Origin: Azolla caroliniana
Taxonomy: Eukaryota > Plantae > Polypodiophyta
NCBI GenBank assembly: GCA_043228905.1
Contig: JBHGNT010000011.1
Span: 18,910,001-18,974,000 of the forward strand
Direction of reading: 5' to 3'
Length of the DNA stretch: 64,000 bases
Below the pieces are notes generated by a model, which worked only from the letters and a program-made list of their open reading frames with translations, was not told where the DNA came from and searched no databases. Within the stretch, counting starts at the first letter, position 1; each line of letters starts with the position of its first letter. Below are positions 1 through 64,000 of the stretch, piece by piece. Both the position numbers and the translations under genes were made by a program.

Positions 1-3000
1 TACTCATTCGTGAAGACCATAAAGACTGTATTTTGAGTAACAAACCATTGATGATTTAAGAATGAGTATAAAAACTGTACATGGACTTCATTTGAAGAAA
101 TAAATATATAGGAAGAGGCCTATTTTTGTTGATTCCCTCTAATGTTTCTTGTTCATTTTTTAATGTCCTCTAATTGCCCACCTTCAGTTGCTGCTTAATC
201 CATTATAGGATCTACTTGAAATTGGGTTGCCTACATAGTACCTATAATTGAATAGATTACAGACAAAATAGGTGTGGATGTCAACCGGTGTATCAGCTGA
301 AATGGTTGCATGTAGGAGGAAGGTGAAGGAGAGCAAAACAATGACATAAAGAGAGGGAGAGAGAGATTTAATGGGTCCCTCACCTCTGTTACTAAGATGC
401 ATGTAGTTTTTGTGCATTCGAACGAAGTACCTACCTTGTAGTAGGAATGGTTGGAATTTTACTAGTAGTTAACCAGAGGGTGGTGCATCTTGGTAGCAAA
501 GCATGAAAAACAACCCTAATGATTCTATATGCCGACATTCCATTGTACCTTGCTCCTAGGTTTTTGGCCAATCAGAGGTTTGTTGTTTCTCATCAATGCG
601 AGATCAAAGTTGACAAAACACCTCAATACTCATAAGAGAAAGCTACATAGAATTCAAGTCTATCTCTTCTACATTTTTTTTGTCTATTTGGTTAAGCTAT
701 ATGTGCTCCTTCTATCTGGTTTCCAAGAATGTCGCAAGTGAATTCAAGTTTGATTGCCATTTGTTGAACACCTTAGTGATGCATGTGTTGCATTGTCCAT
801 CACATCTTGTTAATATTAGCAGATAAAGTCTTAGCTGATATAAATATTTGTTCACCCATCCACTTCCAACCCCATCTTGTAGGGTTTATATGGCTTGATA
901 ATATCCTTCTTTACGTCTTGAACTCTCCATGTCATACAAGAACACAATAATGTAACCCTTTGTCTAATGACATCCTCATGCATAAATTATTTATGTATGT
1001 GCATTCTCCATTTCCTCGACAAAGCACCCATGTGCATGTCAACCTTAGCATTTCCTTCGTTGTAGTGCTTAGCAAGCAATATTTTCATGTGTTTTAAAGA
1101 GGATACACCAATTAAGAGTTATAATCCAACTTTGATGTCAGTTTATTGAAGCATAAACGATGTTGATAAGGGACATCATAAGGTCGTCACATATTTCCAT
1201 TAATGGGATAACAATGCTGAACAACAAACACATTTTTCGTATGGCACTATCACATGCCAAAACACAATAGAAACCCCCAAAACATTCATCGATTGTGAGA
1301 AAGTCTTCCTATATAGTGCATAAAGCAAAGTCTTCCTCTCTTCACCAAAATTGTTATCATTGCAATGGTATCTAAATGGTTCCTAGAACTTCATAATGAG
1401 GAGAGGGAGAATGAATCAACACAATCCATGAGAAGAATAAGATTATTATGACTTTAAATTTCTTTTATGAAAAAGGAATCCAAACTTGGTAAAGCTCTAT
1501 TTTGGATAAATAATTCAATATTTAATTAAACATAAAATTGAAAATGATATCTTGTTTTAATGGAGATTTTGTAAATAATTTATTTTTAAGGACCTTGGTA
1601 TGATCACAATCTATTCCCTTCCTTTCTTTGCCTAGATTTGGTAACATACATGCTTAATTTTTTGTTCACATTTTAATAAGGTTTTCTACCAAGGTTTTCA
1701 TCCCCGATGACAAGTTCACATTTGGATTCTCTTGCAATGTTTGTGACACCACACTAGACACTAGAACCTATTTTTTGGGGAAAGAAACACTCCAATCTTG
1801 GGTCATAAAGTCAAAAAGCAACTTCGCAAAAAGTAATGTAAGAGTTCATATACATAAAAGGTAGAAATACACAACCAAAGTTTGTGTAGTGGATATTGTT
1901 ACATTTTTCATTATGTATGAAATAGTTCAACGTTGGAAGTAGGGCCTAACGATGATGTATCAAATAGCTAAAATTGGGATGAATAAACGTGCGAAAAAAG
2001 TAACCCTCGTGTGTTTAAAATGAATATTTTTTGACAAAGGAGTTGTCTCGTAATTGTGGCATTATGTGGACAATTCCTACTCTCTTTGAGAATGAGTAAA
2101 CAAACAACAAGTAGAAATGTAGAAACTTGTAAGAAGTCATCATTTTTTAAGGGCATGGGTTGTACATTATGTTTACCCTCTAGCTAAGCAACAATTGAGA
2201 GGAATAAAGGAAGTCCACACAAGGGGTTTCTTCTTGGGTCAAAACAATCTAATCACATATGGTTATGATAGATATTAGCGTGTTACATTGTGTTCCTAGC
2301 TTTACTTGAGTATAATGATTGAAGTGGACAATTTCTATATTACATGATGGTGATTGATTGTAATGCTTTGTATACCCCTTACCTATGGAGAAGATAAAAA
2401 ATGTGTTCCACTTTCCTTACACGTACTAGTGTTATCCACAATTCAAGCAGTGACTCTTCATGGTGGGAGCTCTACATTTTTCACATGTTTTGAATAGTGA
2501 TATTGACATTTAGATAAAAGGAATGTATAGATCCTTCAACAATTACATGCAAGAGAGATGATTATAAACAAAAATAATATTCCCTCCATTTACTAAAAGA
2601 ATTTAATCCACCCTAGTGTAGAACAATACTAAAAGAGCCTAAATTAATTATTGGAGCACTTAATATACGTGAATGAATTGAAATACAGAGTCCATGTGAT
2701 CAAGCGAGATGCAGGTGTGAAGGAATCTAGGCGGCTCATTCCTGGACCTGGTTTCTTATACTTTTTGCATTAAATCTCTCTTCTGAAAATCATTTTTCTG
2801 AATTGTTTTTATGTTTTAATTTTGGAAATTTTCTATATTTCAATTCTGATGTGTTTTTGAATATCGTGTGTTGTGTCTCTTTGATTAGCTGGTCATGGTA
2901 TCCTTTTTTTGTTTCTTATAGGACATTGCTTTCCACATATTGTCGATCTAGTCAAATCTCTAGACACATTTGTCTCATGCATTCCTCTTACACACTCTCT

Positions 3001-5315
3001 AGCTACCAACACTCCTCCTCCCTTGAATTGTTGGCTAAAGCAAGAACCTAAGTAATTATGCGTCAAAAACATCAAGCATATTAGTTAATGATGTATAGAA
3101 GATATGCCATTAAGCACATCAGGCTTCCAATGGCCACTTCGCACAAATCTAATATAAAGTGAGAGAGGGAGAGGGGAGAGGAGAAGAGCTCTAGCTTAAA
3201 TCCTAGAGATGAAGAAGAACTAAAATGGCACAACAGTAACAATGGTAGTCTCTTACGAAGGTAATGGCCAATCTCTCACTTTATAGCTATATCTCTCGTG
3301 GCTACTCTTGCATCCTTGGTATCAATGTAGATATCCTAATTGGCAGTGACACATATGCCAAGTACTTAACATCCCCCTAACCTAGTGAGTACACACTACT
3401 AGGTGCACCATGTTGAATGTCGTTGGGTAAACCTTAGTCCATGGGGGTGAAGAAGGATGTAGAGGAAAGGGAGAGGAAGGTGGGAACTTTTCTCTCTCCC
3501 TCTCATTTTACACGAAATTAGTGTTTAGTGATCATTTGAAGCCAGGCACTCATATCTTTGCATGTGTTATGTAGTGTATCTCAACTAATTGAAGCATGGT
3601 TCGCTTGTTTATATATATGTATATATGTATATATAGTCTTACATGCTATTAAGTATAAACTTGCATGCTTCACACACTATCGAAAAGAATGCAGTTTGTT
3701 AAAATTATGTTCAGAAACATGTGCTTGAATTGCTCGTTGAAATAATGTGCACGTTATATACTCTTTTAGAATCCCATAAGAAATGTTGATTGGTGTACTG
3801 ATTGCTCAATGTGTCATCTTTGCTATAGATTAGATAGGACCCCATTACATTATAGAAAAAGACATATAATGTATCATATTATGTTTGGCAATGTAGTTGT
3901 GATTAACAACTACACAAAGAAACCAAACTAGTTTTGATGCATAATATTTCCGCAATACATTGAAAGAAATAAATGTAAATACCATGAGACACTTATAGAA
4001 CATGAAACATATGCCCAAATAGAATTTGTTTCAAACCAAGAATTTCCCTCAATATCTATATAGCCCTCATTGCATTCTTCCAATGCTTTCGATCTAATCC
4101 TAAATCTATTTATAACTCAAAATAGATTACGTTAATGCAACAGTGAGGCTTAAATAATGTAGTCAGCATATTAATATATCAAGGGTCAAATTTCAGAATT
4201 TATGTTGCTCAATTTCTCACAGTGATTGTTTACTTGCTTATTCATACTTCGCTATTAGGTTCCCCCTTGGTCGTTAATCTAATATTAAAATAAATCAATT
4301 GGCATTGGTTAATGAACAATTGTTGAGACACAAAATTATGCGTGAAACACTCCAACCACATTTTTGGAACACAAGTTATATCTTGAGACATGAGAGTTTT
4401 GTCTACTTTAATGTTGGATACTTCTTGCAAGTTGCTCAATACTTGCAACAATGTTTTTGGACTAGTGAAATCGTAGAGCAAGAAATAATATGGATCTACA
4501 TGATTGTAAAGGACAAATTGTACTAATAAAAATGTTGCTCTTTTTTACATTGATCTAGGTAATGCCAGAAAGGGAGAACTCCTCCTGCTCCAACTATGTA
4601 TCTCTAAATTATTCTTTTAGCTAACTTTGTCGCACTTTGTCGCACATCTAGCCAAACATGTATGATAGTTGTGAAACGCTTGACTTTGTAACAGACCTCT
4701 AAGGGATAGTGGTCACTAGTAAATGCATAAGATACAAATTAGTCTGACATAAGTTCCACATATCCCCATATTTTATTATTTAATAGTGACAAGAGGTGTG
4801 TTAAAGAGAATATTCACATATTGAATTGGAAAAGGTGTATTGTTCAAGAAAAAAAATACATATGACATACTTTTGTGAATAAACCTTGAACATGAATAAA
4901 CCTTGCTACTCTATGGATGGGTTATGACTCATGAGTCATGACACCTTGTTAATCTATTGAGTGTTTGAACTCTATATGTGGCTAGAATCTAGATGCATGA
5001 GCTACAAGGACCTAACTTTGTTGATTCCTTCTCACCTAACAAGGTGCCCTAGGGACTCGTTCTCAATATAAGCATTAGAATAGTGATGTTATCAATTGTA
5101 GAAGTTTTACGAATGACGATGTCATGACACAATATAACAAATAATGTTATTTCACTTTACCAATTAATAATAGTACATATTGATGCATTGAATATCTTAG
5201 GTTTTAAGTTGCAATCATTATGTTATGAAACCTCTTAGACTAGGAAATTAGAGGGGCAAAACATTTGGGAACATTTAAATGTCACTACATTTTTGTGTCA
5301 AGGCAACTAGAGAAC

Positions 5316-5672
5316 TTTTTTCTTTTTTTTTTTCCAAAAAAAAACTCCTTCCATTAGTTATAAAATTTTACAAATGAGACGATTATGTACAAATCCCTGA
5401 AGGGACGCGATAGTTCCATCTTATGTGGATGCCTACTGACTCAAGAAAGGGAGAGGACAACCATTGTTGGATGAAGGCTATTCGATGTCTTTCAACTCCC
5501 TCGGAGCCGCCCTTAAGGCCATCATATTGGCTCTTCAAAGTGGCTACAATTTCACTCCATATGTCTTGCAGTAACCTTGTTGGATGTGCGGTTTGGTTGG
5601 AGAAGACTCGCCTACATCATTGTTTCCATAGAATCCAAAGGGTTATTGGGCTGACCAATTCCAACACCTCTA
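5316..5672 (-). mobile_element. 5'-truncated L1-type LINE 3' fragment
   Basis: T-tract at 5316-5333 is a poly(A) tail on the - strand. The - strand reads ILWKQ*CRRV, similar to the L1 C-terminal IWK.RC motif. Flanked by a ~40-bp imperfect direct repeat (ttgtgtcaaggcaactagag core at ~5293 and ~5690). Confidence 0.6.
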
Positions 5673-7355
5673 TTTAAATTTCATTACATTTGTGTCAAGG
5701 CAACTAGAGGACTTATAAATGGATTCACGAAAGATGACATTTAATATGTAGATTCGTTGTAGGTGCAACTGTGCAATAGAGTGGTATCAAGACAACTAGA
5801 TGGCCGACATTGCTTTGTAGAAGATGAAATTCAACAAATCATTAAGGCAATTCCATGTACCATGGTTCTACAAAATCTCTCACAAACCTCGATTTAACTA
5901 GATGCACCATATAAAGATTATGAATCTAAACATTGGTTGTCGATACAATGTGATTTTCATCACCTAATGCAAATCCACTTCAATTAATATCTTAATCTCC
6001 CTTTCATAAGCAATTTATGATGGGATGTGTGGTAAGGGTGACAAATATCTCTCCACGTATGAAATTTCGTCGGTATTGCACCGAAAGTAAAATTTGCTAT
6101 GCCTTTGTGATTGTGTAGATTACGTTGCATGTGAGTTATAATTGGTAACACTTTTGTGAAGACTTGGAAGTCTTTTGGAATAGGTAGATTGTTGAAAGTG
6201 TGACTAAATATACATATTCTACAACTTTTTAATTTGGTCTTCTTTTTAGAGAACATTGTGACGAGAGTGATGACAAAGGACTAGCGACAAAAACAGGTGC
6301 ATGTGTAAAAAGGCAATATAGTAGTATGACAAAAATCAACAATATTTAACGAGCACACACACACACACACACATTTATATAAAATTTAGTATCACCTTCA
6401 TGGACCTTTGGATCAAACACTCTATTGTATCAAGACTTATGGATATGTCCATACATCATTGTTCATGTTATATGCCATTCATCAATGTTACTCCTGAATC
6501 ATGAGATACGAAGATGGAGCTTCTTGTTTGCGGATTGCTATGATGTAAGCATACCCATTGTGAACAACAACTTACTGAATCATCGCCATAATATCATAAT
6601 ACAATACGTCCATATTTTAAAAATTCTAACATACACATTCCTAACAACATTGTAAAATGCGATCATTATTTGAGTAATGTTATTTCCTATTGAATTGAGT
6701 TTCTTTCCATGCTTAAAATAATGGAAAGAAAACTATGAGAAAATATTATGGATTTATAGGAAAATAACAAATCGTGAAATACAAATTTATATTGTATTTG
6801 TTCCTTGTATGAATACTTACAAGTTACAACTAACAAATTTAAATATGAGATACTTGTATTTTAGGGAATGATGGTACCTTTTCCCATAATGTCATGAGGA
6901 TGATCATGTTTCATGAAATGTGAGGTAATTATATTAACATTGAACCAAACATGAAACATACACTTAAAGTAGGATCACAGTTAACGTCAATTCTTTGTCT
7001 TTTAGTTGGTACATGACGAATGCAAAGTTGGTGCTTACATGAAAAGGGTGACTTAATAAGGCAACTCGGCCCCCAACCCAATGAATTACCTAATCATAGC
7101 AAAAATGGCACAAATTTTACATGCATGTCATCAATGGTGGTATACACCATATACTAATTCTAGTAAAAGTTGTGGAAGTTAGTAATCCATCATATACAAC
7201 ATATCCTCATCATATACACATAGGGAACATAGGTTTTAAAACATCATAGGCAATGTGATCAATCACATTAACATCGTCTACTCAATGGTTATAATGTCAT
7301 CATTTAGCTACCTATCATATAACTAAGAACTAAGATTAAGACATTAAACTCTTGC

Positions 7356-10300
7356 CTATGAGATTGAGTGCCTATGCCTAATGGGGGCTTTGGTTGGGGC
7401 CTTACTAAAATTAGTGTCAACACTTTCCACGACCTTCGATGGGGCAATAGTAGTCGTATTACTACTCATTGATACACCAGAGCTCCCTCCTCCTGAACTT
7501 TTGGATACATTTGAATCCAACTTATTAATGTTCCCTATACTTACACTAGAGGAGCTATAGATGGAGAGAATCTTGTTGAGAATTTTCTTGGGGTTGGAGA
7601 ATACATTGGTCTTTAAAGATGGCTTGCATGCCCGTAATACTCCTTGTACTGGGTCATTCATGATATTATTGGTGGGCCCATGATGATCTAGTTCAATACA
7701 ATTGGCATTAATGTTATGAGTATGCCCATGTGAGCTAGGGGGGTGTTCGCCTTCATTTTTAAGGCCTGCTTTCCTTGCCATTATTGTTGTCCTTGCTTGC
7801 TCAAAGAAGAGCACTTGCACCACCACTCTCAATGGAAGTCTCTCATTTTGTGCAACATGCATAGAAACTTCTGGGGATAGCTTCTTACAATCTATAAGTC
7901 CACAGACTCTCTTCTTCTCATTCTTCATAAGTTGGGGGTGCTCCTGCATCATTAAACAAGCATTTAGCAATTTGTATACATATTTTCATTTATGTCTAAA
8001 CTTTGTTGGTCTTAATCTCAAGTTCAATATCTCCCTCAACACAAGACAAGGTTAGGTTCAATCACAACAATCTCTCTCTCAAAAGGTTGCTATTTGTCCC
8101 TAGGATGAAGTCAATACCATTGGCATTCAAGGCTAACATTCCCTTATTGTGGGTATTTAGAAGTTCTAATTCACAGTCACACATGTAGGGTCAACATCTT
8201 AAACTACAATGTTGTGTACTTTACACTACAATCTACGATGCGACACCTTTCACATGAGTGACCATATATCAATGCTCCCCTATGTCAATTACCCAACAAG
8301 TCCTTAACACTCACAACATTTCCAAGTTGGACGAACCTACCCTCGCCTATTAAGTGCTCACACATATACTATATGTTTGAGCATATGAACCATATTAGCC
8401 ACATATAGCCACACCCTCTACAATACCAAAGGAGACTTTCCTCCAACACTTTTTTTCAATCCCACAGTCAATTTTGTGCCCACGAGAGAGCACGATAACA
8501 CATTGGTTGACATCTTCGCCATCATCTCTCTCCATATTCATTCTCCAAGGATGATAATAGGTTTATACATCTCATACACAACCCAACAATTGGTTAATTT
8601 AGTTAATTATTTATATATTATTTAATGATTCATGTGCTTGAAAATACCTTGAGATAGATGTCAATGGCTTTATATAGATCATCATGTACTGGACGAGCAA
8701 ATGCGGGGATCGTCTCTGCGAGAGTAACAAACTTTGCTAGGGGCAAGTTGGGATCTCGTGCGATTTCCGATAGGTAGCCATCGATGAGCTTCCCCACTTT
8801 GAGAACCGAACTCTCGGGGATAACATTCATGTCATTGGCCGTGCTAGTAGATCCATCTCCATCAATAGATCCATCGAATTCGAGGTAGTCATCGGAATCG
8901 TCCGTACCGACACGAGGGGGCATCGAAGTTGGGTTGCACAATCTTTCGGGTTCCTTGGGTTGTGACCGGGGGATTATGTGGTGATCGCTACTTTGGGACC
9001 TTGGGGAAGGCCGAAGTACCCCTAGTAAGAAATGCTCGAGGATATGGTGCACAAGGTCCACATCGTAGAGAGCATCATTTGCATAGGACAAGCAAGGGAT
9101 GAGCATGTCATGGAGTGAAGCCTCATGTAGTTGGAGACCAATCCTTCTAGCAAGCTCAAGTTTGGGGGTGTCCTCCACACCCAAGATGACACCTGCCTTG
9201 AGCAATCTCATCATGAAGCTACACGAGCATGATCCCTTCTCTTCGGGCATAAGGCGGACAATAGTCTCTAGCACGAGCTTATGGTCGAGGCCAGCACGAT
9301 GGGCGGCCGGACAACCCACATCCTGACCATAGAAACTACCACTGTCACTACTAGTACCAACCATGTGGGCTTGTTTAGAGATCCCAGGTAACCATCTGTA
9401 GGCATAGACCCGCAAGGCCTCACCAATCAATCTGCCACACATCCTTCCTTTGGCCTTGATGGCCACCATGACCCTATAGAAGAAGTCCACATCCAAGTCA
9501 CAAATGTCCTCCACCCACCAGTCAGTAGGGACAAGAAACCCTAACCCTAATTTCCTAGGGCTAGCACCTGCATTTTGAGAGGCATTGGTGGCCAGTTGGG
9601 AAGAATGGCTCCTGCTGCTCGGCCCGAATGCATCGGGCCGCCTTTTTCTCGAGTATGTGAAGGACCAGTCGACTATGGAGGGGTCGACCGATGTCTTGGA
9701 CGCGATCGCATCGATGCATCGGCTCACTAGTTTCAAGTCCTGTGGCCATGGCCCCAATGTGGTGGCCCTAGTGGACTTTAGGGCAAAGATGGAGTCTTTC
9801 CAGCTTTTCAAGACACTAGAGCTCAAGAAAACCTCTAGCTTGAACACCAGGTTTCCTTTCTCCATGTCTTCCTTCATCTCGAGGTACTCTGCCGCGCATC
9901 GGGCGATGAGGATGTTGTATGCATTTAGGGTTATGGCGATTCCGTAGCAGAACCTAGCGCAGAGGCCGAATGCCTCGGCTCCCCCGGGCATGTCCGTAAC
10001 CCGGACATGCCCAGCCCAGTGGCTGTTGTCCGGATCATCTTCCTCAGGAGCCATGGCAATGCCATCGCGATCTCGATCCCGGTCTCGATCACGCGCTGCC
10101 CCCAGCTTTTGCAATCTACCACATTTAGAGAGGATTGGGAACTGCAAAATTGTGGTCTGATTGAATGTGTACTCTCATTCATTCAAATAGTATGAATGGA
10201 TGGTTCAGCTAGTTGAATGTTAAAATGCTGGGCTAATAAGGGCCCTAATTCTATGATTAGTGAATAGATTAAGCTAATTATGGATATAATTACAACATAC

Positions 10301-10564
10301 ACACATTATATATCCGTACCTTATGCAAGTAGAAAATGTGATCATCTACTTGAATGGTGAGATCACTTGGTAGATCATTAGCGACAGTCCTGCCATCACC
10401 AAAATGAATCCCCTTTGTGCTTAATTCTCTAATGCATTGAATTTCATTCACAGATGGTTAGCTCATTAAAAACCCTAATGAGTTAGTAATTGTACTCACG
10501 TGATGTTATTGCTGATGTTTGTCCGGAATGTGTCGGGCTTTGACCCCAATCTCATGTACTTCAT
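7356..10564 (-). CDS. NPY: BTB/POZ-NPH3 domain protein (NRL family, NPY/MAB4/MEL clade), 4 exons, ~738 aa
   Basis: Exons 10564-10500, 10389-10320, 10141-8648 and 7943-7356 all have GT-AG junctions and join in frame (2217 nt). Motifs: MKYMRLGSKPDTF, SDLTIQVDDHIFYLHK|FPILSKCG, DPSIVDWSFTY, DWWVEDICDL, RPVHDDLYKAIDIYLK|EHP, HVAQNERLPLRVVVQVLFFEQ, C-terminal RHSIS. The symbol names the clade, not a specific ortholog. Confidence 0.93.
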
Positions 10565-10944
10565 CTCTTAATAACTTGATTATGTGACTGACTTAATTAT
10601 CAAGTTAGACATAACTTTTTATTGATCCCAGAAGTTTAAATGGATGCCCTAAAAACCTAAGCAACTATCTAATGATCATTACTACTAGATCTTAAGAATT
10701 AATTGATGAGTGTGTTTTATGCCTAATTTCTGCTTGTAAATTTCTTTTAGAGTGGGTATTTGAGAGGACATCGAAACAGGGGAGATGGGCAGAAATTTTA
10801 AGTTAAAATAAAATGGAACCACAGCAATGATCCCATATACTCATCGCTCCTAATCATGTAAGAAAGAAACTAAGAGCCACTAATCCACATTAATTATATC
10901 CTTGATTGTCGAAACCTAGGGTAATGATGTTTCTTAAGTCAGTA

Positions 10945-11112
10945 GTCCCACACTGATGACATTTGTTGTCAACACTAATTACATTCATTTTTAAGTGGCT
11001 GAATCACTAATGACATCTGCTTAAGACACTAACCCCACACTAATGAAATTGTGCCGCTAACCCCACACTAATGGCATCCATTGAAGTGACTAGAACCCCA
11101 CTAATGACATCG
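10945..11112. repeat. Degenerate array of ~6 copies of (cc)cactaatgacat upstream of the NPY start
   Basis: cactgatgacat, cactaattacat, cactaatgacat, cactaatgaaat, cactaatggcat and cactaatgacat, spaced ~20-35 bp apart. Confidence 0.75.
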
Positions 11113-14100
11113 ATTTAAAGTGAATGACGAGGTTAAATCAAATTGATTGTTAAATAACCTCTATTAAATTACTGCTTAAATGGTGTTGTGAGAGATTAAA
11201 AGAAGAAGAAGAAGCAGCTAACTCCATGCCTTCATTTGGAGACTGGTCTCTCCAAATGAAAGCCTGGCCACACAAATTTAATAATAATAATTATTATATA
11301 AAAAAATAACTAAAATTTTCTTCCTAAGTCCTGACCATTCACTTTTTACTTTTTAATTCCAAAACAAAGATTCATTTTTTTGTTTATTATTTTTGTTTTC
11401 CAAATTATAGATAGAAAAAAAAAGACATTGTATTTGAGTGTGCTACAGCTGTTTGTATTTTGAGAAGAATAATGGGCTAGGATTTGGGTTTTTTGTTAAA
11501 ACATAAAAATGATTAGGGCTTAATCACACACACCCTCTGTTCCAGTTGATCCTTAATTAGCTATTTAATTACTTACTCTGTTTTTGTAGCTAATAATAAA
11601 CTAGCTACATACCCTCTTTACTAGCAAATTGTTAATTAGATACAGAATTACATAACCAGTTTTGTAGCTAAATACTTCATCAGCAACTTAATTACTGGCA
11701 TACCCTTTTCTGTAAGCTAATCCTTATGAGGATGATTATTCTATATACTCTTTTAGCACAGAGTTTGAGGGAATATTCTTGGGGGAGGTATTTACTATTT
11801 AAATATGTAAATGAGAAAACTGTGGAAGAGGAAACTTGGGGGTGGATCTGACAAACATCATGAATCATAATGATAGAAGAAGGATTTGTTTGGATTTGAA
11901 CCTAAGACCTCCTCCTCTCAAAAGGAGAGACCCAAAAAAGCTATATATGTACATCATTTTTATCATATGTTTTTTGAAGTTCTTCTTGTCTGTGTTTTTT
12001 TTATTGTTATTTTGCCTTGGTATAATACCTTTTGCATAATGCTATATAATATAGTATACTATATAATGCAATAGTAACTGTTCCTCTAGTCTCATAAACA
12101 TTACACACACCCATATGGATATAGTTTTTAAAATCATGTCACATATAAGGTTTATATGTGTTAGCCAGATTTATTATTTCATTATCGTCCTCGAATGTTG
12201 ATTTTACTATGACCTATGAAGACCATCAGGAAAGCAATCGTATGCCGCGTGCTTCTGGTGTTGATAAGTGACACTCGATGCTCGAGACAACTTTTACTAA
12301 GAAGCTTTTGCCATAGAGAGAGGGTGTGTGTGTGTGTGCATGTGATTGGCAAACTCGGAGAGTCCCCATTATTGTCTCTAGTATACATATAAATAAGTGA
12401 TGGTGTAGAATCTAGATACTTCTCAGAGATAGAGAGAGATTTTGTTATTGAATGTCAAATATGAACCATGAGACCAAAAATTATAACATATTTAGGTAAT
12501 ACATGTGAAAGTGAGTAGCAAATCTCAATATGAGAGAGAGGGGGGGGGAGAGATCTTGCTATTTATTGTGTACATAAGAACATATTGAGAAAATGTTTGG
12601 CGAGAATTCGAGCTTCTATAACCAAATATAGTAAACAAAAAAGAATCCTAACATTTCTCAAGACTTTTGTATAACTAAAACACGATATAAATAGGTTGTA
12701 CACTTCAATCAAACTATTGTTCGTTCTGTAGGCAATTTGTTCGACACACTTTTAGGAGTATCAATCACGACCATGTTATATATATATATATATAGTGTGT
12801 GTGTGTGTGTGTGTCCTATACGCTTGCATTTGTTATAAATATTCTATTTGCATGGTCTTATATACACCTAAAAATTTGGCCCTCATGGTGCAAGGGGATT
12901 TCCATTGTTCTATGGTAATATGATGTCTCTTCTATTAAAACTCCACATGAATGAGTGCTCATTCCATGTTTATAGAATGATCATATTATTATGCCAATTA
13001 GTATCATATTCACATAGATTTATGCTACATTGTTTTGACGTTAATAATCTTTAAAAAACCTGTATACCATGTACATCTATAAACATACTCATATATTCCA
13101 ATCTAGGGGCTTCATAAGCTATATAGTTATTTACATATTGCTAGCCTTAGTCACCCCCTATAGTCTCATACCCTCTCTTATGAATTCTTGTTTGCGCTTC
13201 TTGCTATTTTGTAGGTGTGGAGACTCTAGTGTGCCCAACATGACACTATTACAATGTCACGAAACACCCAAATTATAAATGCTTGACAATTGCAAGCAAT
13301 ACAACAAAGGCACTTCCAAATCTTGGAGTGAAAAAATCAAGAGTGAACATGAATTATGAGCTGCTTATGTACAATATTGCACATGGTTATCCCCCATTAT
13401 AGAAACATGAAATGGTTTTATGTATTGGGAAATACAAGAGAATTTGTGGCACATGACAACGAAATATTTCCATGTAAAGAATATCAAGCAAATGTGGCTT
13501 TCAAAAGACATACAATTACTTTTTGGACTCATAAAGCCAAGTTAGATTTAAGGATTTGGTAACTTGTAATAAAGGAGTTAGGTGGAATAGTAGCTTCCAA
13601 TGACAAACCAGAATAGATTTTCAATTATCTTTCACTGAGAACTAATACGAAAAGGATAAGAAAAAAACTTTGTAAGCACCATAAATGGCATTTGGCATGT
13701 CTTGCAATGTGTGGAAGGTGTGAAGACATGTGTGGGAAACTTCTTTTGATGCACTACTTTAAATTTAGATAAAATGTATGTACCCAATTGCAAATAATTA
13801 TCGAGTGAGATCATCACAAGCTGAGAAAAGTCTTAAAAGGCCTACAATGCAAGGAATGTACACATACAAACTCTCTTCGACACTCTATGAACGACTAATA
13901 TGTATGGGAAATTTTGAACATCTAGCAAAAATTGAGGACAAAAGTATGAAGTGTTTCTAGGAAACTATAGCAAGAGAGCATGGAGATAGTTTCAAATAGA
14001 TCAATCACTAACACCATAATTTGGCCTCAAGAATTGGTATGAATCCAACCATACATTATATGACATTCCCAATCAAGAGCATTTGCCTAATTGACTAGAA

Positions 14101-14339
14101 GTCAACCATTCTACTACAAACTCTCCATAGAAAATAAGGTAAAATATGTCATTTGAAATAAATCACTAGCACAAGCTAGGATCACAATGCCTTGGTCGCC
14201 ATACATATATTTCAACCATGGTTCTAGTCATTTGGCACCTTGCTAGCTTAAATATTTAATAGAGTGGTGTTTGAGAGTTTCCACACAAGTTGGGTTGATC
14301 ATACCATCATGTTGATACACAAAAATGGAGACATAATGA

Positions 14340-15900
14340 TCCTTACTACTTAGTAGCTATAGAACTATCATGGTTGGGCACACTTTGGCCAAAATATAGG
14401 GATCTATATTGGAGCATGACTTGACTAAATGGTCTAATGGATGGTATCCATAGGACAAATAAGATCTAGAAAAGGTCACATCAACGTTTATGATTATCTT
14501 CATATTAAGTAAAATTATAGAGAACATTTGGGCAAAAAAGAAAACCATATATATAGTTTTGCTTCCTAGACTTTTGTAAAGCATTTGACATGGTGCTAGG
14601 GAATAGACAAATGAAGCGATTCACGGGAAAATACAAGAACAATATATGCTTTATATAATACTATCACGGAAAATACAAGAACAATATATACTTTATATAA
14701 TACTATCACGGGAAAATACAAGAACTAAGAAAAACATGAAATATTATATGGAGAAACATTAGAGTGAAGCTAGGGTGTTGACTATTGGTCAACATATATG
14801 GTGTTTACATAGACAAGCTTTCTGAATATATCAAAAAAGGGGGGGTTGGGGCTAGTTTAGTGGGAGTGATGATATTCACATTGCTCAAGTCTAAACAATT
14901 TATTTTAGAAAGCATCTACATACATTATGTGCCTTTTGCAAAGATATAGATCTCATAATGAATCTTGGGAAAACTAACTTGATTGCATTTAGCACCTTGT
15001 GACTTGGGTGATCAAGTTTGAGAAGTAATTTACTTTTGGAGTTGCAGCCATGGATTGATAATATGTCTACTTCAGGGGTCACTCTCAAAAGGACACTTCT
15101 CTTGGCGAGAGACATTAGAAGCTTGGTTGACAAGAACATATGAAACCCTTAGGACATTGAAGTCACGATGCACACTTGTACAATTTCAAGATCCAAAAAT
15201 GAACCGCCTTTCTATTTGTTGAGTGATTTTGTGCGCACTTGTAGACAATTGATCTTAACTCAGAAAACAATCCACACAAAATAGCATTGCAATAGATGGG
15301 AGCACATGAAAAAACGGTTGACCATGTTGACATAAACTATGAGCAAAGACAATAACACAAGTGAGAGCATCATAGTAGAATTAAGGGTATCACCAATGGT
15401 AGTTAGATGCAGTACGTAGAGCAATGATTTCCATACAATGATTGTGGAAGCCCAACCATAATAAGATCTTATGGTTTTTTCATTGATATGATTGCAATTC
15501 TATGATAGAATGTGAGAGTGGCATAGAATTAAAGAACATTACATTTCTAGACATGTTGTATATTATTATATCCAAGGTAGATACCATTGGGTTTTCTAAG
15601 AGCGGTTTACACCATTGCATGTTGTCATGAAATTCAAGGACGAAAACATTTTGGATTTCTATCTCATGAAATTTTGTAGATGTAAGTTAGCCCACACCAC
15701 CTGGAAGAATGCAAAGACCTTAACTTACCTAATCCACATACCACTAGCTCCACGATCCACAAGTCAATTAATTCTACACAGTATGCATGGGAGTACTTGG
15801 GAGAAGTAGACACTCTCTCCACAACACAAATAAGAGCCATCATTTGGAAGCATTAGGCTTGTATGAAGACTCTTGAATTACAAGAGTACCATCGAACGAG
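14340..15900 (+). mobile_element. Highly degenerate non-LTR retrotransposon reverse transcriptase relic
   Basis: DF.KAFDMVLR at ~14569-14600, then YGVYIDKLSEYI and GVGASLVGVMIFTLL-like segments, with many stops and frameshifts. Internal ~42-bp tandem repeat at ~14620-14725. Boundaries are approximate. Confidence 0.55.
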
Positions 15901-16031
15901 GTGTCTAATGGAGCTTTGGAATGAGTCGATATGACCAAATTTATCTTCTCAAATTTTGTCTCTATTTAACATTTTTAAATTTTTGTTATGGTATCACCAA
16001 TAATGATAGATGTATGTATGTATGTATACAT

Positions 16032-16998
16032 ATACATACATACAATAACATTAGCCGCTTTTTCATAAGGGTAATATGTAGATGTATGTGTGATATGAAA
16101 AAGATACTTGTTATCCCTTTAATAGTGAGAATCTTATAGCAAGGTAAACCATTCTATGGAAACGAATCATAAAATTATTAATTCCAGTATACCCTACAAC
16201 AGTGTATACCCGGGGTGCAATATTATGGGCGGTGATACATGATAAACCTATGGTATATGTACAGGAGGAGGTTGTTGATGATATTGTGATGAGACATGGT
16301 TTGATGGAAAATAATTTGATCCCTCTTAATCCCTCTTAAACCTCAAATATGGCAATTGGTAAGTAGTAATACAATTTGGTATATTTGGAAGGCTTGATGT
16401 TTGAAGGTATTTCAAAATGTGACTAAAAGACCTACCCAAATAAATTTGGGAATTTGGATAAGATTGTGCATAATCTCATAGGGTTGTTGGATAGTCTAAA
16501 AGGTAATACGCATCAAGCGGAGCGTAAGCGTTTGGAGTTTCATGCCATTTGGGACATAGGTATATTTTATAGATGGCATTTTCATAAGGTGGAGTGGTTT
16601 TACTCAACACCGCAGTATTTATTTAAGCTGATGGTTAGAATTGAGAAAAACATAGGGGATCGGTGGTATATCTTGTATGTTTAGCCTTAAGGCGTTTTCT
16701 AATACTAATGTAGTATCTTTTTTGGAAAAAAAAGGTAAACCATTCTATGATATTGTGGCACTAGATGAGATAAGCGCAATTAATAAGGTGTCCTTGAACA
16801 GATTGTGATACATACATACAATAACATTTGCATCTTTTTCATAAGAGTAATATGTAAATGTATGTGTTATACAAAAAAGATATGTGTTATCCCTTTAATA
16901 GTGAGAATCTTATATAGCAAGATAAACCATTCTATGATATTGTAGCACTAGATGAGATAAAGGCAATTAGTAAGGTGTCTTTGAACAAATTGTGATAC
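16032..16998. repeat. ~190-bp tandem duplication; the first copy is interrupted by the LINE
   Basis: 16032-16158 plus 16750-16810 aligns with the uninterrupted 16808-16998 (catacatacaataacatt...atccctttaatagtgagaatctta...aaaccattctatgatattgt.gcactagatgagataa...ttgaaca.attgtgatac). Confidence 0.85.
16159..16731 (+). mobile_element. 5'-truncated L1-type LINE with A-tail and 18-bp target-site duplication
   Basis: aaggtaaaccattctatg at 16141-16158 and 16732-16749. Internal IWYIWKA*CLKVF. 3' end ctaatactaatgtagtatctttttttgg followed by an A-run. Confidence 0.8.
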
Positions 16999-17380
16999 TC
17001 CTTTGAGTCAATCAAACAAGAATCATTTCTCATACTCCAATTGTACCATAGACCCAATATCCAAGCTAGCGAAACAATATGTCACATCACGGAAAGTAAA
17101 GCTCTAGCATCCCAAATAAAACCCATTGAAAAGATAAAATTTTATCCTAGTCAACCATGTGATAAGTTGTGACATAAAACCTTGCCAGTATGCCAAAATA
17201 CTCGAGTTTGGTCAACAACAAAAAATTGCATTTAATGTTGCAAATGGGTTAAAACTTAACGAACTAAGGCTAACAACTTATTGAATTTTAGGGAGCCTAG
17301 TTTTAAGGGTCTATGATAATCTCTTCTCTGTTGTGTACTGTATTAACCATTTTCCTACACATTTCTTCTTCGTCTTTATC

Positions 17381-17610
17381 CAAAAAAAAGATACTACATT
17401 AGTATTAAGAGACGCCCTAAGGCTATACATACAAGATGTACCTTTCAGTAATGAGCCCCTTTTAGATTGTGCATAATCTCATAAGTTCTTTGGATAACAT
17501 AAAAGGTAATACACATCATGCGGAGCTCAAATGATTGGACTTTCATGCCATCTAGACAGAGGCATACTTTATAGACGAAATTCTAATAAGGTGGAGTGGT
17601 TCAACTATAC
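17381..17610 (-). mobile_element. Short LINE copy of the same family as 16159-16731, with an internal inversion
   Basis: 17382-17442 is the reverse complement of ~16663-16724. 17464-17600 is a direct match to ~16461-16599. Confidence 0.7.
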
Positions 17611-20600
17611 ACTTCTTTTTTCGTATAATAGTTACCAATTAATCAAATCTATGGAGATATTTCACTTGCTATTCATCAAGAGGCAAAGATGAAGAAACTT
17701 GAGAAGAGGCATGACAATTAAATAAGGAGTGCTCCTTGAAAATAGTGTAAATTTGAGAAGAGGCATTGGAAGTGAGAATCCAACAAGGTGAGGCTATTAT
17801 TGTTAATAATGTTGAAAGGATGTTCATTGTGTAAAATTGGGACACTAATTAGGCCTTGGAAAAAATATCATGTCATTCATAGTGTCTTGCTTAGTTCCTT
17901 TTTGAGCAAAATTGTTTAGGGAGTCTTTTCTTATTGTGCATTTCTCACATTTCGTGTTTCTAAAGATGTAGGAAATTTATGATAGTGACAACATTGAAGA
18001 TGTTGACTAAGAAGAACGGATCCACCAAGGTCTCGACTCTCTACATTGACAGACCAAATGCAAATCAAGATAGAACAACAAAGGGGAAGGAGGATAATGA
18101 TAGTTCATCAACAAATAATGATGAACAATAACAACTTGACGTATATACATTGTAAATTTGTATAATTGTGTAAAACATCATTGTTTAATTTTCACCAAAG
18201 AGATATTGAATGTTGAAGATCGAGTGAGAGAGCGCAATCACCGTAGACCAAGTGAGGGAAGGAAAGAGCACACAACAATGGGAGACCAAATGAAGAGTTG
18301 AGAGAGCGAGAGTGGTGGAGAACAAAGGACAAGTGAAAGGATGAGGATTATGATAAAAAGGTGTGTGCATAATTTATTTTACATGTTGCAAGGTGACCTT
18401 TACCATTATGCATAACATGTGATGTTTACCATCACGTTTTTGTGTTTCATATGTTGTACTAATAGTTATCCTCGATATCTCACTGTGTGTAGCTTGACCT
18501 GGTGCATTAGTTTTTGCTTTGAATTCTGTTGAGATTTTCACTAACAGTGCAAAGTTGCTCCTTACCTTTTGCCACTTGTGTCTACTAATAAACGGACCTA
18601 TATGGAATTGTATGACTAAGGTTTTTCTTTTATAGTTTTATTTGACATGTTTTTATAATTTTGGTTGCTTTGATAATGCTAGCTTTTGTACTTCACATTA
18701 ATGTTAACCTTGTAATTTGGAACTTAAAAAAGGAGGAAGATAGATCAATAGGTATCCCTTTAACGTCCTAGGGAAACTAATTCCAATCTAGAGAGACCGG
18801 TTGCCCATAAGACTAATTCTTCACTCACATTGATGTATGGATCAACATTCATATTCCTTAAATCCCATGTAAACTTAACAAATGTGTTTTTCTAGCTTTG
18901 ACACACAATAGCTTTGACTCACAATAACACACACAAAATGGGTATACTTATTGTCTAAACGTTGCTTTTAGAATAACACCTATATTACAATACTCTTTAC
19001 TTAATTGTACTACTCCTAATATCGCCTGAGTGTAACTATTTTAAATCTAAATGGATAGGTTATGAAAATAAAGAAAGGGAAACACAAAGAAAACAAAGAA
19101 AACTAATTTTCAAATGAATAGTAGATCTTGATTGAGGATCTAAGCAAATGTAAAAAGAAAAAGAAAAATCTCTAATTCAATAACGTTTCACGTTCTTTGT
19201 TGGGATATATCGAAGGCCGTATATGAGGTAAGTGACAAAGTGTCATGATTCGTAAAAATTAGATGGGAGTCAAGTACCAATAAATAGAAGCATAAAGAGA
19301 TTGGACAACATATTTAGCTCATACATTTCAAAAGTGATGATGAGTTGTAATGAACAAAGTGAATCCTTGTATTTTGTAGCCAAAATCATAGTTATGGAAA
19401 AAAACAATCTTGTTCATCATTCATGTAGCCATCCTAACTCATTAATAATGTATATGCGTGAATTGACCAAGCGTGTACATTTTTCTAGGATTGTGTTGGT
19501 TTTACATTTTGTACCATGAAATTGAAAGGAAACCAACTGTAGTAATCAAAAGGATTTGTGTATATATGCATCTCAAACGTTAAATGCATCAAGAAGAAGA
19601 AAGGTCAAGAGACATTGACGTAGTACATAACAACTAGGAGTGAACATTGTGATATAATAGGACTCAAGATAGTTAACAAGGAATTATATATTAATCCAAC
19701 TTGTTCAAACTCATACCAAACTATCAACAAAGATCCAACTTCTTGTAACACTTATATAAGTGATGCTCAACATGAAATACATGAAGCATTAAGATTGTGA
19801 TCTATGTTTGAAAAAGCATTCTCACCAAAAGGTTAACCCGTTCTGCATAATCTCAACAAATGTTAAAGTGGATAAAGTCTCAAAAAAATGTAAACAAAAT
19901 TGGAGTTCTTTTCTTGTATAAGTATGTAAAGTTGTAGATCTCAAAATAATGATTTGCAAATTGTGCAAAATCAAATTATCATAGAACAACGTTTATCTCT
20001 AGCATTGATTGAGGTTATATCAACTTGATGGAACAATTGGTTATGGTGCATCGTTGATAGAGTATGTAAATTGTCATTGCGAAGAATGGAAGTGGGCATG
20101 CAATGGAAAGTGTCAAAGCTTTGTGGGTCTAATTGGAGTGTACCATTCCAACAAAGCTAGGTTCATCCCCTAGATGTGGATGGATGGGAGTGTACATAAC
20201 TTACGGGCAAGGTCTCTCCCCCTAGGTTGCCAATATTGCAGACTTCACCCTTCAAACAAGGCATGCGGGTAATGCATAATTGCAACAAGTGAATAATTGA
20301 AGGGGTCGTGTGAAGACCAATCTAGAGACACAAAGTTGTGTTTGCAGAGAGTGATATTACCAGTGACAACATATTTGAAGTGTGAATGAAGGTATTGTGC
20401 GACATGTCGGAATCATGCATGCGTGTAAGCAATGAAAGAAAAAGATGAAAAGAGGGTAAAAGTGGGCTCAACAAGGGCAATGATAGATGGGTAACATAAC
20501 TTGGGGGCGAAGACATAGAAAACAATAATAGAATTAAGGTGCGTAGATAACAAAGAAATTTCAATAATGTCTACTAAAAAAGTTTTGTATGAACCGTTAT

Positions 20601-20964
20601 ATTTTAGTATGTTGGGTGAACATGACTTTATACACAAGGCAACATTAATTATTGTAGTTTTATAAAATTATCAATGATTCTTTAAGAAAAGCACCCTATC
20701 ACCTAATTATATCACTTACGGCATACGCTTCCTTTCTTATTATGTTAATGTTGAAAATGCAACCAAGTCGTTGAATCATTTACAACATTGTTACATTATT
20801 TATCCACAACATTAGGATTAGTTATCCTTAGAAGACATTGTCTATCATTGAAAACAATAATTTGATCCATTTGTTGTACCTGCTATAATTTATGCATGAT
20901 AATTTTGGGATCAAGATGTATGCGTGTGTATCCACACCATAAAGTTCATCTCAATGTGGTTGGT

Positions 20965-21255
20965 TTTCAATGAAGGCATGGTAGAGGATGAATGTCACTT
21001 GCTCTTTTCATGCTCGACATATAGTGCAATTCGTTCAAGATATGCTAACATATTAAGAGGGAGTGATAACTTAAGTGCCATACTTAAGACGCCACCTAGA
21101 AGGTTGTGCTCTTATGTGTATGCTTCGTTCACACATAGAGACTTTGTGCTTCAATGTATGAATACCCCTTCTTAGGAAGGAGACACATATCAAGAACACA
21201 TGTATACTCTGGTCCCATAGGTCAAATTTGGCCTCTTTATGGGTGATAAAAACTC
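20965..21255 (+). mobile_element. Non-LTR retrotransposon 3'-end fragment
   Basis: VEDECHLLFSCSTYSAIRSRY matches the C-terminal E..H....C..Y...R zinc-knuckle region. It is followed by a 3' stem-loop similar to the one at ~34247-34272. Confidence 0.65.
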
Positions 21256-23529
21256 TAATTCCAATTCCGACAAACTAATATATCTAAGTTGGCAAAAGAA
21301 CTTAACATAAATCCTCCTTGATTTTGGGTGGATAATATTTTTTGGTCATCATTGCTTGTTATGCAAGCTAGCCTTACAAATGTATTTTCACACGAGACAT
21401 ACATGTAAAGGTCATGATAGAGTTGAGTTTCTCCAAAGTAGTTTTGACTCACTTTAACTTGATATGGAATTTTTGTAGTAGTTGGAAAGGTTGGATGGTT
21501 GGTATTCCCAAAGCATTGTGAAAGAATTTCGATGTCATAATATAATACAATATATTATAAAACATATAACCTATAAACGATTGACTAAATGCAACATTTG
21601 GGTCTATGACTCTAATGACATTCTTTATGTAGGCCCTTTGAATCTAAAATTCACATGCTTTTGTTGGGGGATGCACACCGACAAGAATAATGTTCATGGG
21701 CCATTGATCAAGTCCTAATGCAAATTTTTTGGTTTTTAAGACCATAATTCATGATAGTATTTTTGTACAAGGATAAGGAGACCTATACACATGTCCATAT
21801 TTGTGTAAATGTTGTTTCTGGTATGAAGGCCACATTGGGAAACACGCACATCATCCCCAACATAACCACAAGTTTTTGATTGATATGGACACTTTGACAC
21901 AATCATCCATAGGCATGGCGTATCTATCCTTACGATGAACTTTAGCGTTTTAGATTGGACTATCAACAACTATTAGCATTTAGTAATGCTAAACGTCAAA
22001 CAAACAAATGCACATCTAACATTGCGATGGGGTCAAAAAAACAATACTGGTTGTGTTAGCATTGAGATACATCCTACACATTCAACTAGTGTTACCTTCA
22101 TGATCTACCCAGGAACTATATTAGGTATTAAACAAGAAGGTAGGCTATGGGATGGATCTTCAAACAATGCAATGGACAATGAAGACAAACCTCCCTATCA
22201 ATGCCACATCAAGGTGGATGATAAGGTCTTGCTTGACCATGTCACATTACTAGAGTAATCTAACTATATAAGCTTGAAATGGCTCATTAGGCAACACGTG
22301 AGCTTGTTATATAACATGTTAAGCTTGAAACGGGGTCTTCAATCATTTGTTGAGCTTGATGTGGAACGTCACTTATATACATGATGTTGCATGCGAAAGG
22401 TTTTTAATATGTTGATTCACAAGAAAATTTGTTAAGCTTTAAAATGTGGGCTCTAAAACACATTCGTGGAATTTCAAGGTGGGACCTTGACATGGCTTGT
22501 TAGGCAACATGTGAGCCTTCACCCATTCACATCAAGCTTCTTGGTTCCCTATATATTGATTGACCTTTAGTGCAAGCTTTGACATTTATGTTGCTTCCAT
22601 ACTATAATCACTCCTTTGTCTTGTCCCAATACAAGTTAATGAGTTGGTGAATGATTAGGATATAATATCTTCAAGTATTCAAATAAGTGTCAATGTAAGT
22701 TTGACAACGTTAGGTTGTAAGGTATGGGCATCAAGCTATTGATTGTGCTTGCCTATTTAATATCTAGTGTGGCAAGTTGAAGAAGACACTAGGCATAAAG
22801 GAGTCAATGTGTGGAAAAGTTGAACCTAAGGACGATAGAGGAGTTTTAGGAGATCATGCGATATAAACAAAAGGGGTTTACATAATATCTAGGTTCAATA
22901 TATGCTCTAATTATATGTGGAAATGAGCTAAGTGAAGCTTGCCCTTGATGCGTAGATAAGGACAAATGAGAGTACTAGACAATCTCTCTAGTATTGACCT
23001 CCGTCAAATTTGAGGTATTTAATATTGATATGATCCACTAATAAGGTGAGCTAAGAAGCTTAGAGCTCCAACTTCAGAGGAGCTTGTCAGAATGACATGT
23101 TGATGTGTGTTGGTAAGAACATGAGATAGAGGTGAGATTAAACACGTCGAGATGTTTTGAACATCTATCTTGTCAAGGAATAGAGTCAATGTCAAGTCAT
23201 CTCAAAATGTCTTGAGGTAATCATAATTGTTAACTGTTGTGAGAAGATAAGTCGTTAAAACAAACATCAATTTGAAAAAACAAAAAATAATTCGAAGGAA
23301 AGATTTAAGAAAAGTGCAAATAGAATGGAAACAATGAAACCTTATCACCTTTATTTTATTTTATTTATGTTCATGGCCCAATATCACATGGAAGAAAAAC
23401 AAGAACGCAACCATTACTATATATACATTCCATACTAAAATCCTAGTCATGAATAACCTCAAATTATACCGCTTGATTTTCAGAAATGAGGGGAATAACC
23501 ATGTTCTAGATTGAACTAATGATGAGCAA

Positions 23530-23860
23530 AAGGATAAGAGAGTAAGGAGAAGAATAGGTTAAGGGCGCTTAACCATACCGACCACCCCCGAGGAAAGGCC
23601 CGTACCAACAAATATTACCTCATGCTATACCTTTGTTGTTTGAATCCAAAGAGAAGAGCTTAGAATCACCAATAGAGTCTTGACAACGTCTTAAGTTACC
23701 ATACTAAAGTGGTTCGCTGGTCCCCTTTATATAACTCAACACCTAAGGTTCTCGGACCACCACGTGTCATAGGTCCTTATGGGTTTGTTTAGGTTCCTAG
23801 GATAACCAATTTGTCCTACCCTAAACCCATTACACTTACCTATATAATTGGTGTCTAAGA
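23530..23860. mobile_element. Dispersed repeat (solo-LTR/TRIM/MITE-like), copy 1
   Basis: Colinear with ~58140-58500: taaccataccgaccacccccgag / taaccacaccaaccaccctcgag; tccaaagagaagagcttag / tccaaagaaaagagcttag; tttatataactcaacacctaaggttc / tttatatagcccaacacctaaggttc. Confidence 0.6.
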
Positions 23861-24358
23861 TAACAAGCCATTAAAATTAATTATAGAATTAGAAATGTAA
23901 TATAATGATTAGCGAAAGAGTATATTTGCCTAATCATTAAATTTTTAGTTGATGAGAGAGCCCAAGCCTACTCACTTACTCAAATGAGGAACTTGAATAT
24001 GGTTGGGACTCGGAAGTCTGATCGTGCCTACCAAGCATAAATATGTAAAATTTGAAAAGAAGCAAGCATTACCTTTTCCTTTTCCTTTTACTCCCCACTC
24101 CCCCTCCCAATAAGTGTAAACATGTAAATTGCAAGTTCCTTCCATATATATATATATATATATATAGATTGATTGATTTATGAAGATTTTGTTATGAGAG
24201 AAAGACATATGGCTTACATATGAAGCCATCTTTCTCTCCTTCTTCATCTTTAGCTTTCCTCCAAGTTCTTCTCTCATCAGCCTAATTGGGAACCCTAATC
24301 TTGAGGCAAAACAAAACTGGAAATAAGAAGGGAGAAATAAAGGAAACCCTAATTGCAC

Positions 24359-25588
24359 ATGTCGCTACCGTATTCCGGGGGCGTGTCAGGGTTCCTACCG
24401 CCCGGGTTCCGCTTCCACCCGACCGACGAAGAATTGGTGTCCTTCTACCTACACCGCCAAGTGTCAGGGAAACACATCGAATCGAATGTGATCGCGGAGA
24501 TCGACCTCTACAAACACGATCCATGGGACCTCCCTCGTCTCTCGTGCCTCCCCACCAAAGACATGGAATGGTACTTCTTCAACCCCCCGGACAAGAAATA
24601 TCCGAGGGGGTCTCGCACCAACCGTGCCACTCGATCCGGTTACTGGAAGGCAACGGGCCGTGACCGCCGGATCTTCGCGAGCACTTCACCTAATCCGGTA
24701 GCCCGACCCAAGGCGGTGCATAAAGTAAAAATTGGTGAAGTATCATCTTTGACATGTAAGGATGGGGCTCATGATCATTCCATGGATTCTAGATGTAAGG
24801 AGCTTGATTATAATGATGAAAGATTGTCCATGGACCCTATCAAGGGTATCGAGAGCTCCGGCGATTTGATGACTAGTAGTAGTAGTAGTAGTAGTACGAA
24901 ACTCATCGGGCTTAAGAAAACACTGGTCTTCTATAGAGGGCGGGCACCGAATGGCGAGAGAACGGATTGGGTTATGCATGAATACCATCTTCTTGATCAT
25001 TCTCGGAATACTTCGGTGCCTAACAATTTGTTGCCTAGTGACACGGAACTAGGTGCTGCTTCTGGCTTTTGTTCGAGCATTAGTAATTATGTCGTGAAAG
25101 AACAATATGGTCGGGATTCGCTTGTTTTGTGCCGAGTCGTGAAGAAAAGTGGGCCTGGCCCAAGGTCCCGAACACGTCCGGAATCGATCTGTCATGGGGG
25201 GGCCGTGGTTGGTGGACCCATTCGCACACGCACCCGAAGAAAGATCGTGCGCTCGAGCTCGGGCTCAGGCCAGTCGGCATCGGCATTGGATTATAAATTT
25301 GTGCATGGGCAAGAAAAAGATGTTTTAGAAGAGGAGGAACTAGAAGAACTAGAGGGGGAAGAGGAGGAAGATTTAGAACAAGAAGAAGAATTAGGAGAAG
25401 AAGAAGAAGAAGAAGAAGAAGAAGAAGGAGGAGGAGATGGAGAAATATTGGAAGACAATGCTAATGAAAATGTGCTGAATGACTTTGTCGATTCACTCGA
25501 TATAATGCCGGTTCGAACTGATCTCTCGCTGCGTAGCGAATGCACTGCCTTGCCGAATTGGGGTCATTTCGAAAGTAATTACACATGA
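24359..25588 (+). CDS. NAC (NAM) domain transcription factor, intronless, acidic C-terminal region, ~409 aa
   Basis: First ATG at 24359. NAC subdomain motifs [75 protein letters not shown] and [14 protein letters not shown]. The KKSGPGP motif resembles the ANAC053/078/082-like group. Poly-Glu tract at ~25327-25430. Confidence 0.92.
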
Positions 25589-26382
25589 CATAGACATACA
25601 TACAATTCTTCAAGCAAGGTAATCACTCAAAATAATTATCCTTGTGTCTTTCTCTTGCCTCAATAAGAAACCATTTTCAAGGGATCATATTCATCACATT
25701 AACTTCCACACACCAATATACCTATTATTAATCGAGAGCACCGGAACGTGTCGGTATTCGTCTCATCCCGACCGACCACCTATACATAATCTGTATAAGC
25801 TCTCATTCCTATACCATGTTCTTTTATTCTTTTGTTCTTTTTTCGAACATTTTGTATTGTTGTATGTACAACCTTAATGCACCACATTTGCTCACTCTCA
25901 ATATGAATATATAATCGATTCTTCTCGACAATATTAGTTAGCTACAAAAAAACAAGGACTTGCTCATTAAAATTTGGACACTTATATAGACTTGGAATTT
26001 TCATAAGATATATCATATATTATATATCATAACCAATTTGGCTAATGACATTGTAATATTTTGATAACTAGAGTATTTGATGACTTGGTTTGTAAAGTTG
26101 TGATTGATTTGTTTATCTGTTTGCTTGGGTATATGGTTTGGTTGAGGTAAATGCGCATAGTTAATCAAGGATGGAGAACCGTGAGGACATATGTATGTGA
26201 TTTCAACTCTACCTTGTTTTTGTTAAGCATGAACATGTGAAAGTGGAAATTCAAATGTTTTCAATTCTCTAAGGTGAGTTTACAAATGAATTGTACATGT
26301 TAAGGCCAAGATTAGCAAACCGCCATACTAACTAACACGCCTTTATTTCCTTGAACGAATACTACCTCACTCGACCCAAAAT

Positions 26383-26580
26383 TAATGACCCTAGATGGGA
26401 TCCAAATCCCATTTAAATAAAAACATATGATATTGTGACTAAGCTTCCCAAACTTAAATGAATTCTATTTAAAATAAAAGCAGATGATATTGAATCAAAG
26501 CTACCCAAACTTAAATGACTCTAGATGGGATCCAAATCCCATTTAAAATTAAAAACATATGATATTATGTTAAAGCTTAG
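26383..26580. repeat. Degenerate tandem repeat (~60-75-bp units)
   Basis: aatgac.ctagatgggatccaaatcccatttaaa occurs twice, and aagct.cccaaacttaaatga occurs twice. Confidence 0.75.
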
Positions 26581-27225
26581 TCGTTAACTTTGTATTTATT
26601 GAGGGTGTGACCTCTTCCACCCAAGTCTCCTTGGTCTCTTTGTGAATTCTTTTTATGTTTTTATCTCCGTTCTAGTTGTTGCCTGTCTTTTCATTTTCTG
26701 AATGATATAAGCTTTGAGATATAATACTTCTTGTTGAGCATTGTTTGCCTTTTGTCTATGTGATGCTTTCAAATTCCTATTCTTTTCTATTTATCATTAG
26801 CATTCTTAAGATTTTTGACTTTATTCATGGTGTTTCTTGACTTGGACAAGGACTTGCTAGTTTTCCCTCATGAGCATGCTTTGGGAAGGGAACATTGTTA
26901 TGTTTATTACTCTCAATGGCATGCCATCCTTTTCTTTTTGCTTTGACATCTTCCATATCAATTATAAAGCCATCAATGCAATGAATCCAATATGTCTTCC
27001 TATTTACACTTTCTGGAGATCAACCCCAATAGGCCCGTAGTCAAACATGTTAATGGTGAGCTAATTGTTAGCATCATTATGTTCCTAATAGTCTAAGAGT
27101 GTTGATTCTGACATATCATTTGTCCATTTAAGATATTCTTAGTTAGTCTACACCTCATTTGCCCACCTTTGATGTCCTTGTCAATCTACACCTCTAGAGT
27201 TTCTAGTGATGTCAACAAATTTGAA

Positions 27226-27470
27226 CACCTTAGCTTACACATGTCACACATGAATGATTAAACTTATCCAACCGTAAAGCAACTTATTCTTGAGGACATG
27301 AAAGAGTAATTCTTGCATATATTATATGTGGTTATAAATAAGAGCATAGTGCAAAGAGAGTCTACGATGCATATCGTACACCTTAGTTTACAAATGTCAC
27401 ACACGAATGATTATCTTATCCAACCATAAAGCAACTTATTGTTGAGGACATGAAAGAGTAATTGTTGCAT
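27226..27470. repeat. ~95-bp direct repeat, two copies ~152 bp apart
   Basis: acaccttag.ttaca.atgtcacaca.gaatgatta...cttatccaacc.taaagcaacttatt.ttgaggacatgaaagagtaatt.ttgcata at 27226 and 27378. Confidence 0.8.
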
Positions 27471-28139
27471 AAAAATCATAATGGTCCTTAAAGGGACACA
27501 TGTAAAGGAAGTTACAAACGCATTGCATGAAATTTTTCTATGATCGATTACACAAAGACTCAACAATGGTAATACAAACATTGCACGACACATTCAAATG
27601 TTGGAAGAACACAAGGGATCAATGGTGTTCTCAAACTTTCAATTGTTGAAACACCTCAAAGATTAATATCACATAGTTAAGCTCTCACTCATGATTGCAT
27701 AATTATTCGATATATGGCTATTGATAATTCTTGATGCTCATACACAATTAGCTCTTCTTATTAGTAGATGATAGGGAAAAGTACAAATGTACTAATCATG
27801 GTCATGGTAAACGATAAAAAAAAAGCCATCCAATTTTTGAAAACAAAGTAAATTGCCATTCCATTTTCAAAACCCCGATTAACACCAAACTTCTTACTTC
27901 TTGCAAAATTGTCCATTCATTAACAAATTATCTTCCTAAAGGATTTGAAGGAACCAACTGTTGCATAAGGGGTTTTAATGTATGCTAATTTGGTATTAAT
28001 TAGTCTTAAAAAAAACCAAACAATGCTCTCACTTGATTTTGATGCGACCAGGGGAAAAGGATGACGTCTCCCTAACTACTTTCCCTATTGAGTTTTCGAG
28101 AGGGGTCAACGAAAACGAAGGGCATGCCAAGAAATGAGC

Positions 28140-28434
28140 AAAATTTAAGGGTATTTTTGGAAATAACCAAAACTATGTGGCATTGAGTCTTTTCCATAAA
28201 GAAAGAGATACATATATGTATATAGATAGATAGAGCCTAGAGGGAGGTCTTTCTTCTATGTAACAGAACAGGGGAGACTCCGGAAAATGACCAAAACGTA
28301 GGGGCATTTCTGGAAATAACGAAAACTATGTGGCATCGAGTCTTCTCGATGGAGAAAAGAGATAGCTAGCGACAACGAGAGAGAGAGAGAGAGTGTGTGT
28401 GTGTCATTTTTCGTCTATGTAGCAGAACAGGGGA
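28140..28434. repeat. Duplicated ~135-150-bp module upstream of the PPR gene
   Basis: ggaaataac.aaaactatgtggcat.gagtctt...agagata...tctatgta.cagaacagggga occurs twice; the second copy contains (GA)n(GT)n. Confidence 0.75.
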
Positions 28435-28580
28435 TAGCCGTCATGATGTTGTACTGAATGCAGCCCCCCAGTTCTGGGACTATTCGCACCAGCAAAAATG
28501 ATTTTAATGATTAGCAAATCCTTAATCCCCAATTTTAAGTTGCGGCATATCTCTGAAGATCTAAGCATGTAAAGAGCGTG

Positions 28581-30347
28581 ATGGTAGAAACATTATCTTT
28601 GAATGGGTCTTATAGTCCAACATGGATCCAAGATGATTTTGGCAAACATGCTTTTAAACATAAGGCCGGAGATGAGCCAAGAAATGGGTTTCTTCTCAAA
28701 CAACAAGAGTTTCAAGAACATCTTGGTCTTGTCGACTCAATCAAGGCATGTATCAAGCATAAGAACCTCTATAGAGGCAAACAAATACATGCTGAGGTCC
28801 TTCAAGAAGGTTTGCTCAATAGAAATGTATACCTTGGTACTGCTCTGATCACTATGTATGCAAGATTCGGCCAGTTATCAAAATCAAGAGAAGTGTTTGA
28901 TGAGCTTAGGGTAAGAAATGTTGTCTCTTTTAATGCCCTTATCACCGGATATGTTCGCCTTGGCCTTGCGCATGAAGCATTAGAATGCTTCCACGAAATG
29001 CGTACGCATGGGATCCCTCCCAATGATGTCACTTATATTTGCATTCTAAAAGCTTGTGGAGTCATCGGTTCGACCCTGGTTGGGGCTGAAATACATGCTG
29101 AGATTAGCAAATTAGGTTTAATTGGAAAGAATGCAATGGTTAGTACTGCACTGGTGGATATGTATGCTAAATGTGGGGATCTTGATAAAGCTCAAGAAGT
29201 GTTTGATGGGTTGAGTGAACGTGACCTTATCTCGTGGACTGCCCTTATCGCGGCATATGCATATCGTGGGAACGGACACATGGCTTTGGATCTGTTTGCA
29301 CGAATGCAAGAAGGGGGGATTTCCCCAAATCCAATCACTTTTGCTTGTGTTTTGAAAGCTTGTGGGCACATGAGGTTCATAAGCAAGGGGGAACAAATTC
29401 ATGCTCATATTGCCAACACAAGAGGGATCTTGGATTTGGGTGAACATAAAATCACTCTTGGGAATGCATTAGTGGATATGTATGCCAAATGTGGAATGAT
29501 CGGAAAAGCTCACAGAGCATTTGATCAACTTCCTGCAAAAGACTTGGTCTCTTGGAATATACTCGTGACTGCCTATGCTCACCATGAGCATGGTGACGAA
29601 GCCTTAAAATGCTTTGCCCAGATGCGAAAGGAGGGGTTCTTGCCGGATGTAGTCACATTCTCTAGTGTTTTGAAAGCTTGTAGTGATGTAGGATCGTTAG
29701 AAAAAGGAGAAGAAATACACATTGAGGTTAGGAAGCAAGGACTATTAGAAAATAGTACTGTGATTGGAAATGCATTGGTGGACATGTATGCAAAGTGCGG
29801 TATGCTGAGAAAAGCTCAAGAAGTGTTCGAGGGGCTTCCAGCTCCAGATGCCATCTCTTGGACGGCATTGATTACAGGATATGCCCAGCTCGGACGAGTG
29901 CGAAGTGCTTTTGATCAATTTAGAAAAATGCTAGCCCAAGGGATTATGCCAGACATCGTCACTTTTCTCGTTTTGCTCACAGCATGTAGCCATGCTGGCC
30001 TGGTTGAGGAAGGGCAAATGTATCTTGATTCTATGATGAACACTTATTGTCTCTCTCCTACAATTGAACACTTCACTTGTATGGTTGATCTATTTACCCG
30101 AGCTGGGCGCTTCGACAGAGCTATTGTTATTATCGAGAAGGTTCCACCTTGCGATTGTCTAGAATTGTGGTTGGTTCTCCTGGGGGCTTGTAGAAAATGG
30201 ATCAATGTAGAGCTTGGGAGGTGGGCTTTCAAGAACTCGGTTCAATTAAATGAAAACAATGGATCTCTCTATGTTTGCATGAGTGATATTTATGCAGCTG
30301 CCGGCATGCAAGAAGAAATTGCCAAAATTGAAGCGTTAAGAATGTAG
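28581..30347 (+). CDS. PLS-class pentatricopeptide repeat protein with E domain and no DYW (probable organellar RNA-editing specificity factor), ~588 aa
   Basis: Single-exon ORF. Repeated ALVDMYAKCG / VSW.ALI..YA / TF..VLKAC motifs, then VTFLVLLTACSHAGLVEEG, PTIEHFTCMVDLFTRAG and the E-domain WLVLLGACRKW..VELG...YVCMSDIYAAAG. The start is uncertain (ATG 28581 used). Confidence 0.92.
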   Translation: MVETLSLNGSYSPTWIQDDFGKHAFKHKAGDEPRNGFLLKQQEFQEHLGLVDSIKACIKHKNLYRGKQIHAEVLQEGLLNRNVYLGTALITMYARFGQLSKSREVFDELRVRNVVSFNALITGYVRLGLAHEALECFHEMRTHGIPPNDVTYICILKACGVIGSTLVGAEIHAEISKLGLIGKNAMVSTALVDMYAKCGDLDKAQEVFDGLSERDLISWTALIAAYAYRGNGHMALDLFARMQEGGISPNPITFACVLKACGHMRFISKGEQIHAHIANTRGILDLGEHKITLGNALVDMYAKCGMIGKAHRAFDQLPAKDLVSWNILVTAYAHHEHGDEALKCFAQMRKEGFLPDVVTFSSVLKACSDVGSLEKGEEIHIEVRKQGLLENSTVIGNALVDMYAKCGMLRKAQEVFEGLPAPDAISWTALITGYAQLGRVRSAFDQFRKMLAQGIMPDIVTFLVLLTACSHAGLVEEGQMYLDSMMNTYCLSPTIEHFTCMVDLFTRAGRFDRAIVIIEKVPPCDCLELWLVLLGACRKWINVELGRWAFKNSVQLNENNGSLYVCMSDIYAAAGMQEEIAKIEALRM

Positions 30348-32447
30348 AAGGGAGTGTGGAGTGTGGAACGATCCTGGCCCTTGCTTGTGGACAATTGATG
30401 GCGGATAACACAACTATTCCCCAAAAGCAAGCATAATCTTGAAGGGATATTGTTAACACAAACTATTGGAAGGGGAGCACAAGCTGTGTAATTTCGGGAG
30501 ATTGATATGGAGATGTGTATGATATGTCGCAAATGAATAACGTAGAGCATCATATGAAAGTTTTCCATTCCACTATGCATCAACAAACTCAGCTTTCCAT
30601 GATGTTTTCTGCTCACAAAACATACCTAAGACACATACAAGGCGGGAAGATTGCATTCTTATGCATACAACAAACATTTATACCATGCATTTTCTTATCC
30701 TCTGTTTCTCAAAATTCGTTGCGATACACCAACAGTCACCACAATGCTTTTTGTGGTGTTTGTTTATCACCATTAGATTTATCTAATGATGAGGCTAAGT
30801 AGCTGGAAAAAACTGCCCTTCCCGAATGATGGAGTCCATTCTTTGTATGAAGATTTGAAAAGGTCATAAGTTGTGGGTTATGTTTGAGTTGTTTGAACTT
30901 GCAAAGAGGTTTGAAGATTTTTGAAACTATGAGCAGATATCAATTTGAAGTGGATCTTCTAAATGAGCATCGGACACATTCTCTCTCCAACCCAATTCGT
31001 GCGTAGTACATGAAAAAGGTAGATGATAGTCGATCTTTACAGATCATGGTCTCTACTTCTTACCACAGAATACAATGTGTCAGGTATGAGGATGAAATCG
31101 TTGCTGACGATTTGTCTGAAAATAAACATAGCAATTTGGAATATGATAGATGATTGATTGTTCAAACTTAAATAAAATAAGTTGTGAAATTTTGAAGCTA
31201 GGTTAAACATCCATATAAACTTAATGGGTATGACATGCATGTTCTTATGAGGCTTTGCCAATTTTACTTCTTAAAGAAGAAATGCATATGTTATTACATT
31301 ATTTCTCTTTCCTCAGGAGAGATGCTGTGGTAAATTTATGCATATATTTATACATACACATATACATCGTACAAAATTGCTACTACGGTATTTGTTTGTT
31401 CAAGGCTATGTATGCCTTCCCAAGGTTGTTGAACTGTTGAGAGGTGTTATGTCTACTTATTTACACTTTTATTCTTCACCTAAAGTTATTTGCATTAGTA
31501 TTGCTAAAAATCAAACTAAGCTAGAATAAATCAATATCATTCTGAGTCAAAGAAGTTGATTCATAAAAAAGGGACCAATCTATCTAACTTTGGGTTTCTT
31601 ACTATAGAGTTTTCATAAGTCATGACTCATGACTATATATGATTAGTCACATAAACCCAATCTTTCTGGTTTGTTTGAGGTTCTGGAACTACTTTCTTTT
31701 CGATTTCTAGCTCTCATCAATGCTTATACCATATGCACACGATGCTTTTCATGAAAATTTCTACCTTTATCCATGTTGTGGCGTCTTATTAGAAACTATT
31801 TTACAATATAATGGATTCATGCTCTTGATTATGCAGATACACAATGAGTTGTGGCATGGGCTTAATGTTCGAGATTCACTTGATGGCATTCACAATATTC
31901 AAATTACTCTGTCCCCATATGCGTGTCACTTCTGAAAATGGAAACTATGAATGCCATGTTTGAGCATCCGATATGTGCACATGTGTCAAATATGGATGGA
32001 TAGTGTGGACACGTTGAATTTTTCTAATGAAGATTAAATTGGTTCTAGATTGATAAACCATTTTGTGTGCAGGGTTTGAGACTTTTCATGGGTCTTTCAA
32101 ATGTTCTATATAAATTTTTTGCAATACGAGTGTCGGGAAGGAACATTGAGATTGAAAATCACCCAAGGAACCAAGTATCTATTTCCAACCCTAAGCTCAT
32201 CAAGAATTATTCCAATATCATCTTGTGTCTCATCCAATCCATCTTAGATCATATTGTCCTAGAATGTGCTTCTTGTTAGTGATCTAAGAAGTTCCATACA
32301 TATTACAAATAGTTAAGTTGGTGCCCTCGACTTCATGATTTCATTGAGGCCTATGTTTGTACTTGTTATGTATGTTGTTGATCTAAGAGACCTAGACATT
32401 GTCTACGAGAGTTGTTGTAACCATCATTGGGTTTTGATGGACATCCA

Positions 32448-32808
32448 ATCAGATCGTAGAAATATCTCCACCATTTAGGGGTAAAAAACCAATATATGTA
32501 TTGTCTAGATAGGCTCCATTTTTCAAAGATATTGTCTTTCCAAAGCTATCTTATATTTATTGAAACCATTCGAGAATTCATTGAAATTGATAAGATGGAA
32601 TGGGCGTATAGGTTCTTTTCGAACATACGGATCTATGATTTTCGTATCTTTGTGTGAGACCTTCTCAGTCAATCCTATTAGAGATATTGATGTTACATCA
32701 TTGCGTAGTGAGAATCTTAGTAACCAGTAAAGCTTTTTCAATTCTTCTGGTTCCCAGAAAGTCCCAATGGACGAATCATTTTGATAGAATCGATTATGAG
32801 TTAACGGA
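32448..32808 (-). pseudogene. ycf2: Nuclear plastid DNA insertion (NUPT): ycf2 fragment with a frameshift
   Basis: The - strand reads ...PIRPFHLINFNEFSNGFNKYKIA, then after a frameshift WKDNIFEKWSLSRQYIYWFFTPKWWRYFYDLI. This matches my recollection of the conserved Ycf2 segment KWxLFxxYxPWFFTxxWWxY. Confidence 0.7.
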
Positions 32809-32823
32809 TAAACCCTAAACCCT

Positions 32824-34304
32824 TGGTGCTCTCGAGAGACAATGTGCACATTTGCAGCTCCAAGAGCCATGGACTAAGCTATGGTTATTTGATACACTTG
32901 TCACACCAACTCTTCTCTATGGAGTAGAGACATGGGGACCGAGTCTTAACAAGGCAAACCATTGGAAAGATTTAGAGAGACCTTTAGTGTCAATGATTGC
33001 TCGCATGATAAGGAGCAAAGCATTGGTGCCCCATGATATAATCTGGGCAGAGATGGGAGCAACACCTATAATAACCGAGGCATTGTTCCGATCAGTGACA
33101 TTTATCCAACGTCTTTAGGAGCTCCCTAAACGAAGGTACCCAAGGTTGGCACTTATGTCATCAAGACAACTAGTTGAAAATGGAGACACTCATTGTTGGT
33201 ATGTTGAAATGCAGCAATGGTTCGAGTCACATGGCATGAGTATAAATGCACTACCCCCATTCCAATATAGATTGGACTGTCCCCATCTCAATATGACCAA
33301 AGTGGAAAAGAATAGAGTGATCTGAACGGATATTATTAACTTAGAAAACAAGATAACATGGATCAACCCCAAAATACCACTTGGTACAAAGATGGCCCAC
33401 TATAGGACACAGTTCTTACATACATCGGAGGATGGATTTGTCATCAGGCCACCTTATATGGACATACATCTATCCTATGCACTGCGTAGTGTGATAGGGC
33501 CGCTGCGAACTTCGTCACATCAACTACAGATTGAGGTAGGCAGATATACATGACTACCTCTAGAAGAGAGAATTTGCCAATTGTGTCATCAAGGAGTGGA
33601 ATTTGAAGAACACTATGTTTGTCATTGTAGTGTCTTTTATGAAATCAAAGGGAGATACCATTGCCTATTTAAACAAGGCTTTGGCCCACTACGCAAGGTA
33701 ATGGAATATGAGGACCAACAATGCCTATGACTTTTCTTGCTCGAGCTCAAGAGACATCGGGAAAAGTTGTTGAAGAATACAGCCACACAAGCTCATCCAC
33801 AAAGAACAATCACAACTTTCTTTAGCTCCATCACTCCTAATGCTAGAAGTCAACGCCAAGATACAGAAATGGGATCCAGACCAGGATATAACAAAAGGGG
33901 TTACAACTGATCGGGCAATGGCAATTTGTCGTGCACATAGGCCCCAACCCCATGGAGCACGACCTCGACACCCTTGTCATCGACAGATAAAAGCCATTAT
34001 CTCCCGCCATCATAGGTGCTTCCCTCGCTTCGAAGACATTTCCATTCTAGATCGACCTATGATAGAGATCTTTCGAAGACAAAAGCTACAATATACCTAA
34101 CTTGAGAATCTCACATGTGCCAAAAACCAGATTCTCTGGTCTCTTTTCTTTTCATCTTATTTACTTTTATATTTAATGTGTAATATTTAATTTATTTTGA
34201 TTTGTTCTCAAAGATGAGAAAACACTTCAAATGTAATCTCTTATTTGGTCTTATAGGCCATTTTGGCCTCTTAAAAGACGTAATATATTTTTCTTTCTTT
34301 CTTT
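32824..34304 (+). mobile_element. 5'-truncated non-LTR retrotransposon (RT thumb plus C-terminal zinc finger; RTE-X/L2-like), with internal stops
   Basis: LWLFDTLVTPTLLYGVETWG; LRTSSHQLQIEVGRYT*LPLEERICQLCHQGVEFEEHYVCHC..FYEIKGRY. Ends in a stem-loop and a short (tttc)n tail at ~34247-34304. Confidence 0.85.
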
Positions 34305-34798
34305 GGACCACATTACAAATTTCCTTTCTTCCAAGTGTTTTGATGTCATCTTCACAATGGTTGATTAGTTCACTAAGATAGGACATTTCCGTCCATGCAC
34401 CAAGACTATCAATAGTCAAGAGATAACGCACCACCTCAAAAACCCTAAGCACATCCCGGCCTTCACTGTCCACTAAAAATCTAGCATATGATGGCATTAT
34501 TGGAAAGTGCATGCCGATTTTCTGTAAATGTAGAAGCGGCAAAAACCACTACAAATTAGGGACCGGGATCGACCTAAACAATAGACAAAAAAACTCTGAG
34601 CTGATGTGTTGCAAAATTTTTATTGGTAAAATGAAAAGCGGGATGGACAAGGTTTTTCCTGTCCAGCGAATTGGGGTTGGAACAAAAATAATCCGACTAG
34701 GGAACTGAGGGAATGTTCGCCATGTATTGAGTAGACCAAGGGAAAAGTTGAGCTTTCTTCGGCGAGCTACTCAAGTATCGGTCTCCTTTTTCTTGGAA

Positions 34799-34967
34799 CA
34801 CATACATATACATATATACGATATACATAGACATAGACATTAGTCATATACATATATACGATATACAATATACATAGACATAGACATAGACATAGACATA
34901 GACATAGACATAGACATAGACATAGACATAGACATAGACATAGACATAGACATAGACATAGACATAG

Positions 34968-35011
<44 letters not shown>

Positions 35012-35066
35012 ACATATACACATACATATACATATATGTACATATATACATATATTAATATACATA
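34799..35066. repeat. Compound hexanucleotide microsatellite (ACATAG)n/(ACATAT)n
   Basis: Perfect ACATAG run at ~34872-34968, flanked by ACATAT-type repeats. Confidence 0.97.
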
Positions 35067-35631
35067 GATGGATATAAGAATCATGGGGTGATAGTCAACG
35101 GTAGTAGCTAGGAGGCTCATTCCATTGGGCAAGGGCAAGGGCAAAAGGCGAAAGAGGCAAAATGATGGGGATGATGGGAATCCAATTGGAATTGGAATTG
35201 GAATTGGGTGGGCAGTGGCTACTAAAGGAGCACGTCGAACCCCCTTTCTCCTAAGGTTTCAAACGCAGATGATTTGCCACGTGCCGCCACACGATAGGCT
35301 GGATATTATCCGAGCTGGAAAATCCGAATATGTATGTATGTATGCTTCCCTCACATTGTAACTCTCTCTCCCAACTCTCCCCACTCTCTGCTCTCTCTGC
35401 TCTCTCTGCAGATAAACCTAATCCCCCTCCCTCAATCTCTGCAGGCAGAAACCTCTAAATTGAACCCTAATCTCACAACCTTCATCCCAGAAAACCTGAT
35501 TTCTGCACACAAAACGCTCTCCCTCCTCCCCAGAATCCCTAATCTCCGACAGAGACAGAGCTCTGCTTTTCCTTTCTCAAGACATTCTAGCTGATCGCTT
35601 GTTTCTCTGTTTTCCTTTTTTCATTCTTCCC

Positions 35632-38600
35632 ATGGCTTCCTTCACTGCCTCCAGCATCTGCTTCTCTTTCAAAATTACCAGAACCGAGCATCTCATTTGC
35701 TCTGCCACAGATCAAGCTCATTCTCCTTCTTCCCTCAAGAAATTAGGGTTTCATTGTATGGCTCAGCAGACAGCTTCGCCATTGCTGGATTTCTCAGGCC
35801 GGCCTCAGAACGAGCTTCCAATACCCGTCTTGGCCTCTTCTACTTCTTCATTGATCGATTCAGGTATATGCCATCTTATTTTGGTTTCTCCTTCCATGGC
35901 TAATCAGGGTTTACGTTTCAATACGAAGAAACAAGAAACACTGAGTCTTTTAGTGTTTCTGTTAATGTAGATATTTAGGTTTACTTGTTCCCGTGACAAT
36001 ATGGAAGGGCTGAATGGGCATCTTCTTTTAGGTCTTATACTGTTTCAATTTAGAGTTTTTGTGTTTACATGGAAGAAAGTAAAAGAATGAGTTTCTTTTT
36101 CGCTGTACCAATACGCAAGACAGTGAAAGAGTGATTTTTGAGTTTTAGGGCCTCTGTATTGACATGGAGAAAAAAGGAAAGGTTCCGTTTAAATGTTCAC
36201 TGAAAAGAAGGTAATGAACGTCTATTTGTTAGGATTTATTGTCCGAGTTAGGGTGTCTATATTAATAGGGGAAGCGAAAGATAGAAACGAGCTCTAGGGT
36301 TTCCACATCGATTTGGAAGAGAAGAAGAAAGGACGAGCATCTCTTTTTCGACAGTTTCATTGTATTAATATGGAATTGAAAAAAGGAGAGAATCAGACTC
36401 TTTATTCTGGCTCTATTTAGGGTTACAATATATTAGTAAGGAAGAAAAACGGAGACAATGAGCATCTGCATTTTAGTTTTTCTTAGCTTTATCTAGGATG
36501 AGCGTCTGTAAGTTAATATGGAAGAAAAAAGGAGAGAATGATTCTCTTTCGTTTTAGAGTGGCTAGTTCCACATAGATTTTTTGTGTGAAAAAAAGAAAA
36601 AGGATGTGTCTCTATGTGTTTTAGGGTTTAATGGTGTTGGGTTTCCCCAACAAATGGAAAAAAAGATAAAATAAGCATCTGAAAATTTAAGGTTTCTGTG
36701 TTTACATAGAAAAAGACAAGGAAATACTGAGCCGCTGTTGTTATAATCGGTTTACAGGAAGTTTGTGGCGAAGCTCTGATGCTTCTGTGCAATCCTCAAC
36801 ACAAAATGAGGATATTATTTCATCTGATTCTCCAGGAGGTCTGTCTGTTGCCTCCCTCATGGAACCCGTTGATGAAGACCTACAGATTCTGAACAGAAAC
36901 CTCCTTACTGTATGGCGAATGCTTCTTATAGAGATTCTTTTGAGGGTTTTGGCTTAGCATCTATTATTGTGGGTAGATATTTCATTGCTGATGAATGCTT
37001 TGCATATAGATTCATATGAAGTTTTCGGGTTTTGGATTAGATGCAGGGGTTATAACATTAATGCTTAAGAGAGTATGCTGTACAAAGTGCCTTTATCTTG
37101 CTTTCTTTAGGGTTAGTCCCTACACTTTTCTTGTGGACTTGCAAGACTCCAAATGGATTTAGGGTTTACCATTTATGGTTAAGAGAGAATGGTGTGCTGA
37201 GTGTTTTTCTTGATTTCGTACTGGCTAATGGGCACTCTCTGTTCTGGTGGCCTTCGCCCATGTAGATGTAAATGTATATGTGTGTGTGTGTGTGTATGTC
37301 TTTATATATCGGCTCATTGTATATTGTCCAGATTGTGGGGTCCGAGAATCCCTTACTCATGGCGGCTGCTGAACAAATATTTAGTGCTGGTGGCAAGAGG
37401 ATGAGACCGGCATTAGTTTTGCTAGCTTCCAAGGCGACTGCTGAGCTAGCAGGCCTCAAGTAAGTCTCCTTTTTTTTTCTTTTCCTCATTCTTCATAAAG
37501 GTTCAAACGTTGCCTGGTTGTTTCATTGCTCTGTAATTCCCTTCATCCAGAGATATCAATCCACAGCATAGAATGCTAGCAGAGGTGATAGAGATGATTC
37601 ACACAGCAAGTTTGATACATGATGATGTTCTGGATGAGAGCGCTGTGAGACGAGGTACATTTTATGGCATTTTGTTTTGTATTCTCTTGCATTTTTTGGT
37701 GTTATGCCTTTTTTACAATAAAGTTAGCCCAGAGTTGGCTATGTGATATGATTGCTAGAACTGCATCCATGTTGCAATTGTTTCGAAGAAAGAGGTTTGA
37801 GAAGCTCCATATTACATACTATAGCCAATGTGCATTTTGTTTGAAGTGTGAATGACATGTATAGGGATCCTAGTGTGCAGACGCACATGGGATGTTATAT
37901 TCAGGTTGGATAGAATTATGATATATGCATTGAATGTGTAGATTTTATATTTTCATTATAATATTTAACCTTGAACTTCATTTCAAAATTTTCTTATATT
38001 GATTAAAAGTCATTATTCTACAAGAATGATATAATGTCCATCTGTGCATGCATACATTTTTATCATGTGGAAGTCGAGGGGCCTAGGCCTCGATAAGCTC
38101 TCTAACCTCTTAAATTCACGAATTCTGGACACTGCGATCTAGGAACTTTACCAATGTCTTTTCTGATATTCTTTTCTGGACTTTGTACTTGTTTAGATTC
38201 ATGCTTCTGTGTTTGAGCCAAATGTGGTCAATCCTCAACCATCACTTCATTGTACAAATGTATTTTAGAAGTAAGGGTATATTAACTAATGTCTGGTAGA
38301 GGCTGAAATCTTCTTATAAGGCACTGCCATCTAGGAATTTTATTGATGCTTACCATGGTAATCTTTTTTGGACTTCGTTTTTACTTAGATTCATGCTTAC
38401 TTGTTGGTGCAAAATGTTGCTGTTTCACAGCAGGCACTACTTCATTACTTGATTGTATAAATGTATTTTAGAAATGAGTTAATTGAACCTCCTTATGACA
38501 GAAAGACAGAAAAATATATTAACTAATGTCTTCTTGTGGACGAAATTGGCATGTGTGGTTATCCACACTGAAAAACAATTAACAGCTCTAAGCTTCCTAA

Positions 38601-40423
38601 AGATCCATGATAATGCTCTTAATGCATGAGATGGCTTTACAATTGGTGATGGTTCTTGAGATGGTTTTACTAGCATGAAGTGCATAAGTACTATGTATAG
38701 GATGAGTGGTGGTGGGCCATGGTTTTTTATGTTGGTTGGTGTAGTGGATTGGCGCAATGATGTACACTGATTACAGTTGGATGTTCTTAGTTTCTTGGAC
38801 ATGTCAAGAAATGATCTCCATAATCTGGTGCTGGTATGGTCCATGGTCCTTGTATCCCTAGGTATGCAAAGCGCTTGTCCTGTTTTGATCTCTATCTGGT
38901 GGTTGGAAACTCTGAGTTGCCCTATTGCTTTGCAGGCACTATGGGGCCTGTAGATGTCCATGCACCTTGGTCTCTGTATGATTCCATCCATGAGAAAGCA
39001 GCTCATAATCTCATCTTTGTGGGAAAAAGGCATTCTTGGTGTGATCCATGTCTTTTGGCTATAGAGTTTCCATAGATCTTGCCACAATACCTTGTTCCTT
39101 TCTTCATGTTGTAGGATTGTAGATTATCTTCTTGATTTCAAGACGATTGTTGGACCTCATTGTTACTTATGAGTGCCACAATCCTCCTTCCCCTTTTGTT
39201 GTCACCATTTCCTTCAATTGTTTCAATGCCTTACGCTGTACTTCTTTAAGGTGGCATAAATTTTCACCTGGTAGGTAAGGTTCACTGTTTGTAATAATGC
39301 TTCTACCAGTACAGGAGGGTGGAGCCCACTAGTGAAGGAGAACGAGAGTGAGAAAAAGAAAGAATGATATTTGAACGGCCTCTGAATCAAATCATTTCTA
39401 CAAATATGGGTGAATTCATGCTATCCATACTGAAACAAAAATAAAAGCTCTAGGTTTCTATAAGCTCTTTGATTATGATCTTAACGCATTTGGTTGGATG
39501 ATTTTGGAGATGATTTACAAGCATACACTGTAACTAATATGTATGGTATTTGGGTTTAGAGAAAGAGATAGGAGGTGAGATATAATTTGCATGATTTGTA
39601 GGCAAAGAAACTATCCACCAATTGTATGGCACAAGAGTTGCTGTTTTAGCTGGTGACTTCATGTTTGCTCAATCATCCTGGTATCTCGCATGTATGGAGA
39701 ATCTTCAGGTTATCAAGCTCATCAGTCAGGTAAAATTCCGTAGAAATCTAGAGCTTCATCTATAAAGAATTGAGGCAGTAATAGAATGCTCGAGGTATAA
39801 AAAAATATAAGAATGCTTTTTTGGGGATATACTGAGAATGCATGAGGTAATATTCAGATGCTTTCATTGTGCAGGTTATAAAAGACTTAGCCAGTGGTGA
39901 AATAAAGCAAGCCTCGAGCCTTTTCGATTGCGATACGACACTCGAGCAATATTTGGATAAGAGCTACTATAAGACAGCATCTCTTATTGCTGCGAGCACA
40001 TGTTCGGCAGCTATATTCAGTGGGGTCAAACCAGATGTTTGTGACAAGATGTTTAGATATGGATTGAACCTTGGTTTGGCTTTCCAAATTGTGGATGACA
40101 TATTGGATTTCACCCAATCAACTGAGGAACTTGGGAAGCCTGCTGGGAGTGATCTCTCTAAAGGGAACCTTACTGCTCCTGTCTTGTTCTCCTTAAAAGA
40201 AGACGAGGAATTGAGAAGGATTATTGAGTCTGAATTCATTGATGAAGGATCGCTAGACGTGGCTATTGCACGCGTTCGGCAAGGTAAAGGGTTGGATAAA
40301 TCTCGTGCACTCGCAAAGGAGAAGGGCAATGAGGCCAAATCTTGTCTTCAATGCCTTTCTCATGGACCTTACAGATCAAGCCTTGAAGGAATGGTAGATT
40401 ATGTATTGGAACGTCTATTCTAG
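35632..40423 (+). CDS. SPS: Plastid solanesyl diphosphate synthase (trans-long-chain prenyl diphosphate synthase), 6 exons, ~430 aa
   Basis: Exons 35632-35863, 36758-36909, 37332-37459, 37551-37654, 39602-39729 and 39875-40423 (GT-AG, 1293 nt, in frame). Ser-rich transit peptide, GGKRMRP, FARM ([12 protein letters not shown]), [37 protein letters not shown] ([10 protein letters not shown]) and GKPAGSDL. Confidence 0.95.
38760..39110 (-). mobile_element. LINE C-terminal relic in SPS intron 4, antisense to the gene
   Basis: [18 protein letters not shown] resembles the LRTSSHQLQIEVGR motif of the 32824-34304 element. It is preceded by TWITPRMP...MDG.IQRP..MD. Confidence 0.7.
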
Positions 40424-40879
40424 AATATATATATATATATACACATACATTCAACTCCATGTTATGAAGCAATAAAAGAAAAGAGAAGAAGAAGAGAAGA
40501 TGTATACTATACTCACTACTGATTCTTGATACATTTGTGATGAGAGAAGAGGCAGCATGAATTTCCAGTATTGGAGTGTAGTTAACACTAACCATGCTTT
40601 GGGCTGCAGTATGTACATTGTTCAAAGGCAAATCGAAAATCTTGTGGAGAGTCTCCCAAGCATATGTTGTATATTTCAAAAATATGCTTTCAGAGTGAGA
40701 ATCATCATAGGATCATCCTGTATTTGTAAGCATCAAGGGATATGTATTGTCATGGAAATGGAATGATATTGCAGATTTGTCTTGATCATAAAATGGAATT
40801 ATATTGTTTATTATGTTGTAAATGCAAACATTTATAGACTAAGTTAATTTATGTGCATTGCCATGTTGAACCTTTTTAT

Positions 40880-41950
40880 TTTTCTTTTTTCTTTTTTTCA
40901 AAAAGATTTCCTTAATTAGTATTAAGAAAAGTGTGAGAGGGCTACAAAAATGTAAATTCAGGGAGTATTATTATATACAAAAGATATAGTCAGGGCAAGG
41001 ACCAGAGGTATTGATATCTCCATAACGGTCCTTTAGAGGAGACTGAACAGAGAGGCAACTTCCATAATTGCAGTAATTTTTCCTTTTCTTCAAAACAACC
41101 TCCGAAGAGCCTGGCATATTGTCATAATGCACCTGCACAACCGCCAATAAGCTCCCCCATAATTCTGGCAATATATCTGAGAGAAGAAGAATTATGGACT
41201 CATATCGTCTTTTACAACGATACTTCCATAATATCCATAATGTAACCGTAGATATTGTTTTTCATAGATGGGCTGCACGCATTTGCTTATGAGGTTGCTG
41301 AAAAGGGGAGATAGTAATTAAATGTCTATTGATGACTGTCATAGCCTCCGGAGCATCATCTGCTTCATACAACAGGAGATTAGAATGGGGAACCCCCCAT
41401 ACCACTGATCCCCAAGAGAAGAGGCAACCTACACTAATTGTCGGGAATAAAGAGATAACTTTATTCCATACCCGTTGGGCTATTGAGCATGACTAGAGGG
41501 CATGCTTGGTAGTTTCTTGCATGTCACCGCAATAACAACATTGTCTAAGACTAGTTGCATGTAGTAAAAGCCATCTGAAGAGAATATATTTGGTTGGTCC
41601 CTTGAAAGACCAAATCCATGTCCAATATCCCATCAAATGTTGAACCTACTTTATTCTATTATAAAAATGCTTATAGAGAATCCCACCAAGTTGTGTAATG
41701 ACTCTTCATCGTATAGGATGTTCGGGATTATATTAACATGTGCAAAACAAAAACGCCCCCATCTTCTTTATTTGTAGAGTGTTGTTCTGGATTATATTAA
41801 TATGTGCAAAACAACTAAAATGCCCTCATCTTCTTTATTGCACCAAAATTTGAGCTTCCTGCAATTCCCTGCATGCTGCCCTTGGTCAGGAGTCAGGCCC
41901 TCAACCCCTCTGCACCAGTTGTATGCGCTATTTGAGCTTAATGGAAATTG
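40880..41950 (-). mobile_element. 5'-truncated L1-type LINE fragment between SPS and the F-box gene
   Basis: T-tract at ~40875-40898 is a poly(A) tail. The 3' end aaaagat...ttagtattaaga is shared with 17384-17410. The - strand reads VTLWIIWKYRCKRRYE. The 5' boundary is approximate. Confidence 0.65.
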
Positions 41951-42633
41951 TCAGTTCACCTACCAGTTTTCTCTCTTCTAGAGTTTATCCATGAGCATCA
42001 TAGACAAGTAAAATAGACATGTCTGTGAAGATGCAGATTACTCATACCTGGAATGAAAGATCTTTCAGTACATGATGAAATGACATTTATCTAAACATAT
42101 ATGGAAAGATTGACCACTACAGAGGAGAGAAGATCCTTCAGGACATGATCTGTGGCAATGAGGCAAGCAAGAATGGCTCTGAATTTGTCAACACTGTTTA
42201 AGAATGCTGTGATGTGGTTATCATCGCAAAGTCATGAGTTCAGATATATTCCTTCAGATATATTCCTCCATTCACTCCATTCATTTGGCACTGAAGCACA
42301 TAAATGTTTACAAATGTACCCAAACACCCAGCGGAAGTAATTATCATCTCATAAGAAGTTCAAAGATACAATGAAAGACCCGCATTGCAATATAAAAGAA
42401 GGTAACAAAACAGAAATTTGCTCATTTGTATTCAAATAGATTCGTGTAGGATTACATTTATATAGGGAAGGGTACAAGCATAGTGTGTTGTTGTAAACAA
42501 GAGAGCAAAATCCATATGATGCCAACTCTCCAGTCTCTCATTCAAATACATATACAACCGATGATGTAGCACATGTCTACACAGGCATTTCTAAGAACTC
42601 GATAATGTGAAACAGACAAAAACTTTGAAAGAT

Positions 42634-44215
42634 CTAGGGTTTATACAACACAGTTTTCCCCACATTCAATATGCTTTCATCAAAGAATTTCACCTGCACA
42701 ATAACAAGCCATCAGAAGATTTATTGTCTGTAGATGCACATCATTTTCTTCACAATCAATTGGATTATGTATATCATTATTTCTAGATCAACAGAATTCT
42801 CGGAAAATAGTAAAAAACTTGAGATTACCTCAAAGGGAGGAACAAATTTCAGCTTGATATTAGTAAACTTGGCTCCATAGAAGCCATGTTTCTTCTTTGC
42901 ACCCACACTCGTACCACCAATTTTCAGTATAACTGAGCGCATTCCCTGTTGTAAAGAGAGAACATTAGACAAATTTATATAAACAGACTCAAAAAACTAT
43001 AGACAGTAAGCACAAGTCTTTAGTTCATAACAACTTACAGCAGGATAACCCTTTATGATCGCTTTTAATTCCCTCCACTCTCCAGGCACTGTATGAATTT
43101 CCCCAGAGTCCCTGTTCAAGATCACAGATATGTCAGGTAAAGAAAACAATATTACAAACCATATAAAATCCTAAACTTCAAAATCCCTAATGTCCACATC
43201 ATTTAATCCTAGCACAAGTATATATTAGTCAGTACATAAGTAAACCTTATGATAGTCCAGATACCATTAACCATGAATGCACTCATCGATAGGATATTCA
43301 AGCTTCCACTCTGTATGCTAAATCATGAAACTCGCACCTAACTAAACTACAAGTTATAGAAAATTAAATATTAAACTCCTAGATCACCATACATAAACCC
43401 TAGGCAACAAGATACCCTAATCCACAGATCACTACATACCCTAGAAAGATTCATTAAGCACTACAACACTTCATCACTCACAACAAAAATATGATATAAT
43501 TGATGTGGTCAAAAGAAGACTCTAACCAGAAGAGGATGCTATTTTTGAGGTCATCACGGATCAAGACCTGGACCTTGACCTTGCTTTCCACCCCTTGCAC
43601 GCCCGAGAACATAGCAGACACGAGCAAAGGTGGGGACGAGTCGAGGAACTTCTTCGAGAACATCGGGAAACTGATGCATTGTTGGACTTTTCCCCAGTCA
43701 TAGGATGTGGCAATGACAGGTTTGGTCTCGGAGCCGGGGCAGGGCGGGCACCCGACAGGCGGGCACTCTCTCATGACACCATCGCCACCGCCGCGCTGGA
43801 AGACCGAACCACCCTCAACTGCCCAGAAGCTATATGTGTGCGTGTCATCATGATCATCGTCTAGGGAAGGGATCCGATCTAAGAGGAGCCGATGTTTCGG
43901 CTCCCATGGCGACAGCGTCTGGTGCTTCATGGATTCCATGTCCATGTGCAGGACTCGCCCAAAATTTGGGCACGCAACCAAATTCTGCCCAAAGATTTGC
44001 CCAAACAGCGACTTCCACCCCAGCAACGACCTCATGCCATCTGTCAGCGAGAGGCCCGCGGATTGGCTGAGGTGCTGCCACGTGGGCGGGTCCGCCGCCA
44101 CGTCACGCCACGACCGGCAAACCAACGCACATGACCCTGCAATCTGATGTGTTGGCAGAAGCTTGAATATCTCTGTGTACACCGCGTCGGGCAGCTCTTC
44201 TATGGTGAAGCCCAT
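42634..44215 (-). CDS. F-box protein with C-terminal FBA (F-box-associated, galactose-binding-like) domain of FBXO2/6/44 type, 4 exons, ~312 aa
   Basis: Exons 44215-43527, 43111-43039, 42945-42829 and 42693-42634 (GT-AG, 939 nt, in frame). N-terminal F-box (ELPDAVYTEIFKLLP...ALVCRSWRDV...W). FBA-like motifs GQNLVACP, GGDG..ECPPVG, ATSYDWGKVQQ, FLDSSP, W.ELKAIIKGYPAGMRSV...GG and GFYGAKFTN. The last exon is the least certain. Confidence 0.85.
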
Positions 44216-44454
44216 AATTTGGAGACGATGGGGAGATAACAGGAGAGGGCGAAGAAGGGAGAGAGCGAGGCAGGAAGAACCCTAATTCTCAGAAGGAAAA
44301 AGGCATTAAAAGAAAGAAGCTCTCTAAGTGACGATCTGTGCGGCGTGCCTCTGTTTAGCTTTTAAACAGATAAGCCTCCATCTCTGTTCTGTGCTACGTC
44401 CTGTATGTTGTGATTTGGTGGAAAACAAGAACCCTAGAATCGCCTCTATATATA

Positions 44455-44455
44455 A

Positions 44456-44488
<33 letters not shown>

Positions 44489-44907
44489 TTATGGAGATTT
44501 GGAAACTCTGTTTAATCAGTCTCTCAGCTCTTCTTCTTCTGATTCTTCTGATCTTCTGATCTTCTTCTTCTTCTGATCTTCTGTGTGCAGCTGCTTCTTC
44601 TTCGCATCTGGAGCCCAGAAGATTGAAATTCGGCCCCCATTTTTGTAGTGTCTGTGGATTGGAAGCGGGAAAACAAAAAAAAGAAAGGGAGGAAGAAAAC
44701 AAACAAATTTTGGTCTCATGTTTTCTCTCTCTCTCTCTCTCTCTCTCTTTTCTGAAAATTTCAAAAGCCCGCCCCAAAAACATAACACATACAAAACAGA
44801 GTTTCAAATTTTAAAAATACACACAATAAAACAAAAGAGCATATTATTATGTCCCACAAAGCAGAAGAAGAAGAAGAAGAAGAAGAAGAAGAAGAAGAAG
44901 AAAGAAG
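44455..44907. repeat. Microsatellite cluster (TCTG)n, (CT)n and (GAA)n in the upstream/5'UTR region of the F-box gene
   Basis: Direct inspection: ~44456-44488, ~44724-44748 and ~44863-44907. Confidence 0.9.
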
Positions 44908-46211
44908 AGCATGTCTCATTGAGAACCCGACGATTCGATTTTTTGTTACACATGCGTGCATTTTGGAGGTTATGTATCTCTCGGCCACTTAAGTCTGTCC
45001 GTCGGCTCCTTGCTAGTGGCCATGCCATGCCAAGCCTTCCTCCTAAGTACATAAATGGAGGATCGTAACGTGAAGTCTCTCGACTCTTGAGGTCGTTACA
45101 ATCCTGAGGATTTGTACGATTACGAAGTTTTGTCATGTATATAGCTCATGGATCGTACACAATGTAATATGTAAGAGGGGGGATCGGGTCCCCTTTTTTG
45201 CTTTGCCCTAGTTTATCTCTCTCAAGTATGTACATCAAATGCTTGTTTTGTTTTTTTTTAAAGATTTTCTTCAATAGCATTTACTATTAAGAAAAAACAC
45301 TCGAACGCTACAACTTGAATTTATTTGCCCAGAAAGCTTATAACTTTTTATGGACAATGATGTATTGTAATCCTAAGACCAAATATAGGAACTTGTAAAG
45401 GGTGTTGGAACTTGTTGATGTACATTGCAAAGGTGTACTAATATTCGAGAAAGGGTCCATGGAAGTCGATAGTGCCATTGAAGCCCTTGACCTTACACTA
45501 CAAAGAGGGGCAACTTTTTCCATAAGTGAAGAAGCTTCTTCCTTCTCTTATTAACATTCTCTGGAGAACCATGCATTTTGTCATACCGACCACGGACTAC
45601 TACCAACAAGTTCTCTTATATCTCGAGCAGTACATCTAAGGGGCGAAGATCTGATGCATCATAAAGTCGGTTACATCTTCATTTCCATATTGCCCATAAC
45701 ATTACCATAGTCACTGTTTTTCTAGACCTTGATAGATCGCACTTGCTTTCGAGGTTGCTGAAAGGGGCTAAATAATATCAATCTTCTATTATGTACCATC
45801 ATGGCCTCATGAACAACATTTGCCTCGTACAACATCAAGCTGGAATGTAAAACTTCCCACATCGCTAATCCCCATTAAAACAAACAGCCAACATTGATTG
45901 TTAGGAATAAAGAAAGAACTTTATTCCATACTTGTTGCCAAGGGACAAGACCATATGGCACGCTTGGTAGTCTCATGAGCTGCATGGCAAAACCCACATT
46001 GCCTAAGATTGGGTGCTACATTCCCTTTCAAGTACATCAAATGTTGGCCTTAGGAAGCTGTATCAAACTACTGGGTCTTGTCAACCCCCTCTCGATTGGC
46101 CTTAGGAACCTTCATCAAGCAATTTAGGCTTGATTTTGAATTGTTGGGACCTATTCCTCAAGGATTGTTCCATCATCCTTCCTTCCTTGCCAAGTTTGAT
46201 GCCACTTTTGG

Positions 46212-46722
46212 CAAGCCCACGAAAAAAATTGGTCTTTGGTTAACAAGTTGTATGCCCTAGGTTCATGTTCAACTTCTTAAGCTTTACAACCCAACCCCCC
46301 CCCCCCCCCCCCCTAGTATTATTGCCCTTGAGACAACCCCTCTAGACTTATTATACGTTTGTTACCTAAATAGCATTTCTAGAAGTTGAAGATCATGATG
46401 AAAGGCAACTAAATTAATATGAAGAGTTAAGAGAATCACATTTGGATGTCTTTTCCATGTCCAAGCCCATGAAAAAAATTGGTCCTTGGTTAACAAGTTG
46501 TATGCCCTAGGTTCATGTTCAACTTCTTAAGCTTTACAACCCAACCCAGCCCCCCCCCCCCCCCCCCCCCCTAGTATTATTGCCCTTGAGACAACCCCTC
46601 TAGACTTATTATACGTTTGTTACCTAGATAGCATTTCTAGAAGTTGAAGATCACGATGAAAGGCAACTAAATTAATATGAAGAGTTAAGAGAATCACATT
46701 TGGATGTCTTTTCCATGTCCAA
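46212..46722. repeat. Near-perfect ~250-bp tandem duplication, each copy with a long poly-C tract
   Basis: Copies start at 46212 and 46462 (caagccca.gaaaaaaattggtc...). Poly-C at ~46295-46313 and ~46550-46571. Confidence 0.93.
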
Positions 46723-47707
46723 ATCTTTCTCTTTAGCAATGTTGGCTTGGACCTCTAACTTTGTTGACATTGTTGAGGTAGTGGGTTCCCAAAGTGATGT
46801 GATTAGAGACAATCATGCCAAATTCAATAACTCATATCATAAACCTTAGCCAAATAATGGTCACTCTACAATACTAGCAACGTGAGAACATGGTGATACA
46901 TGACTCCTTCATGATTGATTACCTAACCATTTACCATAATGATTTCGCGCAAGTCAATTTTATCGATGGCACCCTCCTAAGGGGCTCAATGTAGGATGAT
47001 TGGTTTGCACTATGATTGATGTATTGCTTGAGGATTTATTCCCTTCTTTGCTAAGTTAAAGCCACTTTAGGTAAGTCCGATAAATGTTGGTAAGAATGTG
47101 AAAAGAGCGAATGATTAGCGAATGTAGGGAAAAGCAAATTCATTACAATCATGACCAAATACTCAGATTTTACCTTTGTGTCGCTCACCAACAAGAAGTT
47201 TATGAAAACATCAAGATGATTGCACCTTATTGGTGGCACTCCACAAAACAAATAACAACAAAATCTTTCCTCTAGAAGGTTACAAAACATACTCAAAGTG
47301 GTTTAAGAGGATGAACGCAGAAACACTACTTGAAATACACCAAATATATGCTCATGAAAACATAGAGTCATGCCTTCTAAGATCACAAACAAAACAAATG
47401 GGATAAGGATGACAAGAATAACAAATTGCAATTTTACCACATACTCGGCCACATTTTTTTCACTCCCATGCCACTTAATATGAGAAAAGTGATCAACCAC
47501 TTCATATTCTCATATAAATGCTCGAATTGTTTTTCTTCACCAAATATAGAATTATTTATGATTGTAGTTAGTAGATCCCTCGAAAATGGAAAGCAATAAC
47601 AACCCATTTCTTTGTTGTTAGTTCCCTTTAATATTTTCAGCAACATCTTGTAATTCTCTATCCACATATACATATGTACAATGTAGGTAATGTGAACTAA
47701 GAAACAC

Positions 47708-50700
47708 TTAGTCATCAGCCCATCTCACCCCATGTTTTGCACCAAGGTAATATGCACCTATTGGGCCTCTTCCTCCAAATTGATATAGCTCTGGTGCAAC
47801 CTTGTTCTTCTCAATTTCTTCGAGGAGAGGGTCTAAGAGATCCCATGTTGCTGCGAGTTCATCGTTTCGGATGAATAGATGGTTGTCTCCATCAATGACA
47901 TCCATGATCAGACGCTCGTAGGACTCGGTGACCTCAACATCGTCCCTGGAATGACAAAACATGTTACAGATACACTGAGTTTTTTTGAGGGTTTTTATTC
48001 AGGTTTCCATGCACACAACATTGGTAAAGGTGTGATGGCAGAGAGAAAGAGAGCTTAAAGATAATACAATACAGAGAATTTGGAAGATTCAAGAGACAAC
48101 AAGAAAACATGTAAACTCAATATCAATCCTTCGCTTTCCTTTGTATTGGATGAAGCCACAGTAATTTCCACAAGCAAAAACTTTACTTGGAGAGAGAGAG
48201 AAAGAGATTGTACCTGCCCCTGTAGAGCAAATTGAGATCTGATGAATCTAGTTGCAAGCCGAGACCCGGAATCTTGTTATTTATCTTTAAGAGAATTGAC
48301 TCATCTGGTTGTATTTGGAGCACAAGCTCATTTGTTGCCTGACCAACGACTGTATGCCCACACCTGTCTCTATACAAATTTCCAGGAACATCCCGGAACT
48401 GTATCCGAATCTCCACCCTATATTCAAAAAGATAGAAAAAAAAAATTCACTTTTGAGTTCTTTTGTGCAACAGAAATCTCGAGATGAAATGTGCTTTGAT
48501 GTTTGTGCATTCATCAGAAACGATAAACATATAAAGAATTCTTCATACAATTTTACTTCAAGATCACAAGGAACTTTTAGAAAAGTTGCAAGGGCATTTA
48601 CTTTTCATGAAAAAAACAAGTGAGTGAAATGATAGATTGCACTGCACTTTAAGAAGGAAAAGTGAATGTGAATGAACAGAATGGCTGCAGTGATGTGTAG
48701 GCAACAAAATGGGATAGATAAATGAGAGAAGACCTATTTTTTATTAGGCCCATCCCGGCTTTGATCAAGAATGGGACACCGTCCCAGCGTGCATTATCAA
48801 TGTACAAGACTGCAGCCACAAATGTCGGGGTTCTACTTTCCGAGGGAACCTCTTGGTCCTCGAGATATCCAGGAACTTTAGACTTCCCATCCTTTGCAAT
48901 ACTTGCTTTATATTGCCCTAGAACCACATCTTGAAGTGTAGGGTTTCTCATGGACCGGAGAACTTTCACCTATTACAAAAAGCTTTCAATTCAAATGTGT
49001 ATATCAAAAACATCTGGAGCCTTGACATATGGAACACTCAATTTCCTAAAATGTTTTAATTATTCAAAATGAGTAAGATACTGGTACTCCATAAACCTTA
49101 ATAAACATATACATCCATGAATGTGATTATCCTATTAAATTACTTCATAACCAAATATACCTTCATAGATTCCCATGAAGGATGCTTGAGTAGGCATACA
49201 GATTACTCAGTAATGTTCACGATTATGAATGTGTTTGTATTTATATTCTGCCTTAACTTTTCTAGGAAACATATACAAACATGTTGCACTCAATTTTACA
49301 TGTATAACGTGAAATGTAATATTTTTGGTCTCATAGGTCATATTTGACCTCCAAAGACAATAATAGAATCTATCTATCTATCTCTGTATATGTGTGTTTG
49401 TGCTGTTTTATAAATCACTTGATTAGAAACCTTTCTCATGATTACTTGCCTTTTACCTTCTCGTCACGAATGTCATCTCCTGCAAGACTAACAGGAGGCT
49501 CCATAGCAAACAATGCGATGGTATGGAGAAGATGTGATTGAACGACATCTCGAACAATTCCATATTTGTCGAAATACCTACAACCAATATCCCATCAATT
49601 CTTTATTGTACGGTGTACCACTTCTACACTAGTGAGATAATTTCATTGTGCCTCTTACCTTCCTCTTCCATCAATCCCATGATCTTCAGATAACAGAACC
49701 TACAGATACACTCATTGTAAGGTTCTCATAGTTTCAACAAAATTTTATGGAATTGATAACTGCCATTTGAAATCAGGGGTATATTTTGATAGTAGATGGA
49801 AATTTGTTTCTTACCTGAACATTCTTAATGTATGTTCGGCACCAGAGAGGTTCAAATACGAGATTTGAAAATCTCAAGACTGTCAAGTTCTCAATAAGAT
49901 CTTTACCAACCCGATGGTCAATCCTGGTATCATCACATAACAAATAGTTCCAAACATCCATACAAAAGATCAATAAAAAAACCCAATATTATTAATAATA
50001 ATAAAAGCAAATGCATGCCTTTCCATAAATAATGTATGAATTTTATGATCATGGACTTGGAAGAATGGATCAATTATAAATTATGACCATGGAAATTTTA
50101 TAACTCCAACCTATAGATTTGGTCTTCATTCAGGTGTGCGCGAAGGCCTTCTGTCTCCAATGCTGATGAGTGACCATCATACCCAAATGGTTTCTCAATG
50201 ATCATTCGAGTCCATCCAGTTGCACTCTGCGCATTTTTCGCAACGCAAGAAGCAACTTGAAGGAGCACCTTGTGTGGTACAGCGAGATAGAAAATCCGGT
50301 TTCCAATACAATTTCCCTGTCTCAATCACGGTAAATAAATAAATTATAAGCATGAGATGCCAACAATAACATAAGATCCGGCAAATACCGCATTTCACGA
50401 TATGCAACACTTTCACTTTTAAAAAATACGTTGCAAGATCAGTAGAAACAGCGGATGAGATTTTCTTCCTAAATATAGCATGCTAGGGTCTTGTTGTATA
50501 CAGCCCCCCAAAAATGCAAAAGCTCAGATCTAGCAAGGATGAGAACACATCATATGTAAGCAAAAATTTGTCTAAATAAAGACGAATCAGCAAAAAAAAC
50601 ATGGGCATGACGGTACCTCTAATGTATTCATCTGGTGATCAAGCTTGGACATTCCTTCACAAGAGTCATAAGACCCTGATTGATAGAACACTCTTTTAAG

Positions 50701-52054
50701 AAAGTTTTTGACCGTATCTCCACAATCTTGTCTAATAAGTCCACAAACAAACAAACAAACAAAAAAACTTCAACACCTTACAAAGAAACTCATTTCCTTT
50801 TTGTTCAATAAAAGAACTTAGCTCTCTCATACAAAAACCCACATCTAGAAGCCTTTTTTCTGGAGATTTGAACAAATAACATCGAAACTTTGCAGCTGAC
50901 CTATATCATTTTTTTAAAGCATGAAACCAGTCAAATTAAATCGTTGCTTACTGATTATCCACGCGGCAAGTCAGGTTATCAGCGATGATGCCCCTCAATT
51001 CATCACTGGAAAGCTCTGTCCTCGAATAGCCCAGGATATAGACATTCTGGAGATAAAAGAGCGCCTTAATGATTGTACACATTATAAGGATAAGTGTGTT
51101 TGAATGAACCTAAAACCTTTTGCAACTCTGGAATTAAATAGATTCCAGGTTTGGCCAAAAAATACAAATGCAAGACATACAATGCATATGCATGCACTAC
51201 ACTCTTTCGGATTGACAAAAGAAAATATATAATTTTGGGAGAATCTTAAAAGTTGTAAAATGCTCAAACCTTGGGGAGATGATGATTATAGAACAAAGCA
51301 AACAATGCCGGGAATATCTTGCTCCGAGCAAGCTCCCCTGTTGCCCCAACCACCACAATGCATAAGGAAGGTCCATTCTTTTCTTCGGCTATCTCAATCG
51401 CATTAGTGTCAATATCCTTCTCCAGAGCTTCCTGTATTGCTGACCCATCAGCAATCGAAGTTGTTGCCAAACTCTACGCATAAACAGCGGGTGTTTTTCT
51501 TTTCAGTTATATTGTCCATCTATTGTACATGCGTTCTTCTCATGGCTATCATTTCTCACATTACATACATCAATGCCATGGTCAGTTTTCCATTTTATAA
51601 TGAAAGCTCAAGATATGGAACTAAATGTGGGATGAGTTAAGCATCATCATGTCTTCTCATGTGTCCAGAGAGTGTTGGACATAATGCATAGAGTCATAGA
51701 TACACACATACATGCACACACATAAGTATATGCACATAGCCTTTCAATGATACATAGATGCACATCAAATTCAATAGATTTTTCACCTTCATTCATGAGA
51801 TCTGGAAAGAATGTGACGAAGTTGAGAGTACTCACAACATTTGCAGGTAACTCTTGGCTTTGCATATTGAGTATTGGACGAAGAGCAGAATGTCCCTGTC
51901 CATATTGACCAATATTCCATACTGCTTTTATAAGCCTGTTTTCGTTAGGAAAAGAGGCAATGAAAGGGGATGACAGCGATGGTAATGGTGGGATTTGAGC
52001 TTGAACTGGCCCAAATTTAGTATCTCCTCTCATCAAATTGCAACTCAAAGCCAT
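47708..52054 (-). CDS. G6PD4: Plastid P0-type (catalytically divergent) glucose-6-phosphate dehydrogenase, G6PD4-like, 11 exons, ~595 aa
   Basis: Exons 52054-51836, 51473-51270, 51046-50952, 50731-50617, 50316-50111, 49923-49815, 49699-49659, 49577-49457, 48969-48734, 48417-48214 and 47945-47708 (GT-AG, 1788 nt). G6PD4-type motifs: [73 protein letters not shown] and C-terminal [10 protein letters not shown]. Exon 1 is less certain. Confidence 0.93.
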
Positions 52055-52134
52055 GATGATCAATCTATCTCAAAGGTCTTATTTGTAATAAAACTAAAGA
52101 ATACAGGAACTGAAGCAGGGGCAATATATATTAG

Positions 52135-52420
52135 GAAGAAAACCACATGGCAGATTTAGGGTTGAATGGTAAACAACCCAAAACTAGATTTTCATTGAAA
52201 ACCATCCACAATGAAAAACCGCCCGAAACTTCGAATGAATAGATAATTTTAATATTAGGATTGGATTGAAAACCATTCAAGATTAAGATTAGATTTGAAA
52301 TAAAAAACCACCCACGATTAGGATTGTATGGAAAACTATTCAAGCTTAGAGGTAGAAGGAAAATCACTAAAGATTAGGCTTGCGTGGAAAACCGCCCAAG
52401 ATTAGAGTGGGATTGGACTG
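52135..52420. repeat. Degenerate ~30-bp tandem repeat upstream of G6PD4
   Basis: Recurring gattagg.ttg...gaaaacc.(c/t)(c/t)caa units. Confidence 0.65.
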
Positions 52421-53099
52421 AATCCGAGCTCAAATTTGTAGAGAGAAGGCATTGATTGACATGGATGTGTGGATACGAACGGATCAGTTGTACAGTTTGG
52501 GTAAAGAATATGTTAAGGATAAGTTATTTTATTAGGGGGAGATTTGATATGTGAATGGATAATAGTGGCGTATATAAGGATAAGCTGTTATCATATACAT
52601 ATATAATATATTTAGGGCTCCATCCTCATTCCTACCTATTTGCTCAGTATTTTAATTATATATCAAAAATACCCCTTCGAATTTCCTAAAATCTCAAAAG
52701 TGCCCTTGGGTCAATAATACTCACATTTTGGGATTTCTTGTTGTGATAGATAGATGAATAGATAGATAGATAGAATGTTTTGTAAGCATCCTCTCAAGTA
52801 ACATATGTCCTACTGTACGAAATCGAAACATGAGAGGTGGTAGGGCTAGCTACACCTATATCACACCTATGCTTGATTAGAGAGCACATATATGTGCCCA
52901 AGTGCCAAATTTGGAGAAGTTGTGCATTAATTGATGGTGGAAATCATTGTCCAATGGCTACAAATGTTTCACATTAGAGTGTGAGATGCTCTTTACCCTT
53001 GATCTTGTGATTAGAAACAGAGAGGGCAAGTACAATTTGCTCTAGCCATTGCGCTCTAAGCTCCATTCTTGATTTCAATACCATGACCATGACTCTAGA

Positions 53100-53560
53100 A
53101 GAAGGATGATTATTGTTCTCATGTTAAATGACATTGGGATGATAATATATAGCTAGATGCACCATTTCATTTCCTTGTAGGCTGTTGGGTTTATATGTGT
53201 GGAGTGGTAGTGCAAATTGATATTATTCCCCTCCTCGAATAGCATTTGGTCATGATTACATCGATAAGGTATTATTCAATGTTTATCATTTGCATATCAT
53301 GGTGTGTGGCCTAAGCAATGTTGCCACATTCCATCCCCTAAGCCATTTGCATGTGTGAGTGCCAATTGAGAGGCGAGAAATATGCTTTTATTTGTCAACT
53401 TTGTGTTTTGTTGCCACCATCTCAATCTGGGATCAATAGGTGATGTATGCCTTTGTATTCTTTACTCTAGCCACATACTTGTGGACTCTCATTCATATGG
53501 GTCTCACCCTCATGTTGAGGAACACCACTAGCATGATGTGATCATCTTGACCCCAAGGTG
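53100..53560 (+). mobile_element. Very degenerate Ty3/Gypsy reverse transcriptase relic
   Basis: Motif remnants cccctcctcgaata (P.PRI-like) and MVCGLSNVATF (cf. MPFGLxNAPATF). Heavily interrupted. Confidence 0.35.
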
Positions 53561-54770
53561 GTCATCATCACTGGTTGAAGAGCACCTCATCATTTCATAG
53601 AGAAGTAGAATAACCTAATCTTTATATAAGTTTGATCCTTAAATTTGCACACTTCATGCTACTCATAAGTTTAAATCTTCTAAGTGGTCTGTGAGGAGGC
53701 ATCCTTCCTTTCCTCTAAGATTGATTCCAAACTCATCTGAGAGCCCATTTTGTGTTCTTACGCCCATATCATACTTGCTTAGTTAAAATGAATACAAGGC
53801 AAATAAAACACAGAGAGAAATTTTGGTGTTCTTTGGATTTTTGCTTACTTAATTTGCTACGTATTCTAATTAAGTGTGGAAACCTTGTTTTACATAAGTC
53901 TGAATATATGCATAATTGAATATGCTATAGTGCGCAAATGTGTGGAAGTTTTTTCTTGGGAAACCTTAATTATTTCTCAATAATCCCAAAAGTTTACAAC
54001 TCTTTGGTCTTCTTACCATCATCATGCTCATTTGATTCAACATCATTAAGCTCAAGTTGAGAAAAGTAGTGGGTTATTGAAGCATCCAATGTTCTATAGC
54101 ACCTTAGCAAGGATGGCATATATATTATATCACAACTACATTGACAATGTTAACAATTGATGGTGTGTAGGTTTTGCAATGACGGTGACAAATCTAGAGA
54201 CTTCATGTATTCTTGATCCTTAAACTTCATTATTAGCCAAGCACCTTGATGTTAATCCACAACACAATAAAGAATTGAGCACATCCTATGAACCTTGACT
54301 TGATGAATTAAGATATGTAAACCAAGAAAACATCGCACATCAAATGTAGAGGGTTGGCTAGATCTTGTTGAGGTGTGGATTAGGGGTTCAAGCAACAGTA
54401 TTGAATAGAAAGTCAACTTGTAAGTTCAAAGTATTTCATATACAACCAATCTTAAAACAAGTAACAAAAGACAAGGGACTCTAAAGAAATGGAGATGTAA
54501 ACATGCCAACCTATATAAGTCATGAGGATGAAGGCTAACAAAGGCATACCATCCTTGACTTGCAAAGGAGTTGCATGTGAGAGTTTCCCCTTGAGGGGAT
54601 GTACATATTGGCATTACAAAAGTCTTATTGAGTAAATTTCATGATGCAAATCTCTCTCATTTAATATTAATTATATGCTTGCCCTCATAACAGTATATCT
54701 CACCTAATAATAAGCTTGCAAGATCATCTCATCTGAATCTGACATGCTACACTTGCAATGGTGGTTTTGG

Positions 54771-55168
54771 AGCTTTGGAATTTATACTAAGCCATGTTAT
54801 CATGACGGACAAATAATAGTGCAAACAAAACCGACTTGGCAAGTATGCTTTCTCTTCTTGAACCCAATAAACACCAATTCTGCTATAGATTGTCACAAAT
54901 TATGTAATATTAATTCTTAAGCATAGTACATCATTTGATTTAACAAGAGGATCACCTGAAAATGAATGCAGCTTTGGAATTTATACTAAGCCATGTTATC
55001 ATGACGGACAAATAATAGTGCAAACAAAACCGACTTGGCAAGTATGCTTTCTCTTCTTGAACCCAATAAACACCAATTCTGCTATAGATTGTCACAAATT
55101 ATGTAATATTAATTCTTAAGCATAGTACATCATTTGATTTAACAAGAGGATCACCTGAAAATGAATGC
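54771..55168. repeat. Apparently perfect 199-bp tandem duplication downstream of the PSA2 stop
   Basis: 54771-54969 and 54970-55168 are identical by eye. Confidence 0.95.
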
Positions 55169-55363
55169 TCATAATCATCTTGCCAGTGTAGAAAATGCTT
55201 GTAGCTGCTATAGCTGTAATACAATCATTTTTACAAAAATTTATTTGATTTTTTTTTTCCACTTTTTCTTATCTTACTACAAAATTTGAATACATGAATA
55301 CATTTTTCAGTATTCTCTCTTGCAAAGACTAATTTATAAACATTTTTCCCTTTTCCTTTTGTT

Positions 55364-57269
<1,906 letters not shown>

Positions 57270-57289
57270 GGCTCACTCTTTGTCACACA

Positions 57290-57432
57290 CTCCCTCCCTC
57301 TCTCTCTCTCTCTCTCTGCTCTCAGACTTCGTCCGACAACCACACAAAAATCATCGTATAAGCTACTAATGAATGAATGAATGAATGAAAGTGAAGTTGC
57401 CCACATGAAGGAAGGAAGGAAGGAAGGAAGGA
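57290..57432. repeat. Microsatellites (CT)n, (ATGA)n and (GGAA)n in the PSA2 5' region
   Basis: Direct inspection. Confidence 0.9.
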
Positions 57433-58139
57433 ACCCAGCCACACAGAAATTGGTGGCCTAATGGGCAGTCTAGTGTCCGCCCCGATCCGGCCGCCCGTCT
57501 GACCGCCCATTTTGTCTCGGTCCAGCCTCCTCAAGGCCAGTCCCGTCCGGCCGCCCATCTGACCTGACCGCCCGCTTTCGCTCGATCCATCCTTCCTCAA
57601 GGGGCATCTTTGATCGTGTGAACACACCTCTTACCTCACATTAGAAACGACACTTCTTTTTTGGTTATCTATTCCGCATATTCATTCATCATTTTCGTAT
57701 CCTAGTCTCCTTTCCTAAATCATCGCCTTGGTATAAACCTCATCAACCCTCCTACCTTCATGGATCGTGATCGACAATGCCACTTGAATTAGTGAGGGAT
57801 TATGGAATTAGCATACTATTACACATGCACTCTACACCATTAGGAAACTTTTCTAAATAAAATTTCATGCCAAATATATATTTCTACATCAAAGGTACCT
57901 CAAGATTTATGTAGATGCTACAGAAACCGTATCATATGATCTATATTAGAACCATCTTCGTGAGACAATCTTAAAACACCTAGGGTCATTGAGTTTGGAG
58001 TTTTGGTGTGTGTTATAAAGCAACCACACAAGTTACCTCATTGTATCCTCTTTCCTTTTAATTAAGAAAGAACCATTTGGGAAATATTCAAAATGCCTAA
58101 AAGGTAATTATTGATTGAACTAATTATAAGCAAAAGAAT

Positions 58140-58500
58140 AACTTGAGATTAACGAGAATAATGGATAAAGGGTGTCTAACCACACCAACCACCCTCGAGT
58201 GAAAGACATGAGGCAAAAAACATAAAATACCATCGGCACCCCACACCATCGAATATTAACTTATGATATACCTTGGTAGGGGAATAATGGGTCCAAAGAA
58301 AAGAGCTTAGCCTCACAAAGAGAATCTTGACAACATTTCTAGATGTCGTAATGACGGGGGGTTCGTTATCCCATTTATATAGCCCAACACCTAAGGTTCC
58401 TAAACCACCATGTATCCTCATGTGTTATAGGCCCTGTTCCTAAATTATTTGGTTTCCCAACTATCATGCCCTTAACTTATTAGAATTAGCTTAACCCCCT
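58140..58500. mobile_element. Dispersed repeat (solo-LTR/TRIM/MITE-like), copy 2
   Basis: Colinear with ~23530-23860. Confidence 0.6.
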
Positions 58501-61199
58501 ATGTCATATGTCCTTATGGATTTTTGTCCCATTCATAACGAAGCCAATGCTGAATTTCAAAATACACATATCCAAAAGAGTGTGTGTTCACACATAACGT
58601 GTATGGTTGAGCTTGTTATCTCAACATGCCTCTCCAAGCTGAATTGTGTTGTAATGTCAAGTGGAAAAACAAGTTTGGTTTTCCTTCACTCTCCCATCAA
58701 CCTCTCAAAACACTTCAATGAACATAATAACTACATGATTAATCAATTCATATATGATAGAATATTCATCTCTCACCACTATTCTCCCTTAGCCATAATA
58801 AACATTGATGTGCTTCATTCACATATAAAACACCAACTTTCGCACCAATTGGATGTCATTGAGATTGTCATAATGGATTCTCATTGGTGTATATAAACCA
58901 TTTATATTGTCTTCCAATCTCATGGTCTCCTCACAATTTTGAGCAAATGACCCACATTTCTTTCGTAATTTAGGAATTTGTGCAAATTTTGGCCATATAA
59001 TCACTTATCAAATGATCCGTGAATTTAATGTGACTTGTTCTATCCTCAATGTCACTTCTATGATGGAGGTCACAAGTTTAGAGGATGTCATCTCTAACCA
59101 TTTCAACCTCTTGCTTGAGTGAGAAAAATTGATTGACAGAACACCATTTATCCCCGTGACAATCAAAGATCTTCAAGAAGTTCCCTTTAATGCATGCCAA
59201 GTCATTTGCAAATTCCTTATGTAAAGTATGAGACCATTTTCTAACATAGTCATCCAAGGTTAATGCAAATGCAACCATTATGATACTTGTCAGTGGTTCA
59301 TAAACCCCGAGTATTGTAAACATTTCTATATGGTCATGTGCATCTCCTTAGCCAAATAAATGGGGTTGATTTTATTTTTTGGGGGCATGTAGTCATGGAC
59401 ATTTATGAAACATTTGTTTTGAGGTGTAGTGGCTATATTTTGTTGTATTTGTTGTCCTTGAGCAATTGTGACCACACATGGATACATGGCTTGACAAAGG
59501 ATGACAACGTTTGGATTACATTGTGAACTCCCAATGGTGATACTCCTTGTCGTAATGGTAATGGTTTAAGTTCTTGATTTCTATGTTGGTATACGTCATT
59601 CCTCGAGGCCTTACCCCTCTCCTTTGCTCATGTCTAATTCGTACCATTTAAGTTGTGAATCCTCATTTATTGTTATATAATAGGGTTACATGTTTTTATT
59701 TGTTGATATTTGTCTCTCGTGTGGCCTATATACAAATCATTTTATTGCATTAAACTCAACCACGAACTTTGTATATTCAAGCATCCTAGTTTGCTTGTTA
59801 TTTTTCTAACATTATTATTTGTGAAACTACAGCCCTAGGTTGAATTAGGGGATTTTAGTTGTTGGTGCTACTGGCCCATTTGTTGAAGTCAAATACCCTA
59901 GTTTTGTTTGTATTATTTTCGTTGTCTGTCCTAAGAAAGTCATCCACTAATTCTACATGTATGTGCGTCTTCAATATCATTCGTGATGGATATGTTTTAT
60001 ACCTTTTTTTAATCATCCTTAGGCCTTTCCTTAATCGTCTTTAACACCTAATATGTCCTTAGAAATTTTTCCTTAAAATTTCTTTTCTTCCATAGAAAAA
60101 AGATGCACCATTAATACATATTAAGAAAGACCTAGGTTGTACATGAAATATGTACATACAACTAATTACCCCCCTTTTTTTTATCAAGGTTAAGTTCTAG
60201 CTATTGACTTAAATATAAATACTTCGATGTAGAGTATAATCACTTCACCATGTCAAAAAACCGCTTATAACATATACCCTTGCCCGATATGGCCTAAAAA
60301 TAGGGAGTCCAATGGCCACCTAACTTTTAACAAAAAAATAGTGGATTAACTAAGAAAAAAATAATGATAGTTAATCACAATACATGCAAAATTAAAACAA
60401 ATACCTCACTAAAATAACTAAAAACGAATAAAAAAATGAGGGGTAGGGGGGAAATGCTTCTTCCCTTTAAGTGTTTATTGCCTTTAGGATCTTACGAAAT
60501 GCTTAATTGATCACTTGTAAGCATTGTCGACGATGGCACCAAATGTTGTTTATCCAATAGGATGAGGTAACAATTACCTTTTTAAAATAAAAGTCAAGAT
60601 TCACCATGGTATTAAGTAACAATTACCTTTATCTTAGATATTTGAGGAGACATGCACCTTTTGTAGACAAATAGTGGGCGTCAATTTATCCTCATGCATA
60701 CTTATTATCCACCTAGTTTCCATTGGCAAACTCTCTTAATTACTCTTACTCTTACTCTAAAACGAAGGTTCTTAAATAATAATAGACTTAAGTTAAGCAC
60801 TTAATCATATATTAATATAATTTTTAAAAAAAATATAAGGATATCACAAAAAAACTTACTAACCAAATCTTGCATTGCTTGAACACAAATATACACACAT
60901 CAAATCAAGCTTAGAATGTATTACAATAAGAGGCTCGGAGAGATTGAGGCAGGCTAAGGAGAGAGATTAAGCACATAGGAGGCTTAGGGGACTCTAGCTT
61001 AAGGAGAGAGGGTTAACCGTTAGGGGACTTGAGAAGAAGTTTAAAAGCTTATATTTCTTTTCCATTTCTGTTATTTACAACTTTGTCCTTTTTTAATGGC
61101 TGCTTTCAAACACATTATATTCTCCCAAGGTTTTTCTAGAGGGTTGCATAGTCAAGAAAGGTTCTTTGTTGCTCTTTGGTGCTTTGTGCTTGGCCAAAG

Positions 61200-61650
61200 C
61201 ATAATAGTGGAATGAGTGAAAACCAATTGAAGTTGGGAAAGTTGGCGATTGGAATGTGTGCCTAATTCAACTTGTGGGACTCTTCTAGGATACACATGTT
61301 ATTTCATAAACTAGATTGATTTCTAAAAGCTCTTCCTAAGAAGCTTGTAGTTTCTTTTTTCTCATTTTCCTATAGATGTAAACCACATGAACCATATGTT
61401 ATTGGAGTCACGGATTTGATGGAACTTTTTCATCAAGTAGAATATAATGGTGGTTGATTTTTATTAACGTCGAAAAATATAGTTCTAAAAATTTCCAGCC
61501 ATCACAATGGATGAATACTAAATCTAGTAATTGACGTTTGGGCTACAATTTGCTAAAGTAATAAGCAATGAGCATCCTTTATTTGTTTAAATGAAGAAGG
61601 TACATGGAGGATGAATGAATAAACCTTTGCCATGTGGTTCTCTTGATGTT
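61200..61650 (+). mobile_element. Possible L1 endonuclease-domain relic
   Basis: VGDWNV followed by KLD*F, resembling the GDFN and RLDRF motifs of the APE endonuclease. Very decayed. Confidence 0.3.
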
Positions 61651-64000
61651 CAAGGAACAATCATGAGTGAGTATGAAGTAGACACTGGAAAGTAGAATCT
61701 ATTCAATATGTGAATATTTTCTCCTAAAACTACAATCTCTAGTAAATGTAATAGAATAAATAACCTAGAGTCCTCGTTTGACCTTAATATCTCAAGTACA
61801 TTTTCCAACCCCTTATGTATAATATCTTCATAACCAAGTATCTTCTTATCATGCTCAATATCAATCTTCATATCAATTGCAAATAAGTTTTCAACTCAAT
61901 TTTACATCCCCCCCATCTAGGACACCCCCTTTTCCCATGATATTTTTGAACATATCACTACAATGGCGATGTTGTAAATAATCGTGATGTGACATATGTG
62001 GAGTGTGTATCATCACTATGTGAGTCTTCTAGGGTTAAGCATGAGCAAATGTTGGAGGTAAGGAAGGATACGCAGTTTCCCAAGTGTAAAAGTATATCTT
62101 GGATACCTTTTCTTATAGTAAACTTGTAATGAACTCGATACTATGGTGCAAGAAACAATGTAATGATGACAACCTAGCGATATAATGTTTCAAATAACAA
62201 GAAATAAGAGCATGGAGAATTGTTCTACATGTTATGGATCCGTAAATTTAGGAGGGAAACAACATAAGGATGAGACCTAGATATCCATGCACTGGAATCT
62301 TATAGTATTGTGATGTTCCTCAAACATATGGTACCCATTCATTATTATACTTGTACATTATTTTTTACATATGATTTATAACAAAATGTTAAAAATTAGA
62401 TTGTAGCAGAATAGTGCCAATCAAAATTTAAAATAATATTGTTATGGAAGTCATTACTAAAGAAGAACAAAACACATCATCATGTAGTTTGTGATTACAC
62501 TAAAGTTAGAAGCATCAGTAAAGAAAATCGAGAGGTGTTATCACATAGTTGTAGTTGGAAAACTCAATATGGGTTAGTAAAAATTCAATAAATGATAATG
62601 CTACAATTGAATGTCCAAATCATTATGTTCAAAGGTATACAACATAATATGAATGTTGTAACATGTCACAATATTATTTTTTCCTTTTCATTCATAGGGC
62701 TCTCCACTAAACCAAATGATCGAACATTTTAAAGAAATATGTTGACAATGAATGCCTATACTATAAAATCCATTGATATTTTGTATCATAGAAACCTCCC
62801 ATGGCACCACACCAGCTTGTTGCCAAGGGTATATATTTACAACTCATTTAAAATTTGTGATACTATTTAAATTAGATCTTTGTTGTAAGAAAATTCAGTT
62901 ACATTGTTGGTTTAGTGTTGTCTTGTGGAAAAGAAATGATTGGTAGTAAAATGAATAGAGAAACTATGGAAAATGGTAATCATAAGGTAATGTTGGTTGA
63001 CTCGACATAGGTATTAGAACATGGCAATAGATCACGGAATGAAAACAAAAGGTTCTAGTGAACATGAGAGGGAAGACTACTTTGAACTTATACCTATGAA
63101 AAATCCAATTTTAGATATGTCTTCTTGTGCATACCTAAATGTTGGAATAAAGATACACGTATCTACAGTTGAGGGTTCTCCTCCATAGAGAAAAAATTGT
63201 AGTATTTATAGATTAGAGAGAAGAACACAATGCATGAGCGATGAGAGTACTAGTGAAAAATGGGAAACCCCAATGAGAGGTGAATAAGAAATTGGATGAT
63301 AGTATTGAAAAGAGCATGGGGAGAGTCACGAAGGATCGACAAGAAATAGAAGAAAAATGGGAGAACATAGATTAATGACGCGGAAAACCCCCTTTTAATC
63401 TCTTACATAATAGCATGGAATATGCTTTTATCCTAAAAGTAAGTATATGCTAAATTTTTCGAAAAATTTAAAGAATATCAAAATAGATTATGCAATCCAA
63501 GCACAATCAACATGGCCTCACAACCACATGATGTGCTTGGTGTCCATGACATAACCTTAAGGTGGTCTTCTCTAATAGATGTATGTTTTTTTCCTACATA
63601 CCTGTATCTATCCATTAGCTTTATATTTATGTTGCCAAAGCTAGCAATGACACATTTTGCAGATGTCTACCTAATTTTTGATCAGGTGTTGTAGGAATAT
63701 GACTATATTAAGTTGTAGCTTCAAACACTCTAAGATGTCCAAGTACTTAGACCAAGTTCCTTGTGCGGGAATCTCTTTTGAAGATAACATGTGGCTGAAA
63801 TTGCATCTTACCAATTTTGATTATTTAAGACATCTATTTGTAGCATACTTTGGCCAATATCTTATAATATGGTTCTGTTATTGCGCTCAACGACTCCATT
63901 TTGTTGAGGATTATGAGAGATTGCGTGTTCTTGTCAAATCCCATGTGCATTAGAAAATGAATTTCCATTCTCATGAACAATACTTTCCACCATCATTTGG

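Follow-up and report, generated by a model that had tools for sequence, protein, structure and literature searches.

What is a gene resembling the animal FBXO2/6/44 receptors doing in the genome of a fern, and does its product still recognise the sugar that those receptors bind? The gene lies in a stretch of 64,000 nucleotides of the Azolla caroliniana contig JBHGNT010000011.1 (positions 18,910,001 to 18,974,000, forward strand), called here the window. A preliminary description, made from the letters of this stretch, had proposed an animal-type Fbs lectin gene in a plant, perhaps undescribed, and either ancient and lost in seed plants or acquired horizontally. Our analyses show that this fern gene encodes a spliced F-box plus FBA (PF04300) protein of the FBXO2/6/44 family. 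Judging from the sequences compared, it represents an old eukaryotic receptor that seems intact in green algae and underwent its remodelling no later than the origin of land plants; no copy was found in flowering plants.

The gene occupies four exons on the minus strand (window 44215-42634), with a coding sequence of 939 nt for 312 amino acids and a stop codon (Table 1). Its splicing can be followed in contigs of public sequencing runs, whose kinds (RNA or DNA) are our guesses. All three introns are exactly skipped in contigs of four out of four runs of a second set, which carries three organism codes; in the first set, introns 1 and 2 are left out in the contig of one run of four (X8), which stops in a loose end of 10 letters that fit exon 4. 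This exact skipping implies spliced RNA, and the contigs of the DNA-like runs X1 and X6 continue through the introns. The spliced 312-residue protein initially proposed is therefore upheld, with junction support for exons 2 to 4. Between run X8 and the window there are 11 coding differences, eight of them synonymous. Further upstream on the minus strand, an ATG-started frame of ~38 codons lies in a purine-rich repeat (window about 44530-44650) and an 8-codon frame lies near 44385; both are possible upstream ORFs if the leader extends there.

Table 1. Parts of the F-box/FBA gene and of its product, and neighbouring genes, with their positions in the window.
Feature	Window positions	Strand	Basis or remark
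Exon 1	43527..44215	-	689 nt, codons 1-230; F-box, linker, land-plant insert, first part of the FBA beta-sandwich
Intron 1	43112..43526	-	415 nt, GT..AG, within Trp230; skipped in contigs of runs X8, X9, X11, X18, X20
Exon 2	43039..43111	-	73 nt; exon model and run contigs
Intron 2	42946..43038	-	93 nt, GT..AG; skipped in contigs of runs X8, X9, X11, X18, X20
Exon 3	42829..42945	-	117 nt, codons 255-293; last sandwich strands
Intron 3	42694..42828	-	135 nt, GT..AG; skipped in 4/4 runs of the second contig set
Exon 4, coding part	42634..42693	-	19 codons and TAG
3' untranslated region, reaching at least 42421	42421..42633	-	joined to exon 4 in the spliced X11 contig
Probable 5' untranslated region	44216..44436	-	X8 contig 44237-44436, separate from the coding contig
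F-box domain, residues 5-51 (predicted SKP1-binding part)	44063..44203	-	PF12937, PF00646
Insert of ~45 residues, around residues 84-130	43826..43966	-	land plants and Closterium; absent from the animal proteins measured
W131-G146 loop with FQRGG	43778..43825	-	candidate new binding surface
Tyr172, equivalent of Fbs1 Phe177, sole kept pocket aromatic	43700..43702	-	alignment
S267-H274 loop, equivalent of the Fbs1 beta9-beta10 loop; Ser for conserved Asp	42886..42909	-	alignment
NPH3-family gene	7356-10174	-	domain search
NAC transcription factor gene (PF02365)	24353-25588	+	single long frame
PPR gene with E motif	28557-30347	+	domain search
Polyprenyl synthase gene	39851-40423	+	domain search

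Contamination was rejected because the gene has, on its contig (C11), NPH3, NAC, PPR and polyprenyl synthase genes as neighbours, all of them usual in plants, and because its product groups with ferns. The NAC gene has an insert within its NAC domain and, in addition, a long tract of glutamates. The Azolla genome holds one intact copy of the F-box/FBA gene and two short, stop-containing F-box fragments, as well as six matches to SKP1 genes. The fragments are dispersed (L002, G000:C11:5809477-5809584; L003, G000:C11:8115826-8115909), share 81-82% DNA identity with the gene start and some upstream sequence, and have the appearance of duplicated pseudogene pieces, each with TGA in place of the Cys29 codon.

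The F-box was recognised by both PF12937 (E 1.5e-10, 41.1 bits, cut-off 24.3) and PF00646 (E 2.6e-7, above cut-off). PF04300 was not matched in the Pfam search by exon 1 alone or by the other single exons because the FBA domain is spread across all four, and the best PDB matches of exon 1 (FBXO2, FBXO44 and FBXO6) were obtained mostly via the F-box. For the spliced protein, a profile built from 50 non-green FBA domains gave 51.8 bits, and for 500 shuffled controls at most 4.6 bits (316 of the 500 were reported); this test leans towards a match since its 50 rows had been found with a plant profile. The PF04300 cut-off was passed by four of seven full-length relatives. The closest of them, P0001 (74% identical over 307 residues), scored 39.8 bits for a cut-off of 32.4 and matched the sugar-binding domain of Fbs1, taken by itself, at E 2e-10; the Adiantum and Ceratopteris relatives remained under the cut-off, at 27-28 bits. 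A PF04300 search of the Azolla genome gave no match anywhere, its controls being likewise unmatched.

Evidence on the fold comes from an AlphaFold2 model of P0001 (pLDDT 88.5), this 74% identical relative standing in for the window protein. The top 10 Foldseek rows obtained with it were all Fbs1, Fbs2 or FBXO44 (E 1.5e-17 to 2E31), and in a search of 48,161 chains the model superposed on the Fbs1 domain 2E33 with a Z of 19.7 (2.1 Å over 169 residues, 26% identity), the next unrelated fold having a Z of 11.9. Its other fold neighbours were CBM61, CBM16, CBM4 and CBM22. In agreement with the proposed FBXO2/6/44 homology and galactose-binding-like fold, profile, relatives and model thus all point to the Fbs family. 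The short motif pairs on which that proposal was built are colinear in the alignment with the non-green FBA profile, a comparison resting on fetched sequences.

The sugar pocket tells a different story from the fold. Structural and mutagenesis work has identified Phe177, Tyr279 and Trp280 as residues that Fbs1 cannot do without in binding N-glycans (PMC4603797). We examined the equivalent positions in 69 rows (89 with both domains minus 20 near-duplicates), one unplaced row being excluded from the counts and the others comprising 14 land-plant, 4 green-algal and 50 other rows; owing to their relatedness, the 14 from land plants amount to roughly a single event. The Phe177 position is aromatic in all 14 land-plant rows and the neighbouring Trp174 is invariant among them. 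At the positions of Tyr279 and Trp280, by contrast, the window protein has a basic, non-aromatic loop. The Trp280 equivalent is a tryptophan in 0/14 land-plant, 4/4 green-algal and 46/50 other rows, and the aspartate three residues before the pair is replaced by serine in 14/14 land-plant rows, being kept in 4/4 algal and 50/50 other ones. A second aspartate, in the beta5-beta6 loop, is retained in 3/14, 3/4 and 48/50 rows, respectively. The pair is missing whichever way a two-residue loop insertion is aligned (Ala270/Lys271 or Lys272/Lys273), and an alignment-free motif check found an aromatic pair in none of the 14 land-plant rows, three of the four algal rows and 43 of the 50 others. The Selaginella protein Selmo1|410607 is also devoid of it, and the former pocket loop differs from one land plant to another, with no conserved aromatic residue. 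As read from these sequences, the Tyr279/Trp280 pocket residues are lost in every land-plant protein examined. The label of Fbs lectin consequently fits the land-plant protein by family and fold and becomes doubtful as to sugar binding, since two of the three pocket residues are missing.

The same land-plant proteins also carry additions. The distance between the anchors flanking the insert is 61 residues in the window protein and 58 in Closterium, as opposed to 16 in the oyster and bovine proteins; in the P0001 model the insert forms a helix and short strands (pLDDT 77-95). In the loop that follows, G135, G136, F139, Q140, R141 and G142 (G-G-x-x-F-Q-R-G) are invariant in 14/14 land-plant rows, and each is found in at most 8% of the 50 non-green rows. 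The model has a pLDDT under 50 at residues 136-143 of this FQRGG loop, which may be a mere effect of the mixed alignment. Closterium, whose partial records end before the last loop, possesses the insert along with a closely similar FQRGG loop and has lost the beta5-beta6 motif; the FQRGG loop is absent from Klebsormidium. This distribution of the FQRGG loop dates the remodelling to the stem lineage shared by Zygnematophyceae and land plants. Land plants and Klebsormidium also have a Cys/Pro-rich stretch at residues 151-160 (window 43736-43765), in which Cys156 is invariant across the 14 land-plant rows; a redox or metal role is possible.

Comparison with characterised proteins makes these changes more explicit. 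The fern protein shares with Fbs1/FBXO2 and Fbs2/FBXO6, the SCF receptors for high-mannose N-glycans (PDB 2E31, 2E33, 8ZUH), an N-terminal F-box, a linker and the PF04300 sandwich, and it keeps the Phe177 equivalent, but it lacks the equivalents of Tyr279 and Trp280 and the flanking Asp residues and has, in addition to the insert, the FQRGG loop and the Cys/Pro-rich stretch, a C-terminal tail of 20 residues. Its closest functional analogue, under the protein-ligand reading favoured below, would be FBXO44/FBG3 (PDB 3WSO), an F-box protein whose FBA domain recognises a peptide degron and shows no detectable sugar binding. In FBXO44, Tyr, Tyr and Trp are all in place and it is the loop geometry that prevents binding, whereas in the plant protein residues themselves were lost. 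The two losses have separate origins. The Physcomitrium proteins XP_024360533.1 (Pp_F0142, 54% identical to the window protein) and Pp_F0149, together with the Selaginella protein, belong to the same clade as the fern one and have the same insert and the same missing pair. The uncharacterised proteins of Klebsormidium (GAQ82215.1) and Coccomyxa (I0ZAL3), F-box/FBA orthologues according to the tree, keep a Phe-Trp pair and both Asp residues and are without the FQRGG loop, the Phe177 position of Klebsormidium aligning to Cys. The predicted structure of the Klebsormidium protein superposes on Fbs1 with a Z of 20.2 (2.1 Å, 168 residues). The retention of pocket residues in algae is nevertheless no proof of sugar binding because FBXO44 keeps all three and binds none. 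F-box/Nictaba (PP2) lectins and FBA_1/FBA_3 proteins are plant F-box proteins too, with confusable names, but Pfam matched neither PP2/Nictaba nor FBA_1 (PF07734) nor FBA_3 (PF08268) in the window exons or the relatives, and Nictaba is unlike Fbs1 in both fold and sugar recognition.

Named orthologues were found in Adiantum (two species), Ceratopteris, Diphasiastrum, Ceratodon, Physcomitrium, Sphagnum and Calypogeia, that is, in ferns, lycophytes, mosses and a liverwort, which bears out the suggested distribution in seed-free plants. The nearest named relatives of the window protein are ferns, and fern proteins share 48-54% identity with those of a moss or lycophyte. A HMMER search of 1.84 billion representatives yielded 496 matches at E 0.001, the best 150 of which were listed; among these 150, of which 20 were looked up by name and several were nameless, were Klebsormidium, two partial Closterium records, Coccomyxa, Stichococcus, the amoebozoan Gocevia, molluscs and mammals. 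None of the orthologues named, whether by the word-based searches or within the best 150 of the 496 HMMER matches, belongs to a seed plant. The word-based search was leaky: one round returned four proteins and missed members of its own alignment, and the Selaginella orthologue was never listed. Its blanks are weak evidence because known orthologues were missed, and we therefore turned to an independent source, the supplementary file 2 of Hua et al. 2011 (PMC3030570), containing F-box proteins of 15 angiosperms, Physcomitrella, Selaginella and Chlamydomonas. In the first 4.0 million characters of the file, which include the maize rows and then non-plant rows, with long lines covered to ~400 letters, FQRGG occurs at least three times (two moss genes and one unrelated maize protein) and RGGGDG at least four times (both of these moss genes, a gene of Selaginella and an unrelated protein of maize). 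WAGHYG, the canonical motif, occurs there at least five times, all listed occurrences coming after the plant section. These are exact-motif tests, which a diverged copy would escape. Homologue searches, HMMER listing and motif scan, each within its scope, revealed no angiosperm orthologue, and we hold it very probable that the gene is absent from flowering plants.

How did ferns come to possess this gene? The tree, unrooted and built from 48 chosen rows, some of the longer ones included and most of the non-green ones nameless, groups the land plants and two unnamed rows with a support of 98/96; Klebsormidium joins them to form the streptophytes (98/88), four chlorophyte-type rows, two of them named, form another group (99/94), and a split with a support of 100/99 separates all of these, together with one unnamed long row, from the 31 rows of animal type or from amoebozoans. 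Transfer from an animal into ferns or early land plants could be suspected from the best PDB and Atlas matches, which are animal, the FBA clusters among the displayed Atlas rows being exclusively animal-dominated, but this reflects the content of those collections. Such a transfer is highly improbable in view of the orthologues in Coccomyxa, Stichococcus, Klebsormidium and Closterium, the single streptophyte group and the green split, and forcing the streptophyte rows with the bovine FBXO2 clade, the one donor group tested and picked after the tree was seen, was rejected by the AU test (p 0.0016). Because the orthologues span chlorophytes, Klebsormidium and Closterium up to ferns, and because of this rejection, the horizontal acquisition proposed as one option is unsupported, and the simplest account is vertical inheritance along the green lineage. 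Moss read-through gene calls break at the same tryptophan as intron 1. The alternative option of an ancient gene lost in seed plants gains green-algal ancestry and a lack of detected flowering-plant orthologues; flowering plants appear to have lost the gene later. The term animal-type holds for the homology with FBXO2/6/44 and is too narrow otherwise, since an amoebozoan and green algae have the canonical form. The seed-free distribution also led us to consider a link with flagellated sperm; we dropped it, as Closterium, which has the remodelled gene in its partial records, belongs to a class without flagella (Zygnematophyceae).

As to function, our sequence comparisons make us lean towards an SCF substrate receptor that, devoid of the Tyr-Trp sugar pair, probably recognises a protein surface instead of the high-mannose N-glycan core. 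Its F-box would bind SKP1 and hence join CUL1-RBX1, the remodelled loops of the sandwich would engage a conserved substrate, or a small number of them, in the cytosol or nucleus, and these would be ubiquitinated and then degraded. A precedent for peptide binding by an FBA domain is that of FBXO44 with the RGS2 degron (PMC12554172). Constraint on the gene is indicated by the conservation between ferns and mosses or lycophytes, the single intact copy and the prevalence of synonymous differences in X8. The high-mannose N-glycoprotein receptor in ERAD envisaged by the preliminary description is quite improbable: the architecture and fold are the same and algal orthologues retain pocket residues, but two of the three essential residues are gone under either alignment and the flanking Asp residues are lost in land plants. 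Less improbable, although still unlikely, is a lectin-type SCF receptor whose rebuilt loops bind some other carbohydrate, e.g., a plant-type O-glycan or a wall-derived glycan in the cytosol. A different sugar may be the ligand because Tyr172 and Trp174, the former position aromatic and the latter residue invariant in 14/14 land-plant rows, are kept in a fold of the carbohydrate-binding module type, close to CBM families. The FQRGG loop moreover offers conserved Phe, Gln and Arg, residue types employed in sugar binding. However, the old pocket loop varies among land plants and has no conserved aromatic, and a common fold says nothing about function. An SKP1-bound adaptor or chaperone acting outside a full SCF is improbable as well, in spite of inner-ear Fbs1 being a heterodimer with SKP1 and not an SCF (PMC6389600); no pointer to it exists in the sequence and SCF is the default for F-box proteins. 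We tentatively propose, at somewhat less than even confidence, that an ancient eukaryotic glycan-sensing Fbs receptor, its pocket residues kept in green algae, was rewired to a new ligand on the stem of Zygnematophyceae and land plants, through loss of the Tyr-Trp pocket and gain of the insert and FQRGG loop, and that it now controls a conserved degradation step of seed-free plants alone, discarded by flowering plants.

To what extent is this gene undescribed, as had been suggested? No paper on a plant Fbs clade was found among the listed matches in the open-access literature (subscription journals lay outside its scope), nor any function for the moss and Selaginella orthologues, which in that literature are only catalogued or automatically named. 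RefSeq, however, already labels the Physcomitrium orthologue 'F-box only protein 2-like'. A 2019 review considers Fbs proteins to be vertebrate-only, and in the portions available of the respective sources, a paper on NCCRP1 covers vertebrates only (PMC3210139), a paper on plant lectin evolution mentions FBA and Fbs nowhere (PMC6362431), a cotton survey uses PF04300 as a search term only (PMC6921459), a plant survey merges PF04300 with the unrelated PF08268 (PMC3719486) and Hua et al. have the moss and Selaginella sequences in a supplement with no discussion in the main text (PMC3030570). The single Coccomyxa 'FBA' protein rooting the plant FBA tree of PMC3719486 may be I0ZAL3 (P0055), in which case the root belongs to a different domain family.

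Our results show that F-box/FBA proteins with the pocket residues exist in molluscs, in an amoebozoan and in green algae, whereas bryophytes, lycophytes and ferns keep the remodelled form. Klebsormidium and a moss or fern therefore make up a testable before-and-after pair for a ligand change in a ubiquitin-ligase receptor near the origin of land plants, and point to a degradation step beyond the reach of Arabidopsis-centred work. Knockouts are feasible in Physcomitrium, which has two genes, and in Ceratopteris.

The FBA domain also occurs in other architectures. Six animal-like proteins (P0019, P0022, P0025, P0028, P0039 and P0059) contain two to several tandem FBA domains. Three unnamed, bacterial- and secreted-looking proteins (P0083, P0018 and P0109) have FBA domains without an F-box; P0083 (PF04300 E 8e-35) has a signal-like start and a PEP-CTERM-like end, and both P0083 and P0109 keep the aromatic-Trp pair, a hint that the FBA domain may be older than its fusion to the F-box.
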